Made by a program: the position numbers and the translations under genes. A stretch of 64,000 nucleotides of DNA, from assembly GCA_965249885.1 (NCBI GenBank), contig OZ252254.1, forward strand, positions 252,013 to 316,012, written 5' to 3'. Of the stretch, positions 1 through 64,000 are shown in pieces. This DNA comes from Pedobacter sp. Lineage in GTDB: Bacteria; Bacteroidota; Bacteroidia; Sphingobacteriales; Sphingobacteriaceae. Numbering within the stretch: the first letter of the stretch is position 1; each line of letters starts with the position of its first letter. A model generated the notes under the pieces. That model saw only the letters and a list, made by a program, of their open reading frames with translations, was not told the DNA's origin and searched no databases.

Positions 1-21
1 TTCACAAATTAATTTACTTTA

Positions 22-909
22 ATGAAACCAATATTCTTACCCCTATTTGTTTTAGCATTAGCCTTAAATTTTGGCTGCCAATCTAAGTCGCAACCTTCAA
101 ATGCGGCAGCAAACGATAGCACCGCTACCGATGGAACTGCTGTAGTTAACAACGAGGCTGAAAGTGCGCCAATTGACACTAAAAATATTAAAGTGGCAGA
201 TGCGAAAACCATTTTAGCTAGACCGCAAGTGCCAATTTTATGCTACCACCAAGTGCGCAACTGGCGCTCAACCGATGGGCAGATGGGCAAGGATTATACG
301 GTAGAGATACAGAACTTTAAAGATCAAATGAAAATGTTGGCCGATAGCGGTTACCATACCATTTTGCCAGATCAGCTATATGCCTACCTTAACGAAGGTA
401 AAGCGCTTCCTAAAAAACCAATCATGTTAACTTTTGATGATACGGTTTTAGATCAGTACACAGTGGTAAATCCAACCTTGAAGAAATATGGTTTCAAAGC
501 CGCTTATTTTATCATGACGGTTTCTATTGGCAAAAAAGGCAAGTTTGTGAACTATATGAGTGCGGAACAAATCAAGGAGCTTTCAGATGAAGGTAACACC
601 ATTGGCAGCCACACTTACGATCACAAAAACTTCAAAAAATACGCAGGTAAAGATTGGGAAGAACAGCTAGATAAGCCAACCAAAAAATTAGAAGAAATTA
701 CTGGAAAGAAAATTGAATACTTCGCTTATCCTTTTGGTTTATGGAACAAAGAAGGTTTCCCTGAATTGAAAAAAAGAGGATTTAAAATGGCATTTGCTTT
801 AGCAGATAAACGCAATGAAAATGACCCCTTAATGTGCGTAAGAAGAATTATTGCCAGCGGATTTTGGAGTCCTAAAACTTTACACAACAACATCGTAAGA
901 AGTTTTTAA
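22..909 (+). CDS. Polysaccharide deacetylase (CE4/NodB family) lipoprotein
   Basis: Lipobox LNFGC; PILCYH, TFDD, HTYDH and FAYPFG motifs of NodB-type deacetylases. Confidence 0.9.
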   Translation: MKPIFLPLFVLALALNFGCQSKSQPSNAAANDSTATDGTAVVNNEAESAPIDTKNIKVADAKTILARPQVPILCYHQVRNWRSTDGQMGKDYTVEIQNFKDQMKMLADSGYHTILPDQLYAYLNEGKALPKKPIMLTFDDTVLDQYTVVNPTLKKYGFKAAYFIMTVSIGKKGKFVNYMSAEQIKELSDEGNTIGSHTYDHKNFKKYAGKDWEEQLDKPTKKLEEITGKKIEYFAYPFGLWNKEGFPELKKRGFKMAFALADKRNENDPLMCVRRIIASGFWSPKTLHNNIVRSF

Positions 910-915
910 TACACA

Positions 916-1773
916 ATGAAAAAGTTTTGTTTAGGGGCGTTAATTTGCCCCTTTATATTTTATGGCTGCCAACCTAGCTCAGGCGATACCAACAAAACGG
1001 CAGTTCATGTTGATAGCAGCGCAAAAACACCAAGTGTAACAGATTCGGTGATTAAAGCCAATACTGCTGTTGAAATCTTAGCTAAAAAAGAAGTTCCAGT
1101 ACTTTGCTACCATCAAATTAGAGAATGGTTATCCAGTGATGGAAACCGGGCTAAAGATGATATCATTGCACCAGCTAGGTTTAAAGAGCATGTGAAAATG
1201 CTAGCCGATAGTGGTTACCACTCGATTTTACCTGATCAGCTTTACGATTATTTGGTTTACAATAAGCCGTTGCCAACCAAACCCATCATGTTCACTTTTG
1301 ATGATACGGATTTAGATCAATTTGAGGTGGCCTACCCTACACTAAGGCAATATGGCTTTAAGGGTGTTTATTTCATTATGACTGTTGCTATTGGTAAAAA
1401 GGGACGTATTTCGTACATGAACGCCCAACAAATTAAGGAGCTTTCGGACAATGGAAACGTCATTGCAAGTCATACCTACGACCATAAAAACTTCGCCAAG
1501 TTTACAGAGGAAGATTGGAAAACACAAATTGATGAACCTACCAAAAAGCTGGAAAAAATTACCGGAAAAAAAGTGGCGTACTTTGCCTATCCGTATGGAG
1601 TTTACAAAGCCAGCTTGCTGCCAAAGTTGAAAGAGCATGGCTTTAAAGCGGCATTTATCCTCTCTACTAAAAGAGATGAAAATTATCCACTGTATACCAT
1701 CAGAAGAATTATTGACCCTGGGCATTATACCGCAAGAAATTTGATGCACAGTATTAAGAAGAGTTTCAAGTAA
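916..1773 (+). CDS. Polysaccharide deacetylase (CE4) lipoprotein, tandem paralogue
   Basis: Lipobox FYGC; PVLCYH, TFDD, HTYDH, FAYPYG; long near-identical blocks shared with 22..909. Confidence 0.9.
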   Translation: MKKFCLGALICPFIFYGCQPSSGDTNKTAVHVDSSAKTPSVTDSVIKANTAVEILAKKEVPVLCYHQIREWLSSDGNRAKDDIIAPARFKEHVKMLADSGYHSILPDQLYDYLVYNKPLPTKPIMFTFDDTDLDQFEVAYPTLRQYGFKGVYFIMTVAIGKKGRISYMNAQQIKELSDNGNVIASHTYDHKNFAKFTEEDWKTQIDEPTKKLEKITGKKVAYFAYPYGVYKASLLPKLKEHGFKAAFILSTKRDENYPLYTIRRIIDPGHYTARNLMHSIKKSFK

Positions 1774-1816
1774 GATTTGTTTGCGAACGATAACGTAGAA
1801 AATCTTACTAAAGCAA

Positions 1817-2260
1817 TCAAGAAATACTATCTATCGTATATTTCTTTCCGTTAAAGTCAAACGCCTCGCCTTTAGCTTTACCAATCAGCAATTTTCCTAT
1901 GGGTGAGGCAGCGGAAACCGCGAAGTAAGTTTGATTGTTCAGCGTAAGTTGCCCAGCACTGATGCTGATATAAAAGTTCCCATTATTAGTAAACACCAAA
2001 CTACCCGCCCTAACTTTTGCTGTTTCGGCAACATCCGCCAGGCTTAAAAGCACCGACTTCTGCTGTTGCGCATCTGCCAAAAGCTGTTTGTTCCTGTTGA
2101 TGTCTTGTTGAGCCATTTCCCTACCGGTCTCAAATTTATCGCCAGCACTACTTTTGGTATCGTCGTTACTGGCTTCTTGAGCTTGTTGCAAAGCTTCAGT
2201 TGCGTTGGCAATACGTTGATCAATAAACTTCAAGCAAAGTTCGTAGAGTTGATTTTTCAA
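1817..2260 (-). CDS. GreA/GreB-like small protein (N-terminal coiled coil, C-terminal FKBP-like domain)
   Basis: TTG start; coiled coil with acidic tip DDTKSSAGDKFETGRE; C-terminal SAASPIGKLLIGK matches the Gre-family SPxG motif. Confidence 0.7.
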   Translation of the reverse strand: MKNQLYELCLKFIDQRIANATEALQQAQEASNDDTKSSAGDKFETGREMAQQDINRNKQLLADAQQQKSVLLSLADVAETAKVRAGSLVFTNNGNFYISISAGQLTLNNQTYFAVSAASPIGKLLIGKAKGEAFDFNGKKYTIDSIS

Positions 2261-2262
2261 AC

Positions 2263-2367
2263 TGATGATTGTTAGATTGGTATTTCAGATTAATTGATAG
2301 TTGGTATATCCACGTGTTGACAGCGTAAGCAATCACAGTTCCTAACTGAAAACTGCAACTGTTAACT
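2263..2367. repeat. Inverted degenerate heptamer arrays filling an intergenic spacer
   Basis: G/T-rich degenerate units at 2263-2305; CTAACTG AAAACTG CAACTG TTAACT at 2342-2367, overlapping the nitroreductase stop. Confidence 0.55.
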
Positions 2368-2940
2368 TTCCATCCACTGCACTTTCTCGCTCATCGGTGT
2401 ACGGTTGGCAGCTCTTGGTTCGGCATTGTGATAACCCATGTAAAACAGACCGTAACATTTTTCGTTTTCGGCCAAACCTAGGAAATTATCCAAATGAGCA
2501 ATTAACGGTGGTGAACTCCAATAAGCACCAATATTTAGCGCCTCGGCTGTTAGCGCCATGTTTTGTACTGCACAGGCAACAGCGGCTATTTCCTCCCAAG
2601 CGGGCAACTTATCTTCATTAAACTGAATACATATGGCAACAATGACATCTGCTTGAGCGGTTTTTTGAGCGAAACTATCGAACTTTTTCTGCAAAAATTT
2701 ATCAGCAGGTACGGTTTGTTGGTAAATCTTACCAAGCTCCGCTCCTAACTTTGCTTTGGCACCTTTGGCAATTACCTTGAAACGCCAAGGCTGCGTTAAT
2801 TTATGGGTTGGCGCATAGTTGGCACTCTCTAAAATCTCATCGATTAGCTCCCTAGGAATCTCCTTTTGGATGTAACTTTCAGGAAATACGCTTCTTCTGC
2901 TTTTGATAATTTCTGATAAAATTGTTGCCTTTTCATTCAT
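2362..2940 (-). CDS. Nitroreductase family protein (YdjA-like)
   Basis: IIKSRRS, APTHKLTQPWRF, AVQNMAL.A..L.IGAYW motifs. Confidence 0.9.
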   Translation of the reverse strand: MNEKATILSEIIKSRRSVFPESYIQKEIPRELIDEILESANYAPTHKLTQPWRFKVIAKGAKAKLGAELGKIYQQTVPADKFLQKKFDSFAQKTAQADVIVAICIQFNEDKLPAWEEIAAVACAVQNMALTAEALNIGAYWSSPPLIAHLDNFLGLAENEKCYGLFYMGYHNAEPRAANRTPMSEKVQWMES

Positions 2941-2945
2941 AGCGC

Positions 2946-2953
2946 CAAAAGTA
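2946..2953 (-). promoter_or_regulatory. Bacteroidota housekeeping -7 promoter element (TACTTTTG)
   Basis: Exact TAnnTTTG match 5 nt before the nitroreductase ATG. Confidence 0.6.
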
Positions 2954-3021
2954 AGATTTTAATTGTTGCTTTATGTTTCGTGCTTGTAAAATTGAGTGAT
3001 CAACCAATGATGCAGCTCAGT

Positions 3022-3576
3022 TTACTTGATTTTTAGCTGCTTCCTAATTTGCTTCACCTTGGCAAAAAATGCAATGCTTTCTTTATCCACCAAATACTCC
3101 ATGGTGGCAATTAATTCTTCTTTTACCCAAGGATGTTTAGGACAAAAATTGGCTAATATATTTAAACAATGAGATTTGATGGCAACTGGCACATCATCGT
3201 CAATTAACCAAGCGAAAGTGGTTTCTACTAAATGAGTTGTATCGTAACTGGCTAAAAAATCTTTTACCTGCTGTGGTGCATTTTTCTTGGTGAGCAATGC
3301 CAATATTTTCCCGAAATGCCTACGAGCAGAAAGGTTGTTTTGTGACGAAAAACGGTCTGAAAAATACGCTAGATATGGCACGAAATTTTGCGGATGATTT
3401 ACGTAGATATTTTCTAAAATCCACGCGGCCCTGAATCCTATTTGCTCCTCCGGATGGAATGTGAGATCGATTACATCCTTAATGGCATCGGCCTGCGACG
3501 ATGCCAGCTCAGCCAACAAATGTACTTTTGTTTTTTGCAGGGTGTTTTTGATGTCCGTTAATAGTTGCTCTTTCAT
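3022..3576 (-). CDS. Hypothetical all-helical (HEAT/ARM-like) protein
   Basis: 184-aa ORF with repeated amphipathic helices (RAAWILENIY, RRHFGKILALL); no catalytic motif recognised. Confidence 0.6.
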   Translation of the reverse strand: MKEQLLTDIKNTLQKTKVHLLAELASSQADAIKDVIDLTFHPEEQIGFRAAWILENIYVNHPQNFVPYLAYFSDRFSSQNNLSARRHFGKILALLTKKNAPQQVKDFLASYDTTHLVETTFAWLIDDDVPVAIKSHCLNILANFCPKHPWVKEELIATMEYLVDKESIAFFAKVKQIRKQLKIK

Positions 3577-3664
3577 TGCTTTTTAAAATTAGCATTTTAC
3601 CGATAATAATTGCTTAGCGAGTTTCTTTTTGCTTGGGGTTTGGTTGCAGTAACTGGAGTTAAAT

Positions 3665-3733
3665 AAACCCGATTGAACGGTTAGCCCGCATGCCGAGGTA
3701 GCGCTTGGGGCGGCTAAGAGTGAAAGCGGGACT
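3665..3733. repeat. Palindromic miniature repeat, AAACCCGA...GCGGGRCT family
   Basis: Termini aaacccgattg and gcgggact shared with 47148-47248 and 47284-47370; internal ttagcc/ggctaa stem. Confidence 0.6.
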
Positions 3734-3832
3734 GAACTAGCCAAGTACTGCTTGAATTCATTTTCAAAACAAAGCAAGTTTCGGATTTTAAGTTACCCCG
3801 GTTTGTGAGATTTTTGCTTAAATTTAAGGCTG

Positions 3833-4678
3833 ATGAATACGCAAGAAGAGCTGAATTATGCAAGAATTGCCAAAGCAATTGAGTATATAAAAACGCATTT
3901 TAAAGATCAACCCAACTTGGATGATGTGGCAGAGCATGTAAATTTAAGTCCGTTCCATTTCCAACGCTTATTTACGGAATGGGCTGGCACTAGTCCGAAG
4001 AAATTTTTGCAATATGTGAGTGTAAATTATGCTAAGCAACTGCTAACAACGCAAAAGGCAACCTTATTTGACACTGCCTTCGAAACCGGATTATCGGGCA
4101 CCAGTCGCCTACACGATTTATTTGTGAACATTGAGGGAATGACACCTGCAGAGTATAAGAATGGCGGTTCCGAACTTGACATCAACTTTAGCTTGAATGC
4201 CACAAAATTTGGTAATTTATTAACGGCTGCCACTCCAAAAGGTGTTTGCTACATGGCGTTTTATGAAGATGAAACCACAGCAATTAACCTGCTAAAAGCA
4301 AAATTTCCTAAAGCACACTTTCACCTTAAAATAGATGATTTGCAGCAGAATGCGATGTTAATATTCAAGGAAGATTGGAGTAACCTGCCTGAAATTAAAT
4401 TACACTTAAAAGGAACGGATTTTCAATTGAAGGTTTGGGAGGCGCTGCTTAAAATTCCGATGGGACAGTTGGCAACCTACGGCAAACTAGCACATGAAAT
4501 TGGCAATGTGAATGCATCAAGGGCGGTTGGAACAGCTATTGGGAGTAACCCGGTTGCTTTTTTAATTCCTTGCCACAGGGTGATCCAAAGTAGTGGTAAT
4601 TTTGGAGGTTACATGTGGGGCAATACACGCAAAACAGCGATTATTGGCTGGGAGCAGGCGGTGGTTGGTAATCAGTGA
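3833..4678 (+). CDS. ada: AraC-HTH plus methylated-DNA--protein-cysteine methyltransferase (Ada-like)
   Basis: N-terminal AraC HTH (LSPFHFQRLFTEWAGTSP); C-terminal IPCHRVI active site. Confidence 0.9.
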   Translation: MNTQEELNYARIAKAIEYIKTHFKDQPNLDDVAEHVNLSPFHFQRLFTEWAGTSPKKFLQYVSVNYAKQLLTTQKATLFDTAFETGLSGTSRLHDLFVNIEGMTPAEYKNGGSELDINFSLNATKFGNLLTAATPKGVCYMAFYEDETTAINLLKAKFPKAHFHLKIDDLQQNAMLIFKEDWSNLPEIKLHLKGTDFQLKVWEALLKIPMGQLATYGKLAHEIGNVNASRAVGTAIGSNPVAFLIPCHRVIQSSGNFGGYMWGNTRKTAIIGWEQAVVGNQ

Positions 4679-4725
4679 ACAGGAATCAGGGGTCAGGAGT
4701 CAGGAGTCAGTGATCGGTGATCAGT
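4661..4725 (+). repeat. Heptamer tandem array, G-rich (9 units)
   Basis: GTGGTTG GTAATCA GTGAACA GGAATCA GGGGTCA GGAGTCA GGAGTCA GTGATCG GTGATCA in strict 7-nt phase, running through the ada stop codon. Confidence 0.85.
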
Positions 4726-4761
4726 ACCTAGATATCGATGTTCAGTAGAAGGATTATTTTT

Positions 4762-4769
4762 TAAATTTG
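4762..4769 (+). promoter_or_regulatory. -7 promoter element (TAAATTTG) for the four-helix-bundle gene
   Basis: Exact TAnnTTTG 17 nt before the ATG at 4787; no clear -33 TTTG. Confidence 0.5.
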
Positions 4770-4786
4770 GAAATCAGCATTAACCT

Positions 4787-5134
4787 ATGGCTATAAAATG
4801 TTTTGAAGATATTGTGGCTTGGCAAAAGGCACAAGACTTTTCTGTATTTATTTACAAGAGTTTTGGAAATTTAAAAGATTGGGATTTCCGAAGTCAAATA
4901 TGTAGAGCGTCAGTTTCGATTTCCAACAATATTGCAGAAGGGTTTGACAGAGGCACAAAACCGGAGTTTAAGCGATTTTTGTATATCAGTTTGGCTTCGA
5001 CAAGTGAAGTAAAATCAATGTTGTACCTTGCCAAAAGGTTAAATTATGTTGATGAGATCACTTTTATAACTTTGCTTTCTCAAGCACAGGAAATTTCAAA
5101 AATAACCAACGGACTTATCAAATCGATTGCCTGA
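4787..5134 (+). CDS. Four helix bundle protein (23S rRNA IVP / Avd-like family)
   Basis: FEDIVAWQKA, QICRASVSISNNIAEG, EFKRFLYISLAS..E family signature; 115 aa. Confidence 0.9.
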   Translation: MAIKCFEDIVAWQKAQDFSVFIYKSFGNLKDWDFRSQICRASVSISNNIAEGFDRGTKPEFKRFLYISLASTSEVKSMLYLAKRLNYVDEITFITLLSQAQEISKITNGLIKSIA

Positions 5135-5182
5135 TACCTAACACCTAACACCTAACCACTAATACCTAACCCCTAACCCTAA
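5131..5182 (+). repeat. Heptamer tandem array, C/A-rich (7 units)
   Basis: CTGATAC CTAACAC CTAACAC CTAACCA CTAATAC CTAACCC CTAACCC from the stop codon of 4787..5134 almost to the alkB ATG. Confidence 0.9.
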
Positions 5183-5185
5183 AAA

Positions 5186-5794
5186 ATGACCTTATTCACC
5201 AATATCCAAGACGCTTCAAAAAACTTTCTTCCTAAAGACGGTGTTGTAAATTACTACGGCACAATTTTCAGCAAAGCTGAAGCTGATATTTACTATAAAA
5301 AATTGTTAGAGGAAATTGCTTGGGAAAACGATCAGGCGGTGATTTTCGGCAAATTGATTATCACCAAACGTAAAGTGGCTTGGTACGGCGAAAAGCCTTT
5401 TCAATACACCTATTCCAACATCACTAAAACCGCACTACCTTGGACAGAAGAGCTACTAGCCTTAAAAAATAAGGCTGAAGAACTTTCTGGGGAAACTTTC
5501 AACTCCTGCTTACTAAACCTTTACCACAACGGCAGCGAAGGCATGGCTTGGCACAGCGATGCAGAAAAAGATTTGAAAAAAGACGGCGCTATTGCCTCTT
5601 TAAGCTTTGGAGCGGAAAGAAAATTTGCCCTTAAGCACAAAGAAGATAAAACAACCGTTTCGCTGTTTTTGGAACACGGTAGCTTACTGATCATGAAAGG
5701 CACGACACAAACGCATTGGCTTCACAGGTTACCGCCTACCAAGTTGGTAAGCAAACCGAGAATCAATTTGACATTTAGAACGATTGTGGGGTGA
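5186..5794 (+). CDS. alkB: Alpha-ketoglutarate-dependent dioxygenase AlkB (ALKBH2/3-like)
   Basis: NSCLLNLY, HSD (HxD), HRLP, RINLTFR motifs. Confidence 0.92.
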   Translation: MTLFTNIQDASKNFLPKDGVVNYYGTIFSKAEADIYYKKLLEEIAWENDQAVIFGKLIITKRKVAWYGEKPFQYTYSNITKTALPWTEELLALKNKAEELSGETFNSCLLNLYHNGSEGMAWHSDAEKDLKKDGAIASLSFGAERKFALKHKEDKTTVSLFLEHGSLLIMKGTTQTHWLHRLPPTKLVSKPRINLTFRTIVG

Positions 5795-5809
5795 TGTGCC
5801 TAACAACTA

Positions 5810-6186
5810 CTACCATTCCCAAGGATTTTCAATTTCTAGGTTAGCAATCCCCTTAAAATCTTCCACATTTCTAGTTAGTAAGACATATCCACCGACTAGA
5901 ACCGTGGCAGCTAGTAGCTCATCTGGCAATTTGATTTTTTTAGATTTCCTGATAGAAATGGTATTCTCAACGATGTTGGCATCTACATACACAACCGTTA
6001 CCATATCTATGAAAGCGATTAAGCTTGGTAAAACGCTGGGGTGACCTAATTTTCAATTCTATTGACAAATGAAATATTGAATTCCTCATCAATAATATTA
6101 CTGATTTTAATAGCAGCACTTTTCGGCAATAGGCCACCGACATATTCAATCAGTATATTGGTATCAATTAAATATCTCTTTCCCAT
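5810..6186 (-). pseudogene. vapC: VapC-type PIN-domain toxin with a 1-nt frameshift
   Basis: ATG at 6186 reads MGKRYLIDTNILIEY...NRIEN then TAG (6046-6048); the other frame continues LGHPSV...KLPDELLAAT...LLTRNVEDF...NPWEW; 377 nt, one short of a 125-aa gene. Confidence 0.85.
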
Positions 6187-6371
6187 TTTTCTCTACTCTC
6201 AACAACGCTTTTTAAAAGCTCTTTCGCTGTTTTCGACGGAATGGCACCGACATAATCAGATGGCTTTTTTGGTAACGAATCACTTTTCTTAAATGAAACA
6301 CCAAATTGTTTCAATATTTCCTTAATTAAAGCACTTTTCTCGTCGGGAACGTTTATAATCAAAGTCTCCAT
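6168..6371 (-). CDS. Putative antitoxin of the VapC pair
   Basis: 67-aa ORF from ATG at 6371 (METLIINVPDEK); C-terminus SREKWERDI overlaps the toxin start by 19 nt. Confidence 0.75.
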   Translation of the reverse strand: METLIINVPDEKSALIKEILKQFGVSFKKSDSLPKKPSDYVGAIPSKTAKELLKSVVESREKWERDI

Positions 6372-6401
6372 AACCAAATTTAACAATTTTTATTCCAAAT
6401 C

Positions 6402-7712
6402 CTAGCCATGCTTTTTTTGCTTGTTCATCTTAGCTTTTTCACCGCTGCTGTAGTTAGTTGTTTTTGCATTGCTTTCTTTTTTAGGCTGAAACGCAGCATT
6501 TCTAAACGCTTCCTCTTCTGCCTGCTGCCGCTCTAATTCCTTTGCATTTTTAGTTTTAACCTTAGCCGTTTTGCTGGTATCTTCTACAAGTAAACCATCA
6601 GGCAAATCAGCTTCCTGCATCTTTTGCCCTATCGCTTGTTCTATCTTTCTTAATTCTGAAAGTTCTAAATCAGCAATAAAATTAAGCGCTACAAAATCCA
6701 CCTCATCTTTTTTAAGCACTCGGTTAATGTACAACATCCTATCTTCCGGCAGCTCAAAGTGAAAAACAAACGGAATACCGCTCAAACTTGATTCCTCAAA
6801 ATTCTCATTAGCCACAATGAGCACTCTGGCCTTTTCGTTCACTTTAAAAGCATCTAAACTTTCAAAGCCAGCTTCGTCAAAAAACAATGGTTTATGAACA
6901 AATATGTCGTCCGCCTTACCGTCGAACAAATCTTTAGACAAAGTTTGTGCTGTTAATCGGGTGTTTACAAAAACCACCACTTTATCAAAAACTTCCGTAT
7001 CTGCCAACAACAAATTAAGCAAGTTCAGTTTGGTACGAAAATTAGGAACATGATAAACCAGCTGAGTATAAGTCTCTACTTTTGCATCCATTACTTCATC
7101 AACCTCAATGGTTGCAGGTATGAACATAAAATCAGCAATCATTTTCTCAAGCCTCTCATGCATTACATCGGTAAATACCAAGTGTTGACATTTTTGAATA
7201 CTGTTTGCCAACTCATTGACAGGCAATTGCAACCCTTGCTTTACCAAATCTGCGGCATCATCCAACACCAACATCTGTATTTTATTGGTATTAAGCCCAA
7301 GTTTCAAATAAATTGCTCTGGCTCTAGTTGGAACAGCAACAATAATATCCACACCCGAAGTGAGCTCTTCAACTTGTTCGTCAATAGGTTCATCAGCGTG
7401 GATACCTACAATTTTAAAGGTGCTATTTCTGTTTAGCTGATTAAAACAAGCTAGTACTTCCAATACTTTCTCTTTGTTAGGCACTAAAATTAAAGCTCTT
7501 GGAGCATCGCCTCCGCCAGTTTTTAAGCGCATTAAGGTAGCCAATACGTAGGTGGTAGTTTTACCGCTTCCCTCGGGGCCAATGGCTATCACGTCCTGTC
7601 CGCCTAAAATACGTGACATGGTTTTTAACTGGATTTCTTTGGCTGATAAATGCCCTAAAGCACTCATTGCAGCTACCAAAGGTTTACTTAATTTTAATTG
7701 TTCTAACGACAC
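6402..7712 (-). CDS. DEAD/DEAH-box helicase-like protein with degenerate motifs
   Basis: GTG start; Walker A GPEGSGKTT and VFVNTR present; motif II reads LDDAAD and motif VI reads YINRVLK. Confidence 0.8.
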   Translation of the reverse strand: MSLEQLKLSKPLVAAMSALGHLSAKEIQLKTMSRILGGQDVIAIGPEGSGKTTTYVLATLMRLKTGGGDAPRALILVPNKEKVLEVLACFNQLNRNSTFKIVGIHADEPIDEQVEELTSGVDIIVAVPTRARAIYLKLGLNTNKIQMLVLDDAADLVKQGLQLPVNELANSIQKCQHLVFTDVMHERLEKMIADFMFIPATIEVDEVMDAKVETYTQLVYHVPNFRTKLNLLNLLLADTEVFDKVVVFVNTRLTAQTLSKDLFDGKADDIFVHKPLFFDEAGFESLDAFKVNEKARVLIVANENFEESSLSGIPFVFHFELPEDRMLYINRVLKKDEVDFVALNFIADLELSELRKIEQAIGQKMQEADLPDGLLVEDTSKTAKVKTKNAKELERQQAEEEAFRNAAFQPKKESNAKTTNYSSGEKAKMNKQKKHG

Positions 7713-7734
7713 CTTGTATTGATTATATGAACTG

Positions 7735-7742
7735 CAAATTTA
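7735..7742 (-). promoter_or_regulatory. -7 promoter element (TAAATTTG)
   Basis: Exact TAnnTTTG 22 nt upstream of the helicase start. Confidence 0.55.
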
Positions 7743-7877
7743 CAGAAATAAAAAAGAATGGGCTAAAACCATTATTTTTAAATTTTTTGTAGCGTTTTTA
7801 ATGTACCTGCCGTATAGGGTTTCAAATGTCGGTTGCTAGAGAACAGTTTTAACGTTATTGAATTGAAGAGATAACGT

Positions 7878-8426
7878 ATGTCAGATAACGAGAGCTTAAG
7901 TAAGCTCATTAGTGCTTGTAAAAAGGGCGATTTACGTCAACAGGAGTTACTGTACAAACAGTTCTATGGCTACGCTTTGGGGGTTTGTATTCGTTATCTC
8001 AACAATAAAGAAGATGCTTTAGAAGCAGCCAATGATAGTTTCATCAAAGTGTTCAAGTCGATTGCAAGCTTTAATGATGAAAACAATTTTAAGCCTTGGT
8101 TCAGACGTATTTTAATTAACACTTCGCTCGACTATCGCAGAAAAGCAATGCGATTTAGTGAGGCGCTTGAATTAACCGACACCGTAGCTCAAACAACTCA
8201 TAGTTGTGCCATCGATAAACTTAGCGCTCAGGATATTTTATCGCTTATGAAACACTTAAACGACATGCAGCGAGCAGTTTTTAACCTTTACGAAATTGAC
8301 GGCTACTCTCATAAAGAAATAGGTAATATGCTTAACATCCCAGAAAGTTCATCAAGAACGTATTTAACACGGGCAAAACAAGCATTACAACAATTATTAA
8401 CCACCCACTCCATTTATAGCAAATAG
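7878..8426 (+). CDS. ECF RNA polymerase sigma factor
   Basis: Region 2 (DALEAANDSFIKVF, FKPWFRRILIN) and region 4 (YEIDGYSHKEIG.ML.I.ESSSRTYL.RAK). Confidence 0.93.
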   Translation: MSDNESLSKLISACKKGDLRQQELLYKQFYGYALGVCIRYLNNKEDALEAANDSFIKVFKSIASFNDENNFKPWFRRILINTSLDYRRKAMRFSEALELTDTVAQTTHSCAIDKLSAQDILSLMKHLNDMQRAVFNLYEIDGYSHKEIGNMLNIPESSSRTYLTRAKQALQQLLTTHSIYSK

Positions 8427-8428
8427 AT

Positions 8429-9787
8429 ATGAAAACGAGTGAAGAAGAATTGATACAACATACTAAATCCGTTTTTGAGGATTATAATGATGGTTTTGCC
8501 GACCATGGTTGGGCAGAGCTACGCAAAAAATATCCCGAAAAAGAACGCAAGTTACTTCCAATTTGGTGGCTTACGGGCGTTGCCGCTACGTTGCTAATTG
8601 TGGTGGGTTTATACTTTAATGATACTTTCGAAAAACAACATGTAAAATTAAAAGTACAGCAAGTTAAAGGCAAAACTAGGAAAGATGCTGATGTGACCGC
8701 AGCTAAGCAGGAAGAGGCATATGCCAAGTCGAAGCCACATAAAAATGAGAAAAATACTTTAGGCAGTGATATTCCTGCTTCAAGAAAGAATACGCCTACT
8801 ATCAAAAACAGCATTGCTAGGTCGACTTATTTGGCTAAAAATTCAACTTTAAAGAGCAGCGGCGCTGTGCCAAAAACTATGATTAATAATGCTACCGCTC
8901 AACATATAGATCCGGTGTCGCCAATTAAAAATACCGATGACCAGTCGGGACTTTTAGCTGTTAATTCAACTACGCAAGATTCTGTTGTCATCGAAAAAAG
9001 CAAAGCAGCAATCAATTATACTACAACTGTGCCGCCATCTGAAAAAAAATCAACTGAAGAATTCTTAAAGGATCAGAGCAAGCTTTTAGCGCATAACGAA
9101 AAGAATAAGGATAAAAAAAATCAATCAAAAACTACATTCGAGGTTTTTACTGGCACTTTTTTCAATTATCATGATAACAATGAGGCCAAGCTAAGTGCTG
9201 GATTAGGTTTAAACGCCAATATCGAAGTAGCAAAAAATTTGGTGCTTAGTGTAGGTGCAGGCATTAGCCAAAATAAGGTGAGCTACGAAAACAAAGTTCC
9301 TGCAGAAGTTACACAGTCTATGTTTGCTGCTAGGGACGTTGCTTTGAGCTTGGCACCATCCAACGCTCCTTATTCTGCAACCGCAACTAACGATGTGAAC
9401 TTCAATGGGCGGCTTTTAAGCATTGATTTGCCGATTGCTTTTAAATTTTTTCCTACAAAAAGACAAGATTTTTATATCTCCACCGGGATCAACTCAAGTA
9501 CATATTTATCTCAAAAGTATACCTACAATTATAATCTGAGTAATTTCGGGATACAAAACGGTGCGGCTCAGGCTAAACAACAAACCGAAGAAAGTAACTT
9601 AGGAGGATTCGATTTTGCAAACAATGCCATTATTGCCGTGGGTTTTAATCAAACTTTAGGCAAAAACATTTTAATTTTCGAACCCTATTATAAACCTGCC
9701 TTAAATACAATGGGCAATAAAAACTTGCGGATTAGCTCGGCCGGAATTAACTTGAAATTTAACTTTAACGGCAGCAATAAAAAATGA
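8429..9787 (+). CDS. Anti-sigma-like protein: N-terminal segment, one TM helix, low-complexity linker, C-terminal outer-membrane beta-barrel
   Basis: TM LLPIWWLTGVAATLLIVVGLYF; K/S/T-rich linker; alternating beta-strands near the C-terminus (SAGINLKFNF); directly after the ECF sigma. Confidence 0.7.
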   Translation: MKTSEEELIQHTKSVFEDYNDGFADHGWAELRKKYPEKERKLLPIWWLTGVAATLLIVVGLYFNDTFEKQHVKLKVQQVKGKTRKDADVTAAKQEEAYAKSKPHKNEKNTLGSDIPASRKNTPTIKNSIARSTYLAKNSTLKSSGAVPKTMINNATAQHIDPVSPIKNTDDQSGLLAVNSTTQDSVVIEKSKAAINYTTTVPPSEKKSTEEFLKDQSKLLAHNEKNKDKKNQSKTTFEVFTGTFFNYHDNNEAKLSAGLGLNANIEVAKNLVLSVGAGISQNKVSYENKVPAEVTQSMFAARDVALSLAPSNAPYSATATNDVNFNGRLLSIDLPIAFKFFPTKRQDFYISTGINSSTYLSQKYTYNYNLSNFGIQNGAAQAKQQTEESNLGGFDFANNAIIAVGFNQTLGKNILIFEPYYKPALNTMGNKNLRISSAGINLKFNFNGSNKK

Positions 9788-10191
9788 AAAAATTAACGTT
9801 ATTGATACTTTCTATTGGGCTTTGCGTAATTGTCTCTTGTAGAAAGGAAGATCCGTATAACATAGCTGGAGATTATCAATTAACCGAGGAAGCGCCAATT
9901 ACAGTATCAAAACGGAAAATGCCCGTTAAAATAGGCGTTTTGAATATTATAAGTACCTTATGCCCGCCTAATGCACTTTGTGTTTCGCAGGGTTTTGGAG
10001 CTACTGATGTAGCCTTTAAAACTAACGAAGGACAAATCACAATTAAAGTTTGTACAGGAATGTGCAACCAGCTGCCGACCAAAGAAAAAGTGACACTTAA
10101 CGGTGTAACTTACGAGGTAACCCTAACAGCGGTAAAGCCTCTAGGATCAACAGGAAAATTAAGTGTAATTATCAATTTAAAAAAACTGTAA
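9784..10191 (+). CDS. Hypothetical lipoprotein
   Basis: Lipobox IVSC; CPPNALC and C..GMC cysteine pairs; ATGA overlap with the upstream gene. Confidence 0.7.
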   Translation: MKKLTLLILSIGLCVIVSCRKEDPYNIAGDYQLTEEAPITVSKRKMPVKIGVLNIISTLCPPNALCVSQGFGATDVAFKTNEGQITIKVCTGMCNQLPTKEKVTLNGVTYEVTLTAVKPLGSTGKLSVIINLKKL

Positions 10192-10334
10192 AACTATCTT
10201 TTACTGTTGTTTTTCAATCAATCACAACTATTTGAAATAGTCCTTTTTTTGAAAGGCGAAAACATTAGCAGATTTTATTCGTTACAACTACAGCTATTAA
10301 CGATACTGAATTTGAAATTAGATAAACTAAGCTG

Positions 10335-10628
10335 ATGAGAAAGTTATTTTTCCTTTTTTTAACGTTTTCCTTTATATTCTTTATTTCTTGCTCTAAAGAC
10401 TTTTTGCAAGTTGATGCTGTAGTTGAAAAAAACTGCACTGGTACCTACTTAAAAATTGACAACAAGTACTACTACGTTTGCAATCAATCTATAATATCGT
10501 CATATGCTAGTGGGCAATCAATCAGTGTTTCTTATGAAGTATTAGAAGGCTGTGCCGGATTAAGTACGCCAGCATGCGACCTAAAATTCAATTATGATAG
10601 CATTATTGAAATAAAAGAGATCATTTAG
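10335..10628 (+). CDS. Small hypothetical lipoprotein
   Basis: Lipobox FISC; four further Cys in a 97-aa beta-rich ORF. Confidence 0.7.
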   Translation: MRKLFFLFLTFSFIFFISCSKDFLQVDAVVEKNCTGTYLKIDNKYYYVCNQSIISSYASGQSISVSYEVLEGCAGLSTPACDLKFNYDSIIEIKEII

Positions 10629-10757
10629 TTGAATTTTAAAGACCCACTTTCTTTTTACTTTAAAACTTCGTGAAGTAATCCAAAATTTTTGATACAAAAA
10701 ACCTAAAGTCATTTACTATATGTAAGTTTATAACATCATTAAACTTACATATCAAAA

Positions 10758-13181
10758 ATGAAAAAAGTTATACTCAACTTATTATTCGTGGGTTTTGGAG
10801 GATATGCTTTAGCGCAAGATGCGGTAACCTATCAAACTCCTCCCAAAATAATGGCTGATTTGTTATTAGCTAAGCCAACTCCAGGAGTTAGCATAGATAG
10901 CAAAGCAGAATGGATTTTGTTCAGTGACCGTAACCCTTACCCATCAATCGAGGAGCTGGCAATGCCTGAATATAAGATTGCCGGAATGCGGATTAATCCT
11001 AACAACTATTCTCCTAGCCGACAAACGTACGTAAACAACTTCAGCCTAAAAAACATTAAAACTGGTAAAACTAGCGCAATAACAGGGCTACCAACAGTGC
11101 TTTATGCTGGAAATATGCGTTGGAACCCAAGCGAAACCAAAATTGCATTTACCCAAACTTCGCAGGATAGAGTTGATTTATATGTTATCGATGTTGCAAC
11201 TGCAAAGGCAACAAAAATGAATAAACAGCCTTTAAACGCTATTTTAGGTAGTAGCTTAATGTGGGTTGATGATCAAACACTTATCTATCAGGTAGCAACG
11301 AAACCTGCTACTTCAGCACCGAAACGTCCATTGGCACCTAAAGGGCCAACAGTACAAGAAAACTTAGGCAAAGTTGCACCTAGTGCTACCATCCAAGATT
11401 TAATCAAATCACCTTACGATGAACAGCTTTTTGAGTTTTTTGCTACCTCACAACTTGTACAAAATAAAGGTGGCGTAGAAACGCCTATAGGTGGTCCAGC
11501 CATTTATAGCAGCGTGAGTTTATCTCCAGATAAAAACTATTTGATGGTTCGTACCATTAAAAAACCATTTTCGTACTTAGTTGCAGCTTATGGTTTTCCT
11601 TCTACCGTAAAGATTATTGACAGAGCAGGAAAAACAATTAAAGTATTGGCTGAATTGCCTTCTAGCGAAGTTCGCCCATCTGGATATGACAATGTACAAA
11701 ACGTTCCGCGTGGTTTTGATTGGAGAGATGATGAAGCTGCAACCATTGTTTGGGCCAAACCGTTAGACAGTGGTTTGATTAAAAAAAATGTTGAGTTTCA
11801 TGATGCTGTTTATGAACTGAAAGCACCTTTCACAGGTACAGAAAAAGAGCTATTGAAAACGAAAACTCGTTTTGCTGGAATTAGTTGGGGTAATGCCAAC
11901 TTGGCCTTGGTGAGAGAGATGTCGAGAATTAAACAAACTAGCAAGGTAAGCAAACTCAATCCAAGCACCGGTGCAATGGAAACGCTTTATGAGTTGAATA
12001 CTACCGATGCTTACAACAATCCGGGCAATCCCGTTACCGAGAAAAATAAATTTGGCCGCCAAGTAATTTTGACAACTGATAATGGCACTAAACTGCTATT
12101 GAACAATACCACAGGTGCTTCTCCAAAAGGCGATTTGCCATTTATTGCTAAGTTTGACCTGAACACCAAAAAGAACGAAATTTTATGGCGTTGTCCAGAA
12201 GGAACTTTTGAAGTGGTAACCGATGTATTAGATCCTCAAAAATTAGTGCTTTTAACTCGCAGAGAGAGCAAAACCGAGGTGCCAAATTACTTCGTTAAAA
12301 ATCTAGTGCTACGTGTTGCAGATAAGCAAATCACTAATTTCAGCAATCCATACAGTGCTTTAGAAGGCGTAACAAAACAGAAAATCACCTACAAACGTGC
12401 GGATGGAATTGATTTAACCGGCGATCTGTATCTACCAAAAGGCTACAATAAAGATAAAGACGGTCCGCTTCCTACTTTGATATGGGCTTATCCACGCGAA
12501 TTCAATTCGGCAAGTGATGCTGCTCAAATCAGAGGTTCTGAAAATAAATTTATCACGATTAGCTCAGGCGGCCCGGTGTTTTATGTAACTCAAGGATATG
12601 CTGTGTTAGATAACGCGGAAATGCCTATTGTAGCTAAAGATGGCAAACGCCCGAACGACTCTTTTGTAGAACAATTGAAATTAAATGCTGAAGCGGCCAT
12701 CAACAAACTTAGTGAAATGGGCGTTGGTGATAAAAACAGAATGGCTGTAGGCGGCCACAGTTATGGAGCTTTCATGACCGCAAATTTATTGGCACACACC
12801 AATTTATTTAAAGCAGGTGTTGCTCGTAGCGGCGCTTACAACCGAACGTTAACACCTTTCGGTTTCCAAAACGAAGACCGCACTTACTGGCAAGCACCAC
12901 AACTTTACTATGAAATGAGCCCGTTTAGCTATGCTGATAAAATTAAGACGCCTATATTATTGATCCACGGCGAGATGGATGATAACCAAGGGACGTTCCC
13001 AATCAATAGCGAACGCTTATTTAATGCTATTAAAGGCCACGGAGGTACTACCCGTTTTGTTTACCTACCTTACGAAGCACACGGCTACCGTGCAAAAGAG
13101 AACATTTTGCACATGCTTTGGGAAACCAACAAATGGCTAGATACTTATGTTAAAAACGCCAAACCAATGGCAAGCAAATAA
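10758..13181 (+). CDS. S9 prolyl oligopeptidase family peptidase (glutamyl endopeptidase-like), secreted
   Basis: Signal peptide; GGHSYGA nucleophile; DDNQG Asp and YEAHGY His. Confidence 0.9.
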   Translation: MKKVILNLLFVGFGGYALAQDAVTYQTPPKIMADLLLAKPTPGVSIDSKAEWILFSDRNPYPSIEELAMPEYKIAGMRINPNNYSPSRQTYVNNFSLKNIKTGKTSAITGLPTVLYAGNMRWNPSETKIAFTQTSQDRVDLYVIDVATAKATKMNKQPLNAILGSSLMWVDDQTLIYQVATKPATSAPKRPLAPKGPTVQENLGKVAPSATIQDLIKSPYDEQLFEFFATSQLVQNKGGVETPIGGPAIYSSVSLSPDKNYLMVRTIKKPFSYLVAAYGFPSTVKIIDRAGKTIKVLAELPSSEVRPSGYDNVQNVPRGFDWRDDEAATIVWAKPLDSGLIKKNVEFHDAVYELKAPFTGTEKELLKTKTRFAGISWGNANLALVREMSRIKQTSKVSKLNPSTGAMETLYELNTTDAYNNPGNPVTEKNKFGRQVILTTDNGTKLLLNNTTGASPKGDLPFIAKFDLNTKKNEILWRCPEGTFEVVTDVLDPQKLVLLTRRESKTEVPNYFVKNLVLRVADKQITNFSNPYSALEGVTKQKITYKRADGIDLTGDLYLPKGYNKDKDGPLPTLIWAYPREFNSASDAAQIRGSENKFITISSGGPVFYVTQGYAVLDNAEMPIVAKDGKRPNDSFVEQLKLNAEAAINKLSEMGVGDKNRMAVGGHSYGAFMTANLLAHTNLFKAGVARSGAYNRTLTPFGFQNEDRTYWQAPQLYYEMSPFSYADKIKTPILLIHGEMDDNQGTFPINSERLFNAIKGHGGTTRFVYLPYEAHGYRAKENILHMLWETNKWLDTYVKNAKPMASK

Positions 13182-13188
13182 TTAACTT

Positions 13189-13216
13189 TAAAGGGCAATG
13201 TTTCCATTGCCCTTTA
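13189..13216 (+). terminator. Intrinsic terminator-like hairpin
   Basis: taaagggcaatg-tttc-cattgcccttta, perfect 12-bp stem after the peptidase. Confidence 0.7.
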
Positions 13217-13245
13217 TTATGTGATCTACCTTCTACCCTATTACC

Positions 13246-14070
13246 ATGCTCAAAAAACCAATCGTTTTTATCGCATTACTTCTTTTTACGTGTAGTGCGT
13301 ATGCTCAAAAAAGTAAATTCAGCGTTATCGCTTTTTTTACCGAAAAAAGTGATTTGGCTCATATTTCTTACGTAGAGGAAGCTAACACCTGGTTGCCAAC
13401 TGCCGCTAAGCAATATCATTTTACGTATGATACTACTAGTAACTGGAATAATTTAAACGCCGCTTACCTTGCTAAATATCAAGTAGTTTTGTTTCTTGAT
13501 ACCAGACCTGAAAAAGCCGAGCAACGTATTGCTTTTGAAAATTACATGAAAAACGGAGGTGCTTGGATGGGCTTTCACTTCTCTGCTTTTGCACTCAGCC
13601 CCTCTTCTTTCCCACAAAATTGGGATTGGTACCATAATGAGTTCTTGGGGTCTGGACAATATGCCAGCAACACTTGGCGACCAACATCAGCGGCATTAAG
13701 GATAAATGGTGAACATCCAGTAACTAAAAAGCTTCCAAAAATCTTTACATCGCAACCAAACGAATGGTACCGATGGGAACGAGACTTACGCAAAAATCCT
13801 GATATTGAAATCCTTTTAAGTATAGACAGCACAAGTTTCCCTTTGGGCACTGGACCAAAAGCGCATGAAATTTGGCATAGCGGATTTTATCCAGTGGTAT
13901 GGACAAACAGAAACTACAAAATGGTTTATGTGAACATGGGTCATAATGACATGGATTATGAACACAAATACGGTAAAGCTGTTAATTCACTATCCAAAAC
14001 GTTCGAAAATGACATCCAAAATCAACTGATTATTAATGCGCTGTTGTGGCTAGGTAAGACTAAAAAATAA
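13246..14070 (+). CDS. ThuA-like domain protein (class I glutamine amidotransferase-like fold)
   Basis: Signal peptide; GGAWMGFH, NEWYRW, HPVTKKLP, YVNMGH pattern. Confidence 0.75.
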   Translation: MLKKPIVFIALLLFTCSAYAQKSKFSVIAFFTEKSDLAHISYVEEANTWLPTAAKQYHFTYDTTSNWNNLNAAYLAKYQVVLFLDTRPEKAEQRIAFENYMKNGGAWMGFHFSAFALSPSSFPQNWDWYHNEFLGSGQYASNTWRPTSAALRINGEHPVTKKLPKIFTSQPNEWYRWERDLRKNPDIEILLSIDSTSFPLGTGPKAHEIWHSGFYPVVWTNRNYKMVYVNMGHNDMDYEHKYGKAVNSLSKTFENDIQNQLIINALLWLGKTKK

Positions 14071-14095
14071 CTAGTGCTATAAACGTTGAGAAAAG

Positions 14096-14103
14096 TATAT
14101 TTG
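14096..14103 (+). promoter_or_regulatory. -7 promoter element (TATATTTG)
   Basis: Exact TAnnTTTG 5 nt before the ATG at 14109. Confidence 0.65.
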
Positions 14104-14108
14104 CACCT

Positions 14109-14570
14109 ATGGATAAAATATTTGAAGTAATAAGAGCTAGTCGCAAGGCATTGCTAAGTTTGGTTGAAAATTTAACTACCGAGCAAATGAACAAAATACC
14201 TACAGGCTTTAACAACAATTTAGCTTGGCAAATGGGGCATTTGGTCGTAAGCCAGCAAGTTCTCTGCTACAAATTATCCAATAATGATTTTGTAATTGAT
14301 CCAAGCTTGATCGACAAATATAAAAATGGCTCAAAACCTGAGAGCTTCATTACCGCAGAGGAAATTGATCAAATTAAAGGCTATCTTTTAAGCACCATCG
14401 ATCAGTTGGAGGAAGATTTAGCTGCGCAAAAATTTAACAATTATACGCCTTACACTATCAGCACCTACAAAGGTTACAGGTTAGAAAAAGTGGAAGACGC
14501 TATAAAGTTCATCGTTTCTCATGATGGCTTGCATTATGGCTGTAGTTTAATGATGAAAAAATTCGTTTAA
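14109..14570 (+). CDS. DinB family protein
   Basis: NNNLAWQMGHL and HDGLHYG metal-binding His motifs. Confidence 0.85.
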   Translation: MDKIFEVIRASRKALLSLVENLTTEQMNKIPTGFNNNLAWQMGHLVVSQQVLCYKLSNNDFVIDPSLIDKYKNGSKPESFITAEEIDQIKGYLLSTIDQLEEDLAAQKFNNYTPYTISTYKGYRLEKVEDAIKFIVSHDGLHYGCSLMMKKFV

Positions 14571-14572
14571 CA

Positions 14573-15370
14573 TTGCGATATTTTTTTCACATCGGTTACA
14601 ACGGCCACACTTACGGAGGCTGGCAGCGACATCCGAAAGCAAATAGCGTTCAAGAAATTATTGAGACTAGCTTAAGCGGACTGCTAAAAACTCCAACTGG
14701 TATAGTAGGTTGCGGTCGTACGGATAGTAAGGTGCACGCAAGTCAGTACTTTTTTCATGCGGATATTGACGTACCGCTTCGTGATGATCTTATTTTCATC
14801 CTTAACAAAGTATTGCCGCACAACATCGCCATTTTTGACGTAATACCAATGGACGGCAAACAACATGCTCGTTTTGACGCAGTCCAACGACAATATGATT
14901 ATTTTTGGCATACCTATAAAAATCCATTCTTAGGTCAACTAAGTTCTTTCCATCAAGTGGATAAACTAGACTTGCTCGAAATGAAAAAGGCAGTAGCTTT
15001 ACTGCCAAAATATAAAGATTACAGAGCATTTTGTACTACCCCGGATAAGAATGAACATACGATATGCAACGTGATGGATGCAAAATTATACTGCGCTGCC
15101 AACGAAGAGCATTTTCGCTTCCACATTTCGTCTAATCGCTTCTTAAGCAAGATGATCAGGCTATTGATGGGAAATATATTGCGAATTGGCACACATCAAA
15201 TGAGTGTAGATGAATTTGAACATCATTTGATCTCTAAAGAAATACCGCGAGATTTCCACGCCGCTTCTGGCATTGGTTTATACCTATCAAAAGTAACTTA
15301 CCCTTATCTTAATTTACCTTGCCGAACTGAATTCAACAACTTTGCAAAAAGTAGCTGGATTGAAATTTAA
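14573..15370 (+). CDS. truA: tRNA pseudouridine(38-40) synthase
   Basis: TTG start; YNG..YGGWQ and GCGRTD.KVHA catalytic motif. Confidence 0.9.
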   Translation: MRYFFHIGYNGHTYGGWQRHPKANSVQEIIETSLSGLLKTPTGIVGCGRTDSKVHASQYFFHADIDVPLRDDLIFILNKVLPHNIAIFDVIPMDGKQHARFDAVQRQYDYFWHTYKNPFLGQLSSFHQVDKLDLLEMKKAVALLPKYKDYRAFCTTPDKNEHTICNVMDAKLYCAANEEHFRFHISSNRFLSKMIRLLMGNILRIGTHQMSVDEFEHHLISKEIPRDFHAASGIGLYLSKVTYPYLNLPCRTEFNNFAKSSWIEI

Positions 15371-15453
15371 AGGTCGATTTATAAAAAATGTTAGCTTCTG
15401 AAGAACCTAAAGCCTAGTTCTTTTGTTGATGTATTATACCAAAATCTAACGAA

Positions 15454-15642
15454 ATGAACATCACTGGAACTACAAAAGGAAACGACAAGGACACTGATAA
15501 AGGAAGTAAGCCCGTAAATAGCGTAAAAGACGATATTGAAAAAGGGAAAATTAAACAGGTGAAATCCAAAAATCCGGCCAAGCAACGCGAACAAAGCGAA
15601 CAACCGGTTCACCCCATTAAAAAAGCTCCAAAAGATCAATAA
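15454..15642 (+). CDS. Small hydrophilic hypothetical protein
   Basis: 62-aa K/D-rich ORF ending directly at a terminator hairpin; no family recognised. Confidence 0.4.
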   Translation: MNITGTTKGNDKDTDKGSKPVNSVKDDIEKGKIKQVKSKNPAKQREQSEQPVHPIKKAPKDQ

Positions 15643-15644
15643 AT

Positions 15645-15677
15645 AAAAAGCCTTGAAGATAGATCCAAGGCTTTTTT
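15645..15677. terminator. Bidirectional intrinsic terminator
   Basis: aaaaagccttg...caaggcttttt between the small ORF and the tRNA 3' end. Confidence 0.75.
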
Positions 15678-15678
15678 G

Positions 15679-15750
15679 TGTTCCCGGCGGGAGTCGAACC
15701 CACATCATCAGAACCGGAATCTGACATTCTATCCATTGAACTACGGAAAC
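15679..15750 (-). tRNA. tRNA-Arg(CCG)
   Basis: Acceptor GTTTCCG/CGGGAAC, anticodon arm TCAGA-TTCCGGT-TCTGA, T-loop GGTTCGACTCC; 72 nt, CCA not encoded. Confidence 0.95.
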
Positions 15751-15760
15751 AAAATATCGG

Positions 15761-15790
15761 CAAATATAGTTATTCCTATCGTTTGACAAA
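15761..15790 (-). promoter_or_regulatory. Promoter of tRNA-Arg (TTTG-N18-TATATTTG)
   Basis: -33 TTTG at 15787-15790 and -7 TATATTTG at 15761-15768. Confidence 0.7.
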
Positions 15791-15949
15791 GGCAATAGTT
15801 TAAACTTAGTGGGCTGAGCAGCTAAGCAACAATTAAATAACTATAAAAACTTGATTAAACAGCAGCTAATTTGTGTAAAACACCAAAGTTTTAAAATAAA
15901 AAACGCAACTTTACACGCCCACGAAGTATAACGTACAAAACCGAGGCTT

Positions 15950-17323
15950 ATGGAAGAACTGCAGGTAGAAGAAGTATTAGATTTGTTGGAAAACGAAAAT
16001 GATAGGCAGCTGAAAGCCTACCTCAATGAGCTTAACATTTCGGACGTGGAAGAGCTAATTGATGAACTTCCCCAATATGCAGTTAAATTCATAGAAACCT
16101 TATCGAGCAAACGTGCAGTTAACGTATTTCGAATTCTTGATTTTCCTACTCAAGAACGTATCATTAAAAAGCTGCAAGCAAATAAACTTACTGAAATTAT
16201 TAGGCAACTACCGCCTGATGATAGAACAGCACTTTTTGGGGAATTAAAGGGCGATGCAGTAAAGAAATTACTGGTACTGCTACCCGATAACGATCGTATA
16301 GAGGCTTTGAATTTATTGGGTTACGCAGAAGATAGCGTAGGTAGGATGATGACCCCAGATTTCATTGCGGTAAAAACAGACTGGACAGTTGGCCGGGTAC
16401 TTAATCACATCAGAAGATACGGAAAAAACTCAGAAACCATTGACGTGATTTACGTTATTGACAAAGATGGCGTGCTTTTGGATGACATCAGAATAAGAGA
16501 AATTCTTCTTTCTGACCCCGAGGCAAAAATTGGTGATTTAACAGATAACCGACTGATTTCTTTGAATGTTACCGACCCGCAGGAGGAAGCAATTAACGTT
16601 TTCAAAATGAACAATCGCGTGGCTTTACCTGTAGTTGATGATAAAAATATCCTTTTAGGCATTGTAACCGTAGATGATATTTTGTGGATTGCCCATGAAG
16701 AATACACCGAAGACATGCACAAAATGGGTGGTACGCAAGCACTTGATGAACCTTACCTGGATGTTCCTGTTTTCGAACTTTATAAAAAGCGTGTTGTTTG
16801 GCTAATTGTGCTGTTTTTTGGCGAGCTGCTCACGATCACCGCCATGTCCAACTTCGAAAGTCAAATTGCTAAAGTGGTTATTTTGGCCACCTTTATTCCA
16901 CTGATTATATCTAGTGGAGGAAACAGCGGTTCACAGGCTGCAACGCTAATTATTCAGGCGATGGCACTTGGCGAGGTTACCATTAAAGATTGGTGGAACG
17001 TGATGAGACGAGAAATTTTTTCGGGTATATTTTTGGGTACAACCCTATGTTTGCTGAGTTTCTGCGTAATTGGTGCTTGGCACATTTTAATGCCTGGATT
17101 TAGCGAACATTACGTGCTTATCGGTTTAGTAGTAGGCTGCTCGTTAATTGGAGTGGTATTGTGGGGCACACTAATGGGCTCTATGCTACCTTTGTTACTT
17201 AAGCGCTTAGGTGCTGACCCGGCCGCTTCATCTACGCCCTTTGTTGCAACCCTTGTAGATGTAACTGGACTCATCATTTATTTCTCTTTTGCATTGCTAT
17301 TTTTGAGAGGCGTGCTATTGTAA
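15950..17323 (+). CDS. mgtE: Magnesium transporter MgtE
   Basis: MgtE_N, CBS pair (GRMMT, GIVTVDD), TM domain with GGNSGSQ and DPAASS.PFVATLVD. Confidence 0.95.
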   Translation: MEELQVEEVLDLLENENDRQLKAYLNELNISDVEELIDELPQYAVKFIETLSSKRAVNVFRILDFPTQERIIKKLQANKLTEIIRQLPPDDRTALFGELKGDAVKKLLVLLPDNDRIEALNLLGYAEDSVGRMMTPDFIAVKTDWTVGRVLNHIRRYGKNSETIDVIYVIDKDGVLLDDIRIREILLSDPEAKIGDLTDNRLISLNVTDPQEEAINVFKMNNRVALPVVDDKNILLGIVTVDDILWIAHEEYTEDMHKMGGTQALDEPYLDVPVFELYKKRVVWLIVLFFGELLTITAMSNFESQIAKVVILATFIPLIISSGGNSGSQAATLIIQAMALGEVTIKDWWNVMRREIFSGIFLGTTLCLLSFCVIGAWHILMPGFSEHYVLIGLVVGCSLIGVVLWGTLMGSMLPLLLKRLGADPAASSTPFVATLVDVTGLIIYFSFALLFLRGVLL

Positions 17324-17340
17324 TTTTCTAACGTTAAAAT

Positions 17341-17368
17341 AAAAAAGGCCAGTATTGCTACTGACCTC
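17341..17368 (-). terminator. Terminator-like hairpin between convergent genes
   Basis: aggccagta-ttgc-tactgacct preceded by an A6 run (U tail on the minus strand). Confidence 0.6.
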
Positions 17369-17389
17369 CGATATTGCGCTAATTATTAA

Positions 17390-19156
17390 CTATTCGTATT
17401 TGTAAACCACTGTTTTAAGACTCGAACTTAAACTTGCCACTACATATATTTTTCCATTCGGTGCCGACTGGATGTCAAAAGCGGAAATTTTTTCGTTGAT
17501 GATTTTACGTTCGGTATTCCAATTGTTGGTTTGCTTATTCAAGCTTTTGATTACCAAAGAAGTTGCATTTGCATAAGCGAAATACAAATTATCATCTTTA
17601 TCGATGGTTAGAGCAAAGGTGTCAGATACTGCCCCGCTAAGCACTCCGTTCCCTATTTCTTGCCAGGCGTTAGCCGTCGCATTGTATTTCATCACATGGT
17701 TCATTCTATTAGCTCCTGAACCCACTTGGAAAGCCAAATAAGCCTGTCCAGTTCTATCAACTGCTACAGAAACTGATTGGAAGCCCACCAAACCATCAGG
17801 TGCTGAAAATGAAGTTGGCCCAACGGCAGTCCATGTGTTGTTAACTAATTTATAAAGCGATGGTCTGTTTGAACCTGTTGTTCTTTCCATCAAGCCTAAA
17901 TAAATATTTCCATCTAAACCTTTAACAATATGATTTTGGAACATCGTTTTACCCGTTAAGGTTCCCGTAACATCACTCCAAGCGTTATTTTTATAACCCA
18001 TCACAAAAACACCTCGCTGTGGTATAGAAGCATATTCGTTGCTATTGCTTTGTTTGGCCATAGCAATCATTGGTGTATTGTCATCGGCAATCACCATGTT
18101 GAAATAATCAATCTTCATTGGCGTAAATCTGTCTGCACTAACGCTTGTCCAGGCACTACCGCTATATTTTTTAACAGTAGCTCTTTGGTCTGCATTGAAG
18201 TAATCTTTGTAACCGATGTATAATTCTCCAGCATTGTTAAACGCAATACTTTGCACATCTGCTCTAAAATCCGACACTCCAAGTTTATCGCCTAAATTTT
18301 GCCACTGTCCGCTAACGTATCCCATTACGGCTACTTTTCTATTATCGGTAGCGATTGTTGCACCGCTTTCATCTTTACCTGTACGTTGGTAAACAAAATA
18401 AGGGTTACTATTTAATGGGTTAATGGCCATTTTAGGAGCAGCTGCTGTTGGGACAGTGAGGTTATCACCGAAAAGTTCCCATTGTTTACCTAAAAATGAA
18501 ACATTCACTTTAAACTCATAAGGTGTAGTTAGGGATGGCTCATTCAAGGTGTATATAACTTGGCTATCAAAATTATTTGGTGTAACCTTGCTTTGCTGAT
18601 CTACGCCAGCTACTTTGAGCGTTGCACCATTCGTAGTTACAAACATAGCCTTAAGTCCTAAAAAAGAAACTGACTCCGGTAGAGCAACTTCAATGTTAAA
18701 GCCTTTAATTACACCGATATAATCCGCTGGAAGAGATGGGTTATCTTCTTTAAAAAATCCAAAACTTAGTATGGTTATTTTTTTAATTACAGTTACGGTG
18801 TAAGTTTTAGTCGTCTTATCCTCAGCCTTAACAGTGTATTTTTTTGAACTGGTAAAATCTTGCACCGAAATACCAGATTCCTGCACTTCCTGTCCAACCT
18901 GAACTATTGTTCTAGCGTTATCCGTTTTAAAAATAGCTTTCAAATTGGTCACATCAACATCGGTTGGTACAGTAACCGTAATCGTTCCGTTATCAATTAC
19001 TCCCTCAAAACTTTGCGGAACTCCTTGGGCGTTTTCTATGTTGAATGCAAAAGACTCGATACCTTTGCTATACATTACCGGATCTTTTTTACAATTGGCA
19101 AGAGTCACTACAATTAGTAGTAAACATGCACCTAATTTGTTAAAAACAGTATTCAT
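17390..19156 (-). CDS. Surface lipoprotein with two Ig-like (DUF5018-like) domains and a C-terminal beta-propeller
   Basis: Lipobox LANCKKD; repeated I.SF.F...V.VPT..DVT.LKA.F modules; W-containing propeller-like blades. Confidence 0.7.
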   Translation of the reverse strand: MNTVFNKLGACLLLIVVTLANCKKDPVMYSKGIESFAFNIENAQGVPQSFEGVIDNGTITVTVPTDVDVTNLKAIFKTDNARTIVQVGQEVQESGISVQDFTSSKKYTVKAEDKTTKTYTVTVIKKITILSFGFFKEDNPSLPADYIGVIKGFNIEVALPESVSFLGLKAMFVTTNGATLKVAGVDQQSKVTPNNFDSQVIYTLNEPSLTTPYEFKVNVSFLGKQWELFGDNLTVPTAAAPKMAINPLNSNPYFVYQRTGKDESGATIATDNRKVAVMGYVSGQWQNLGDKLGVSDFRADVQSIAFNNAGELYIGYKDYFNADQRATVKKYSGSAWTSVSADRFTPMKIDYFNMVIADDNTPMIAMAKQSNSNEYASIPQRGVFVMGYKNNAWSDVTGTLTGKTMFQNHIVKGLDGNIYLGLMERTTGSNRPSLYKLVNNTWTAVGPTSFSAPDGLVGFQSVSVAVDRTGQAYLAFQVGSGANRMNHVMKYNATANAWQEIGNGVLSGAVSDTFALTIDKDDNLYFAYANATSLVIKSLNKQTNNWNTERKIINEKISAFDIQSAPNGKIYVVASLSSSLKTVVYKYE

Positions 19157-19157
19157 G

Positions 19158-21971
19158 TTATTTATTTAAAGTCTTAAAATTTTCTGGCATCAATACCGCT
19201 TTTATGCCAGGTTGATTAATAATGTATTTTCTTGCATACGCTGCTATTTGAGCAGGAGTAATGCCATTCACCATTTCTTCGTAACGATTGAAATAGCTAA
19301 AATCTTTAAAGCCAAAATAAAACTGGTTGCGAAGTGCGGAACTCCAAAACAAATTTTTGTCGTATTGCTTTTTGTACGCATCTATCTGTTGCAGCTTGAT
19401 ATTATTCAAATCATCAAGGAAATAGTTTGGATTATTAGCTACTTTATCCAGTTCTATTTGAACTTGTTTAGTTAGAAAGTCGGCAGCTTCGGGAGCGCAG
19501 CTAAAACTAATACGCGAACGAATTAAAGGAGATGGAATTTTAGTTGCTGAAACAGAAACACCAACACCGTACACACCTGAGTTTTCTTCGCGAAGATTAA
19601 GCCTTAACTTTACTTTTAGCACTTCCTGTAGCAAGGTTTGCAGGATGATATCAGGGTAATCGTAAGTAACATCATTACTTTGATAAAAAATATTTACAGT
19701 GCTTTTAGGCGCCTTGCCGGCATACATTAGAATGTCTTTGGCTTTATCACCTCCGTTAGGACCATTATACTTAAATTCCTTCGAATAGTTTCCGCCTGGT
19801 AAACCCCCAATGTATTGGGCTATCATTGGTTTAATGCTGTCCAAATTAAAATCTCCCACTACTACAAACTGAAAATCTTTGGCGGATCCGAAGCGGCTTT
19901 TAAATACTGGAATAATATCATCAAAGCTCAATTCCTTGTTAATCCTCTCCGCGGTGATGGATGAACTAAAGTCTTCTTCTCCCTTTAACAACTCTGAAAT
20001 TGCCTGATTGTAAGCGTAACTAGGTGAAAGTTTAGCATTCTCGATACTTTCCAACGCCTTGCGCTTCGCTTGATCAAATGTCACTTTATCCGCATTAGGA
20101 AACATCCACTTTAAATACATCAATTGAAACATAGTTTTTGCATCTTTCCAATCAGCATTGGTTACTACACCCTCCCTATTATTAGAAAGCACCAATACCG
20201 CTGAAGCAGAATTTCCTGTAAGGTATTCTGTAAGTGCTTTTCTACTGAATTTGCCTGCTCCGCTTAAACCTGTAACCGCTTTCACAAATTGTGCAGTTAC
20301 GTATTGGGTTGAATCTAAAGCATACATTCCACCTGCCCTAAAGCCAGAAATCGTCAGATAATCTTTCTTTTCCTTGGTTTGCTTAAGGTATACGGTAGTA
20401 CCATTGGATAAATTCCATTTAGTTACCCCAATTGCTGCTAATTGTTCTTCGCTGATAACTTTACCGGTCATAGGCTCTTTCTCCAATAACTTGTTAGGTA
20501 TTTCAACGGCATCAGTCCACGGTGAAATTTGCTTCTTAGCAACACTGGCAAACATGGCTTTAACTTGGCTTTCGCTAGGCAACAATGCCTTATCCTTTTC
20601 AGGCGCAGTGAGCAAAACCACCATGTTATTAGGTGTTAGTTTTGACTTTAAAAACTGATGTAGCGTAACTGAGTCTATACGCTGTGCATATTTCAAAGCC
20701 AAAGTATTACGCTGGCTTTTTTCCATCATCACACTGCCTTGGTAGAAATCACCGTACATTTCATTCAGGTAAGTTTCTGCTTGGCTTTTTTCTTCTTTAG
20801 CACCACGCTTAATTGCTGCAACATATTCTGCTTTGTATTTTTTAATTTCCTCTGCAGTAAACCCATAGCGCAAAATACGCTGAAGTTCAACCAGATAACT
20901 TTCAATACCTTCAGTAACTTGATCATGATATAACGACGCACCGCCGGCTAGCATAGCGTTTTTTAACACGATATTACTTATAGAAAAACTACCCTCTTTG
21001 TAATTATCCTGCAATTGGGCTACGCGGCTGAACCTATTTTTAGCTAATCCATTGAAAAAGCTTCTAATTTGCTGTTGCTGGAAATCTTGTTCTGTTTTTA
21101 CACCGCCAGATGATTTAATTTTGTGGTAAAAACTGAAGTCAATGGATCTGGCTTCCTTATCAGTAAGAATAGAGAAAAGCGTATCTCGGTGCGACGGCAA
21201 ATCGTAAAATACACGCGGTGCTTTGCTTTTTGCTTTATATTGGTTGAATTCGGTCTTGATATACTGCTCCACTTTTTTAGGATCAATATCCGTTACGATG
21301 GCAATGGCCATGAGATCTGGTCGATACCACTTTTCGTAAAAATCTACAATAGTTTGTCGCTTAAAGTTCTTCAGGACATCTACTTTACCAATAGGTAATC
21401 GATCAGCGTACCTTGATTTGTTAAACAAAACGGGCAAATATTGATCTCTCAATCTGTTTTCAGCGCCTTGTTTGCTGCGCCACTCTTCGATTACCACACC
21501 TCTTTCCTTGTCAATCTCTGCTTGGTCAAATGTCACTCCAAAAGCCCAATCAGCCATGATATCGATCGACTTCTCTAGATTTTTTTCATCTTTAGTATTG
21601 ATACTAATTTTGTATATGGTTTCGTCAAAACTGGTATGTGCATTTAAATCAGCGCCAAACTTTACACCTTTAGATTCTAAGAAAGTAATTACATCATTTT
21701 TTGAATAATGTTTAGTGCCGTTAAAAGCCATGTGCTCTATAAAATGCGCTAAGCCAAGCTGACTCTCTTCTTCTTGTAAAGAACCGGCGTTTAAAAACAA
21801 CCTTAAAGTTGAAGTGCCTGGATCTTTATCACTTTGATATATGTAATACGTAAAGCCGTTGCTAAGCTGGCCTTTCACCAATTTAGGACTTTGCTTAAGT
21901 GGCTGACCAAAACTTATTAAATAACAAAAAGTCATTAAAATGGCAGCCGTACTTATTCTTATTATTTTCAT
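19158..21971 (-). CDS. M16 family zinc metallopeptidase (insulinase/PqqL-like)
   Basis: Signal peptide; inverted zinc motif HFIEH (HxxEH); NAHTSFDET; EIDKERGVVIEE. Confidence 0.93.
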   Translation of the reverse strand: MKIIRISTAAILMTFCYLISFGQPLKQSPKLVKGQLSNGFTYYIYQSDKDPGTSTLRLFLNAGSLQEEESQLGLAHFIEHMAFNGTKHYSKNDVITFLESKGVKFGADLNAHTSFDETIYKISINTKDEKNLEKSIDIMADWAFGVTFDQAEIDKERGVVIEEWRSKQGAENRLRDQYLPVLFNKSRYADRLPIGKVDVLKNFKRQTIVDFYEKWYRPDLMAIAIVTDIDPKKVEQYIKTEFNQYKAKSKAPRVFYDLPSHRDTLFSILTDKEARSIDFSFYHKIKSSGGVKTEQDFQQQQIRSFFNGLAKNRFSRVAQLQDNYKEGSFSISNIVLKNAMLAGGASLYHDQVTEGIESYLVELQRILRYGFTAEEIKKYKAEYVAAIKRGAKEEKSQAETYLNEMYGDFYQGSVMMEKSQRNTLALKYAQRIDSVTLHQFLKSKLTPNNMVVLLTAPEKDKALLPSESQVKAMFASVAKKQISPWTDAVEIPNKLLEKEPMTGKVISEEQLAAIGVTKWNLSNGTTVYLKQTKEKKDYLTISGFRAGGMYALDSTQYVTAQFVKAVTGLSGAGKFSRKALTEYLTGNSASAVLVLSNNREGVVTNADWKDAKTMFQLMYLKWMFPNADKVTFDQAKRKALESIENAKLSPSYAYNQAISELLKGEEDFSSSITAERINKELSFDDIIPVFKSRFGSAKDFQFVVVGDFNLDSIKPMIAQYIGGLPGGNYSKEFKYNGPNGGDKAKDILMYAGKAPKSTVNIFYQSNDVTYDYPDIILQTLLQEVLKVKLRLNLREENSGVYGVGVSVSATKIPSPLIRSRISFSCAPEAADFLTKQVQIELDKVANNPNYFLDDLNNIKLQQIDAYKKQYDKNLFWSSALRNQFYFGFKDFSYFNRYEEMVNGITPAQIAAYARKYIINQPGIKAVLMPENFKTLNK

Positions 21972-21978
21972 TACGCTA

Positions 21979-22446
21979 TTATTTTTTGGTAATTATTAAT
22001 TCCTTCTGCAACTGATCTGGTCCCGGCAAGCCTATCGTATAATTTTTACTGTTACTCAATAAACGTATGATAATCGTGTTATTTTTGGTGGGATCAACTG
22101 GGGCTGCAATCCATTTAATTGTGATTGGTCGCTCAAAAATACCGTTAGCAAAGTTTAACGTATTACCTTGGGTAATTAGCAAAAAATCACGACCCGATTG
22201 TAGGCCATCGCCAATAATTACTTCGTATTTAAGCTCTACTGGCTCAAATTGCAGTTTTGTACTGAAGAACACTTTGTAGTCAACCTGATCGTTTCTGTCG
22301 GTAGCAACTACAACGCTGGAGCTATTTCCAACATTGATGTGAAAAAACGGATGATCATAAGGCTCGAACTCATCTTTACAAGCCGAAAATATCGCAATCA
22401 TTATTAATACTGATACGATTCCTATATATTTTAAGTTCCTTTTCAT
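21979..22446 (-). CDS. SusE-position lipoprotein (Calx-beta/Ig-like, unknown function)
   Basis: Likely start MKRNLKYIGIVSVLIMIAIFSAC at 22446; lipobox FSAC; directly after susD. Confidence 0.7.
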   Translation of the reverse strand: MKRNLKYIGIVSVLIMIAIFSACKDEFEPYDHPFFHINVGNSSSVVVATDRNDQVDYKVFFSTKLQFEPVELKYEVIIGDGLQSGRDFLLITQGNTLNFANGIFERPITIKWIAAPVDPTKNNTIIIRLLSNSKNYTIGLPGPDQLQKELIITKK

Positions 22447-22453
22447 TTCTTTA

Positions 22454-23860
22454 CTATTTATATCCTGGGTTTTGCTGCATTGCTGGATTGGCATCCAATT
22501 CTCTTGTACTGATAGGAAGTGCAAACCTGTAATCAGGATAATTGATTCCGCAAACAACGGAGTTACAACCAGTTCCTCTTTGCAGATTTTCTTTCCTCCT
22601 TACGATATCGAAAAAACGATGGCCTTCGAAACAAAGCTCCCTATTTCTCTCATCCGCAATTTTTTCATACAAATCAGTTGGATCAGTGTAAGTGATGGTC
22701 ACTGGTGCAGCATGTGCACGACTAGAAATTACTTCGATGTCAGCTTTGGCTTCGTTATACTTTTGTAGGTTCCAATTGGCTTCAGCTCTGTTCAAATAAA
22801 CTTCGGCTAAACGAATAACTTTGATAGTTAGATTGCTACTGTATTTCTTAGTAATCCCGTTAGAAAATGTACTCGTTTTTCTAACGTCATTATCATCAAG
22901 CTTATTTGTTAATTTCGGAGATCTTACATATTGAACATTTCCGCCAGAAAACACGTTTAAGATTTCTCTAGAGCCAGAAAGTTTTGTTCCGGCACCATTA
23001 AGAAAGAACAATAATTCCTTTTTTACCGCAGCATCTTTATCCGGATAATTGACAAATACATTTGGATACTCTGCGGCTGAAGCCAACTGATATCGAGTAT
23101 CGGCTATCACAAGGTCTGCAGATTTTACACAATTTGCCCAATCGCCTTTATAGAGATATACTCGAGAAAGTAAGCCAAGGGCTGCCTGGTAACTGATTAA
23201 TGCTTGATCTGTTGCGTTGTTGTACTTGCTCAAATAAGGCAGTGCATTGTTTAAATCGGCCAGTATCTGATCGTAGGTTTGCTTCATGGTAGCTCGTGGT
23301 ACTGCAGTAGCTGGTGCCGGAGTTTTAGTTAATACTGGTACGCCTAAGTGAGAGGCGTCAGCAGTAAAGTTATAAGGCTGCGCATACACCCTACTTAAAT
23401 CAAAGTGGCAAAGCGCCCTTAGCACTAATGCCTGACCTTCAATTCGTTCTATTTCCGCTAAATTGCCAGGAAACTTATCCTTTAACGCTGGAATAGCATT
23501 TAATAAATTATTTACGTTGTTAAGCGTTTCGAAAATTGACACCCAAATTTTTCTTGGAGTTACTAAAATATCATCGGGTGTTGCTGTAAAATTAAACACT
23601 TCTAACATTACCGAATTATCTCCCGTTGCTGGAACATTAATTACGTTGTCCGAAGCTACATCGCCAAACATGCCAAACTCATTTCTATAGTAAGTTAACA
23701 TACTAGTGTATGCTCCAGTAAGCCCTACCCTAGCACCTTGAATATCTTCAAACAACACTTGTTTGCCAACTCTGCCAATAGGTTCCTTTTCCAAAAATTT
23801 CTTACATGACCCAAGCGTTATGGCCAATATCATGAGAAGGATATATTTTATTTTTTTCAT
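22454..23860 (-). CDS. susD: SusD/RagB family lipoprotein
   Basis: Lipobox LGSCKKFL; GQALVLRALCHFDL; RLAEVYLNRAEA; ERNRELCFEGHRFFDIVR. Confidence 0.95.
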   Translation of the reverse strand: MKKIKYILLMILAITLGSCKKFLEKEPIGRVGKQVLFEDIQGARVGLTGAYTSMLTYYRNEFGMFGDVASDNVINVPATGDNSVMLEVFNFTATPDDILVTPRKIWVSIFETLNNVNNLLNAIPALKDKFPGNLAEIERIEGQALVLRALCHFDLSRVYAQPYNFTADASHLGVPVLTKTPAPATAVPRATMKQTYDQILADLNNALPYLSKYNNATDQALISYQAALGLLSRVYLYKGDWANCVKSADLVIADTRYQLASAAEYPNVFVNYPDKDAAVKKELLFFLNGAGTKLSGSREILNVFSGGNVQYVRSPKLTNKLDDNDVRKTSTFSNGITKKYSSNLTIKVIRLAEVYLNRAEANWNLQKYNEAKADIEVISSRAHAAPVTITYTDPTDLYEKIADERNRELCFEGHRFFDIVRRKENLQRGTGCNSVVCGINYPDYRFALPISTRELDANPAMQQNPGYK

Positions 23861-23873
23861 TTCTATTCTCTAA

Positions 23874-26800
23874 TTAAAAACTAACATTAAGACCTAAAGA
23901 AAGTATCAGCGGCTGAGGATAAGGGTTAAAAGAGTTTCTATATCCATTAAAACCTTTCTTAGTTTTGTAAGGTGTCCAAAATGCAACGTTATCTGCTTGA
24001 GCATATACATTGACATTTTGTAATGACAGTTTCTTGCTCAACTCTGGTGAAAACCTGTAATTTAAACTCACGTTTGAAATCCTAAATGCTGATCTGTTAT
24101 GTAAAAATCTAGTAGAGTTACGACCATTGTCGGCATTTTCATTTAACATAAGCTTAGGTGTTAGTGTTAAGTCACCGGGCTCCCGCCACCTGTCTAATTG
24201 ATTTCTAGACTGATTTTCGGCAGCTAAGTTCCTTCCGTCAGATTCGGCAGCTCTTTGTAAATTGCTAAATAGATATCCTCCTACCGTGTACTGAAAAAGC
24301 ACATTAAGTGCAAAGTTTTTGTACTCCACGGTATTGGTCATGCCTCCAAAAAAATCGGGATTTTGGCTTCCCATTATCACTCGGTTATCTAAACTGAAGG
24401 TTTTAGTTAAATTACCTCTTGCATCATACCATAGCGGCCCGCCATCTCTTGGATCAACGCCTGCCCATCTAATTAAGTAATTGGTTCTTACGTCCTCTCC
24501 TACTTTAAGTATCCTAGTGTCATAACGAGTTTCGGTATTATTGTAAAGCTCAAGTACTTTGTTTCTATTGATAGCAAAATTCAAGTTGGTTGTCCATGAG
24601 AAATCTCTGCGAAGGATATTCTGAGTTTTTAAGGCAATTTCTAGTCCCCTATTTCGCAATTTCCCTATGTTTTGAGTAATTTTTTCAAACCCTGTGGTAC
24701 TAGTAGAGTAAACGTCATCCAGTGCATCTACGGTTTTATTATAGTAAGCCTCCACGTCGATAGAAATACGCTTAAACAAGCCTAAGCTAATCCCGGCATT
24801 ATACAAATAGGTAGTTTCCCAAGATAATAGCGGATTTTCACCTGAAACCATGATTGCGCCTGCCGATCCATTATAGCGATACTCGGTATTAAAACCGTAC
24901 ACGCCTTTTGATTTATAAGCGCCAATACGTGAGTTACCATTAGTACCAAAGCTGAATTTAAGTTTAGCAAAATCAATGGCTTTTACTTTCCAAAAAGCTT
25001 CGTTGCTGATGGTCCAAGAGGCACCTATAGAACTAAATGTGGCCCAACGTACATCGGTACCAAAATCTGAATTGGCATCTCTGCGGAAGCTCCCCACCAC
25101 GTGGTACTTTCTGTCCCAAGAGTATTTGGCCTGTCCGTAATAAGACAATGAGCTTTGCTCAGCAGCTGAACTTGCTCCGTTGATGTTTACGGCGTAACTT
25201 ACTTCTTTAATTTTATCATTAGCAAAGCCCCAGCCTGTAGCACTTACCGAACGCCTGTTTTTATCCATTGCTTCGCCACCAAGTAGCGCAGATACAGAAT
25301 GTTTTCCAAAATCCTTCTCGTAATTAAATCTGTGCTGAGAGTTCCAGGTAAAATCGTTACTACCGCTTCGATAGGCTGCACCACCGCCATCTGGATTTAA
25401 GCTTCCACTAAACGTAAACATAGAAGCATAAGAAACTTCGTTAGTAGAAATGTATTCGATACCGTTTGTAGTAGTGTAGCTTAGTCCCGGCAAAATTTTA
25501 ACCGTTCCGCCCAAGTTGGCGTACATGGCCATATTTTTTTGCATGTCGTCGTTCAACTTCGCCTCGGCCAATGAGTTGTACGGCTTAAGGATAAAACTTC
25601 CATCGGCAGCATACGGGCCATCAATTGGGCGGTTAGTATAATAATCATCGCCTGGATTGAAAAGTTTGTCGATTACGTATGAATTGCCCATTCTAAAAAA
25701 CAGGTCGATGCTTTTATTGATATTTTGGTCTAAATTGATTCTGCTCGTAAAACGCTGAGTTTGATTGGCCAACATGATTGGCTTTTCGTTGAAATAGGAG
25801 CCGGAAACGTAAAATTTAGTTTTGGATGTACCTCCAGTGAAAGATAAATCATGTTGCGAGGTTATTCCATTTCTGAAAAAAACATTATACCAATCAGTTT
25901 CGCTTCCGTTCGGCGCTGGATATGTTGCCGATGGATTATTCGCCTTGGCTTCAGCAAGTAACGTTTTATACTCTGATACCGATAATACTTTGAATTTATT
26001 ATCATTCAACAAGTTAACACCCGATCTGAAACCATAGTTCACCCTGCTTTTTTCGTCTTTTCCTCTGAAAGTAGTAATAAGTACCACCCCATTTGAACCA
26101 TTTGCACCATAGATTGAGGTTGCAGTAGCATCTTTTAAAATCGTGATTGTTTCGATATCATTCGGATTGAGAAAGCTCAGAGGGCTAATGCTTGTATTTC
26201 TGCCAGTCATTGAATTATTTTGGTCACCGGTGTTCATTGGAATTCCATCAATTACCCACAACGGATCTGCAGATGCTCCGATAGACCCCTCGCCTCTGAT
26301 GCGTGTTTGATAACGTGGCCTTGCACTTGCAGTGGTTTGATCTTGCATTTGCACCATAACGCCCGGCACCACACCGTCAAGCAATTGATCAATACGATTT
26401 AACGGCCTACGCTCAATTTGCCTTGCTGTTAATTGTTGTGCACTACCTACCTGACTCTCTTTAGTTTCTTTGGTTCCGTAAGCAGTAATAATTACTTCCT
26501 GTAAATTGCTGGCAGTTTCTGTTAAAACTACATCTATCATTTTATTACCCGCAACCGCAACTTCTTTTGTTCCGTAGCCAATAATAGAAAATACGAGCGT
26601 GCCATTTGAAGGCACTTTGATAGTGTAATATCCATCCGCATCAGAATTTACAGCCTTACTGGTTCCTTTAACTCTGATAACCACACCAGGAAGCGGCTGT
26701 GGATCTTTTCCGATACCCTCACCAGACTTCACTTGTCCTTTGACGGTAATCTCTTCCTGATTGGCATTAACTTTTGTTTCGGATAAAATGATGGTTTTGT

Positions 26801-27134
26801 CAATAATTTTGTAGCTTAAATGCAGCTGATCAGAAATTTCTTGAAGGACGTCTTTCAAGTCCTTATCTTTCGCACTCACCGTAATTTTTCCACGTTTCAA
26901 TGCTTCATTAGCATCGTATAGGAAGAAAAAGCCAGTTTGTTTTTTAATGATTTCCGATACCTGCGCTAAACTTTCATTTTTAGCGTTTATGCTTACTTTT
27001 TGCGCATAACCAGCCGCTTTTACGCCAAATACGCAAAGTATAATTAGGCATACAGTTAATCTCATAATTAATAGTATTTTTCTATTAAATAGTTTGCTTG
27101 TTCCCGAACTTTTGTCGGGAAGGAATTGTTTCAT
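23874..27134 (-). CDS. susC: SusC/RagA TonB-dependent transporter with N-terminal STN signalling domain
   Basis: STN extension, CarboxypepD-like domain, NPNDIETITILKDATATSIYGANGSNGVVLITT plug motif, C-terminal GLNVSF. Confidence 0.95.
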   Translation of the reverse strand: MKQFLPDKSSGTSKLFNRKILLIMRLTVCLIILCVFGVKAAGYAQKVSINAKNESLAQVSEIIKKQTGFFFLYDANEALKRGKITVSAKDKDLKDVLQEISDQLHLSYKIIDKTIILSETKVNANQEEITVKGQVKSGEGIGKDPQPLPGVVIRVKGTSKAVNSDADGYYTIKVPSNGTLVFSIIGYGTKEVAVAGNKMIDVVLTETASNLQEVIITAYGTKETKESQVGSAQQLTARQIERRPLNRIDQLLDGVVPGVMVQMQDQTTASARPRYQTRIRGEGSIGASADPLWVIDGIPMNTGDQNNSMTGRNTSISPLSFLNPNDIETITILKDATATSIYGANGSNGVVLITTFRGKDEKSRVNYGFRSGVNLLNDNKFKVLSVSEYKTLLAEAKANNPSATYPAPNGSETDWYNVFFRNGITSQHDLSFTGGTSKTKFYVSGSYFNEKPIMLANQTQRFTSRINLDQNINKSIDLFFRMGNSYVIDKLFNPGDDYYTNRPIDGPYAADGSFILKPYNSLAEAKLNDDMQKNMAMYANLGGTVKILPGLSYTTTNGIEYISTNEVSYASMFTFSGSLNPDGGGAAYRSGSNDFTWNSQHRFNYEKDFGKHSVSALLGGEAMDKNRRSVSATGWGFANDKIKEVSYAVNINGASSAAEQSSLSYYGQAKYSWDRKYHVVGSFRRDANSDFGTDVRWATFSSIGASWTISNEAFWKVKAIDFAKLKFSFGTNGNSRIGAYKSKGVYGFNTEYRYNGSAGAIMVSGENPLLSWETTYLYNAGISLGLFKRISIDVEAYYNKTVDALDDVYSTSTTGFEKITQNIGKLRNRGLEIALKTQNILRRDFSWTTNLNFAINRNKVLELYNNTETRYDTRILKVGEDVRTNYLIRWAGVDPRDGGPLWYDARGNLTKTFSLDNRVIMGSQNPDFFGGMTNTVEYKNFALNVLFQYTVGGYLFSNLQRAAESDGRNLAAENQSRNQLDRWREPGDLTLTPKLMLNENADNGRNSTRFLHNRSAFRISNVSLNYRFSPELSKKLSLQNVNVYAQADNVAFWTPYKTKKGFNGYRNSFNPYPQPLILSLGLNVSF

Positions 27135-27141
27135 ATGTTTG
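27111..27141 (+). promoter_or_regulatory. Antisense promoter overlapping the susC start codon (TTTG-N19-TATGTTTG)
   Basis: TTTG at 27111-27114, 19-nt spacer, TATGTTTG at 27134-27141; full Bacteroidota consensus. Confidence 0.7.
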
Positions 27142-27145
27142 TATG

Positions 27146-27239
27146 TATTGGTTTTAAATTTTGAATGAATTCTGAGCTCATCAAGGTGTTAATAACCATG
27201 CGATGATCCGGAAGCATTGGCGTGCTTTCGGATTTTTTT
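27146..27239 (+). ncRNA. Candidate cis-antisense sRNA to the susC leader
   Basis: Consensus promoter upstream; ends at hairpin atccggaagca-ttggcg-tgctttcggat plus T run; 5' end estimated. Confidence 0.55.
27206..27239 (+). terminator. Hairpin plus U tail in the fecR-susC spacer, oriented antisense to the operon
   Basis: 11-bp stem with one G-U pair, followed by T7 on the + strand. Confidence 0.7.
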
Positions 27240-27279
27240 ATGGCTATTTTTTGTTTGGTGTTAGTGTTTGGTTACATAG

Positions 27280-28428
27280 CTATTGGTTAAAGTTTACAGT
27301 TACGATTTTATCTTTTAGGTTAAATTTAGCGTGGGTTACGGTGCTCAGCATTTCCAGCACCTGATTTAAAGTGGCTTGCCTGCGGATGCTTCCTGTTATA
27401 CTTTGAGCGCTAACATGGCCTTCATAGGCAATTTGGACGTCGTACCATCTGGCGATTTGGTCTAGTACGTCTTTAATTTGATCTTCCTTGAAATAGAAAA
27501 CGCCTTCTTTCCAAGCAATTGATTTATATACTTCTGTTTGCTGTATGGAAATTTCCCCTGCATTAACGAATGCCTCCTGACCAGGTTTCAGGAATTTTTC
27601 ACCTTTGCCATCTGTAACGCTAACCGATCCTTCAATCAATGTAGTGGTGCTGGTTTTACCATAAGTATTGATGTTAAAATGCGTACCAAAAACCTTAACC
27701 TGTGTATCATTAAACGCCACAATAAACGGTTTGGCAGGTAAGTGAGCCACCTCAAAATAAGCTTCGCCTTTTAACTCAACTCGTCGTTCATCTCCATCAA
27801 AATTCTCCGGAAAGCGAAGATATGAGGAAGCATTTAACCAAACCTTAGTGCCATCAGGCAGTACTATTTGGTATTCTCCCGCTCTTGGTGTACGGAGCGA
27901 ATTGACGCCATTTTCGTGCAACTTTTTACGCTTAGCATTGAAGTAGATTGTTCCCTGCTTAACATCAAAGTTACCCGCTTCACGTTCGGCAATCGACTTA
28001 CCATCTAAATGAACTATAAGTCCGTCTGAAAGTTCAAGAATGGCTTTTTTATCTCCAGGAGCTACGTCGTAGGCGGTTTCCTGATCAGAAATTGTGTGAT
28101 AATTGCGCTGATAAAGATAGACCCCCAAGAAAGAAAAACTAACTATAACCGCAGCGGCGTAAGGCAGCCACAGCCTAAACAAAGATTTTGTTTTAACCTG
28201 CGTAAGCTGTTGAAAGTTCTTCCATTGTGCATTTACATCTACCTGATTTAACGAGTTAATTCCTACTTGAATATTTTGCGTATCTCTAAAACTCTCTAGA
28301 AGGGATTTGTTAGCATCGCTTTCTGCTAGCCAAGCTTGCAACTCATTATTTTCCTGATCGTTGATTTCATTTTTCAAAAATTTCACAATCAGCGATGCAA
28401 TATATTCGAAGTCTTTTTGAGGTGTCAT
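27280..28428 (-). CDS. fecR: FecR family anti-sigma factor
   Basis: TM WLPYAAAVIVSFSFLGVYLY; LPDGTKVWLNASSYL; RRVELKGEAYFEV; VFGTHFN. Confidence 0.93.
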   Translation of the reverse strand: MTPQKDFEYIASLIVKFLKNEINDQENNELQAWLAESDANKSLLESFRDTQNIQVGINSLNQVDVNAQWKNFQQLTQVKTKSLFRLWLPYAAAVIVSFSFLGVYLYQRNYHTISDQETAYDVAPGDKKAILELSDGLIVHLDGKSIAEREAGNFDVKQGTIYFNAKRKKLHENGVNSLRTPRAGEYQIVLPDGTKVWLNASSYLRFPENFDGDERRVELKGEAYFEVAHLPAKPFIVAFNDTQVKVFGTHFNINTYGKTSTTTLIEGSVSVTDGKGEKFLKPGQEAFVNAGEISIQQTEVYKSIAWKEGVFYFKEDQIKDVLDQIARWYDVQIAYEGHVSAQSITGSIRRQATLNQVLEMLSTVTHAKFNLKDKIVTVNFNQ

Positions 28429-28494
28429 ATCCTTAAAGAAACTTCAAACAGAAAAAGGGGTGACGAGAAATTGGATTTTTTTTAAAAATTTATA

Positions 28495-29040
28495 TTATTT
28501 CAATAAAAACATTAAAGTAATGGCAAAAAAATCAGGGTTCAATCTCGTTCTTAACAATTGTAAACCTCGTTTCTTTTGTGTTTTTACCGTATTGATGCTA
28601 ATTCCTAAAACATCGGCAATTTCTTGATTTTTTAAGCCATCAAGATAGCCCATTTTAAATACCTGTTGGCAGCCTTTCGGCAAAGAAGATAAGATTTTAT
28701 TGATTTCTGACAGCACTTCCGATTTGATCATTAAATTAAGTGCTACTGCTTCTTCAATCGGTTCTGTTTGTTGCAACTGTAAATACGCCTGCTCAATTTT
28801 TTCCCTTCTGAGCTTATTTAAACAGCCATTTTTAACGCTTTGATACAAAAATCCTTTAACCGAACCAACTTTTTGTTTCTCTTCTTCTTTAAGGTTCCAG
28901 TACATGATAAAAGTTTCCTGCACCACATCATTAGCAACTACAGCATCATTTAATAGCTGTGTCGCAAAATAACATAGTTTAGCATAATTGTCTTTAAACA
29001 ACTGCTCAAATGTAACTTGGCCTTCTACTAATTTTATCAA
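28495..29040 (-). CDS. ECF RNA polymerase sigma-70 factor (Bacteroidota expansion type)
   Basis: ANDVVQETFIMYW, FLYQSVKNGCLN, GLKNQEIADVLGISINTVKTQ. Confidence 0.93.
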   Translation of the reverse strand: MIKLVEGQVTFEQLFKDNYAKLCYFATQLLNDAVVANDVVQETFIMYWNLKEEEKQKVGSVKGFLYQSVKNGCLNKLRREKIEQAYLQLQQTEPIEEAVALNLMIKSEVLSEINKILSSLPKGCQQVFKMGYLDGLKNQEIADVLGISINTVKTQKKRGLQLLRTRLNPDFFAITLMFLLK

Positions 29041-29136
29041 GAAATTTTATCTTACAGCAGATTCAAATTCAAATTTAAAGTTAATCCGTCAGTAAAACAA
29101 TAGGTTGTAATGCATAGCCACTTATTTTAATCTTTC

Positions 29137-29144
29137 TATCTTTG
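29137..29144 (+). promoter_or_regulatory. -7 promoter element (TATCTTTG)
   Basis: Exact TAnnTTTG 20 nt before the ATG at 29165. Confidence 0.6.
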
Positions 29145-29164
29145 TGCATTATTAGCAAAATAAA

Positions 29165-29992
29165 ATGATAGCAATAGGCAAATACAATCAATTACGGGTG
29201 GCAGCAAAAAATAGTCAGGGTTTAAGCTTAACTGATGGCACTACAGAAGTATTACTTCCAATTCAAGAGTTAAGCAATGATTTGGCTTTGGGAGATGAAG
29301 TGGATGCCTTTATTTACCTTAACAAAGACGGTAATACCATCGCAACTTTGAAAGAGGTGTTTGCTACGGCGGATGAGTTTGCTTATTTACAAGTAGTAGC
29401 TGTAAATGATGACGGTGCTTTTTTGGACATTGGTACAGACAAAGATATTTTCGTTCCAAAAAGAGAGCAAAAAAAACCAATGGAACTTGGAGAGAGTTAT
29501 GTAGTATTTGTTTATTTAGATGAATTTTCCAACAAGCTTTTAGCGTCGTCAAAAGTAGATCAGTTTGTGGACCACCAAAACTTTGATTTTGAAGAAGGTG
29601 ATGCTGTTGATTTATTAATTATAGACAAATCTGATTTAGGTTATAATGCCATCATCAACAATGAGTTTATTGGCTTACTTTATCATAATGAGGTTTTCTC
29701 AAATATTGAACCTGGACAAAGAACTACTGGTTGGATCAAAACAATTAGAGTTGACGGTAAAATAGATTTAACCTTGCAGCCATCGGGTTTTGGCCACATC
29801 TTAGAAACTAAAGATTACATTTTAGAAGAACTAAAAGTAGTTGGCGAAATCAACTTAGGTGATAAGAGCTCTCCTGATGAAATATATAACCGATTTCAAG
29901 TGAGCAAAAGCGCATTTAAAAAAGCCATTGGCGGCTTGTATAAAGAGCGTTTAATTACTCTTTCTGATTATCAGATTAAGTTGGTGAAATAG
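29165..29992 (+). CDS. cvfB: CvfB/YitL family S1-domain RNA-binding protein
   Basis: Tandem S1-like repeats (GAFLDIG..KDIFVP) and C-terminal winged helix DKSSPDEI...SKSAFKKAIGGLYK. Confidence 0.88.
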   Translation: MIAIGKYNQLRVAAKNSQGLSLTDGTTEVLLPIQELSNDLALGDEVDAFIYLNKDGNTIATLKEVFATADEFAYLQVVAVNDDGAFLDIGTDKDIFVPKREQKKPMELGESYVVFVYLDEFSNKLLASSKVDQFVDHQNFDFEEGDAVDLLIIDKSDLGYNAIINNEFIGLLYHNEVFSNIEPGQRTTGWIKTIRVDGKIDLTLQPSGFGHILETKDYILEELKVVGEINLGDKSSPDEIYNRFQVSKSAFKKAIGGLYKERLITLSDYQIKLVK

Positions 29993-29999
29993 CAAACCG

Positions 30000-30276
30000 G
30001 TCATTGCACGTTGTTGCTGCGAGTATGAAACAATCTATTAACCTGAGTTCGATTATTATCTATTTGATTTACAATACTATAAATTATTTTCTAGCTAACT
30101 GACCCTGATCCCGAAGGTTCGGGACAGGGTGACGGCGAATTGGCGTTTCGTCATACTGTCCCGAATGTTCGCGATCATTATAAGTATTTAAAGCTAATTA
30201 GCAATCATTTAATAATCTAACTCGGGTTATTATGAAATTAGAAATAACTTAGATTGCTTCGAGCCTAGCAATGACG
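30000..30276. repeat. Nested REP-like palindromic elements
   Basis: Outer arms 30000-30049 and 30219-30276 (30251-30276 is 24/26 identical to the 34690-34715 arm); inner inverted pair 30106-30134 / 30149-30177 (24/29). Confidence 0.7.
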
Positions 30277-30289
30277 AGGCCTGCAAAAT

Positions 30290-30325
30290 AAAAAGGAGCA
30301 AATTCTGATCCGCTCCTTTTTTTTT
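30290..30325. terminator. Bidirectional intrinsic terminator
   Basis: aaaaaggagc...gctccttttt with A and T tails between convergent genes. Confidence 0.75.
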
Positions 30326-30334
30326 CACTTAATG

Positions 30335-30411
30335 CCAACTGTTAACTGAAAACTGTTAATCGAAAACTGAAAACTGTTAACTGAAAACTGCCTACTGAAA
30401 ACCGTTAGCTG
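30335..30411. repeat. Heptamer tandem array NNAACTG (11 units)
   Basis: CCAACTG TTAACTG AAAACTG TTAATCG AAAACTG AAAACTG TTAACTG AAAACTG CCTACTG AAAACCG TTAGCTG; the last unit contains the metZ stop. Confidence 0.9.
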
Positions 30412-31571
30412 CCTAACGCCTGCTCAATATCTTTCAAAATATCATCAATATGTTCTAAACCAATTGACAAACGGATAGAACCCTGTTCAATACCTACAAT
30501 ATTTCGTTCTTCTTCGGTAAGTTTACTGTGTGTACTTGTAGCAGGATGTGTTGCGATAGATCTAGTATCGGCTAAATTCGCAGAAATAGAGAACATCTTC
30601 AAGCCATCCATAAATTTTCTTGCACCTTCTACCCCACCTTCAACTACAATCGTAACGATACCTCCACCTTGTTTCATTTGCTTTTTGGCAATTTCATGCT
30701 GTGGATGCGAAGCTAAAAATGGATACTTCACCAATTTAATTTTAGGATGTTTCTCTAAATATTCGGCCACTTTAAGGGCGTTTTCACAATGGCGATCCAT
30801 ACGTACAGCCAAAGTTTCCAAGCTCTTCGATAAAATCCAAGCATTAAAAGGAGAAAGTGCCGGACCGCTGTGGCGGGCAAAAGCAACCACTTCAGCAATT
30901 AATGCCTTGCTTCCTAAAATCATGCCTCCAAGTGCACGTCCTTGTCCATCAATGTATTTTGTAGCTGAATGGATAGAGATATCAGCACCTAACCTAATTG
31001 GTTGCTGCAAATAAGGTGTAGCAAAGCAATTATCTACCACCAGCAAAGCATTGTGTTTTTTTGCTAATCCGGCTAAAAACGCTAAGTCAATAATATCAAT
31101 ACCAGGATTTGACGGCGTTTCAACGAAAATGATCTTAGTGTTCGATTTTATTAACGCTTCCCAGTCCTGTGGCTTATCCAAATCTGCATAATCAAAGGTT
31201 ACTCCCCACTTAGCAAATACATTGGTAAGCAATTGGTGAGTTGAGCCAAAAACTGAGCGACTAGAAACGATATGATCGCCATTTTTTAGAAAGGCCGCAA
31301 AAGTGGTAAAAATTGCAGCCATACCTGTTGCAGTAGCAAATCCATCTTCCGCACCTTCCAATAGTGCCATCTTCTCAATAAATTCCGAAGTATTTGGATT
31401 AGAATAACGGCTGTAGACATTGCCTTCCTTTTCGTTGGCAAATAAAGCACGCATCTCTTCCGCATCATCAAACTTATAACTAGAAGTTAAATAAATTGGT
31501 GCAGAGTGTTCTTTATGTAAACTCCTTTCGGTTTGAGTGCGTATAGCGATGGTTTCGAAATTATCAGACAT
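30405..31571 (-). CDS. metZ: O-succinylhomoserine sulfhydrylase / trans-sulfuration PLP enzyme
   Basis: YSRYSNP, ETPSNP, VDNCFATP, HSATKYIDGQGR (PLP lysine), IRLSIGLE. Confidence 0.85.
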   Translation of the reverse strand: MSDNFETIAIRTQTERSLHKEHSAPIYLTSSYKFDDAEEMRALFANEKEGNVYSRYSNPNTSEFIEKMALLEGAEDGFATATGMAAIFTTFAAFLKNGDHIVSSRSVFGSTHQLLTNVFAKWGVTFDYADLDKPQDWEALIKSNTKIIFVETPSNPGIDIIDLAFLAGLAKKHNALLVVDNCFATPYLQQPIRLGADISIHSATKYIDGQGRALGGMILGSKALIAEVVAFARHSGPALSPFNAWILSKSLETLAVRMDRHCENALKVAEYLEKHPKIKLVKYPFLASHPQHEIAKKQMKQGGGIVTIVVEGGVEGARKFMDGLKMFSISANLADTRSIATHPATSTHSKLTEEERNIVGIEQGSIRLSIGLEHIDDILKDIEQALGS

Positions 31572-31578
31572 TATATTG

Positions 31579-31662
31579 AAGTATCTAGATTTAAGTATTG
31601 ATTATTAAGACAGTATAACGAGTACAAGTTTTTAATCTTGATACTCGATACTTATTACTTGT
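31579..31662. repeat. Inverted heptamer arrays filling the osmC-metZ spacer
   Basis: aagtatc tagattt aagtatt... facing tcttgat actcgat acttatt acttgtt. Confidence 0.6.
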
Positions 31663-32074
31663 TACTAATAGTATATGTAAATTTTATAGTTGCTGATCTG
31701 CCCAAAATATTAGAAACAGAGCAGTATTTATCAAAAGTCATTTGTAAAGCACGTTCAACCTTCGCTACGCTTAAGTCGCCAAAAAGGTTGAATTGAATAT
31801 CAATATTTTCGAAAATTGCTGGAGTTTCATCTTCTCTTCGTGTGGCTTTGATATTGATTTTGATGTCTTTTAAATCTTCCTTTTGCTTAGTAAGGATATT
31901 TACCATATCAATGCCGCTGCAACCGCCTAAGCCAACAAGAAGGGTTTCCATAGGTCTAAAACCCTTTCCGGTTCCGCCGATGGCAGGGTTGGCGTCTATT
32001 TCTACCGAAAAACCTCCACTATTTGTAGCTTCAAAATTAAATTTCCCGCTTTTGCGGATTAGGTTGATTTCCAT
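31655..32074 (-). CDS. OsmC/YhfA family protein
   Basis: PMETLLVGLGGCSGID and DKYCSVS two-Cys motifs. Confidence 0.88.
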   Translation of the reverse strand: MEINLIRKSGKFNFEATNSGGFSVEIDANPAIGGTGKGFRPMETLLVGLGGCSGIDMVNILTKQKEDLKDIKINIKATRREDETPAIFENIDIQFNLFGDLSVAKVERALQMTFDKYCSVSNILGRSATIKFTYTISNK

Positions 32075-32077
32075 ATC

Positions 32078-32140
32078 TAGTATTGGGTATTGAGATGTGA
32101 GATGTGAGACCTTATGCCCTAAATCTCATGTCCAATACCT
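32078..32140. repeat. Inverted heptamer arrays filling the ispE-osmC spacer
   Basis: TAGTATT GGGTATT GAGATGT GAGATGT GAGACCT facing AAATCTC ATGTCC AATACCT. Confidence 0.7.
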
Positions 32141-32943
32141 TATAAATTATAAAAAACTAAATTATCTTTTTCTAATTCCGGCAATTTCACCTCATTCTCA
32201 AAAATTCCAAAAACAGATGATCCGCTCCCACTCATCAGCGCAAATTTAGCTCCTGCTTGGTAAAGCTTTGTCTTTATTTGTTCAATTTGTGGATATTGTT
32301 GGAACACTGATGGCTCGAAATCATTGAAAATATGAGCTTGCCAATCTTGTAAGGGCAAATGTATCAAATCTTTTAAAGAAGTAGAAGGTTGCTTTACATT
32401 TACTTTGCTGTAAGCCTGTGCAGTAGAAACATGTACAGGCGGCTTAACCAACACCAAGTAATACGCCGATAAGTCAACGGATAGCTCTTCAAATTCATCG
32501 CCTTTGGCAAAAGCATAAGTAGGTTTGTTTTTCACAAAAAATGCGCAATCAGCACCAAGAGGCCTTACATAGGCTTCCATTTGTTCTGCGGATAAACCTA
32601 AATTGAATTTCTGATTAACGAGTTTGACCAAAAAAGCAGCGTCCGAACTTCCACCTCCTAAACCTGCACCAACTGGTATATTTTTAAGCAGTACAATTTG
32701 TTGGTTAGGCAAATCAAATTCTTTCTGTAGGATTTTAAATGCCTTGATACAGATATTATCACCAGCATCACCTGGAATATCAACACCTTTAATCAACATC
32801 GAAGTTTCCTCTGCATCTACCAACTCTACCACATCATTAATCCTGATGGGATAAAAAACAGTCTGCAAGTTGTGATAACCGTCAGCACGTTTTTCTGTAA
32901 GGAATAAGCCCAGATTTATTTTTGCATTTGCAAATGTTAACAT
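32140..32943 (-). CDS. ispE: 4-diphosphocytidyl-2-C-methyl-D-erythritol kinase
   Basis: NAKINLGL, IPVGAGLGGGSSDAA, GADCAFF, MSGSGSSVF. Confidence 0.95.
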   Translation of the reverse strand: MLTFANAKINLGLFLTEKRADGYHNLQTVFYPIRINDVVELVDAEETSMLIKGVDIPGDAGDNICIKAFKILQKEFDLPNQQIVLLKNIPVGAGLGGGSSDAAFLVKLVNQKFNLGLSAEQMEAYVRPLGADCAFFVKNKPTYAFAKGDEFEELSVDLSAYYLVLVKPPVHVSTAQAYSKVNVKQPSTSLKDLIHLPLQDWQAHIFNDFEPSVFQQYPQIEQIKTKLYQAGAKFALMSGSGSSVFGIFENEVKLPELEKDNLVFYNL

Positions 32944-32949
32944 CTTTTT

Positions 32950-33104
32950 GATTTTAGATTGTAGAAGTACGATTTTAGATTTAATTTAAACACAAAGACA
33001 CAAAGAGCATTAAGTTTTGAATTTTTATGTCTATGGCAACGAAGATACGAAGAGCACCAAACTTTCAGACTTACAAATCTAAAATCGTGACTCGTAAATC
33101 ACTA
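32950..33104. repeat. Inverted heptamer arrays enclosing two 8-bp doublets
   Basis: GATTTTA GATTGTA GAAGTAC GATTTTA left, aaatctaaaatcgtgactcgtaaatc right; inside, cacaaaga x2 and acgaaga(t/g) x2. Confidence 0.65.
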
Positions 33105-33692
33105 TAACCTATAACTATAGTGCCCAATAATTTTCCAAGCGAATAAAATATCTTCAGCAACCTGCCCTCCTCCAATATTATGCACAAGAAGATAACGCTT
33201 GCCATCACTAGATTTTTTGTCAACCACCAAACCAATGTGCAACTGCCTGCCGTTTAAATCCCAACATACGATATCTCCCGGTTGGTAATCTGCTGCATTT
33301 TTAGTAATCGGTTTTACTTTGCCTTTGCGCTTAAAGAAAACCATTAAATTAGGTACCCGTCTGTGGTCTATGTTTTTATCTGTAGTTTTGCGTCCCCAGT
33401 TTTTTGGATACAAACCAAAATTAGCCTTCATATCTTCGTGTACTTCTTGCTGTAAATCGACACCTAATTTACGGTAAGCACGTATCACTACATCGGTGCA
33501 AACGCCAGTATTTGCAGGCACATCTCCTCCAGGATACTTCAATTTTACATAAGCTGGATCGTAAACTATAGCTGGGTTAACAATTGCAATACCTGCATCC
33601 GAAAGCTTTTGTGGCGTAACAGTTTGAGCAAAGCTTGCCGTGAAAAACAAACTACTTAAAACAACGAAACGTACTATTTTTCTGAACATCAT
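33102..33692 (-). CDS. DUF1287 (YijF-like) secreted protein
   Basis: Signal peptide; YPGGDVP..TGVCTDVVIRAYR, DKNIDHRRVPNL, HIGLV, VHNIG. Confidence 0.88.
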   Translation of the reverse strand: MMFRKIVRFVVLSSLFFTASFAQTVTPQKLSDAGIAIVNPAIVYDPAYVKLKYPGGDVPANTGVCTDVVIRAYRKLGVDLQQEVHEDMKANFGLYPKNWGRKTTDKNIDHRRVPNLMVFFKRKGKVKPITKNAADYQPGDIVCWDLNGRQLHIGLVVDKKSSDGKRYLLVHNIGGGQVAEDILFAWKIIGHYSYRL

Positions 33693-33803
33693 GGTTTAGC
33701 AAATCTAGTTGATTTTGAAGATAAAATCTCGATTTTGATCATAGAATTCTAACAATCATCAACACTGTTGAAAAACATAAATACGAGGTTGATTTTTAAT
33801 AGC

Positions 33804-33811
33804 TAGATTTG
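33804..33811 (+). promoter_or_regulatory. -7 promoter element (TAGATTTG) for thyA
   Basis: Exact TAnnTTTG 39 nt upstream of the thyA ATG. Confidence 0.55.
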
Positions 33812-33850
33812 TGTTTCACTTTTTAAAAGCCCCTTTAGGGGTTTGGGGTT

Positions 33851-34645
33851 ATGAAACAGTATTTAGATTTGATGCAACATGTGCTTGATAACGGCACACA
33901 AAAACACGATAGAACGGGAACGGGTACCATCAGCGTATTTGGTTATCAAATGCGTTTCAATTTGCAAGAGGGTTTCCCGATGGTGACCACTAAAAAACTG
34001 CATTTGAAATCTATCATCCATGAGTTGATCTGGTTTTTGCAGGGCGATACCAACATTAAGTACCTAAAAGATAACGGCGTTCGTATCTGGGATGAATGGG
34101 CCGATGAAAATGGAAATTTGGGACCTGTATACGGCTCGCAATGGCGCAGCTGGCCAACCCCAAATGGTGGCCATATTGACCAAATTACTCAAATCATCAA
34201 CACCATTAAAAATAATCCGGATTCTAGGAGAATTATCGTGTCTGCTTGGAACGTAGCTGAAATTGAGAACATGGCACTCCCTCCATGTCATGCCTTTTTT
34301 CAGTTTTACGTAGCCGATGGCAAGTTAAGCTGCCAGCTGTACCAACGCAGTGCGGATATATTTTTAGGCGTACCTTTTAATATTGCTTCTTATGCTTTGT
34401 TAACGATGATGGTGGCACAGGTTTGTGGCTTAGAAGCTGGCGATTTCATTCACACTTTTGGCGACGCCCACATTTATAACAACCATTTAGAGCAGGTAAA
34501 ATTACAGTTGAGCAGAGATCCTAAACCATTGCCAACCATGAAAATCAATCCTGAGGTGAAAGATATTTTCGATTTCAAATTTGAAGATTTCGAATTGTTA
34601 AACTACGAAGCGCATCCACATATTAAAGGGATAGTAGCGGTATAA
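33851..34645 (+). CDS. thyA: Thymidylate synthase
   Basis: [43 protein letters not shown]. Confidence 0.98.
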
Positions 34646-34652
34646 ATTATAT

Positions 34653-34715
34653 CGTCATTGCGAGGCACGAAGCAATCTCTTGCGCTTTAAGATTGCTTCG
34701 TGCCTCGCAATGACG
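34653..34715. repeat. Perfect 26-bp inverted repeat, CGTC-tagged REP-like doublet
   Basis: cgtcattgcgaggcacgaagcaatct (34653-34678), 11-nt loop, exact reverse complement (34690-34715). Confidence 0.9.
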
Positions 34716-34728
34716 CAACTCTGAAAGA

Positions 34729-35217
34729 ATGAACCAAACCACCATAGTTGTCGCCATAGCAGAAAATAACGCCATTGGCAAGGATAACCAGTTACTTTGG
34801 CACTTACCTGCCGATTTAAAGCATTTCAAAAATATTACTTCTGGGCATACCATCATCATGGGACGTAAAACTTACGATTCTATTGGAAAACCATTGCCAA
34901 ACAGAAGAAACATCGTTATCACCAGACAAACAGACTTAAAATTGGATGGCGTGGAAGTGGTGAACTCTTTAGATCAAGCATTGGAATTGTGCCAAAACGA
35001 AGAACAGGCATTCATTATTGGTGGAGCTGAGATTTACAGGCAAGCTACCTCGCTTTGCGATAAAATTGAATTGACCCGTGTACACCAAGAATTTGACGCA
35101 GATGCTTTTTTCCCAGAATTGGACAACGAAACTTGGGTAGAAATATGGAAAGAAGATCATTTGCCCGACGAAAAAAACAAATTCGCTTATACTTTTTCAA
35201 CTTTGGAGCGGCGCTAA
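34729..35217 (+). CDS. folA: Dihydrofolate reductase
   Basis: IGKDNQLLWHLPADLKHFK, MGRKTYDSIGKPLPNRRN, IIGGAEIY. Confidence 0.97.
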   Translation: MNQTTIVVAIAENNAIGKDNQLLWHLPADLKHFKNITSGHTIIMGRKTYDSIGKPLPNRRNIVITRQTDLKLDGVEVVNSLDQALELCQNEEQAFIIGGAEIYRQATSLCDKIELTRVHQEFDADAFFPELDNETWVEIWKEDHLPDEKNKFAYTFSTLERR

Positions 35218-35345
35218 GGTTGCCGCAAATACATGAGATGAACTATAGGCACTGCAATTAAAATCATTTGTGCCCCTGTGGCTTAATATAATTTCCACAT
35301 CCCAATAAAATTACATTTAGCAGTTCTATTATTTAAAAAAATAAT

Positions 35346-35353
35346 TAGATTTG
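35346..35353 (+). promoter_or_regulatory. -7 promoter element (TAGATTTG) for secDF
   Basis: Exact TAnnTTTG 47 nt upstream of the ATG. Confidence 0.55.
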
Positions 35354-35400
35354 CCGACTTGTTAAAAAACAGCTTATTATAAAATAGATTTAAACAAACA

Positions 35401-38358
35401 ATGCAAGGTAAAGGTTTTATAAAATTTATGGCGATACTTTTGGGTATTGTCTGTCTGTATTCACTTTCTTTCAACATCATTACTTACAACGTAGAGAAAA
35501 AGGCTAAGGAATTTGCAAAAGGCGATGAAGCTAAAGAAAAAGCATACTTAGACTCGATGGCTACCGAAAAGGTATATCCTCTTTTGGGCCTTACCTATCA
35601 GCAAGTAAAAGGCAAAGAAATCAATTTAGGTCTTGACCTTAAAGGTGGTATGAACGTTACCATGGAAATTTCTTTGGCGGAGTTGACTAAATCATTAGCT
35701 AACAATACTTCTGACGAGAATTTCAATAAAGCCTTGTCAAATGCGCAAACGCAAATGAATGCAGGTGGAAAAGATTTCATCTCATTGTTTGTAAACGAAT
35801 ATGAAAAACTTGTTCCTAATGGAAAGTTGGCTGATTTCTTCGCTAATCAGGATAACTCGGCACAGTTAAAAGCAACTGCAAGCAACTCTGAAGTTAAATC
35901 TTATTTAAGCAAAGAGGCTACTAGCGCCATCGACAGATCTTTCATCATCTTACGTAGTCGTATTGATGGTTTTGGTGTTGTGAGTCCTAACATGCAGAAA
36001 CAAGAAGGTTCTAACAGGATCTTCATCGAGATGCCAGGTATTCAGGATAAAGAACGTGTTCGTAAATTATTACAAGGTTCTGCTGAATTGCAATTTTGGC
36101 AAGTTTACCAATCTCAGGAAGTTTATCCTGTGTTGGATAACATCAATAAAACCCTTGCTTCAACTTTAAAAGATACTGTTGCTAAAGCGGCAGTGACTGA
36201 TACAACTGCTAAAGGCGGTAAATTAGCTGGTTTAACAAAAGGTACTACAGCTAAACCTGCCGACACTTCTAAAGATGCAAAAGCTGCTGAGGCGCAAAAA
36301 AATAATCCTTTATTTGCTGTTTTAGGTTTACCAGTTGGCATGGATGCTAACGGACAACAACAGTTCATCCCTGGTCCGGTAGTTGGTTTTGCACAACAAA
36401 AAGATACGGCTAGAGTAAATGCTTACTTAGCTAAACCAGAAATCAAATCTTTAGTTCCTACTACCATGAGGTTCATGTGGGGATTAAAACCTAGAGCTGG
36501 TTCAAAAACTTTCGAACTTTATGCTATTAAAGTTACTTCATTGGATGGCCGCCCTGATTTAAGCGGTGATGCTGTAGCTAACGCTCGTGCAGGTTTCGAT
36601 CAAAAGAACAATCCTGATGTGACCATGTTCATGACTAGTGAAGGTGCTGCAAAATGGAAAAAAATGACTGCTGAAGCGTCAGCAGATCCTAATAACAAAA
36701 AAGCAATTGCGATTGTATTAGATAACACGGTTTACTCAGCCCCTACTGTACAAAACGAAATTCCTAACGGTGTTTCTTCAATCACTGGTAGCTTCACTGC
36801 TGAAGACACTAAAGATTTAGCGAACGTATTGAAAGCTGGTAAATTACCTGCTCCTGCTAAAATCGTTTCGGATTTCGTTGTAGGTCCTTCATTGGGTCAA
36901 CAAGCTATTGACAGCGGTTTGTTATCTTTCGTATTAGCGTTCGTAGTAATTCTTGCTTTCATGGCATTTTACTACAATAAAGCTGGTTGGGTGGCCAACA
37001 TTGCTTTGTTGATCAACGTATTCTTTATCATGGGCGTTTTAGCTGCATTTGGTGCAGTATTAACACTTCCTGGTATCGCAGGTATCGTATTAACCATCGG
37101 TTTATCGGTTGACGCCAACATCCTAATTTTTGAACGTGTACGTGAAGAGTTAGCGTTAGGCAAATCAACTAACGTGGCAATCAGAGAAGGTTTCAAACAT
37201 GCGATGTCTTCTATCTTAGACTCTAACATTACTGTATTCATCTTAGGTATTATACTATTCGTATTCGGTTCTGGACCAGTACAAGGTTTTGCTACTACCT
37301 TATGTGTGGGTATCGTTACTTCACTATTCGCAGCGGTATTAATTTCTCGTTTGATTTTCGAATCAATGATGGAGAAAAAATCGAATATCACTTTCGATAA
37401 TAGCATGACTAGAAACGCATTCAAAAACTTAGCTTTCAACTTTGTTGGTCGCAGAAAGTTATATTATGTGATTTCAAGTGTAATTATCATCGCTGGTATC
37501 GGCATGTACTTTAAAAACGGCGGTTTACACTTAGGTGTTGACTTCAAGGGTGGTAGAACTTACATGGTGAAGTTCGACAAGCAAATGAACACTGAAGATG
37601 TTGCTAAAACCCTTTCAACCAATTTTGAAGGCGAAGAGGCTTTGGTAAAAACCATCGGAACTGATAACTCATTAAAAATCACTACACCTTACCATATCAA
37701 TGATCAAGCGGCTGATGCTGATAAAGTAGTAGAATCTGCTTTACGTAAAGGCTTAGATGGGATGGGTGCAAAATATACCATTGAAAGTTCACAAAAAGTA
37801 ACACCAACTATAGCAAGCGATATCATTACTAGCGCAGTTTACGCGGTATTGTTCTCTTGTTTAGTGATGTTTATTTACATCTTGGTACGTTTCAAAAAAT
37901 GGCAATATGGTTTAGGTGCGGTAATCGCATTATTCCACGATGTGCTTTTAGTACTTTCTTTCTACACCATTTTAGATGGCGTGCTTCCTTTCCCTCTAGA
38001 GATTGGTCAAGATTTTATCGCGGCAATTTTAACGGTAATGGGTTACACCATGACGGAAACAGTAATCGTATTCGACCGTATCCGTGAGCGTTTAGCACAC
38101 ACTGGTAAAGATGATGCTTATGGCGAAGAACGCAACAAGTTAATCAACTTTGCATTGAACAGTACGTTAAGCCGTACCATCTTAACTTCATTATCGGTAT
38201 TCTTCGTATTGATCGTGATCTTTATTTTCGGTGGCGATAGCATTCGTGGTTTCATCTTCGCATTACTAATTGGCCGTATCATTGGTACTTATTCATCATT
38301 ATGTATCTCTACGCCAATCGTAATCGACTTATCAAACGACGATAAGGCTACTAAGTAG
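35401..38358 (+). CDS. secDF: Protein translocase subunit SecDF (fused)
   Basis: LGLDLKGG, AIVLD..VYSAP, VDANILIFER, GVDFKGG, VIVFDRIRE. Confidence 0.97.
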   Translation: MQGKGFIKFMAILLGIVCLYSLSFNIITYNVEKKAKEFAKGDEAKEKAYLDSMATEKVYPLLGLTYQQVKGKEINLGLDLKGGMNVTMEISLAELTKSLANNTSDENFNKALSNAQTQMNAGGKDFISLFVNEYEKLVPNGKLADFFANQDNSAQLKATASNSEVKSYLSKEATSAIDRSFIILRSRIDGFGVVSPNMQKQEGSNRIFIEMPGIQDKERVRKLLQGSAELQFWQVYQSQEVYPVLDNINKTLASTLKDTVAKAAVTDTTAKGGKLAGLTKGTTAKPADTSKDAKAAEAQKNNPLFAVLGLPVGMDANGQQQFIPGPVVGFAQQKDTARVNAYLAKPEIKSLVPTTMRFMWGLKPRAGSKTFELYAIKVTSLDGRPDLSGDAVANARAGFDQKNNPDVTMFMTSEGAAKWKKMTAEASADPNNKKAIAIVLDNTVYSAPTVQNEIPNGVSSITGSFTAEDTKDLANVLKAGKLPAPAKIVSDFVVGPSLGQQAIDSGLLSFVLAFVVILAFMAFYYNKAGWVANIALLINVFFIMGVLAAFGAVLTLPGIAGIVLTIGLSVDANILIFERVREELALGKSTNVAIREGFKHAMSSILDSNITVFILGIILFVFGSGPVQGFATTLCVGIVTSLFAAVLISRLIFESMMEKKSNITFDNSMTRNAFKNLAFNFVGRRKLYYVISSVIIIAGIGMYFKNGGLHLGVDFKGGRTYMVKFDKQMNTEDVAKTLSTNFEGEEALVKTIGTDNSLKITTPYHINDQAADADKVVESALRKGLDGMGAKYTIESSQKVTPTIASDIITSAVYAVLFSCLVMFIYILVRFKKWQYGLGAVIALFHDVLLVLSFYTILDGVLPFPLEIGQDFIAAILTVMGYTMTETVIVFDRIRERLAHTGKDDAYGEERNKLINFALNSTLSRTILTSLSVFFVLIVIFIFGGDSIRGFIFALLIGRIIGTYSSLCISTPIVIDLSNDDKATK

Positions 38359-38382
38359 AACTTAAAAACCAAATTATAAATC

Positions 38383-38418
38383 AACAGGTCCCGGAGTTAT
38401 TCGGGACCTTTGTTTTTT
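38383..38418 (+). terminator. Intrinsic terminator
   Basis: aggtcccgga-gtta-ttcgggacct followed by a T-rich tail. Confidence 0.8.
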
Positions 38419-38546
38419 ATACGCATTTATAAAACCAAACAGATTACAATTAAATAACGCAACTAAAACGAAACAACTAAATATCCAACAAAGCAATTCA
38501 CTATATTTACCGCAAACCAAATGGGCCTTTACTTAGTTTATTTACT

Positions 38547-39851
38547 ATGGAAAAGAGAAAGAAAATTGTAATTATTGGTGGCGGTTTTGGCGGCATTGAG
38601 CTGGCAAAAAAGCTGAAACATCAAAATGTTGACATTGTTATTCTTGACAAACATAATTACCACACTTTTCAGCCACTACTCTACCAAGTAGCAACAGGCG
38701 GATTAGAAGCTGACTCCATTGCTTTTCCTATCCGAAAGATTTTCAAAGGTCAAAAAAACCTTAAGTTTAGAGTAACGGAAGTGAAAAAAGTTATTCCCGA
38801 ACTTAACCGTTTAGAAACTACTATTGGCGAATGCGAGTACGATTATCTGGTAATCGCTACCGGATCAACTAGTAACTTTTTTGGCCAAACGGAGATTTCT
38901 CAAAATGCCATGCCGATGAAATCTATTCCGGAGGCGCTTAACTTAAGGAGCTTAATTCTGCAAAACTTAGAAGCTGCCATTATTGCGAAAGATCCCGTTA
39001 AGGAAAACGAACTGTTAAACTTCGTTGTAGTTGGTGGCGGGCCAACCGGTGTAGAAACCGCTGGAGCCATTGCAGAATTGAAAAAGCATGTGCTTAAAAA
39101 TGATTATCCAGAATTAGATTTAAATAAAGTAAATATCTATCTTATTGAAGGTTCACCAGAGCTACTTGGCGCCATGTCGGTACAGGCACAACAAAAATCA
39201 AAACAGTTTTTGGAAGAGCTTGGCGTAACCGTTTACACCGAAACCAGAGTACAAGGATATGATGGGCAAACACTTTCGTTGGTTGACGGCAGAAAAATTG
39301 GCTCAGCAACTGTAATTTGGAGTGCAGGTGTAAAAGGCGTTGTACTCGATGGCTTAAGCACCGAATCGGTAGTTCGCGGCAATAGATTAAAGGTGAACGA
39401 AATCAACTTGGTGGAAGGTTACCAAAACGTTTTTGCCATTGGCGATGTAGCGGCGATGATCACTCCAGAAACTCCAAATGGTCACCCCGGAGTTGCACCA
39501 GCGGCCATTCAGCAAGGCAAACATCTGGCAAAAAATATCATTAACCTCATTGAAAATAAACCAACCACAGCTTTTAAATATTTCGATAAAGGTGCTATGG
39601 CTACTGTTGGAAGAAACAGGGCGGTAGTTGATATCAATAAAATAAGATTTCAAGGAATATTTGCTTGGTTTACGTGGATGTTTGTACATTTAATGACTTT
39701 AGTAGGCTTCAGAAATAAATTAGTGGTTTTTGTAAATTGGGTTTGGAGCTACTTTAGTTACGACAGAGGTACACGTTTAATCATCAGAACCTTTAAACCT
39801 TATAAAGAATACAAGCGAATACATGACCCAGAAACAGCTTCAAGCGAATAA
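38547..39851 (+). CDS. ndh: Type II NADH dehydrogenase (NAD(P)/FAD-dependent oxidoreductase)
   Basis: Two GxGxxG folds (IGGGFGG, VGGGPTGVE), FQPLLYQVATG, VFAIGDVA. Confidence 0.92.
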   Translation: MEKRKKIVIIGGGFGGIELAKKLKHQNVDIVILDKHNYHTFQPLLYQVATGGLEADSIAFPIRKIFKGQKNLKFRVTEVKKVIPELNRLETTIGECEYDYLVIATGSTSNFFGQTEISQNAMPMKSIPEALNLRSLILQNLEAAIIAKDPVKENELLNFVVVGGGPTGVETAGAIAELKKHVLKNDYPELDLNKVNIYLIEGSPELLGAMSVQAQQKSKQFLEELGVTVYTETRVQGYDGQTLSLVDGRKIGSATVIWSAGVKGVVLDGLSTESVVRGNRLKVNEINLVEGYQNVFAIGDVAAMITPETPNGHPGVAPAAIQQGKHLAKNIINLIENKPTTAFKYFDKGAMATVGRNRAVVDINKIRFQGIFAWFTWMFVHLMTLVGFRNKLVVFVNWVWSYFSYDRGTRLIIRTFKPYKEYKRIHDPETASSE

Positions 39852-40272
39852 AACCATTGCCCTTGTGGCGCATGATCACAGGAAAGATGACTTAATTAAG
39901 TGGGCTACAATTAATCGAGAAGCACTGAGTTCTCACAACTTAGTAGCAACGGGAACCACTGGTAGACTTCTGGAAGAAAACTTACAGCTCCCAGTTAAAA
40001 AATTGTTGAGCGGCCCGCTTGGTGGCGACCAACAAATTGGTGCCTTGATAGCTCAGAGCGAAATTGATGTACTCATTTTCTTTTGGGATCCGATGGAAGC
40101 ACAACCGCATGATCCTGATGTAAAGGCGCTATTGCGTGTTGGCATTGTTTGGAATATCCCTATGGCTTGCGACGTAGCTACTGCCGATTTCTTGATATCA
40201 TCTCCTTACATGAAAGGCACTTATACCGCAGCGCTTACCGATTATGATGAATACAAAAACAGAAAAGTCTAA
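39823..40272 (+). CDS. mgsA: Methylglyoxal synthase
   Basis: IALVAHD, ATGTTG, SGPLGGDQQIGA, QPHDPDVKALLR. Confidence 0.97.
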   Translation: MTQKQLQANKTIALVAHDHRKDDLIKWATINREALSSHNLVATGTTGRLLEENLQLPVKKLLSGPLGGDQQIGALIAQSEIDVLIFFWDPMEAQPHDPDVKALLRVGIVWNIPMACDVATADFLISSPYMKGTYTAALTDYDEYKNRKV

Positions 40273-41125
40273 CCCTGTCAAATTGATTGAATGCCCTCGT
40301 GACGCCATGCAGGGCTTGCATGATTTTGTGCCAACCGAGTTAAAGGTTGCCTACCTCAATCTGTTACTTCAAGTAGGTTTTGATACTTTGGATTTCGGAA
40401 GTTTTGTGTCACCGAAAGCGATACCTCAAATGAGAGATACAGAAGAGGTTTTAGCTCAGCTAGACTTGAGCAATAAAACTAAATTATTATCCATAGTAGC
40501 GAACTTAAAAGGGGTTGAAAATGCAGTTAAACATACAGAAATTAGCTACTTAGGATTTCCTTTTTCCATATCCGAAACCTTTCAAAAGCGCAATACCAAT
40601 TCGAGTATCGCACAGTCATTGGTAACTGTTGAGCAAATGCTCGAAATTTGCGATAAGAATCAAAAGGAAGCCGTTATTTACCTTTCTATGGGTTTTGGTA
40701 ATCCATACGGAGATGAGTGGAATACGGATATCATTTCCCACTGGACTGAAGAATTAGTTAAAAGAGGAACAAAAATTATAGCTGTTGCTGATACAGTTGG
40801 TGTATCCACTCCCGAAAAAATCAAAGCAATCCTCCCTCCCCTAGTCAACGAATTTCCAGACATTGAATTTGGTTTACACTTACACAGCACGCCACAGCAA
40901 CGTTTAGAAAAAATCGCGGCAGCGTTTGAGGCAGGTTGTACTCGTATGGATAGTGCTTTAAGGGGTTACGGTGGTTGCCCCATGGCTGCAGATGATTTAA
41001 CAGGCAACATTGCAACGGAAGATGTGATCGACTACCTCGCTACACAAGGCTTAACTCCTCACTTAAATATGGAGAAATGGCAGGAAGCGATGTTATTTTC
41101 AACGCATATTTTTAATGGAAGTTAA
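40244..41125 (+). CDS. Hydroxymethylglutaryl-CoA lyase
   Basis: ECPRDAMQG, DFGSFVSPKAIPQM, GLHLH, GYGGCP, GNIATE. Confidence 0.9.
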   Translation: MMNTKTEKSNPVKLIECPRDAMQGLHDFVPTELKVAYLNLLLQVGFDTLDFGSFVSPKAIPQMRDTEEVLAQLDLSNKTKLLSIVANLKGVENAVKHTEISYLGFPFSISETFQKRNTNSSIAQSLVTVEQMLEICDKNQKEAVIYLSMGFGNPYGDEWNTDIISHWTEELVKRGTKIIAVADTVGVSTPEKIKAILPPLVNEFPDIEFGLHLHSTPQQRLEKIAAAFEAGCTRMDSALRGYGGCPMAADDLTGNIATEDVIDYLATQGLTPHLNMEKWQEAMLFSTHIFNGS

Positions 41126-41681
41126 TTCCTTTCAAAGCCCTGTTCAAACTTCTTAACGTAATGCCCAAATATGCAGCCATGTCTTCTTTACTGAGTTGTA
41201 GTTGCTGTTTTTCTCGTAGTTCCAATAGTTTCGCCAAACCATGTTCAACGGTATAAAGTTGCTGAAATGAAGCCCTGCTAGAGGTATTCACCATGCGTTC
41301 GGCCAACTCCTTCAACAGCAACCTATTTAGTCGCATATCTTTATCCATCAAATCGTTAAACAGTTTAATGGATATGCTATAAACTTCTAGCGTGGTCACC
41401 GCAGCTACATTGCATAAACATGGCATTTCTCTAATCGCTTCTATCTCGCCTAATATTTCACCATTTCCCAAAAATTCCAAGATATAATCTTTCCCATTTT
41501 CTTCGGAGAAAAAACATTTCGCTATGCCTTCCTTGATGATAAAAATTTGATGTATGCGTTCACCTTGTGTTAAAAGTTGGGTATCAGCGGCCAACTGCTG
41601 CACTTTGATATAAGACTTGTAGGTATCATTCTGATACAACTCTTCAATATAAGATAGAAACTCGTGGTTGGTTCTTAACAT
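41112..41681 (-). CDS. Crp/Fnr family transcriptional regulator
   Basis: cNMP-binding-like domain (GEILGEIE) and C-terminal HTH LSKEDMAAYLGITLRSLNR. Confidence 0.9.
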   Translation of the reverse strand: MLRTNHEFLSYIEELYQNDTYKSYIKVQQLAADTQLLTQGERIHQIFIIKEGIAKCFFSEENGKDYILEFLGNGEILGEIEAIREMPCLCNVAAVTTLEVYSISIKLFNDLMDKDMRLNRLLLKELAERMVNTSSRASFQQLYTVEHGLAKLLELREKQQLQLSKEDMAAYLGITLRSLNRALKGINFH

Positions 41682-41687
41682 TGCCTT

Positions 41688-41701
41688 AGGACATTTGTCC
41701 T
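41688..41701. promoter_or_regulatory. Putative operator palindrome AGGACA-TT-TGTCCT
   Basis: Perfect 6-2-6 palindrome between the divergent crp/fnr and HAD genes. Confidence 0.5.
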
Positions 41702-41751
41702 TTTATACTTCTAAAATTTAAGCCACTTTTGCAGCACCACAAAGATAAACG

Positions 41752-42438
41752 ATGAAAAATCAAATCAAAACGATAGCATTTGATGCCGACGATACCCTTT
41801 GGAAAAACGAGGAATATTTTAGGGAGGCAGAACAGAAATTTAGCGAACTTATAGCTAATATAAGTGCTAACGATGTGACCCGACTGCTATTTGAAATTGA
41901 GATGAAAAACCTACCGATGTATGGTTACGGCATCAAAGGTTTCATGCTTTGTATGATAGAAACATTGCATCAACTTTATCCAGAAAACCTCAGTAGTAAG
42001 TTAATTGACGAAGCTTTTAAAATAGGTCATGAGCTGCTTCAAAAGCCAGTAATTTTGCTGGACGGCATTGAAGAAACGCTTTCGCACCTGTTCGGCAAAT
42101 ACCGATTGGTGATGGCCACCAAAGGTGATTTATTAGATCAGGAAAGGAAATTGGAAAAATCTGGATTGGCAAAGTATTTCCATCATATCGAAATCATGAG
42201 CGATAAAAAGCCAGCAAACTATCAGAAACTGATCAAACACTTGGATTGTAAACCTGAAAATTTCCTAATGGTTGGCAACTCGTTAAAATCAGATATTTTG
42301 CCTGTGCTTGCCATTAATGGCTTTGCCGTGGAAGTGCCTTACCATACCACCTGGCAACATGAAATACACGATGAACCTATTGACCATCCAAATTTTTATT
42401 CCGTAAACAGTATGGATCAAATCATCAATTTGTTATAA
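41752..42438 (+). CDS. HAD family hydrolase
   Basis: FDADDTLW motif I, ATKGD motif II, MVGNSLKSDI motif IV. Confidence 0.92.
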   Translation: MKNQIKTIAFDADDTLWKNEEYFREAEQKFSELIANISANDVTRLLFEIEMKNLPMYGYGIKGFMLCMIETLHQLYPENLSSKLIDEAFKIGHELLQKPVILLDGIEETLSHLFGKYRLVMATKGDLLDQERKLEKSGLAKYFHHIEIMSDKKPANYQKLIKHLDCKPENFLMVGNSLKSDILPVLAINGFAVEVPYHTTWQHEIHDEPIDHPNFYSVNSMDQIINLL

Positions 42439-42531
42439 AAGTTACCGATTTCTGGATTACACGTTTAGATTCCTTGATATATCAAACATCACATTATCAG
42501 TCTGTACAGCTATAATTAACACCTAAGTAAA

Positions 42532-43152
42532 ATGAAAAAAATCAATATAGATACCTGGAAGCGTAAAGATCATTTCCGTTTTTTTAGTCAGTTTGAAGAG
42601 CCCTTTTTTGGCGTTGTGGTAAACATTGATTGTACCACGGCTTACGCTAAAGCGAAAAAATTGGACCAATCATTTTTTTTGTATTACCTGTACAGAGCTA
42701 TGAAGGCTGCTAACCAAATAGAGGAGTTTCGCTACCGAATTGAAGGAGAAGATATTGTTATTCACGATCAAATTAACGTTTCTACCACTATCAATAGAAA
42801 AGATGACACTTTTGGTTTTGCCTACTTTGATTACCATACTAACGAAGAAACCTTCATTGCTAATGCAAAAAAGGCCATAGAGGAAGTTCAACAAACAGAA
42901 GGCTTAAAACTTGCACAGCCTGGCTCCTGCGACATGCACTTTTCCGCTATTCCATGGGTTAATTTTACTTCCTTATCACACGCTCGTAGCTTCAGCTTTC
43001 CTGACAGCTCCCCTAAAATATCAGTTGGCAAAATGATAGAGAAAGATGGCACTCAGCAGTTTGCTGTTTCAATACATATCCATCACGGCCTTGCGGATGG
43101 TTTACATGTGGGTAAATTTGTTTCGTTATTTCAAGAACTAATGAACCAATAA
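42532..43152 (+). CDS. cat: Chloramphenicol acetyltransferase (CatA-like)
   Basis: W.RKDHF.FF, SAIPWVNFTS, catalytic HHGLADGLH. Confidence 0.85.
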   Translation: MKKINIDTWKRKDHFRFFSQFEEPFFGVVVNIDCTTAYAKAKKLDQSFFLYYLYRAMKAANQIEEFRYRIEGEDIVIHDQINVSTTINRKDDTFGFAYFDYHTNEETFIANAKKAIEEVQQTEGLKLAQPGSCDMHFSAIPWVNFTSLSHARSFSFPDSSPKISVGKMIEKDGTQQFAVSIHIHHGLADGLHVGKFVSLFQELMNQ

Positions 43153-43179
43153 ATACTTTGTCAGCAATTTGAAATATTA

Positions 43180-43198
43180 ATTGCAACATAATTGCAAT
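43180..43198. promoter_or_regulatory. Putative operator palindrome ATTGCAA-N5-TTGCAAT
   Basis: Perfect 7-5-7 palindrome about 50 nt upstream of the oxidoreductase ATG. Confidence 0.4.
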
Positions 43199-43249
43199 AA
43201 CAAAACTATGCTTAAATTCGTTTAGTTAATAACCGAAAAAGATATTGTT

Positions 43250-44173
43250 ATGCAAAAAGAATACGATGTGATTATTATTGGAGGCAGTTATGCCGGACTT
43301 TCAGCCGCTTTATCCTTAGCTAGGGCGCTAAAAAACGTATTAGTTATTGATGGAGGGAAGCCTTGTAATTGGCAAACACCGCACTCTCACAATTTCCTTA
43401 CACAGGATGGTCAAAGTCCGAAAGCTATTAGCGATTTAGCGAAATCACAAGTGTTAGCATATGAAAATGTGACATTGTTGGAGGATTTTGCCATTAGTGG
43501 ACAACAAACTGCTAATGGATTTGAAATAATAACGGAAAACGACAAAGTATTTCATGCACAAAAATTGATTTTCGCCAATGGAATTAAAGATCAATTTCCA
43601 GATATCGTAGGTTTTAGCGAATGCTGGGGCATCAGCGTAATCCACTGCCCATATTGCCATGGCTACGAAGTACGCAATCAAAAAACAGGTTTGCTTGGCA
43701 ATGGAGAAGATGCTTTTGAGTTTGCGAAATTGCTTTGGAACTGGACCAAAGAGCTCACTTTGTTTACTAACGGCAAATGTGCTTTAAACGAAGATCAAAA
43801 GCAGTCGCTAGCTGATAAGGAAATCCAAATTAATGAACAAGAAATCGTAGAAATTGTGCACGATAAAGGTAAAATAAAGCATTTAGTGTTTTCCGATGGC
43901 AGTACCGAAAAATTGAACGCCGTATATGCCAGGATCAAATTTGAGCAACACTGTGGCATTCCTCAACAATTGGGTTGTGAATTTACTGAAGCAGGATTAA
44001 TCGCATCAGACCATTTTCAAAAAACTACTGTTGAGGGCGTTTACGCCTGCGGCGATAATACCAGTATGATGCGGTCGGTAGCCAATGCTGTATACAGTGG
44101 AAACATGGCAGGTGCAGCAGTAAGTAAAGAATTAATTGCTGCCGAAATCAAAAAAGAAGCACTACAAGATTAA
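43250..44173 (+). CDS. Thioredoxin reductase-like NAD(P)/FAD-dependent oxidoreductase
   Basis: IIGGSYAGLSAA, HCPYCHGYE (CxxC), VYACGD. Confidence 0.9.
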   Translation: MQKEYDVIIIGGSYAGLSAALSLARALKNVLVIDGGKPCNWQTPHSHNFLTQDGQSPKAISDLAKSQVLAYENVTLLEDFAISGQQTANGFEIITENDKVFHAQKLIFANGIKDQFPDIVGFSECWGISVIHCPYCHGYEVRNQKTGLLGNGEDAFEFAKLLWNWTKELTLFTNGKCALNEDQKQSLADKEIQINEQEIVEIVHDKGKIKHLVFSDGSTEKLNAVYARIKFEQHCGIPQQLGCEFTEAGLIASDHFQKTTVEGVYACGDNTSMMRSVANAVYSGNMAGAAVSKELIAAEIKKEALQD

Positions 44174-44199
44174 GTGAGAGAGTTGGCTCAACTTATGTT

Positions 44200-44682
44200 T
44201 TAATCTTCTTTTTCGGCATCTTTCATTAACCTGTAAACGCCTTTTAACTTACGTTGATGATTTTCCTTAGCAACATCTATAGAGTGCGAACAGTGAATAT
44301 CTGTTTCTTCGTCGGCCATTTTTGCAAGCAGCGCATAAAATTTGTGAAACTGATCCAACTCCTCCTCGGTTAAGTCTTCAATATCAACCATGCGGTTACT
44401 GGCCTTATCGTGTGACGCAATAAGCTCGTTTAATTTTAACTGAATAGCCTTGCTGTCTTTATTTTGAGATTTCTGTATCAAAAAAACCATCAAAAAGGTA
44501 ATAATTGTTGTACCTGTATTAATCACCAGCTGCCATGTTTCCGAGTAATTAAACAGTGGCCCGGTAACCGCCCAAATCAATACAATCGTTACTGCGATAA
44601 TAAAGGCCGGTGAGCTTCCGGTAAATTTAGTGGCAGCATTGGAGAAACGCTCAAAAAAGCCAACTTTTTTTCTTTCACTCAT
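44200..44682 (-). CDS. Low-affinity iron permease (Fet4-like) family protein
   Basis: WAVTGP.F.YSETWQLVINTGTTIITFLMVFLIQ.SQN.D..AIQLKLNELI signature. Confidence 0.9.
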   Translation of the reverse strand: MSERKKVGFFERFSNAATKFTGSSPAFIIAVTIVLIWAVTGPLFNYSETWQLVINTGTTIITFLMVFLIQKSQNKDSKAIQLKLNELIASHDKASNRMVDIEDLTEEELDQFHKFYALLAKMADEETDIHCSHSIDVAKENHQRKLKGVYRLMKDAEKED

Positions 44683-44746
44683 AATATTTTTTAATACAAA
44701 TATTTAAAAATTATTTGTCAATAAATTAAAAAACTACCAAACATCA

Positions 44747-45640
44747 TCAAAATCGGCGCCTTTTTACAAGTACATCAATAACCGTTAGTTCTTTCATTGT
44801 ATTAATCGTATGTGTTGCTAGCAAACCTCGTTCCCAATTCGGAGGAAGGTGCTGGATCAGTTCTTCAACATATTCCTCTTCATTCAAAGTGACAATCTTA
44901 TTGATTACCAATGCCCAGCCGTAACGCTTGCTACAATCCTGTGATGGTCTATACAAAACCCCATCTCTTTCAAAAATATTACCCGCTGGACGGGCGCTGC
45001 CTACGTCAACCAGTACAGGGTTTGCCGCATGAGCCATCCATTTATCAGAAAGAATATCATCGCAATAAAAAATATGAAGGTCTGCGTTTCTCTTTTCGCT
45101 CTCTTGCGATTCTATTAACGTAAACATCCAATACTTAGCGTTATGGTATATTATTGTCGTATCAGCGGCATTTACGTTATGCATTAAAGTACTTTGGTAG
45201 CTCCACTTAAATGGAAAATCTTCGCACCAATATAGTTCAATAGTTCTATTGCTCGTACTTTCTGGGATCATATAATATGAGCCTGCACACTCAAATATAA
45301 AAGGATAAGATAAGTGATATGACTGCTCTATAATCTTATGACTAACCTGTTTTTGACTATTTTGATCAAACTCAATCACGGCGATATACCCTTTTCCATC
45401 TCTGTATTCAAGCTCTTCGATAAAGAAATAAAGTTTATCCTCTTTTGCTACAACGAATGGATCTGCCCAAAATCTATCTCTAGGAGGAATGATTTTATGA
45501 TAGCTTTTAAAATCAGTATCAATTACATTAGATACATTATCTACAAAGCGATATCTCAGTTGCCATTGTTCAATAAACACTAGCTCGTAGATATTTTTTT
45601 TTACGTTAGTTAAAATGCTTTTGAAGGCAGACAGCATCAA
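44747..45640 (-). CDS. Five-bladed beta-propeller glycoside hydrolase-like protein (GINT1 N-terminal-like)
   Basis: FWADPF, YFFIEE, HLSYPFIF, YMIPES, ADTTI, ARPAG, RPSQDC...YG repeats. Confidence 0.7.
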   Translation of the reverse strand: MMLSAFKSILTNVKKNIYELVFIEQWQLRYRFVDNVSNVIDTDFKSYHKIIPPRDRFWADPFVVAKEDKLYFFIEELEYRDGKGYIAVIEFDQNSQKQVSHKIIEQSYHLSYPFIFECAGSYYMIPESTSNRTIELYWCEDFPFKWSYQSTLMHNVNAADTTIIYHNAKYWMFTLIESQESEKRNADLHIFYCDDILSDKWMAHAANPVLVDVGSARPAGNIFERDGVLYRPSQDCSKRYGWALVINKIVTLNEEEYVEELIQHLPPNWERGLLATHTINTMKELTVIDVLVKRRRF

Positions 45641-45785
45641 TACAAATTCAATTTAATAAAACCCTGAGCGAAATGAGCAAAGCATTAAGCTATAAATTTC
45701 ACAGTATGCCAATGCTTAGTTGCTTTTCACTTTCCTAAGATAAACTAAATTGGCAATAATAATAATGAACCAAATATAAACTCAT

Positions 45786-45818
45786 AAAAAAAGCCGCCGC
45801 ATTTTTAATGCAACGGCT
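45786..45818 (-). terminator. Intrinsic terminator of fbaA
   Basis: agccgccgcatt-ttt-aatgcaacggct imperfect stem preceded by an A run. Confidence 0.6.
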
Positions 45819-45841
45819 CTAAAAAGATATAATATTATCGA

Positions 45842-46921
45842 TTATAATTTATCGTTAACATTAATACAGTTCAAATCTTCAAAAGCCACTTTTAAACGAG
45901 CCACAAAAGCTTCTTCCGATTTACGTAACCAAACACGTGGATCGTAGAATTTCTTGTTAGGTTTGTCATCACCTTCTGGATTACCAATTTGGCCTTGTAA
46001 GTAAGCCTCATTCTTTTTGTAGTAACCTAAAATACCGTCCCAAAATGCCCACTGCAAATCGGTATCAATGTTCATTTTTATAGCACCGTAAGAAATAGCT
46101 TCTCTAATTTCTTCTTGAGAAGATCCTGAACCGCCGTGGAACACAAAATTGATTGGTTTTTCTGCAGTTAAGTTATATTTCTCTTTGATATAATCTTGAG
46201 AGTTTTTTAAGATAATTGGTTGTAATTTAACGTTACCTGGCTTGTACACACCATGTACGTTACCAAAAGCAGCCGCTACTGTAAACTGATTACTTACTTT
46301 GCTCAATTCTTCGTAAGCATAAGCTACTTCACTAGGTTGAGTATATAATTTCGAGCTATCTACATCGCTATTGTCTACGCCGTCTTCTTCTCCACCAGTT
46401 ACGCCCAACTCAATTTCAATAGTCATACCTAGTTTGCTCATGCGCTCTAAATATTTTGCAGAAATCTCTAAGTTTTCCTCGATTGGTTCTTCAGAAAGGT
46501 CTAACATGTGCGACGAAAACAAAGGCTTTCCAGTTTCGGCGAAGAATTTTTCACCGTGATCCAACAAACCATCAATCCAAGGTAATAACTTTTTTGCAGC
46601 ATGGTCCGTATGCAAAATTACTGCAACGCCGTAATGTTCAGCCAATAAGTGTACGTGTTTAGCTGCAGATACCGCACCTAAAACGCAAGCTTGTAAATTG
46701 TCGTTATTTAAGGTTTTACCAGCGTAAAACTGTGCGCCACCATTTGATAATTGAATAATTACTGGCGAATTTACCGCTTTTGCCGTTTCCATTACCGCAT
46801 TAATCGTGTTGGTTCCTGTAACGTTTACTGCTGGAAGTGCAAATTGATGTTTTTTGGCCTGCTCAAACAATTCTTGTACTGCAGCACCATGGATTACGCC
46901 TTTGTAGCCTTTTAAACTCAT
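45842..46921 (-). CDS. fbaA: Class II fructose-bisphosphate aldolase
   Basis: LHTDHAAKKLLPWIDG, IEIELGVTGGEEDG, FGNVHGVYKPG, FVFHGGSG. Confidence 0.98.
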   Translation of the reverse strand: MSLKGYKGVIHGAAVQELFEQAKKHQFALPAVNVTGTNTINAVMETAKAVNSPVIIQLSNGGAQFYAGKTLNNDNLQACVLGAVSAAKHVHLLAEHYGVAVILHTDHAAKKLLPWIDGLLDHGEKFFAETGKPLFSSHMLDLSEEPIEENLEISAKYLERMSKLGMTIEIELGVTGGEEDGVDNSDVDSSKLYTQPSEVAYAYEELSKVSNQFTVAAAFGNVHGVYKPGNVKLQPIILKNSQDYIKEKYNLTAEKPINFVFHGGSGSSQEEIREAISYGAIKMNIDTDLQWAFWDGILGYYKKNEAYLQGQIGNPEGDDKPNKKFYDPRVWLRKSEEAFVARLKVAFEDLNCINVNDKL

Positions 46922-47029
46922 TTTATATTTAGTTTTATTATGTTTCGAAGTTAGGAAAATTAATCTAACAACCGTTGATTAATCACAAATGTAATCAAAA
47001 TTTACTTATTGTCAAAAGTACACTAAGAC

Positions 47030-47115
47030 TGGTTGTTTGGTTCATTGGCCATTGGGCATTGGTTCATTGGTTTTTGATTGTTGATTATTGATTATTGATT
47101 GTTGATTGTTGACTA
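47030..47115. repeat. G/T-rich heptamer arrays
   Basis: CATTGGC CATTGGG CATTGGT, then TTGATTG TTGATTA TTGATTA TTGATTG TTGATTG TTGACTA. Confidence 0.85.
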
Positions 47116-47147
47116 GAAAGCAATTTCAGTTTTCCAAACGTTCCTGT

Positions 47148-47248
47148 AGTCCCGCTTTTCGTTGCAATCTTTTTGTCAACGGCAATGCAAAACTTAAGAA
47201 GTTTTCAACCATACTGCTTCAAAAAGTATTTCCACTGCAATCGGGTTT
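47148..47248. repeat. AAACCCGA...GCGGGRCT family element, reverse orientation
   Basis: agtcccgctttt...caatcgggttt termini. Confidence 0.6.
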
Positions 47249-47283
47249 TGAGCACTTCAACCTTTGCACAGCACTTACATTTT

Positions 47284-47370
47284 AAACCCGACATTAGCGG
47301 ATACCGGCCATGTGGTTAAGGCCAAGCGTGGCCTTGGGCAGGCAGCGCAGTATGAGCGTTTGGCGGGGCT
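47284..47370. repeat. AAACCCGA...GCGGGRCT family element, forward orientation
   Basis: aaacccga...gcggggct termini; internal aaggcca-agcg-tggcctt hairpin. Confidence 0.55.
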
Positions 47371-47436
47371 GTACTTTAATAGCAGCAATGCAACTGCTTT
47401 TCTAAAACGAATAACTAACTTCTAATAACTAATACC

Positions 47437-47481
47437 TGTCACCTGATATGTAAGACAGATCCCTCGGAACTCGGGATGACA
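47437..47481. repeat. TGTC-tagged REP-like element
   Basis: tgtca...agatccctcggaactcgggatgaca, with terminal tgtca/tgaca. Confidence 0.5.
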
Positions 47482-47534
47482 TAATGCATAAAACAAAAAA
47501 TACTTCCACTGCATTGACAACTACATTTCTCGAA

Positions 47535-47646
47535 CTAACAACTAACAACTAACCACTAACCACTAATACCTAACAACTGATCCCTAATACCTAACCACTA
47601 ACTCCTAATACCTAACCACTAATACCTAATCCCTTACACCTATCCA
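47535..47646. repeat. C/A-rich heptamer tandem array CTRAYNN (16 units)
   Basis: CTAACAA CTAACAA CTAACCA CTAACCA CTAATAC CTAACAA CTGATCC CTAATAC CTAACCA CTAACTC CTAATAC CTAACCA CTAATAC CTAATCC CTTACAC CTATCCA; 5 more units at 47415-47449. Confidence 0.92.
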
Positions 47647-47710
47647 CTAAAAACACTTTGCGTTAATTATTTTTTTCGTTTCTTTGTAGTCGCATTTTTA
47701 AAAAATACAC

Positions 47711-48556
47711 ATGTCTTGGTTTAGAAGAGAGAAAAAAGGAATCAGCACTAGTACCGAAGAGAAGAAAGAGGCGCCAGATGGTTTATGGAACAAGTGTCCA
47801 AACTGTAAAAAAGCCCTTCACAGTGCCGACCTTCAAGAAAGCAAGTGGGTTTGTCAATACTGCAGCTACCACCTACGCGTAGGTTCAAAAGAATATTTCC
47901 ACGTACTGTTTGATAATAATGAGTTTACGGAGCTTGATGCTAATTTAACTTCCGGCGATCCGCTTCATTTTATAGACAGCAAGCCTTACACTGACAGAAT
48001 TATTGAAACCACCAAAAAAACAGGCCTTAAAGATGCCATCAGGGCTGCTTATGGTAAAATTGATGGTGAAGATATCGTGATTGCCTGTATGGACTTTAAC
48101 TTTATCGGTGGTTCAATGGGATCTGTGGTAGGTGAAAAAATTGCCCGTTCTATTGATTACAGTCTGAAAAAGAAAGTTCCTTTTCTGATGATTTCAAAAT
48201 CGGGTGGTGCACGTATGATGGAAGCAGCATTTTCGTTAATGCAGATGGCTAAAACATCGGCTAAACTAGCGCTGTTGAGCCAAGCTAAAATCCCATATAT
48301 TTCTTTACTTACCGACCCAACAACTGGTGGTGTTACGGCATCATACGCGATGCTAGGCGACATCAACATTGCTGAACCTGGTGCACTAATTGGCTTTGCA
48401 GGACCAAGGGTAATTAAAGAAACCATAAAAAAAGATTTACCAAAGGGTTTCCAAACTTCAGAATTTGTATTGGAGCATGGTTTCCTTGATTTCATTGTTG
48501 ACCGAAGGGAAATGAAAGAAAAATTGGCTACGTTCTTAAAGATGATGAAGAAGTAG
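47711..48556 (+). CDS. accD: Acetyl-CoA carboxylase carboxyltransferase beta subunit
   Basis: [12 protein letters not shown] zinc finger, [38 protein letters not shown]. Confidence 0.98.
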
Positions 48557-48559
48557 ACA

Positions 48560-48600
48560 GTGATCAATTGTTAATGATTAATGGTTAATTATTTAATTAT
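48560..48600. repeat. Short heptamer array after the accD stop
   Basis: GTTAATG ATTAATG GTTAATT ATTTAAT. Confidence 0.45.
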
Positions 48601-48614
48601 TTATCGATAATATG

Positions 48615-48659
48615 AAAAAAGCAGGGTTGTGCAATAAATGCCAACCCTGTTTTTTTTTT
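48615..48659 (+). terminator. Intrinsic terminator
   Basis: gcagggttg...caaccctgt stem with long T tail. Confidence 0.8.
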
Positions 48660-48776
48660 AATGATCAGGTGAGGTGTTGTAATCCATAATTTGAATGGAA
48701 AAACACACCTAAACCAAGTGCTAAACCGCCAATAACAAGTTTTTATACTACACTTACATTTTAAATGAAATTACTA

Positions 48777-48807
48777 TTGGCATAAAGCATTTGAAATTGT
48801 AGATTTG
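48777..48807 (+). promoter_or_regulatory. Promoter of sucC (TTG-N20-TAGATTTG)
   Basis: TTG at 48777-48779 and TAGATTTG at 48800-48807. Confidence 0.6.
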
Positions 48808-48873
48808 GGCAAATTTTTAATCAGATGAACCGTAAGCTCCATTTGACCAATAAAGAAAAAAAATCATAATCAA

Positions 48874-50064
48874 ATGAATATCCACGAATACCAAGGTAAA
48901 CAAATTCTAAAGAGTTTTGGCGTTGCTATCCAAGAAGGCATTGTTGCTGATACAGTTGACCAAGCTGTTGAGGCCGCTAAACAAATGAAAACTGATTTTA
49001 ACTCTGATTGGGTTGTGATTAAAGCACAAATCCATGCTGGAGGTAGAGGAAAAGGTGGCGGTGTGAAGTTGGCCAAAAACTTAGATGAAGTTAAGCAAAG
49101 AGCTACGGATATTTTGGGAATGCAATTGATTACACCTCAAACCGGCCCAGAAGGTAAAAAAGTAAACAAAGTGTTAGTAGCACAAGATGTATACTATCCT
49201 GGTCCTTCTGAAACTAAGGAGTTTTACATGAGCGTACTTTTGGACCGTGCTGCTGGACGCAACATTATCATGTACAGCACTGAGGGTGGTATGGACATTG
49301 AAGAAGTAGCTGAACATACGCCACATTTGATTTTCAAAGAAGAAGTTGATCCTAAAGTTGGTCTTCAAGGTTTCCAAGCTCGTAAAGTTGCTTTTAACTT
49401 AGGCTTAAGCGGTGCTGCTCATAAAGAAATGGTGAAGTTTGTTACTGCTTTATATAAAGCTTATGATCAAACTGACTCATCGATGTTTGAAATCAACCCG
49501 GTTTTAAAAACTAGTGATGATAAAATTATTGCTGTTGATGCCAAAGTAAACTTAGACGAGAATGCTTTGTATCGTCATGCTGATTACGCTGCAATGCGTG
49601 ATGTAACAGAGGAAGATCCAACTGAAGTTGAAGCTGGAAAAAGCAACCTTAACTATGTGAAGCTAGACGGTAACGTAGGCTGTATGGTTAATGGTGCTGG
49701 TTTAGCAATGGCTACAATGGATATCATCAAAATTGCTGGCGGTGAGCCTGCAAACTTCCTTGATGTTGGCGGCACTGCTAACGCAACTACTGTAAAAGCG
49801 GCGTTTAACATCATTTTGCAAGACCCTAACGTAAAAGCAATTTTAATTAACATTTTTGGTGGTATTGTACGTTGCGACAGAGTAGCGCAAGGTGTAATTG
49901 ATGCTTACAAAGAAATTGGTGACATTAGAGTTCCAATTATTGTACGTTTACAAGGCACTAACGCTGAAGAAGCTAAAAAATTAATTGACGAATCAGGATT
50001 GAAAGTTTACTCAGCAATTTTATTGAAAGAAGCAGCTGATTTAGTAACTAAAGTATTGGCATAA
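48874..50064 (+). CDS. sucC: Succinyl-CoA synthetase beta subunit
   Basis: [57 protein letters not shown]. Confidence 0.98.
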
Positions 50065-50084
50065 TCCAAAATTCATATTATTAC

Positions 50085-50114
50085 AAAAACCAGCTGAAAT
50101 CAGCTGGTTTTTTT
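50085..50114 (+). terminator. Intrinsic terminator
   Basis: aaaaaccagctga-aa-tcagctggttttt plus T tail. Confidence 0.85.
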
Positions 50115-50185
50115 TGCGACTTAGTTGCCATGATTAGCTAAAAAGAGCGGATATTAAAACCAATAGTTTTATGTAAATTTAATTC

Positions 50186-50824
50186 ATGAGCCAGTACGAA
50201 GAAACATTTAATACTTGGAACAAGGTTGCGAAAATATATGAAGAAAAGTTCATGCACTTGGATTTGTATAACGAAACTTATGATACTTTCTGTAAAGCTC
50301 TAACTGGAAAGCATGCCAAAATTCTGGAGGTTGGCTGTGGCCCAGGCAATATTGCTAAGTATATACTTAATCAAAACGCAAACTTTGAAATCTTAGGGAT
50401 AGATATTGCTCCAAACATGATTGAACTCGCTAAACAAAACAACCCTAACACAAGGTTTGAGGTAATGGATGCAAGAGCAATTGATCAATTGAAAACAAAA
50501 TTTAACGGAGTTATCGCCGGCTTTTGCATCCCATACCTGTCCTTAAACGAAACTCAACACTTCATTTCAAACAGCCACCAACTGCTTGACGATGACGGTG
50601 TACTTTACATTTCTTTTGTAGAAGGAAAATATTCACGATCTGGTTTTAAAACAAATAGTTCTGGAGATAAAGTTTATTTCTATTATTACGAATTGGCAAC
50701 TATAACCAATGAAATTGAAAAATTAGGCTTTAAGGCGGCGCAAATTTTAAAAGTCAACTTTAAAAGATCAGCTACAGAGATAGAAGAGCATACAATTATT
50801 ATTACCAGAAAATCAAACCGCTAG
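50186..50824 (+). CDS. Class I SAM-dependent methyltransferase
   Basis: ILEVGCGPG motif I, GIDIAPNMI, FEVMDAR. Confidence 0.9.
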   Translation: MSQYEETFNTWNKVAKIYEEKFMHLDLYNETYDTFCKALTGKHAKILEVGCGPGNIAKYILNQNANFEILGIDIAPNMIELAKQNNPNTRFEVMDARAIDQLKTKFNGVIAGFCIPYLSLNETQHFISNSHQLLDDDGVLYISFVEGKYSRSGFKTNSSGDKVYFYYYELATITNEIEKLGFKAAQILKVNFKRSATEIEEHTIIITRKSNR

Positions 50825-50844
50825 TTCCAATTTTATTTAGTAAT

Positions 50845-50961
50845 AAAAAAGCCAATCTAAAAATAGATCGGCTTATATAGGTTGTTTAGGTTTAGTTTAA
50901 ATCTTTTTCTAAGTTCATTTGTTTTATGAAAAAGCTCTGGCCATCCAACCAGAGCTTTAAT
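50845..50961 (-). ncRNA. Candidate orphan sRNA (5' hairpin, A/C-rich body, 3' terminator)
   Basis: TATATTTG at 50967-50974 (minus); 10-bp hairpin 50931-50958; minus-oriented terminator 50845-50874 with no minus-strand CDS to terminate; ends estimated. Confidence 0.45.
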
Positions 50962-51208
50962 CAAACCAAATATAAATGTACTTTTTTGTATGAACACAAC
51001 AAATATATAGCTAATATTTTAATTTTAAAATAAAAATTTAACTTTTTTTACATTTTTTATTTAAAAATTTAATTAAAAATCAAATAAAAACAAAATAAAC
51101 CTAAAAATAGCAACTTTAAACTTATAAAAACATATAAATTCAAATTATTTCTACAAACAGGTTAAAAAAATAGAAAAAAACAGCATAAATTAATGATACA
51201 ATACATAA

Positions 51209-52168
51209 ATGAGTGAAATTAATATAGAAAAACAGATAGAAACTAAAATAAATACAATATTACAACCTATTTTAATAATTTTCGAAAATTCAAAGATCGA
51301 TTTCAACTTTTATATTGCGGAAAACTTAATAACCTTTAAAAAATCCAAAAGTCATTTTCCTCCTATTGATAATGACCAATTAAATTTGAATGAATTATCA
51401 TCGTTTAGTACGCCATTGACCAACAATAGCGAACAGAAACATTATGCAGCCGTAAAATTACCATCAGTGGATAGTGAAGAGACAGGATATTTCGCTATTG
51501 CTAAAAGCGACAATTCTGAGTTTTCGAAAAACGACCTGGCTTTATTAAATGCATTCGTTAGGTTAATTAACGAAACAATAGCTGATTTTGAACAACAGGC
51601 TAAACTCCTTAACATATTGAATGATTTTGTACATAAGTCGGTTCATGATTTAAAAAACCCTCTTACATCTATATCACTTACTTCGGAATTATTGAAAAGA
51701 AAAACGGATGATCCAGCTACGATTATGAAGTTTGCGGGGAAACTGGAAAATGCTAGTAAGCGATTATTTGATAATTTGGACCATTTAAAATCCGTATTCC
51801 CCGTAGATGATAAAAGCTTCAAACTTAATATTAGCCAGGTCGATTTAAATCAGTTGTTAAAAGAAGCAGCTGCAGCTCGCTTTTTAGAATTTGTTTGCAC
51901 TAACGAACAAACACTCATTTATGCAGATGCAGGTCGACTGAGGCACGCTTTTGACTGCTTGATCACTTCAGCAGCTTCCAACAAGGGGCAATTGGTTGTT
52001 TTAGAGACAATAGATGATCAGCTCATTATTAAGCTACCGCACCATGACTTACATCGCCTGCAATTCACTAAATTTCTTATGGCTAAAACCCTGATCGGAA
52101 TGCACAAAGGAACGATTAATATAATTGAAGATGCTTATTATATTTCCCTGCCTTTTGAAACACCATAA
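51209..52168 (+). CDS. Histidine-kinase-like protein with intact H-box and degenerate ATPase domain
   Basis: GAF-like remnant; VHDLKNPLTSI; no recognisable N, G1, F or G2 boxes. Confidence 0.7.
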   Translation: MSEINIEKQIETKINTILQPILIIFENSKIDFNFYIAENLITFKKSKSHFPPIDNDQLNLNELSSFSTPLTNNSEQKHYAAVKLPSVDSEETGYFAIAKSDNSEFSKNDLALLNAFVRLINETIADFEQQAKLLNILNDFVHKSVHDLKNPLTSISLTSELLKRKTDDPATIMKFAGKLENASKRLFDNLDHLKSVFPVDDKSFKLNISQVDLNQLLKEAAAARFLEFVCTNEQTLIYADAGRLRHAFDCLITSAASNKGQLVVLETIDDQLIIKLPHHDLHRLQFTKFLMAKTLIGMHKGTINIIEDAYYISLPFETP

Positions 52169-53493
52169 AGGTTGAACGAGACTACAAAAGTGCTCCCTTG
52201 GACCTTTGGATTGGATTCAAACCAAATCTTTCCATCTTGCAATTCGGTAAATTCTTTGCAGAGTAACAGACCTAGCCCTACTCCTTTTTCGTTATTAGTA
52301 CCAAAAGTGGACAAGGCACGTAGTTTGAACAAACCCTCCTGTTCATGTTCCGGAACGCCAGTACCGTCATCCTTTACCTTGATAAAGCAATTCTCTTGAT
52401 TATGTTCCATCGAAACGGAAACATTCCCCCCGTCGGGCGTAAATTTTATAGCATTATTAACTAAATTACGCACTACGATATGAAACATATTCAGATCAGC
52501 AGCAATAAATATATTATCAACTAAATCCAGATTTAAGCTGATGTTTTTCCTACTGGCGATATTTTTTTCCAAACTTAGGCCACGTTCAAGTTCTCTAGCT
52601 ACATCGACAGCAACAATATCAACCCTAGCGCCATCCATTTGCGATTTAGACCAAGCTAAAACATTGGACAGCATCTCCGACGTGTCTTTGGTAGCCTGTA
52701 ATAACTTTTGCTTAATTTGTTCATTTTCCGACTCGCTTAATTCGGTTTCCGCCAAAACCTCCAAATAACCCAAAATTGAGCTCAACGGAGATCTAATATC
52801 ATGTGCGACAATAGAAAATAGCTTAGCTTTTTCGGAATTCAATTTCTCGAGCTCCTTATTTTGCTGCAAAATACGAAAGCTTTGGGCTTCAATTTCAGCA
52901 TTTTTTTGATTGACAACGTTGCGCTCACGATCGTAATTGTTTCTTATAAAACTAATACTTAAACAAATTAGCAACGCAGCCACACCGTAAGTTACAGCAA
53001 AGTCAATTACCCTGGAAAGCTCATCAACATACGCCGTTTTTATAGCATCAGGTTCAAGGTATTCGAACGCAAGCACTCCAAAAACCGTTGTTATATTTAA
53101 TACAATCCAGAACGCTAACTCTTTTTTAGGAACCACAACTATGGTAACCAGGAGTACCAAGCAAAAAAGCAATAAATTGGGGCCATGTATCCCTGAATTA
53201 AGGAAATAATTGACTAAAAAAGTAAAGTTTGCTGCGATGCCCAAGCTACGCGTAGCTAATTTTGTGCTTCGCCTAACACGTGAAATGTAATAGAGACAAG
53301 CGGCGAAAATAGTCCCGAAAGCACATACGATAGCCACATATTTTAGTCCGATGTAGTAGTTGAAAAAAATCTCGATGAAAAAAGCTACTACTGCGATAGA
53401 ACAAAACGTATTGAATATTCTTTCTTCCAGCGAAAACTTTTTAGGATTACCGATAATGTGATTGGCACTTAGCCACGAACGTAAACTCGCCAC
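52138..53493 (-). CDS. Membrane sensor histidine kinase
   Basis: About 5-6 N-terminal TM helices; AHDIRSPL, RNLVNNAIKF, DDGTGV, GVGLGL. Confidence 0.93.
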   Translation of the reverse strand: MASLRSWLSANHIIGNPKKFSLEERIFNTFCSIAVVAFFIEIFFNYYIGLKYVAIVCAFGTIFAACLYYISRVRRSTKLATRSLGIAANFTFLVNYFLNSGIHGPNLLLFCLVLLVTIVVVPKKELAFWIVLNITTVFGVLAFEYLEPDAIKTAYVDELSRVIDFAVTYGVAALLICLSISFIRNNYDRERNVVNQKNAEIEAQSFRILQQNKELEKLNSEKAKLFSIVAHDIRSPLSSILGYLEVLAETELSESENEQIKQKLLQATKDTSEMLSNVLAWSKSQMDGARVDIVAVDVARELERGLSLEKNIASRKNISLNLDLVDNIFIAADLNMFHIVVRNLVNNAIKFTPDGGNVSVSMEHNQENCFIKVKDDGTGVPEHEQEGLFKLRALSTFGTNNEKGVGLGLLLCKEFTELQDGKIWFESNPKVQGSTFVVSFNLYGVSKGREI

Positions 53494-53597
53494 CGTTATT
53501 TAGAATAAGATTAAGCAAACATAACGATATTCATCGGAAATTTAAGAAGTCAAATGAATTTTAGCTAATTGATAGGTAAAATGACTAGACAATTGCT

Positions 53598-53605
53598 TAT
53601 TTTTG
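53598..53605 (+). promoter_or_regulatory. -7 promoter element (TATTTTTG) for asnS
   Basis: TAnnTTTG 22 nt before the ATG. Confidence 0.55.
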
Positions 53606-53627
53606 CCACTTTTATAATACACTAGAT

Positions 53628-55064
53628 ATGATTAAAAGACAACAAATTAAAGACTTATTAAGATCAACTGACTTCAACACCGAAGTTACTGTAATGGGCT
53701 GGGTAAAAACTTTCCGTAATAATCAGTTTATTGCTTTGAATGATGGATCATGCATGGGTAATATCCAAGTGGTTGTTGATTTTAATAATACCGCCGAAGA
53801 TTTGTTGAAAAGAATAACTACAGGCGCTGCAATAAAAGCAGTAGGTACTTTGGTTGAATCGTTAGGAAAAGGACAAACTGTAGAAATAAAAGCCACTACA
53901 GTGGAAATTTTGGGGGATAGCGATCCAGAAAAATTTCCTCTACAACCTAAAAAACACAGTTTGGAGTTTTTGAGAGAGATTGCGCACTTGCGTTTTAGGA
54001 CAAATACTTTTAACGCCGTGTTCAAGGTACGTCACGCATTAGCTTTCGCGATTCATCAGTTTTACAACGAACGTGGTTTTGTTTACATGCACACGCCCGT
54101 AATTACCGCAAGTGATGCCGAAGGTGCCGGAGAAATGTTTAGAGTAACTACTTTAGATTTCGATAATCCGCCTCGTACTGAAAACGGAGCAGTTGATTTT
54201 AAAGAAGATTTCTTCGGAAAATCAACCAACTTAACAGTTTCTGGACAGTTAGAAGGTGAACTTGCAGCCATGGCGTTTGGCCAGATTTACACTTTTGGAC
54301 CAACTTTTAGAGCCGAAAACTCAAATACCACTCGTCACTTGGCGGAGTTTTGGATGATTGAGCCAGAAGTTGCTTTTGCAGATCTAGAAAATAACATGCA
54401 GCTAGCCGAAGACATGATGAAGTATGTGATCAGCTACGCAAAAGAAAACTGCAAAGAAGAACTGGAATTTTTGAACAGCCGATTGCTAGAGGAAGAAAAA
54501 CAAAAACCGCAAAACGAGCGTAGCGAACTGAGCTTGCTAGAAAAACTTGATTTTTGTTTAGCTAACGATTTCCAGCGCTTAACTTATACTGAAGCAATAG
54601 ACATTTTAAAAGCATCAAAACCTAATCAGAAAAAACAATTTAAGTACCTGATTGATAGCTGGGGTGCCGATCTACAGAGCGAACATGAGCGTTACTTGGT
54701 AGAGAAACACTTTAAACGTCCGGTAATTTTAACCGACTATCCAAAAGACATCAAATCGTTTTACATGCGCTTAAATGATGATGGAAAGACAGTAGCTGCC
54801 ATGGATATTTTATTCCCAGGTATTGGCGAAATGATTGGCGGCTCGCAACGTGAGGAACGTATGGAGGTATTAAAACAGCGTATGGACGAGATGGGAGTAC
54901 CTCAGGACGAACTTTGGTGGTATTTAGATACTCGCCGCTTTGGTTCGGCGCCGCATGCTGGTTTTGGTTTAGGTTTCGAACGTTTGGTACTGTTTGTAAC
55001 AGGAATGACCAACATCCGCGACGTAATCGCTTTCCCTCGTTTTCCTAAAAGCGCTGAGTTTTAA
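53628..55064 (+). CDS. asnS: Asparagine--tRNA ligase
   Basis: OB fold GWVKTFR; LTVSGQLE; FRAENSNTTRHLAEFWMIEPE; PHAGFGLGFER. Confidence 0.98.
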   Translation: MIKRQQIKDLLRSTDFNTEVTVMGWVKTFRNNQFIALNDGSCMGNIQVVVDFNNTAEDLLKRITTGAAIKAVGTLVESLGKGQTVEIKATTVEILGDSDPEKFPLQPKKHSLEFLREIAHLRFRTNTFNAVFKVRHALAFAIHQFYNERGFVYMHTPVITASDAEGAGEMFRVTTLDFDNPPRTENGAVDFKEDFFGKSTNLTVSGQLEGELAAMAFGQIYTFGPTFRAENSNTTRHLAEFWMIEPEVAFADLENNMQLAEDMMKYVISYAKENCKEELEFLNSRLLEEEKQKPQNERSELSLLEKLDFCLANDFQRLTYTEAIDILKASKPNQKKQFKYLIDSWGADLQSEHERYLVEKHFKRPVILTDYPKDIKSFYMRLNDDGKTVAAMDILFPGIGEMIGGSQREERMEVLKQRMDEMGVPQDELWWYLDTRRFGSAPHAGFGLGFERLVLFVTGMTNIRDVIAFPRFPKSAEF

Positions 55065-55114
55065 TGCTAAGCAGGTTACAAGTAATAAGAACAAGATTAA
55101 ATAAATACCTAACT

Positions 55115-55147
55115 AAAAAGTCCCGAAATTTTCGGGACTTTTCTTTT
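55115..55147. terminator. Bidirectional intrinsic terminator
   Basis: aaaagtcccgaa-at-tttcgggactttt between convergent genes. Confidence 0.85.
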
Positions 55148-55251
55148 TACTGTTAGTTTGCCTGATATTTTTCAGACAATATGATAATGGTCATTATCTA
55201 ATCTAACTCACCGTAAATAAACATATAACCACAGAAATTTATCAGAAGCAA

Positions 55252-56892
55252 TTATTCATGATAAGGATTTGCGTTATGATAATCTACTTCTGTAACTACA
55301 TAATCTGTAGGCTGGAAACTTTTAGATGTACTTAAGGTCATACCCAACTCGAAACGGGCAGGATATGGCGTTTTAAGCAATGAACCAGCAGGAATATACG
55401 GATAAGTTTCGCGGTAGTTTTGAATAATGTTTGGACTTACCCTTCTGTTAATGTAAGCTCTTGTCAGTTGATTTGGCTCCCTTAAACCCGCAGCGCCCAA
55501 AAGTTCAACGGCACTAGCAACGGTAAGGTTATGGAAATTTTTAACACGTACTTTCTTATCTTCCACTACTAATCCTTTCATTAAACTTGGATCTTGCGTG
55601 GCAACCCCGGTTGGACAGGTATTGCTGTTACATTCTAAGGCTTGGATACAGCCTAAGGCAAACATCATTCCTCTGGCAGCATTACACATATCAGCACCTA
55701 AAGCAATATTTTTTACAATATCAAAACCCGTAGAAACCTTTCCAGATGCAATGATCTTAACATGTTTCTTCAAATCGAAACCCACCAATACATCATAAAC
55801 AAAAGCTACTCCATCTCTCAAAGGCATTCCTACCGAATTTGAAAATTCCTGAGGTGCAGCACCGGTTCCGCCTTCTCCCCCATCAACAGTAATAAAATCT
55901 GGAATAATACCCGTTTCAACGATTGCTTTGCAAATAGCGATAAATTCACTTTTACGGCCTATACATAACTTAAAACCTACTGGCTTACCGCCAGATAAAT
56001 CTCTCAATTTTTTAACAAATTGCATTAACTCAATTGGCGTACTAAAAGCTGAATGCGCTGGCGGAGACAATACATCTTTCCCTTCTTCCACTAAACGGAT
56101 TCGTGCTACTTCAGCAGTCACTTTTTTACCCGGCAGCATCCCTCCGTGACCAGGTTTGGCACCTTGGGAAAGCTTAATTTCAATCATTTTCACCTGATCC
56201 GAGTGGGCTCTTTCAGAAAAGGATTCTTCGTTAAATGTCCCATCTAAATTACGGCAGCCAAAATATCCTGTACCAATTTGCCAAATCAAATCGCCACCTA
56301 ACTGCCTATGGTAATCACTAATCCCCCCCTCGCCTGTGTTATGCGCAAAATTGCCCAGCTTAGCACCCCCGTTAAGTGCCAAAACAGCATTTTGACTCAG
56401 GGAACCGAAACTCATTGCTGAGATATTGTAAATACTTGATGAATAAGGCTGTTTGCAATCGGGCCCGCCAACTAACACTCGAGGATGCAAGTTTAAATCG
56501 TGGTGACTAATTGCCATAATACTGTGACTAAGCCACTCGTAACCATTATCATAAACATTTAACTGTGTACCAAATGGGATAGTATCTAATTCTCTTTTTG
56601 CTCTTTGATAAATTAACGAACGATTCAAACGATTGTAAGGCGTGCCGTTGGTATCGCTCTCCACAAAGTATTGGTAAACTTTTGGCCTTAGCTCTTCCAT
56701 AAAGTACCTCAATCTTCCCACTACTGGATAGTTACGCACAATACTCCTTTTTGGCTGAAACATATCATAGAAACCTAGTAAAACTACAGGTCCTGTGAAA
56801 AGGAAAGTCCACCACAAAAAAGGATGGTACAAACCCAACATAATGGTAAATGCAACCAAAAAAGCGGCAACGGCAACAAATGCTTTTCTCAT
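55252..56892 (-). CDS. FMN-binding glutamate synthase family protein (stand-alone)
   Basis: SAMSFGSLS, HNTGEGG, EIKLSQGAKPGHGG, DGGEGGTGAAP, GCIQALECNSNTCPTG 3Fe-4S motif. Confidence 0.92.
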   Translation of the reverse strand: MRKAFVAVAAFLVAFTIMLGLYHPFLWWTFLFTGPVVLLGFYDMFQPKRSIVRNYPVVGRLRYFMEELRPKVYQYFVESDTNGTPYNRLNRSLIYQRAKRELDTIPFGTQLNVYDNGYEWLSHSIMAISHHDLNLHPRVLVGGPDCKQPYSSSIYNISAMSFGSLSQNAVLALNGGAKLGNFAHNTGEGGISDYHRQLGGDLIWQIGTGYFGCRNLDGTFNEESFSERAHSDQVKMIEIKLSQGAKPGHGGMLPGKKVTAEVARIRLVEEGKDVLSPPAHSAFSTPIELMQFVKKLRDLSGGKPVGFKLCIGRKSEFIAICKAIVETGIIPDFITVDGGEGGTGAAPQEFSNSVGMPLRDGVAFVYDVLVGFDLKKHVKIIASGKVSTGFDIVKNIALGADMCNAARGMMFALGCIQALECNSNTCPTGVATQDPSLMKGLVVEDKKVRVKNFHNLTVASAVELLGAAGLREPNQLTRAYINRRVSPNIIQNYRETYPYIPAGSLLKTPYPARFELGMTLSTSKSFQPTDYVVTEVDYHNANPYHE

Positions 56893-56989
56893 ATCTATTC
56901 TATTAAGTTAAACCTTCGTTTTTTGCTAAAATAGCGATATAAAATACTAGTTTGAAACAACTACAGTATCAATTTGTTATTTTTACGAA

Positions 56990-57610
56990 ATGCTTATCAA
57001 GATATATCCAGAAAATCCTAATCCGAAGGCAATAGACCAGGCTGTGGAAGTATTAAAAAAAGGCGGTCTAATTATTTACCCTACCGATACGGTTTATGGG
57101 CTTGGCTGCGATATTACCAATCAAAAAGCGATAGAAAAGATTTGTAGGATTAGAGGAATAAAGCCAGAAAAAGCAAATTTTTCCTTTATCTGTTCTGATT
57201 TGAGGCACATCTCTGACTTTATTAAACCAATAGACACCACGGTTTTTAGGCTATTGAAAAAAGCACTTCCCGGTCCGTTCACTTTTATTTTTAATGCTAA
57301 CAATAACGTTCCAAAGTTATTGAGCTCTAATAAAAAAACCGTTGGTATTCGTGTTCCCGACAATGCTATTGCTCGTCAAATTGTGGAGGCATTAGGAAAC
57401 CCTATAATTTCAACATCTATTAAAGATGATGATGAGGTAATTGAATACTCGGCCGATCCAGAATTGATTCACGAAAAATACGAGTCTCAAGTAGACTTGG
57501 TAATTGATGGTGGTTTTGGTGGCAACGAAGCCTCAACCATCGTAGATTGTACAAGTGGAGATTTCGAGGTGATCCGCGAGGGCAAGGGAAATATCGAAGA
57601 TTATCTTTAA
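56990..57610 (+). CDS. Sua5/YciO/YrdC family (threonylcarbamoyl-AMP synthase-like) protein
   Basis: IYPTDTVYGLGC, LPGPFTFI, KTVGIRVPD, IISTS, STIVD. Confidence 0.92.
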   Translation: MLIKIYPENPNPKAIDQAVEVLKKGGLIIYPTDTVYGLGCDITNQKAIEKICRIRGIKPEKANFSFICSDLRHISDFIKPIDTTVFRLLKKALPGPFTFIFNANNNVPKLLSSNKKTVGIRVPDNAIARQIVEALGNPIISTSIKDDDEVIEYSADPELIHEKYESQVDLVIDGGFGGNEASTIVDCTSGDFEVIREGKGNIEDYL

Positions 57611-57644
57611 CAACACCTTATGGCTATACGATTTTTCTTAAGCC

Positions 57645-57689
57645 TTAACAGGAGTTTAACAAAGTAGTAACAATAAACATATAAATTTG
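57645..57689 (+). promoter_or_regulatory. Three (T/G)TAACA direct repeats at 11-bp period followed by a -7 element TAAATTTG
   Basis: TTAACA 57645, TTAACA 57656, GTAACA 57667; TAAATTTG 57682-57689. Confidence 0.5.
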
Positions 57690-57726
57690 CTCTGTCCAAA
57701 ATAATTTGGGCGGCAAAACTTATTAT

Positions 57727-60700
57727 ATGAAAAGACTTTTACTACAAAAAGCGATTTTTGTAATTATGTGGGTTTTACCACTTTTTGCATTTTCACAAAA
57801 AACTTATCTCTTACAAGAAAACTTTGCAACGCTAACTGCGGGATCCAACACAAATACGGGGACGCAAAGTGGAACAGAACTTACTTCAATTAACGCAAAT
57901 TTTCCTACTGCCGTTAAAGCTTACGCAGCAGATGGTATGGTGAAATTAGGAACCAGCAGTTTAATCGGTTCCCTCACAAGTAAAACATTAGACTTAAGTG
58001 CCAATGGGGGTAATTTCAATATAGACTTTAAGGTAAAGGGTTGGAGTAGTGTTGAAGGCACCATTAAAGTAACTGTTACCGGCCTTACTGCACAATCAGT
58101 AAGTTACACAGCCATCATTAGTGCTACAGCGGAGCAAAAAACCTTGAGTTTTACTGGCGGAACAGCTAACTCCACTGTTAAAATTGAAACCTCCGCAAAA
58201 AGAGCATTTCTAGATGACATTGAAGTATACTATGAGGCAGCAGCAAATTCACCTACTATCAGTGGTACAGCAGTGACCTTTGGGAACCAAAACATTAACA
58301 CCACTGCTACAGAAAAATCTTTAGAACTCACTTACAGCAATTTAACTACAGATGATTTAGTGCTAACCACCGCTGCACCTTTTAGTATCTCTAAAACCAG
58401 CAATGGAGCTTACGGCACGTCATTAACTTACACCAATGCTGAACGCACAAGCCCAACTACACTATATGTTAGATATGCGCCTACCGCAGCTGGAATCTCC
58501 AATGGCAATGTAACTATTTCTGGTGGCGGATTAGTAAGCAACGGTAACGTAGCATTAAGCGGTACGGGAATTGATCCTAACGCTACCTCATTCAACTTTG
58601 AAAGCTGCAGCACTAACGGTAGCTCAAGTTTATCTGACGGATTTTATCAATACAGCGTTATTGGTGCGCAAACTTGGGGTTGCGCTACTACATTTGGTCA
58701 TAATAACAGCGATGCTACGGGCGCAGGAAATTCAGGAAACGGCTTGCAAATTAATGGATACTCAGGAGCAAACATCCAAAACGAAGACTGGTTAATTTCT
58801 CCATCATTTAATATTAGCAGTTACAACTATCCTTTACTTTCATTTTGGAGCCGAAATAAATTTACGGGTCCGCAACTGAAGTTAATGGTTAGCACCAACT
58901 ATAGCGGCACAGGCGATCCTTACGCTTCTGGAGTTACTTGGACAGAAATTGATGGGAAATTTCCTGCAGGAAATACTGATGTTTGGACAAAATCTGAAAA
59001 TATCGATCTATCTGCTTTCAAAACTAATGGCAGCAGCATTTACATTGCTTTTGTATACACATCTACTACGGTTGACGGTGCCCGCTGGAGTTTAGATGAT
59101 TTCAGCCTAGTAAATTCTTCTAGCCCAGCACCAGCTGAAATTGCTGTAAATCCAAGTTCATTGGAATTTGGCTACCAAGCCAATGGAGCTACCTCAACTT
59201 CTAAAACGGTGGTAGTTTCTTTTAGCAACTTAACTAATGACGCTTCATTGAATGTTACGGGTGATTTCAGCATTTCATTGGATAACAATACTTATAGCCA
59301 AAGTTTAAACATTAGCAACCCTGGCACAGCCAATCAAACGGTGTATGTGAAGTTTAGTCCTACCGTTGCCGATAGCAACCGCCAAGGTACGTTGACCATT
59401 GCTAGTACTGGAGCAACCACGAAAACAGTTACATTAAGTGGTACTACACTTGCCTTTGACAACACCTTAGAGGTAGTAAATTGGAACATTGAATGGTTTG
59501 GACATACCGGCAACGGCCCTTCTGATGAAGCTAAGCAAAAAGCTAATGTGATCAAGGTAATGAAATCAATCAACGCTGATATTTATTGTTTGGGTGAAAT
59601 CGTGAGTACCACGGCACTTGCAGATGTTGCACAACAAATTGGCGTAGACGCTAACGAATATGGCTACTTTGTATCAACTTATGCATCTTATGCACAAAAC
59701 ACATCTGACCCTGACTATGCCAATGCACAGAAATTAGCGTTCGTTTACCGTAAATCTGTAATTTCTCCAATTGGCACCCCTAGCGGATTACTTTACACTG
59801 CGAATGAAAGCGACCCTGTGTTTAATTACTGGGCTTCAGGACGTTTTCCTTACGAGATGAAAGCTAATGTAACTTTAAACGGCGTAACTAAACAGGTTAA
59901 CTTCATCATGATTCACGCTAAAGCTGAAACTAGCAGCGGTTCGTATGCTCGTAGAAAAAATGCAGCTATTGCACTAAAAAGCTATTTGGATGCTAACGAA
60001 AGCACTGATAACTTCATCATTTTGGGCGACTACAATGACGATCTTGATGCCACCATTTCTACTGCTTCTGAGGCTGGTGCCGATTATCCAAAATCATCGT
60101 ATCAAGTATGGTTAGATGACAATGCAAAATACATCTCTCCTACACTACCTTTAAGTCAATCAGGTAAAAAATCAACTGTGAGTTACAACGATGTAATCGA
60201 CCACGTTACTTTATCTAACGAGATGAATGACAATTACATCAGCGGATCAGCACAAATTTTAACTTCGGTAACTGGAACAGTATCTCCTGACAACTATGGA
60301 TCAACTACGTCTGATCATTATCCTGTACTTACCAGATACAGCTTCACCAACACCACTTTACCAGTAAAATTCGATGGATTTACCGCTAAAAAAGAAGGAA
60401 ACAATGTAACATTAAGGTGGACTACCCAAACTGAAACCAACAACAGCTACTTCACCGTTGAGCGCTCAAACGATGGCAATGTTTTCGAAAAAGTAAAAGA
60501 AGTAGCTGCTAAAGGTAACTCAAACCAAAAATTAAATTACAGTATTATTGACAACAATGTTAAAGCTGGTCTAAACTATTACCGCTTGAAACAGACAGAC
60601 ATTGACGGAAAATCTAGCTATTACCCAGAACTTAGATCAGTAAATATATTGGCAAGCGAGTTCAAAATATTGATTTACCCAAATCCGACAAAAGGTAAGG

Positions 60701-60909
60701 CTTTCATCAATTACGGCAGCAGTTCAACGAATGTAGTTGTAAATCTTTTAAGTGCTGATGGAAGATTGCTGTTGAAATTAAAAGGCAATATCAAATCAAT
60801 TGAACAAGAGCTGAACAATAAGATACAGGAGCTGAAACCAGGCACCTATGTTTTTCAGTTATTAGATAATCAGGTTTTCGTCGCTAGCGAAAAACTGATC
60901 AAAGAATAA
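57727..60909 (+). CDS. T9SS-secreted multidomain endonuclease/exonuclease/phosphatase (EEP) protein
   Basis: Likely ATG at 57727 with signal peptide; beta-sandwich and Ig-like modules; EEP motifs NWNIEWF, LGEI, ILGDYND, IDHVTLS, SDHYPV; CTD IYPNP...KLIKE. Confidence 0.88.
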   Translation: MKRLLLQKAIFVIMWVLPLFAFSQKTYLLQENFATLTAGSNTNTGTQSGTELTSINANFPTAVKAYAADGMVKLGTSSLIGSLTSKTLDLSANGGNFNIDFKVKGWSSVEGTIKVTVTGLTAQSVSYTAIISATAEQKTLSFTGGTANSTVKIETSAKRAFLDDIEVYYEAAANSPTISGTAVTFGNQNINTTATEKSLELTYSNLTTDDLVLTTAAPFSISKTSNGAYGTSLTYTNAERTSPTTLYVRYAPTAAGISNGNVTISGGGLVSNGNVALSGTGIDPNATSFNFESCSTNGSSSLSDGFYQYSVIGAQTWGCATTFGHNNSDATGAGNSGNGLQINGYSGANIQNEDWLISPSFNISSYNYPLLSFWSRNKFTGPQLKLMVSTNYSGTGDPYASGVTWTEIDGKFPAGNTDVWTKSENIDLSAFKTNGSSIYIAFVYTSTTVDGARWSLDDFSLVNSSSPAPAEIAVNPSSLEFGYQANGATSTSKTVVVSFSNLTNDASLNVTGDFSISLDNNTYSQSLNISNPGTANQTVYVKFSPTVADSNRQGTLTIASTGATTKTVTLSGTTLAFDNTLEVVNWNIEWFGHTGNGPSDEAKQKANVIKVMKSINADIYCLGEIVSTTALADVAQQIGVDANEYGYFVSTYASYAQNTSDPDYANAQKLAFVYRKSVISPIGTPSGLLYTANESDPVFNYWASGRFPYEMKANVTLNGVTKQVNFIMIHAKAETSSGSYARRKNAAIALKSYLDANESTDNFIILGDYNDDLDATISTASEAGADYPKSSYQVWLDDNAKYISPTLPLSQSGKKSTVSYNDVIDHVTLSNEMNDNYISGSAQILTSVTGTVSPDNYGSTTSDHYPVLTRYSFTNTTLPVKFDGFTAKKEGNNVTLRWTTQTETNNSYFTVERSNDGNVFEKVKEVAAKGNSNQKLNYSIIDNNVKAGLNYYRLKQTDIDGKSSYYPELRSVNILASEFKILIYPNPTKGKAFINYGSSSTNVVVNLLSADGRLLLKLKGNIKSIEQELNNKIQELKPGTYVFQLLDNQVFVASEKLIKE

Positions 60910-60930
60910 AAAAGCATAAAAAAACAGCCT

Positions 60931-60960
60931 AAGCCTAGCCAACCATTGGCTAGGCTTTTG
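60931..60960 (+). terminator. Intrinsic terminator-like hairpin
   Basis: aagcctagccaa-cca-ttggctaggctt, perfect 12-bp stem. Confidence 0.75.
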
Positions 60961-60973
60961 TATTTTAGCGGTT

Positions 60974-62164
60974 ATGAAAAAACGGATTAATATTAGCGTA
61001 TTCAAAGAATTTTTCAACTCTAAAAAACTTGGAAGCATATTGCTGTTAGTCTGCGTTGTTACCTCCTTAATTATCGCAAACTCTGGTTATGCGGCAAGCT
61101 TCGCTGATTTGCTGGCCAAAACTATTGGATTCAAAATTTCAGCTTTCCATTTGGATTACAGCATTGCAACATGGATTAACGACGGTTTGATGGCCATCTT
61201 TTTTTTACTTGTAGGTTTAGAGATTAAGAGAGAGTTGGTTGAAGGTGAACTTTCCTCCTTAAAAAAAGCGTCTTTACCGGTTTTAGCGGCCATTGGCGGC
61301 ATGTTGGTACCTGCAGTAATTTATGCGCTATTCAACAAAAACACCGTAACGGCTAATGGTTGGGGCATTCCTATGGCAACTGACATTGCTTTTGCATTAG
61401 CAATTGTTGCGCTGCTCGAAAAAAATGTACCGAGTTCGTTAAAGATTTTTTTAGCGGCATTAGCTATTGTTGATGACTTAGGTGCCATTTTGGTGATTGC
61501 CTTTTTTTACACAGAACAAATCCATTGGAACCAGCTCTTTATTGCAGGTGGCATTTTCGCTTTGCTGCTGGTTTTCAACTTCTTTAAAGTAAAAAACTTA
61601 CTGCTATACCTGATCCCGGGTGTATTTCTTTGGTACTTTGTGCATCATTCCGGTATACATGCTACTATAGCCGGGGTATTACTAGCATTTACCATTCCAA
61701 CTAATGAAACTGCGGAACTATCTCCATTAGAAAAGTTGGAACATGCACTCACTCAACCCGTAGCTTTAATTATTATGCCAGTTTTTGCTCTTGCTAACAC
61801 TAACATCACCTTTGTAAGCGGAATGGTGGAAGGCCTAGCTTCTCCTTTAGGTTTAGGCATTATACTCGGGCTATTTTTAGGAAAAACGATTGGCATCACC
61901 TTAATGTCGTTTATTGCAGTTAAATTGAAACTTGCAAAACTACCCACCGGTGCTAATTGGAAGCACATTACTGGAATGGGCATGTTGGCGGGAATCGGGT
62001 TTACCATGTCTATCTTTATTGCCATGCTATCATTCAGCGATGCAGCGCACATTATCGAATCGAAGTTTGCCATACTTTGTGCGTCTGTAATTTCAGGCGT
62101 GGCAGGTTATGTATTTTTAAAATCTGTATCGAAAAAATATGCTAAAACAGCCGTTAGAAACTGA
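60974..62164 (+). CDS. nhaA: Na+/H+ antiporter NhaA
   Basis: WINDGLMAIFF..VGLEIKRE, GWGIPMATDIAF, LAIVDDLGAI, GIGFTMSIFI. Confidence 0.97.
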   Translation: MKKRINISVFKEFFNSKKLGSILLLVCVVTSLIIANSGYAASFADLLAKTIGFKISAFHLDYSIATWINDGLMAIFFLLVGLEIKRELVEGELSSLKKASLPVLAAIGGMLVPAVIYALFNKNTVTANGWGIPMATDIAFALAIVALLEKNVPSSLKIFLAALAIVDDLGAILVIAFFYTEQIHWNQLFIAGGIFALLLVFNFFKVKNLLLYLIPGVFLWYFVHHSGIHATIAGVLLAFTIPTNETAELSPLEKLEHALTQPVALIIMPVFALANTNITFVSGMVEGLASPLGLGIILGLFLGKTIGITLMSFIAVKLKLAKLPTGANWKHITGMGMLAGIGFTMSIFIAMLSFSDAAHIIESKFAILCASVISGVAGYVFLKSVSKKYAKTAVRN

Positions 62165-62663
62165 AAGATTTTGGATTAGGGAGTTAAGCGAACAAGACGT
62201 TGATGGCATGTTCGAACTGGATAGCAATCCCAATGTGCATGCCTTTTTAGGAAACAAACCTATTCACTCCATTGAGGAGGCTTTAAATTACATCCATTTT
62301 ATCCAACAACAATACACTGCATACGGCATAGGCCGATGGGCAATTATTGACAAAGCCAATGGAGATTTTGTAGGATGGACAGGATTTAAATTCATCACCG
62401 AACCGATTAACAACCATGTCAATTTCCATGATATTGGCTACAGATTGGTACAACGCTACTGGAATAAAGGCATTGCCACAGAAACAGCAAAAGCTTGCCT
62501 GAAATATGGTTTTACGCAATTGAAACTTAAGGAAGTTTACGGCATGTGCCACATTGATAACAAGGCATCTAAAAATGTGCTTCAAAAATGTGGTCTTCAG
62601 CTCATTGAAGAATTTGAATATAATGAAATGCCGTGTTATTGGCTAAAAATTACGAACTTGTAA
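62139..62663 (+). CDS. GNAT N-acetyltransferase (RimJ/RimL-like)
   Basis: LETERFWIRE, FVGWTG, DIGYRL...YWNKGIATE, N.ASKNVLQKCG. Confidence 0.9.
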   Translation: MLKQPLETERFWIRELSEQDVDGMFELDSNPNVHAFLGNKPIHSIEEALNYIHFIQQQYTAYGIGRWAIIDKANGDFVGWTGFKFITEPINNHVNFHDIGYRLVQRYWNKGIATETAKACLKYGFTQLKLKEVYGMCHIDNKASKNVLQKCGLQLIEEFEYNEMPCYWLKITNL

Positions 62664-62683
62664 CTCGTTAATTATCATCACTT

Positions 62684-63211
62684 ATGAACACCTCTCCAAA
62701 AACTGCAAAAGTACTTGTCATATTTATTCCAATTGTTATAATAGTAGCGGCATCTATTATAGTGATCAACAACTTTTCTGGCAAACTTAAATTCAGTAAA
62801 CAGACACATAACAATAAAATCATTGAATTAAAAAAAGATGCCATTCTCTCGGATGAAAAACGATTCAACGAAATTATGATTGATTTCTATTCGATGGCCG
62901 ATATGGCAAAGAGTGTACTGCCTGTTGATACCGCCTTAGCACAAAGGGAAAAATCGATGTCTGACCTTAAAAATGTGGGCCTTTACTATTGGAATAGAAA
63001 TTTAGAGATCCTAGATAGTGCTAAGAAATTCAGTAACAGCGCAGAGATAGACCGTAAAATTATCGTTTACAAAGAATACTGCAAAATGCACATTAGTTGC
63101 TACGAATTAATGTATAAAGCAATAGACAAACATACGCGTGCCTTTGATAAGGAAATTTATAAAAAACTGTCCTTAATTGATCAAAAAACACAAGAGATTA
63201 GCGGCGAATAA
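62684..63211 (+). CDS. Hypothetical membrane-anchored helical protein
   Basis: N-terminal TM VLVIFIPIVIIVAASIIVI; 175-aa ORF; no family recognised. Confidence 0.6.
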   Translation: MNTSPKTAKVLVIFIPIVIIVAASIIVINNFSGKLKFSKQTHNNKIIELKKDAILSDEKRFNEIMIDFYSMADMAKSVLPVDTALAQREKSMSDLKNVGLYYWNRNLEILDSAKKFSNSAEIDRKIIVYKEYCKMHISCYELMYKAIDKHTRAFDKEIYKKLSLIDQKTQEISGE

Positions 63212-63270
63212 CCTCTCCCTAACCTCTCGTGAGACCAAAATCTCAAATCTTCGATCATCAAAAACTTTTA

Positions 63271-64000
63271 TCAATGCTTGAATTGTTGCATAAATTGTTG
63301 AATGCTTTGATCTAACCCGTTTCCGTCCAAAGCTTTCACAAACGCACTTCCAATAATTGCTCCACTAGCGAAATTACACGCGGCTTCATAAGTTGCTTTG
63401 TCTGAAATTCCGAAGCCAATCATTACTGGCGTACGTAAATTCATTTTTGAAATACGTTCAAAATAAGCACTTGCAGTACCAGAAACGGAAAGGTTATTTC
63501 CTGTAGTGGCAGAAGAAGAAACGAGGTAGATAAAAGCATTGCTTAATCCGTCAATTTTGCGAATTCGCTCCTCAGAGGTTTGAGGAGTAACTAAAAAGAT
63601 GTTGCTCAATCCGTTATTTTCAAACACATCTTTATACATTTCCTCGTATTCGTACATAGGCAAATCAGGGATAATGCAGCCGTCGACACCTACTTCTTGG
63701 CATTTTTTGCAAAAAGCCTCTACGCCATATTGCAGCATCACATTCACATATCCCATTAATAAAATTGGAATATTGACCTGCTTTCTCAAATCCTTTAGTT
63801 GATCAAAAAGCACTTCAAGCGTCATTCCATTATCCAAAGCCTGCTTACTGCTCGCCTGTATCACGGGGCCATCCGCAACCGGATCAGAATATGGAAAACC
63901 TATCTCCAAGAAGTCTGCACCGCATTTTTCTAAAGTTTCTGCTATTGTTAAGGTGTTAGTCAAGTTCGGATAACCTGCCGTATAATATATCGAAAGTAGA
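63271..64000 (-). CDS. trpA: Tryptophan synthase alpha chain (5' end lies outside the window)
   Basis: YYTAGYP, LEIGFPYSDPVADGPVIQ, LMGYVN, IIPDLP, IGFGIS, GAIIGSAFV. Confidence 0.97.
   Translation of the reverse strand, partial: LLSIYYTAGYPNLTNTLTIAETLEKCGADFLEIGFPYSDPVADGPVIQASSKQALDNGMTLEVLFDQLKDLRKQVNIPILLMGYVNVMLQYGVEAFCKKCQEVGVDGCIIPDLPMYEYEEMYKDVFENNGLSNIFLVTPQTSEERIRKIDGLSNAFIYLVSSSATTGNNLSVSGTASAYFERISKMNLRTPVMIGFGISDKATYEAACNFASGAIIGSAFVKALDGNGLDQSIQQFMQQFKH

What the first reader, a model, noticed from the sequence alone, without database searches (positions are those of the whole stretch)
4661..5185. Four-helix-bundle (IVP/Avd-like) gene bracketed by inverted telomere-like heptamer arrays: candidate mobile cassette
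Seen: 9 G-rich 7-mers (reverse complement CTGAYNN) start inside the ada stop region, and 7 C/A-rich CTRAYNN 7-mers run from this gene's stop almost to the alkB ATG. The two arrays are the same motif family facing each other like terminal inverted repeats. The gene has its own TAAATTTG promoter element inside the bracket and splits an otherwise natural ada-alkB pair. Known: the protein family includes the 23S rRNA intervening-sequence protein and is structurally related to the DGR accessory protein Avd; dispersed heptamer arrays (STRR) are known from filamentous cyanobacteria. Inference: gene plus inverted arrays form a unit that is gained or lost at operon junctions, and the protein may bind the repeats or their RNA. 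No recombinase or reverse transcriptase is in this window, so any mechanism is unproven.
Basis: partly seen in the sequence, partly recalled or inferred. Interest (0 to 1): 0.78.

Follow-up and report, generated by a model that had tools for sequence, protein, structure and literature searches.

The report
Four-helix-bundle gene in heptamer-armed palindrome
A small, intact gene of the "rRNA intervening-sequence protein" family sits between two DNA-repair genes inside a palindrome built from mirror-image runs of 7-base repeats; gene and arms are gained, decayed and lost as one piece in related bacteria, and the arms look maintained at the DNA level, not as an RNA stem.

Summary
A 9-unit G-rich heptamer array (4664-4726) overlaps the ada stop codon. 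A 7-unit CCTAAC-type array (5135-5183) runs from the stop of the four-helix-bundle (IVP) gene to 3 nt before the alkB ATG.

The 511-bp insert is a discrete cassette in this Pedobacter genome:
- G050 has an empty 12-nt junction.
- G004 keeps both arms but has lost most of the gene.
- G021 carries the gene in the opposite orientation.

All 11 IVP loci of the genome lie between co-directional genes and are flanked by inverted short-period arms whose sequence differs from locus to locus. I saw the same layout in 5 Pedobacter relatives, across Bacteroidota and Balneolota, and on 5 of 5 cyanobacterial plasmids sampled.

Three results bear on mechanism:
- **No RNA signature.** Arm mismatches show no wobble excess (G·U 86, A·C 90), while terminators of the same genome show 168 to 22.
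- **Fixed polarity.** The G-rich arm comes first in 81 cassettes and the C-rich arm in 3.
- **Conserved core.** An AG/CT step recurs every 7 bp.

I read the arms as DNA-level, oriented repeats, possibly protein binding sites, not a selected RNase III stem. This copy's arms have drifted to 26 of 35 complementary positions.

Earlier notes of this scan describe the same cassette class on many other genomes. I found no paper linking the gene family to the arrays.

The parts
3833..4678 (+). ada-like gene (AraC-type HTH plus O6-methylguanine methyltransferase DNA-binding domain); its last codons and stop lie inside the left array
   Evidence: ORF. Pfam PF01035 1.2e-29 and PF12833 5.5e-17. The C-terminus differs from relatives exactly where the array starts.
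4664..4726 (+). Left arm: 9 G-rich heptamers (consensus GTCAGGA / ATCAGGN)
   Evidence: TRF rows 4671-4724, period 7 and 21; register printed.
4727..4786 (+). AT-rich spacer holding TAAATTTG (4762-4769), a match to the Bacteroidota -7 promoter consensus TAnnTTTG
   Evidence: Sequence. The motif is not enriched upstream of IVP genes in general: 9 of 143 against 7 expected.
4787..5134 (+). Intact four-helix-bundle gene (115 aa; PF05635 / TIGR02436, 23S rRNA IVS protein family)
   Evidence: Pfam 1.1e-30; NCBIfam 6e-30. PDB 2GSC E 1e-9. AlphaFold2 pLDDT 97 with four helices; Foldseek 2GSC TM 0.89. dN/dS 0.10 against the G021 ortholog.
5135..5183 (+). Right arm: 7 C/A-rich heptamers (CACCTAA / CCCCTAA), the inverted counterpart of the left arm at 26 of 35 positions
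   Evidence: TRF rows 5136-5182, period 7, 14 and 21, scores 59-69; arm alignment.
5186..5794 (+). alkB (2OG-Fe(II) oxygenase), downstream partner of the split ada-alkB pair
   Evidence: ORF; PF13532 4.1e-34. It lies 7-45 nt from ada in several relatives.

Best explanation
Window 4664-5183 is one copy of a widespread cassette. An IVP-family four-helix-bundle gene lies in the 'loop' of a DNA palindrome whose two arms are inverted arrays of 7-bp units.

**Shown**
- It was inserted into a formerly tight ada-alkB junction in the ancestor of a four-species Pedobacter clade.
- It is intact here, with the protein under purifying selection.
- It lies in the opposite orientation in G021.
- It is reduced to arms plus 15 codons in G004.
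- It is gone in G050.

**Inferred**
- The arms work at the DNA level as oriented, multi-site terminal repeats, not as an RNA stem kept for pairing.
- They keep Watson-Crick complementarity symmetrically on both strands.
- They have a fixed polarity, with the G-rich arm first.
- They carry a conserved AG (left arm) / CT (right arm) step every 7 bp. This is what repeated binding sites for one protein would look like.
- The most economical candidate for that protein is the pentameric, basic IVP protein encoded between the arms.
- The gene is expressed mainly by read-through from the host operon.
- Movement is rare. Cassettes persist vertically for very long times, and they decay into gene-less heptamer hairpins.
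- In this copy the arms have already drifted apart.
For: **Unit and local history**
- Junction states in relatives and the Ada+AlkB tree group (G000, G021, (G004 relic, G050 empty)), with supports 86/93 and 82/81.
- IVP dN against G021 is 0.18, like Ada (0.159) and AlkB (0.165); omega is 0.10.
- Two G000 copies, at the mreB-mreC and proC junctions, are 75% identical over gene plus arms, and the homology ends at the arms.
- L032 and L034 are 82% identical proteins at different junctions of one operon.

**Association with arrays and operon junctions**
- 8 of 11 IVP loci have a heptamer array within 300 nt, against 9.1% of other genes.
- 11 of 11 lie between co-directional genes and 10 of 11 are co-oriented with them.
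- 6 of 9 intact copies are in the top 1% for flank inverted repeats.

**Locus-specific pairing of arms**
- The true partner arm ranks first in 20 of 37 cassettes and in the top 3 in 29 of 37.

**DNA level, not RNA level**
- Arm mismatches are G·U 86 and A·C 90 in 89 cassettes.
- Gene-less hairpins give 12 to 11 and 23 to 27.
- Terminator-like hairpins of the same genome, scored the same way, give 168 to 22.

**Polarity and phase**
- 81 cassettes are G-first and 3 are C-first.
- An unbiased phase alignment gives A 0.80 / G 0.95 in left arms and C 0.80 / T 0.95 in right arms. Information content is 3.45 and 3.68 bits against a null of 2.74 +/- 0.2.
- AG occurs in 53 of 57 consensus heptamers.

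**Generality and protein**
- The same layout appears in 5 relatives, in 52 non-Pedobacter loci and on 5 of 5 cyanobacterial plasmids.
- Median pI of the proteins is 8.6.
- The nearest solved structures, 2GSC and 2RLD, each have five chains.
Against: - No transposase, recombinase or reverse transcriptase is adjacent.
- No target-site duplication is visible.
- The IVP copies within one genome are only 19-42% identical, so recent transposition is rare.
- One subfamily has stayed in the fatty-acid oxidation operon across Bacteroidota and Balneolota. That looks more like a resident functional module than a mobile element.
- The wobble test could be blurred by unit slippage and register shifts in arrays.
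- G-first polarity could partly reflect a preference for G-poor leaders. Solo arrays upstream of starts are C-rich in 74 cases and G-rich in 26.
- No binding data exist.
- This copy's arms are only 74% complementary, yet the gene is intact.
- The arms do pair in the predicted RNA fold. Any well-matched copy would still be a generic RNase III substrate.
Confidence: 0.5

Rival explanations
1. This is an RNA-level, IVS-like element. The arms pair in the operon transcript, RNase III cuts the stem, and the IVP mRNA is released or the host message is restored in space, as in 23S rRNA intervening sequences.
For: - It has the same protein family and the same layout and size as the Coxiella IVS: 428-444 nt, a 28-bp terminal stem and an RNase III cut in mid-stem.
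- Cassettes are co-oriented with operons.
- The arms pair in both the MFE and the centroid fold of this copy.
Against: - There is no excess of G·U over A·C mismatches (86 to 90), while terminators in the same genome show 168 to 22.
- The fold energy of this copy is ordinary (z = -0.74).
- Two cassettes lie antisense to their operons.
Confidence: 0.2
2. The hairpin came first. Inverted heptamer hairpins are an independent junction element (host feature or MITE-like repeat). IVP genes are secondary tenants that insert into, or are exchanged between, such hairpins by recombination through the arms.
For: - At the mreB-mreC junction about 20 of 30 Pedobacter genomes have a 60-90 nt gene-less heptamer hairpin, and only 5 have the IVP gene inside similar arms.
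- G000 has dozens of gene-less heptamer hairpins.
- Arm motif types recur at 2-20 loci.
- A YbjQ gene and an IscU gene are also bracketed by such arrays.
Against: - The G004 relic shows directly that a gene-less hairpin can arise from an IVP cassette by internal deletion.
- Empty ada-alkB junctions carry no hairpin at all.
- Arms travel with the gene in paralogs.
- IVP genes are 0.3% of genes but fill most of the gene-sized loops.
Confidence: 0.15
3. This is a cis-regulatory RNA-binding module. The IVP pentamer binds the AG repeats of the left arm in the mRNA, in the manner of TRAP binding spaced (G/U)AG triplets. It thereby tunes its own translation or that of the downstream gene. Complementarity of the arms is a by-product.
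For: - An AG step recurs at a 7-nt phase in left arms across subfamilies.
- The protein is under purifying selection and shows phylum-deep synteny in one operon.
- Published TAACTGA heptamer repeats lie just upstream of start codons.
Against: - It does not explain why whole heptamers, not only AG, are complementary between arms.
- It does not explain gene-less hairpins.
- There are no binding data.
Confidence: 0.1
4. The association is chance or compositional: AT-rich spacers happen to contain 7-periodic runs next to a small gene.
For: This copy's arm complementarity alone is unremarkable (rank 523 of 3891).
Against: - 192 real TRF rows against 3 simulated.
- Fisher p 7e-7 for the association.
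- Matched arms score far above mismatched arms.
- The pattern recurs in other phyla.
Confidence: 0.01

Closest known systems
ORF-bearing intervening sequences (IVS) of 23S rRNA genes (Coxiella burnetii, Leptospira; S23p protein; PMC4990558)
   Same: It has the same protein family in the loop, terminal inverted repeats, and a total size of about 430-510 nt. The mode of spread is unknown, and the ORF is often decaying.
   Different: - It sits between protein genes, not in helix 25 or 45 of 23S rRNA.
- The arms are heptamer arrays.
- The arms show no RNA wobble signature.
- RNase III excision is untested here.
Inverted GGGAATC heptamer arrays of Xanthomonas (PMC4692102), TAACTGA repeats of Beggiatoaceae, Cyanobacteria and Bacteroidetes (PMC4679880), and cyanobacterial STRR heptamers
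   Same: These are tandem 7-nt units in intergenic spacers. They often lie just upstream of start codons, and in Xanthomonas about 70 convergent (inverted) pairs were reported.
   Different: Those papers name no gene family inside or beside the arrays. Here the arrays bracket IVP genes and are gained and lost with them.
Avd, the accessory protein of diversity-generating retroelements (PDB 4DWL, 8UB7)
   Same: It has the same four-helix-bundle fold (TM 0.78). By published work it is a pentameric, basic, nucleic-acid-binding protein.
   Different: Identity is only 10-12%. No reverse transcriptase gene is adjacent, and template/variable repeats were not looked for.
MITEs, REP/BIME and Rickettsia palindromic elements; transposons with multiple subterminal binding repeats (Ac/Ds, Mu, Tn7; my own knowledge)
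   Same: These are small palindromic inserts at gene junctions with presence/absence polymorphism and gene-less derivatives. They have oriented repeated motifs at both ends.
   Different: No transposase is known and no target duplication is seen. Arm sequence is specific to each locus, with no genome-wide consensus, and the copies are old and divergent.

Membership tests
PF05635 / TIGR02436 (23S rRNA IVS protein, four helix bundle protein) | Full-length HMM match above the curated cut-off | tested here: met
   Pfam 106.4 bits against a cut-off of 33.8; TIGR02436 103.7 bits against 24.
PF05635 / TIGR02436 (23S rRNA IVS protein, four helix bundle protein) | Up-down four-helix bundle like the solved members 2GSC and 2RLD | tested here: met
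   AlphaFold2 model with pLDDT 97 and four helices. Foldseek TM is 0.89 to 2GSC and 0.83 to 2RLD.
PF05635 / TIGR02436 (23S rRNA IVS protein, four helix bundle protein) | Homopentameric assembly | not testable with these tools
   2GSC and 2RLD each hold five chains. PMC4990558 cites a homopentamer. No multimer model was made.
23S rRNA intervening sequence (IVS) | Inserted in a 23S rRNA helix (25 or 45) | tested here: not met
   The insert lies between ada and alkB. Rfam finds no rRNA in the window.
23S rRNA intervening sequence (IVS) | Terminal complementary sequences forming a stable stem | tested here: inconclusive
   This copy has 26 of 35 positions complementary. Its arms pair in the fold, but z is -0.74. 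Other copies are clearly complementary.
23S rRNA intervening sequence (IVS) | Excision from the transcript by RNase III | not testable with these tools
The wobble test argues against selection for an RNA stem.
Diversity-generating retroelement (Avd role) | Adjacent reverse transcriptase gene | tested here: not met
   The neighbouring ORFs are ada, alkB, a 184-aa ORF without a Pfam match, and a DEAD-box helicase. A genome-wide RT search could not be run.
Diversity-generating retroelement (Avd role) | Template and variable repeat pair | not tested
   No search for TR/VR was made.
TIR transposon / MITE | Terminal inverted repeats delimiting the unit | tested here: met
   Homology between paralogs and orthologs ends at the arms. 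Matched arms pair best.
TIR transposon / MITE | Target-site duplication | tested here: inconclusive
   None is seen at ada-alkB or between paralogs. However, the flanks are about 80% diverged and the arms abut the stop and start codons.
TIR transposon / MITE | Transposase (own or in trans) and several near-identical copies | tested here: not met
   The only ORF is the 115-aa IVP. Genome copies are 19-42% identical, and the best pair is 75% at the DNA level.
Heptamer SSR / STRR-type arrays | Tandem 7-nt units, at least 3 copies, in an intergenic spacer | tested here: met
   TRF finds 4.4-6.9 copies. The genome holds 230 such arrays, against 3 high-scoring rows in simulation.
REP/BIME | One genome-wide palindromic consensus | tested here: not met
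   Arm sequences differ from locus to locus. Motif families hold 2-20 loci. RAYT was not searched.

The most novel reading that the evidence does not exclude
IVP proteins are the long-sought partners of bacterial heptamer repeats. Each pentamer recognises the oriented AG/CT-phased 7-bp units of its own arms. Together they form a minimal, transposase-less palindromic DNA element. Its gene-less decay products are the heptamer hairpins and arrays that litter operon junctions, and the rRNA IVS is one special case of it.
Probability: 0.25. Interest if true: 0.85.

Novelty: new variant of a known kind. Interest (0 to 1): 0.6.

Why it matters
The IVP/S23p family has had no known function since the 1990s. 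The excess of heptamer repeats in bacterial genomes is also unexplained. A consistent physical link between the two gives concrete oligonucleotides to test against a small, easily purified protein. That link now has a local history of gain, decay and loss, and sequence evidence that the arms are kept at the DNA level with a fixed polarity and a phased AG/CT core. It also changes how rRNA intervening sequences should be seen. They may be one landing place of a general cassette that mostly lives in ordinary operons, including cas operons and a fatty-acid oxidation operon where it has stayed across a whole phylum.

Tried and rejected
- **Stop codons.** I tested whether heptamer arms supply stop codons in all three frames. 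The effect is weak: left arm 0.64 against 0.52 shuffled, right arm 0.45 against 0.39. Dropped.
- **Own promoter.** TAnnTTTG is not enriched upstream of IVP genes (9 of 143 against 7 expected).
- **'Arms keep polarity when the gene is inverted' (G021).** I first took this as evidence for inversion between the arms. It is trivially true of any inverted repeat, so it cannot tell an inner inversion from an opposite insertion.
- **Heptamer hairpins as a general feature of all operon junctions.** About 20% of tandem spacers have a strong hairpin, but only about 12 of 545 strong hairpins have clearly 7-periodic arms at strict settings, and 74 spacers qualify at loose ones.
- **Profile scan of genome contigs with a 13-protein alignment.** This failed because no stretch was conserved enough. 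A single protein was used instead.
- **Formal covariation counts on orthologous arms.** Not attempted, because arrays slip and duplicate. The matched-versus-mismatched test was used instead.
- **Other libraries.** No match in phage records and no PADLOC defence family.
- **Strain variation.** Two further assemblies with the identical protein have identical arrays, so no array variation was seen.
  - The look-up of sequencing runs closed, so no transcript evidence was obtained.
  - The genome search closed, so RT and RNase III presence, and IVP-versus-hairpin counts across genomes, were not tested.
Full report
**What is there**

The window lies at 252013-316012 of a 4.57-Mb, 38.9% G+C single-contig genome. 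Record titles of close relatives place it in Pedobacter.

Three co-directional ORFs fill 3833-5794:
- an ada-like gene (AraC HTH plus methyltransferase DNA-binding domain);
- a 115-aa PF05635/TIGR02436 four-helix-bundle gene (E 1e-30 and 6e-30);
- alkB.

Tandem Repeats Finder reports period-7 arrays at 4671-4724 and 5136-5182. In register there are 9 G-rich units containing the ada stop, and 7 CCTAA-type units running from the IVP stop to 3 nt before the alkB ATG.

High-scoring arrays of period 7, 14 or 21 number 192 in the genome against 3 in a third-order Markov simulation.

For this copy the arms are the same motif family in inverted orientation, but only 26 of 35 positions are complementary. 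The flank inverted-repeat score is unremarkable (rank 523 of 3891). The RNA fold pairs the arms, but its energy is ordinary (z = -0.74).

**The protein**

- Sequence search finds the solved family members 2GSC and 2RLD, each with five chains.
- An AlphaFold2 model (pLDDT 97, four helices) superposes on 2GSC at TM 0.89. It superposes on the DGR protein Avd at TM 0.78 with 10-12% identity.
- It is basic: pI 8.9, against a family median of 8.6.
- Thirteen diverse copies share Q37, R40, S44, F61 and E74.
- Against its G021 ortholog, dN is 0.18 and dN/dS is 0.10. The dN of the flanking Ada and AlkB is 0.159 and 0.165. The gene is thus maintained and has been co-inherited with its neighbours.

**Local history**

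I fetched the alkB neighbourhood from 30 Pedobacter genomes.
- Distant relatives have ada and alkB 7-45 nt apart, or other genes between them.
- G050 has a 12-nt spacer with no array.
- G004 has a 172-nt remnant: both arms, the AT-rich spacer, the first 13 codons and the last few codons of IVP. This is an internal deletion.
- G021 has the full cassette with the gene on the opposite strand (72% identity).
- This genome has the intact co-oriented copy.

An Ada+AlkB tree groups these four genomes (86/93) and pairs G004 with G050 (82/81). The simplest history is one gain, then gene loss in G004 and complete loss in G050. Support is moderate.

The orientation difference in G021 cannot be assigned to inversion or to separate insertion, because an inverted repeat looks the same after either.

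**Genome-wide pattern**

- PF05635 matches 11 places in the genome. Two carry internal stop codons, one of these is also truncated, and one more is a short fragment.
- Eight of the 11 have a heptamer-family array within 300 nt, against 9.1% of other genes (Fisher p 7e-7).
- Read directly, each of the ten loci whose flanks could be read on both sides has inverted short-period arms, with a different unit at each locus.
- All 11 lie between co-directional genes and 10 are co-oriented with them.
- Six of nine intact copies are in the top 1% of all genes for flank inverted repeats.
- In 37 cassettes from six Pedobacter genomes, the true partner arm is the best match in 20 and among the best three in 29.

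Two observations show gene and arms moving together:
- The copies at the mreB-mreC and proC junctions are 75% identical over gene plus arms, and the homology stops at the arms.
- L032 and L034 (82% identical proteins, similar arms) sit on different sides of the thiolase gene.

**Gene-less hairpins**

At the mreB-mreC junction, 5 of 30 genomes carry the IVP cassette. About 20 carry a 60-90 nt hairpin of inverted heptamers with no gene. Paired changes such as ACG:CGT to GAG:CTC separate the types.

This genome has dozens of such hairpins, several of them in the window. Arm motif types recur at 2-20 loci. The G004 relic shows one route by which they arise.

**Depth and breadth**

- Relatives of the best-scoring genome copy were found in 80 species. 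In 56 of these the gene lies beside the thiolase of the fatty-acid oxidation operon, from Pedobacter to Flavobacteriia, Bacteroidales and Balneolota.
- Arms are 7-periodic in 46 of 52 non-Pedobacter loci. This cassette is an ancient vertical resident.
- Relatives of the window's own IVP in other families are not near ada or alkB, but mostly have heptamer arms.
- Five of five cyanobacterial plasmid copies examined have inverted arrays. Two sit inside cas operons.

**RNA or DNA**

I aligned the arms with a scoring scheme blind to mismatch type.
- On the IVP sense strand there are 86 G·U and 90 A·C mismatches in 89 cassettes. By locus, 28 have more G·U and 32 have more A·C.
- Gene-less hairpins give 12 to 11 and 23 to 27.
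- Terminator-like hairpins of the same genome, also scored blind to mismatch type, give 168 to 22.

The arms therefore lack the signature of an RNA stem under selection. Complementarity is symmetric between strands. Slippage and register shifts in arrays may blur this test.

**Polarity and phase**

- The 5' arm is G-rich in 81 cassettes and C-rich in 3. For an inverted repeat this holds on either strand, so it is an intrinsic orientation of the units towards the centre.
- An unbiased phase alignment of consensus heptamers gives AG in left arms and CT in right arms, above shuffled controls.
- AG occurs in 53 of 57 consensus units.
- AGT and ACT recur in phase at period 7 but not at periods 5, 6, 8 or 9.
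- A preference for G-poor leaders may contribute, because solo arrays upstream of starts are C-rich in 74 of 100 non-tied cases.

**Reading**

These features fit oriented, repeated DNA sites at both ends of a unit, as in transposons with several subterminal binding sites (my own knowledge). The encoded pentameric basic protein is the obvious candidate binder. No enzyme for movement is known, no target duplication is seen, and long vertical persistence shows that movement is rare. Well-matched copies would still form double-stranded RNA when transcribed, so RNase III cleavage may happen without being the selected function.

**Literature**

- The Coxiella IVS paper describes the same protein family within a 28-bp terminal stem cut by RNase III. 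It mentions the old idea that the ORF served mobility.
- Inverted GGGAATC arrays in Xanthomonas and TAACTGA repeats upstream of start codons are described without any gene family.
- Searches combining the family names with heptamers found nothing further.
- Earlier notes of this scan report the same cassette class on several hundred other windows. I treated them as leads and re-tested the core claims here.

**Limits**

- Gene calls are my own ORF-based approximation.
- Many sampled loci are related by descent.

Noticed in passing
window 47037-47650: A Flavo-1 RNA (RF01705, 47144-47252, minus strand, 50.6 bits) lies between divergent fbaA and accD. It is flanked by a TTGATTG-type array (47037-47112) and long CTAAY-type arrays (47402-47434, 47533-47650). 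These arrays are not complementary to each other.
   Followed up: partly
window 31579-31662, 32078-32140, 32945-33104; also 30337-30411: Three consecutive gene junctions (metZ-osmC-ispE-DUF1287 run) each hold a gene-less pair of inverted heptamer-like arrays. An AACTGAA array follows at 30337-30411.
   Followed up: partly
G000:C1 whole genome (outside window): Besides the heptamer family there is a second family of tandem arrays with period 8, 16 or 24: 41, 32 and 28 TRF rows with score >= 50, against none in simulation.
   Followed up: no
G000:C1:1203569-1203871, 2026142-2026435, 2739940-2740269, 922118-922441 (outside window): Small GIY-YIG genes (PF01541) are each bracketed by their own, non-heptamer inverted or direct repeats. 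The one at 922118 lies between two copies of the 3' part of a tRNA-like sequence.
   Followed up: partly
G000:C1:3051782-3052159 and 3744883-3745233 (outside window): A PDDEXK_3 (GxxExxY-type) gene and a DUF559 gene also sit between inverted repeats at gene junctions. Several families of small nuclease-like genes therefore share the 'gene in a palindrome' layout.
   Followed up: partly
L091-L170 (80 species): One IVP subfamily is tied to the thiolase / acyl-CoA dehydrogenase operon in 56 of 80 loci across Bacteroidota and Balneolota. It lies either upstream or downstream of the thiolase gene.
   Followed up: partly
L201 (Anabaena sp. 90 pANA02), L202 (Picosynechococcus PCC 7003 plasmid): IVP cassettes with inverted arrays are wedged between cas6 and cas4, and between cas10 and cmr3, in cyanobacterial CRISPR-cas operons.
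   Followed up: no
G000:C1:1699867-1700050 (outside window): Three copies of an ATCGTAAAT-type array lie exactly 76 nt apart. This looks like a tandem array of hairpin elements.
   Followed up: no
L207 (Logan contig): An independent short-read assembly of the same sequence breaks exactly inside the right heptamer array. Such arrays are therefore likely under-represented in draft genomes.
   Followed up: no

Follow-up and report, generated by a model that had tools for sequence, protein, structure and literature searches.

Between two plus-strand genes of a Pedobacter sp. genome, the minus strand can form two hairpins, the second followed by a run of U residues. This raises the question of whether a separate RNA gene is located here and, if so, where its transcript begins and ends and on what it may act. 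The locus lies within a 64,000-nt stretch of contig OZ252254.1, hereafter the window. The original prediction had listed two hairpins, a U6 tail, a promoter-like box and an ATG..TAA frame, all of which are present exactly where it placed them, and both flanking genes (50186–50824 and 51209–52168) are indeed on the plus strand. The stretch is a genuine sRNA gene, well bounded and strongly conserved, and it reveals a family with one invariant module in about 190 species. To our knowledge, almost nothing is known about RNA-based regulation in Bacteroidota beyond gut Bacteroides, and nothing in Pedobacter. The best overall explanation, to which we assign a probability of about 0.5, is an sRNA gene whose invariant stretch would serve as a seed on the start regions of transporter and carbon-metabolism genes. 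The features referred to below are the following.

50825–51208: intergenic region, with the minus-strand sRNA gene inside
50186–50824, plus strand: methyltransferase gene, flanking the sRNA gene on the sucC side
51209–52168, plus strand: HisKA-only kinase-like gene, the other flank of the sRNA gene
53628–55064: asnS, beyond two kinase genes
51000–51007, minus strand: likely promoter P1, a −7 box of the Bacteroidota sigma-A type (TATATTTG), the more upstream of two
50975–50996, minus strand: conserved 5' leader UGUUCAUACAAAAAAGUACAU, 97–100% pairwise identity in 38 species
50959–50976, minus strand: invariant free stretch UUUAUAUUUGGUUUGAUU, the candidate seed, with the family core UUUAUAUUUGGUU
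50976–50964, minus strand: family core UUUAUAUUUGGUU, directly 5' of hairpin 1, invariant in 38/38 orthologues and in paralogues
50967–50974, minus strand: second TATATTTG, inside the free stretch, possible promoter P2
50927–50963, minus strand: hairpin 1 with its UGA/UCA extension and UUUUUCAU; its homologue in sibling RNAs is their terminator hairpin
50958–50931, minus strand: stem of hairpin 1, a perfect 10 bp, with the loop UUGGAUGG at 50948–50941
50918–50892, minus strand: mini-ORF MNLEKDLN (ATG..TAA), within a poorly conserved A-rich spacer
50876–50898, minus strand: C/A-rich motif AAACUAAACCUAAACAACCUAUA of the 3' extension
50845–50874, minus strand: Rho-independent terminator T2 (hairpin 50874–50849, loop UUUU, U6 run)

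Conservation, folding and coding potential

The assignment to the minus strand is supported by T2, the 11 pairs of which include one G-U pair that turns into an A-C mismatch on the plus strand, where the U-run (50850–45 on the minus strand) is also absent. G-U pairs of T2 are valid only on the minus strand in relatives as well as in the window. A terminator scan called T2 on this strand alone, in agreement with the original prediction, and found it to be the sole minus-strand terminator-like site in 50000–52500. The minus strand of 50840–50962 folds with −33.1 kcal/mol (z = −5.3 against 200 shuffles). Downstream of sucC, at 50088–50115 (plus strand), is a further strong terminator, AAAAACCAGCTGAAATCAGCTGGTTTTTTTT, which is bidirectional; its stem resembles the GACCAG..CTGGTC terminators which end the RNAs of this type (type D) in other species.

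A BLAST search of 234 other species of the genus, each represented by one genome, identified the sRNA at the same locus in 38, as a single copy in each. The layout is constant in 40 oriented loci: a kinase-family gene is found upstream, either divergent or on the same strand and ending upstream of the sRNA, while sucC is convergent downstream; in the window and nine others a methyltransferase gene lies between the sRNA and sucC. The P1 box TATATTTG is invariant in 37 of the 38 orthologues, the remaining one reading TATGTTTG. Upstream of this box the 38-sequence alignment shows no conservation; the three positions after it (50997–50999) vary, and conservation is back from 50996. The block that begins there and extends to 50927 has a pairwise identity of 97% overall and 99.8% among the 14 closest species. 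Both this block, 97–100% identical across species, and the copy of TATATTTG at 51007–51000, 33 nt upstream of the box originally noted, had been missed in the original prediction. The remainder of the RNA is less constrained, with identities of 30% overall and 59% in the nearest clade for the spacer after hairpin 1, and of 63% and 81% (close clade) for T2. The C/A motif has only 55% identity overall, other clades carrying related words such as CUAACAACCAACC and CUAACCUAAC as its counterparts, but 98% in the 14 closest species, beside the spacer with its 59%.

From the alignment of 38 sequences RNAalifold recovers exactly these two hairpins, with double compensatory changes in 10 of 24 pairs. 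For hairpin 1, analysed in the core alignment, such changes affect 6 of 13 pairs, and 95.7% of the cells are paired, compared to 33–54% when the partners are slid; several pairs of T2 have double changes across the 38 sequences. The proposal of an orphan gene on the minus strand, specifying a non-coding RNA with two hairpins, has thus stood up. A lack of hairpin conservation in relatives had been named among the results that would count against it, and this objection falls away because both hairpins are conserved, with compensatory changes, in the 38 orthologues. In one genome the type D core recurs as a divergent additional copy (locus L067, G157:C84, 1490–1577, minus strand), with a wholly different stem (GUGGCUGCC/GGCAGCC) and a retained UGGAUG loop; it is situated among unrelated genes, with neither a terminator nor a C/A motif nearby.

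The possibility of a small peptide, which had also been raised, did not survive the comparison. Between the hairpins, an 8-codon ORF is present in only 3 of the 38 orthologues, 20 have no ATG there, and the others have ORFs of 1–5 codons in other frames. As the ORF is not conserved, the sRNA is non-coding. A 46-aa minus-strand ORF (50857–50997) was also considered and was rejected, being interrupted by indels in relatives.

Start site and ends of the transcript

In flavobacterial promoters, the TAnnTTTG box covers positions −12 to −5 (PMC9723704). Transcription most likely starts near 50995, about 5 nt past the P1 box, since conservation begins just after this box and its variable 3-nt spacer; a start from the box at 50967–50974, which had been proposed as the promoter, would lie near 50962. 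The exact box TATATTTG does exist at that position, but it is inside the near-invariant RNA module, and we consider P1 the likelier promoter because in sibling RNAs the same module box is transcribed from far upstream or lies inside the 3' UTR of gap. On balance the upstream start is probable, the downstream one would be the less expected outcome, and the use of both appears less likely again.

From 50995, the predicted lengths are about 68 nt to the end of hairpin 1 and about 151 nt to T2, compared to about 118 nt from the downstream start. Of the transcript of roughly 115 nt originally proposed, what holds is the non-coding RNA gene, while its 5' end is probably farther upstream and the RNA correspondingly longer on that side. 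Hairpin 1 is trailed by UUUUUCAU, and in type D about 80 further nt and T2 come after it. Some transcripts would probably stop after hairpin 1, and the remaining ones would read through the C/A-rich stretch to T2 at 50874–50845. A convergent gene lies downstream of the sRNA in the window, as it does in 10 of 11 type D loci. An attenuator, as which hairpin 1 had been considered, or a riboswitch leader, would be followed by a regulated gene on the same strand; as there is no such gene downstream, a leaky terminator giving rise to two isoforms fits better.

A terminal module common to the genus

A covariance model (R1) was built from the conserved core, together with a simple pattern (TATATTTGGTT, 8–22 nt, TGGATRG). 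The original prediction had suggested a covariance search for paralogues, and copies of the module were found throughout the genus: 187 of 235 Pedobacter genomes contain the pattern, with 1–5 occurrences each, whereas its reversed control gave 4 matches in total. With a stricter pattern applied to one genome per prokaryotic species (GTDB), essentially all of the matches listed are from Pedobacter, and model R1 found no match in 143 genomes from 36 other genera of the family. The window's own genome has three copies: the one studied here, one downstream of gap and one upstream of a tRNA-Met-like gene.

The module consists of a UUUAUAUUUGGUU(A/U)GA stretch, a hairpin with a freely varying stem and a YUGGAURG loop, and a U-rich run. 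It is often preceded by a small hairpin presenting UUCAUAC or CUCAUAA; the former word is included in the 5' leader of the sRNA and is common to sibling RNAs, and both are seen in further module types. The family comprises 67 distinct hairpins, built on 42 stem cores, which form about 10 bp each compared to 5 when arms are swapped; the loop is conserved across the family. With no constraint on the nine bases that separate TCATACAGG from GGTTAGA, these read TTTATATTT in about 147 of the 150 matches listed, from 132 species. The module sits where transcription units end: the preceding gene mostly shares its strand, and the following one is predominantly convergent (57 vs 22 for types A/B, 10 vs 2 for C and 10 vs 1 for D).

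The commonest context is after gap (44 loci), where the module lies either 18 nt or about 530 nt past the stop codon. Copies at the longer distance have a TAnnTTTG promoter of their own, about 100–130 nt before the module, and a structured body that is particular to the subfamily. The TATATTTGG word of sibling RNAs is found inside the transcript or the gap 3' UTR. The same module is the end of the gap mRNA in some species and of a separate sRNA in others, which opens the question of how sRNA genes are born around an existing terminator module.

In type C, a promoter box is followed after 16 nt by the module; the resulting RNA, about 65 nt long, is flanked by a divergent asnS and a convergent sucC. 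Judged by gene order, types C and D are positional orthologues, since type C lies between asnS and sucC and, in the window, asnS is found beyond two kinase genes; type D has gained another leader and a 3' extension, with kinase genes apparently inserted alongside. Set against the sibling RNAs of types A/B, its free stretch reads GGUUUGAUU rather than GGUUAGAAA, its promoter is closer, and it has the 3' extension in addition. Family membership of the sRNA is established, as are its conservation, covariation and strand and the lack of a conserved ORF. In the window, the HisKA-only kinase-like gene and a complete histidine kinase gene (51209–53493) overlap tail to tail and, compared to species with the short type C RNA, this pair looks inserted between the sRNA gene and asnS.

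Several observations concern the sibling copies. The third copy of the window's genome (G000:C1:1416–1658, minus strand; 1416–1560 in locus L073) immediately precedes a weak tRNA-Met(CAU)-like gene, called by ARAGORN and scoring 33.4 bits with the Rfam tRNA model; in P. namyangjuensis (L117), the module hairpin at the tRNA-like copy is devoid of a U-run. In the sibling sRNA downstream of gap (G000:C1:623,400–623,640, plus strand; locus L069, 1400–1570), the promoter box TACATTTG is closely preceded by the palindrome TTAGTGTAC-N4-TACACTAA. In other species, too, several RNAs that carry the module have TACACTAA ahead of their promoters, and this recurrence suggests that module-bearing RNAs may share a regulator.

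Candidate targets, rival explanations and known systems

In the explanation that we favour, of which the point of initiation, the existence of two isoforms, the target mRNAs and the sign of regulation are inferred, RNA polymerase would start near 50995, about 5 nt past the P1 box, and the transcript would pass through the module, that is, the U/G-rich free stretch UUUAUAUUUGGUUUGAUU, the hairpin with its loop UUGGAUGG and a short U-run. The invariant free stretch would be the seed, pairing with A/C-rich translation start regions such as CCAAAUAUAAAUAUG, with mRNAs of SusC-type outer-membrane transporters as prominent targets on which pairing would block initiation, while the conserved loop could be a second contact or a protein handle.

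Predicted pairing was compared between 42 SusC-like genes and the 3581 other genes of the window's own genome. The type A free stretch pairs with SusC starts at a median of −11.9 kcal/mol compared to −9.7 kcal/mol elsewhere (p = 4e-8), and 8 of the 42 SusC-like genes but only 65 of the 3581 others are among its best 2%. For the 13-nt family core UUUAUAUUUGGUU, pairing with SusC-like starts is also better (p = 6e-5; 7/42 in the best 2%), and shuffled seeds have no SusC preference (p > 0.27). The free-stretch variant of type D itself shows a weak enrichment (p = 0.068; 2/42 in the best 2%). The C/A-rich region, for which target prediction had been suggested originally, turned up no candidates of this kind, the C/A motif having no preference for SusC or other start regions in this genome. 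A test of SusC leaders that makes no use of the seed returned CTAACC as the top 6-mer (8/42 vs 52/3581, p = 3e-7), followed by AACCAA and CCAAAT, and all three are complementary to the module. Seed and targets are both low-complexity A/U-rich sequences, which is a caveat. One case is a SusC-like gene of the same genome (G000, 2444410–2447472) with the start region GCCAAAUAUAAAUAUG, in which 13 consecutive pairs with AUUUAUAUUUGGU can span the start codon; this start region is kept in the orthologues of four other type D species, and glpK and an enolase-like gene have similar start regions. In genome-wide scans with the type D free stretch and the C/A motif, strong matches did not exceed the reversed-seed control, a control that is flawed because the core is mirror-symmetric and its reverse is not an independent seed. 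As the signal is significant for the core but weak for the type D variant, SusC targeting by this RNA is a predicted function, and it opens the question of sRNA control of SusC-type transporter genes in soil Bacteroidota.

Other pairing partners were considered. RNAfold predicts a long-range interaction between the free stretch and the C/A motif, which was rejected because it is no better than with shuffled spacers in the 38 orthologues (mean z = −0.3). For rRNA and tRNAs, the complementarity found with the free stretch or with the loop does not leave the shuffled range; the loop resembles the 16S 3' end over 5 nt only, and a search for antisense matches elsewhere in the genome gave nothing beyond short A/T-rich words.

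C/A-rich sequences recur in leaders nearby. Arrays of 7-nt units (CTAACAA, CTAACCA, CTAATAC; CAATCAA) occur in the window at 47535–47646 (plus strand) and 47030–47115 (minus strand), in the leaders of accD and of the divergent gene, and words of the C/A motif resemble these heptamer repeats of the accD and fbaA leaders. The module of sibling RNAs contains the word UGGUUAG, to which the CTAACCA unit is exactly complementary. AACCAAA upstream of genes is fourfold commoner on the sense strand, with a peak 20–6 nt before start codons. The leader of the divergent gene on the fbaA side also contains a Flavo-1 RNA (RF01705, 50.6 bits; 47144–47252, minus strand), although the host is a Pedobacter (Sphingobacteriaceae) and not a flavobacterium. 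In another genome, two frames of 393 and 638 aa (G174:C1:1374496–1377541; L230, L232) together make up the orthologue of this candidate SusC-like target, possibly owing to a frameshift or an assembly error.

The view that there is no separate RNA gene, but a terminator or spacer between convergent genes or the regulatory DNA of the divergent kinase gene, is highly improbable. T2 is bidirectional in many species, where it is common to the sRNA and sucC, and the block does sit upstream of the kinase gene. However, the plus-strand T2 of the window is mismatched (A-C) and lacks a U-run, some 200 nt separate the conserved block from the kinase start, this block persists where the neighbour is asnS or a same-strand kinase gene, hairpin 1 covaries around an asymmetric conserved loop, and paralogous copies exist in unrelated contexts. 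The architecture of the original prediction is a better contender, if an unlikely one: the box at 50967–50974 would be the working promoter of an RNA of about 118 nt (50962–50845), and, equally tentatively, hairpin 1 would be a protective 5' stem-loop and the C/A stretch the seed, with promoter or operator DNA above 50967. It accounts well for TTTATATTTGG being a perfect and invariant Bacteroidota −7 consensus and for the near-complete conservation of the C/A motif in the nearest clade beside a variable spacer; 5' hairpin, free seed and terminator are the classic sRNA layout, and as the tRNA-like copy of L117 has no U-run, the box there could be a promoter. Yet the boxes of siblings lie inside transcripts with structured, covarying bodies, the starts of which are some 100 nt upstream, the same box is also found 18 nt past the gap stop codon, the sharp onset of conservation after the upstream box is the pattern expected for a transcribed region, the C/A motif is without start-region preference, and a start at 50962 would cut off the UGA/UCA pairs which extend hairpin 1.

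The pairing model itself leaves the invariant loop unexplained, and the invariance of 25 nt including a perfect promoter-like box may reflect recognition by a protein or by RNA polymerase instead. A role of the module as a protein handle is a serious alternative, or a complement, to pairing. That it is chiefly a protein-binding 3' handle, the RNA being a platform or sponge for a Pedobacter RNA-binding protein or RNase, we rate slightly below the original architecture; such a protein would bind the invariant free stretch jointly with the YUGGAURG loop, in a manner similar to that of Hfq and ProQ on terminator modules, and the C/A-rich extension, being similar to SusC leaders, could act as a decoy that draws off either sibling RNAs or a factor bound to leaders. 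Some 25 nt and the loop are near-invariant while the stems are free, which exceeds what a pairing seed usually needs; one module terminates unrelated RNAs and an mRNA; the words of the C/A motif (AACTAA, ACCTAA, AACCTA, CCTAAA) are those enriched in SusC leaders; and a genome without a known chaperone has room for a new one. On the other hand, a candidate protein was not found, no gene co-occurs beside the modules, and pairing of the module with its own C/A stretch is at the level expected from composition (mean z = −0.3). Handle and base pairing are mutually compatible. A more far-reaching and rather doubtful extension would make the module a portable handle for a new RNA-binding protein or ribonuclease in a lineage free of Hfq, ProQ, CsrA and RRM proteins, in a genus-wide network linking gap, sucC, glpK and eno with SusC uptake, where the C/A tail would mimic SusC leaders and so titrate siblings; the handle would be the 25-nt free stretch, which copies the sigma-A −7 box, together with the hairpin and its fixed YUGGAURG loop. 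Seed pairing at start regions remains the explanation we favour.

In the genome, which is 99.9% complete, no match was found to PF17209, PF04352 or PF02599, and hence neither Hfq nor ProQ/FinO nor CsrA; nor was there a match to PF00076 (RRM), for which the B. thetaiotaomicron control was positive. A CsrA-type reading of the GGA in the loop is ruled out, as csrA is absent. What binds the conserved loop in an organism devoid of every known sRNA chaperone is a question that this locus opens. A guide RNA of the dCas12f type (PMC13472631) was also considered, and the architecture gives no support to it, as a guide would be expected to be 3'-terminal and variable, beside a dcas12f locus.

No Rfam family reaches its gathering score in the sRNA region. 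The best match below threshold is VqmR (RF02834; 29.6 bits vs a gathering score of 76; E = 0.0016 in a 601-nt search), which is similar in length, in its layout of hairpin, free stretch and terminator and in its divergent orientation from a regulator gene. However, VqmR is a Vibrio family with no sequence in common, so that the likeness is one of shape only.

The Hfq-binding module of enterobacterial sRNAs comprises a terminator hairpin, its U-tail and an upstream A/U-rich stretch. Like it, the Pedobacter module is a portable 3' unit with an A/U-rich free stretch before a terminator hairpin and U-run, and both are common to otherwise unrelated sRNAs and 3' UTRs. They differ in that the Pedobacter genome is without hfq and its module is conserved in sequence and not in form alone, and, in type D, in the 80 further nt and the second terminator which come after the module.

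We found no publication on this RNA. It is uncatalogued and, in kind, can be compared to bacterial trans-acting sRNAs, conceptually near GibS and FopS of B. thetaiotaomicron. These likewise belong to the Bacteroidota, a phylum without Hfq or ProQ, and act in trans around the start codons of SusC/PUL uptake and metabolic mRNAs (PMC7366714, PMC11697453). FopS, like the module RNAs of Pedobacter, is a multi-copy paralogous family, but its partner is the RRM protein RbpB (PMC11697453, PMC7366714), and the Pedobacter genome has no RRM gene. There is no known sequence relation to GibS or FopS, genus and class differ, and for the Pedobacter sRNA the regulation of SusC is a prediction. What the Pedobacter sRNAs have in common, in comparison, is an invariant free stretch and a terminator hairpin with a conserved loop, and by its sequence this terminal module, invariant and shared across the genus, is the unusual trait of the RNA.
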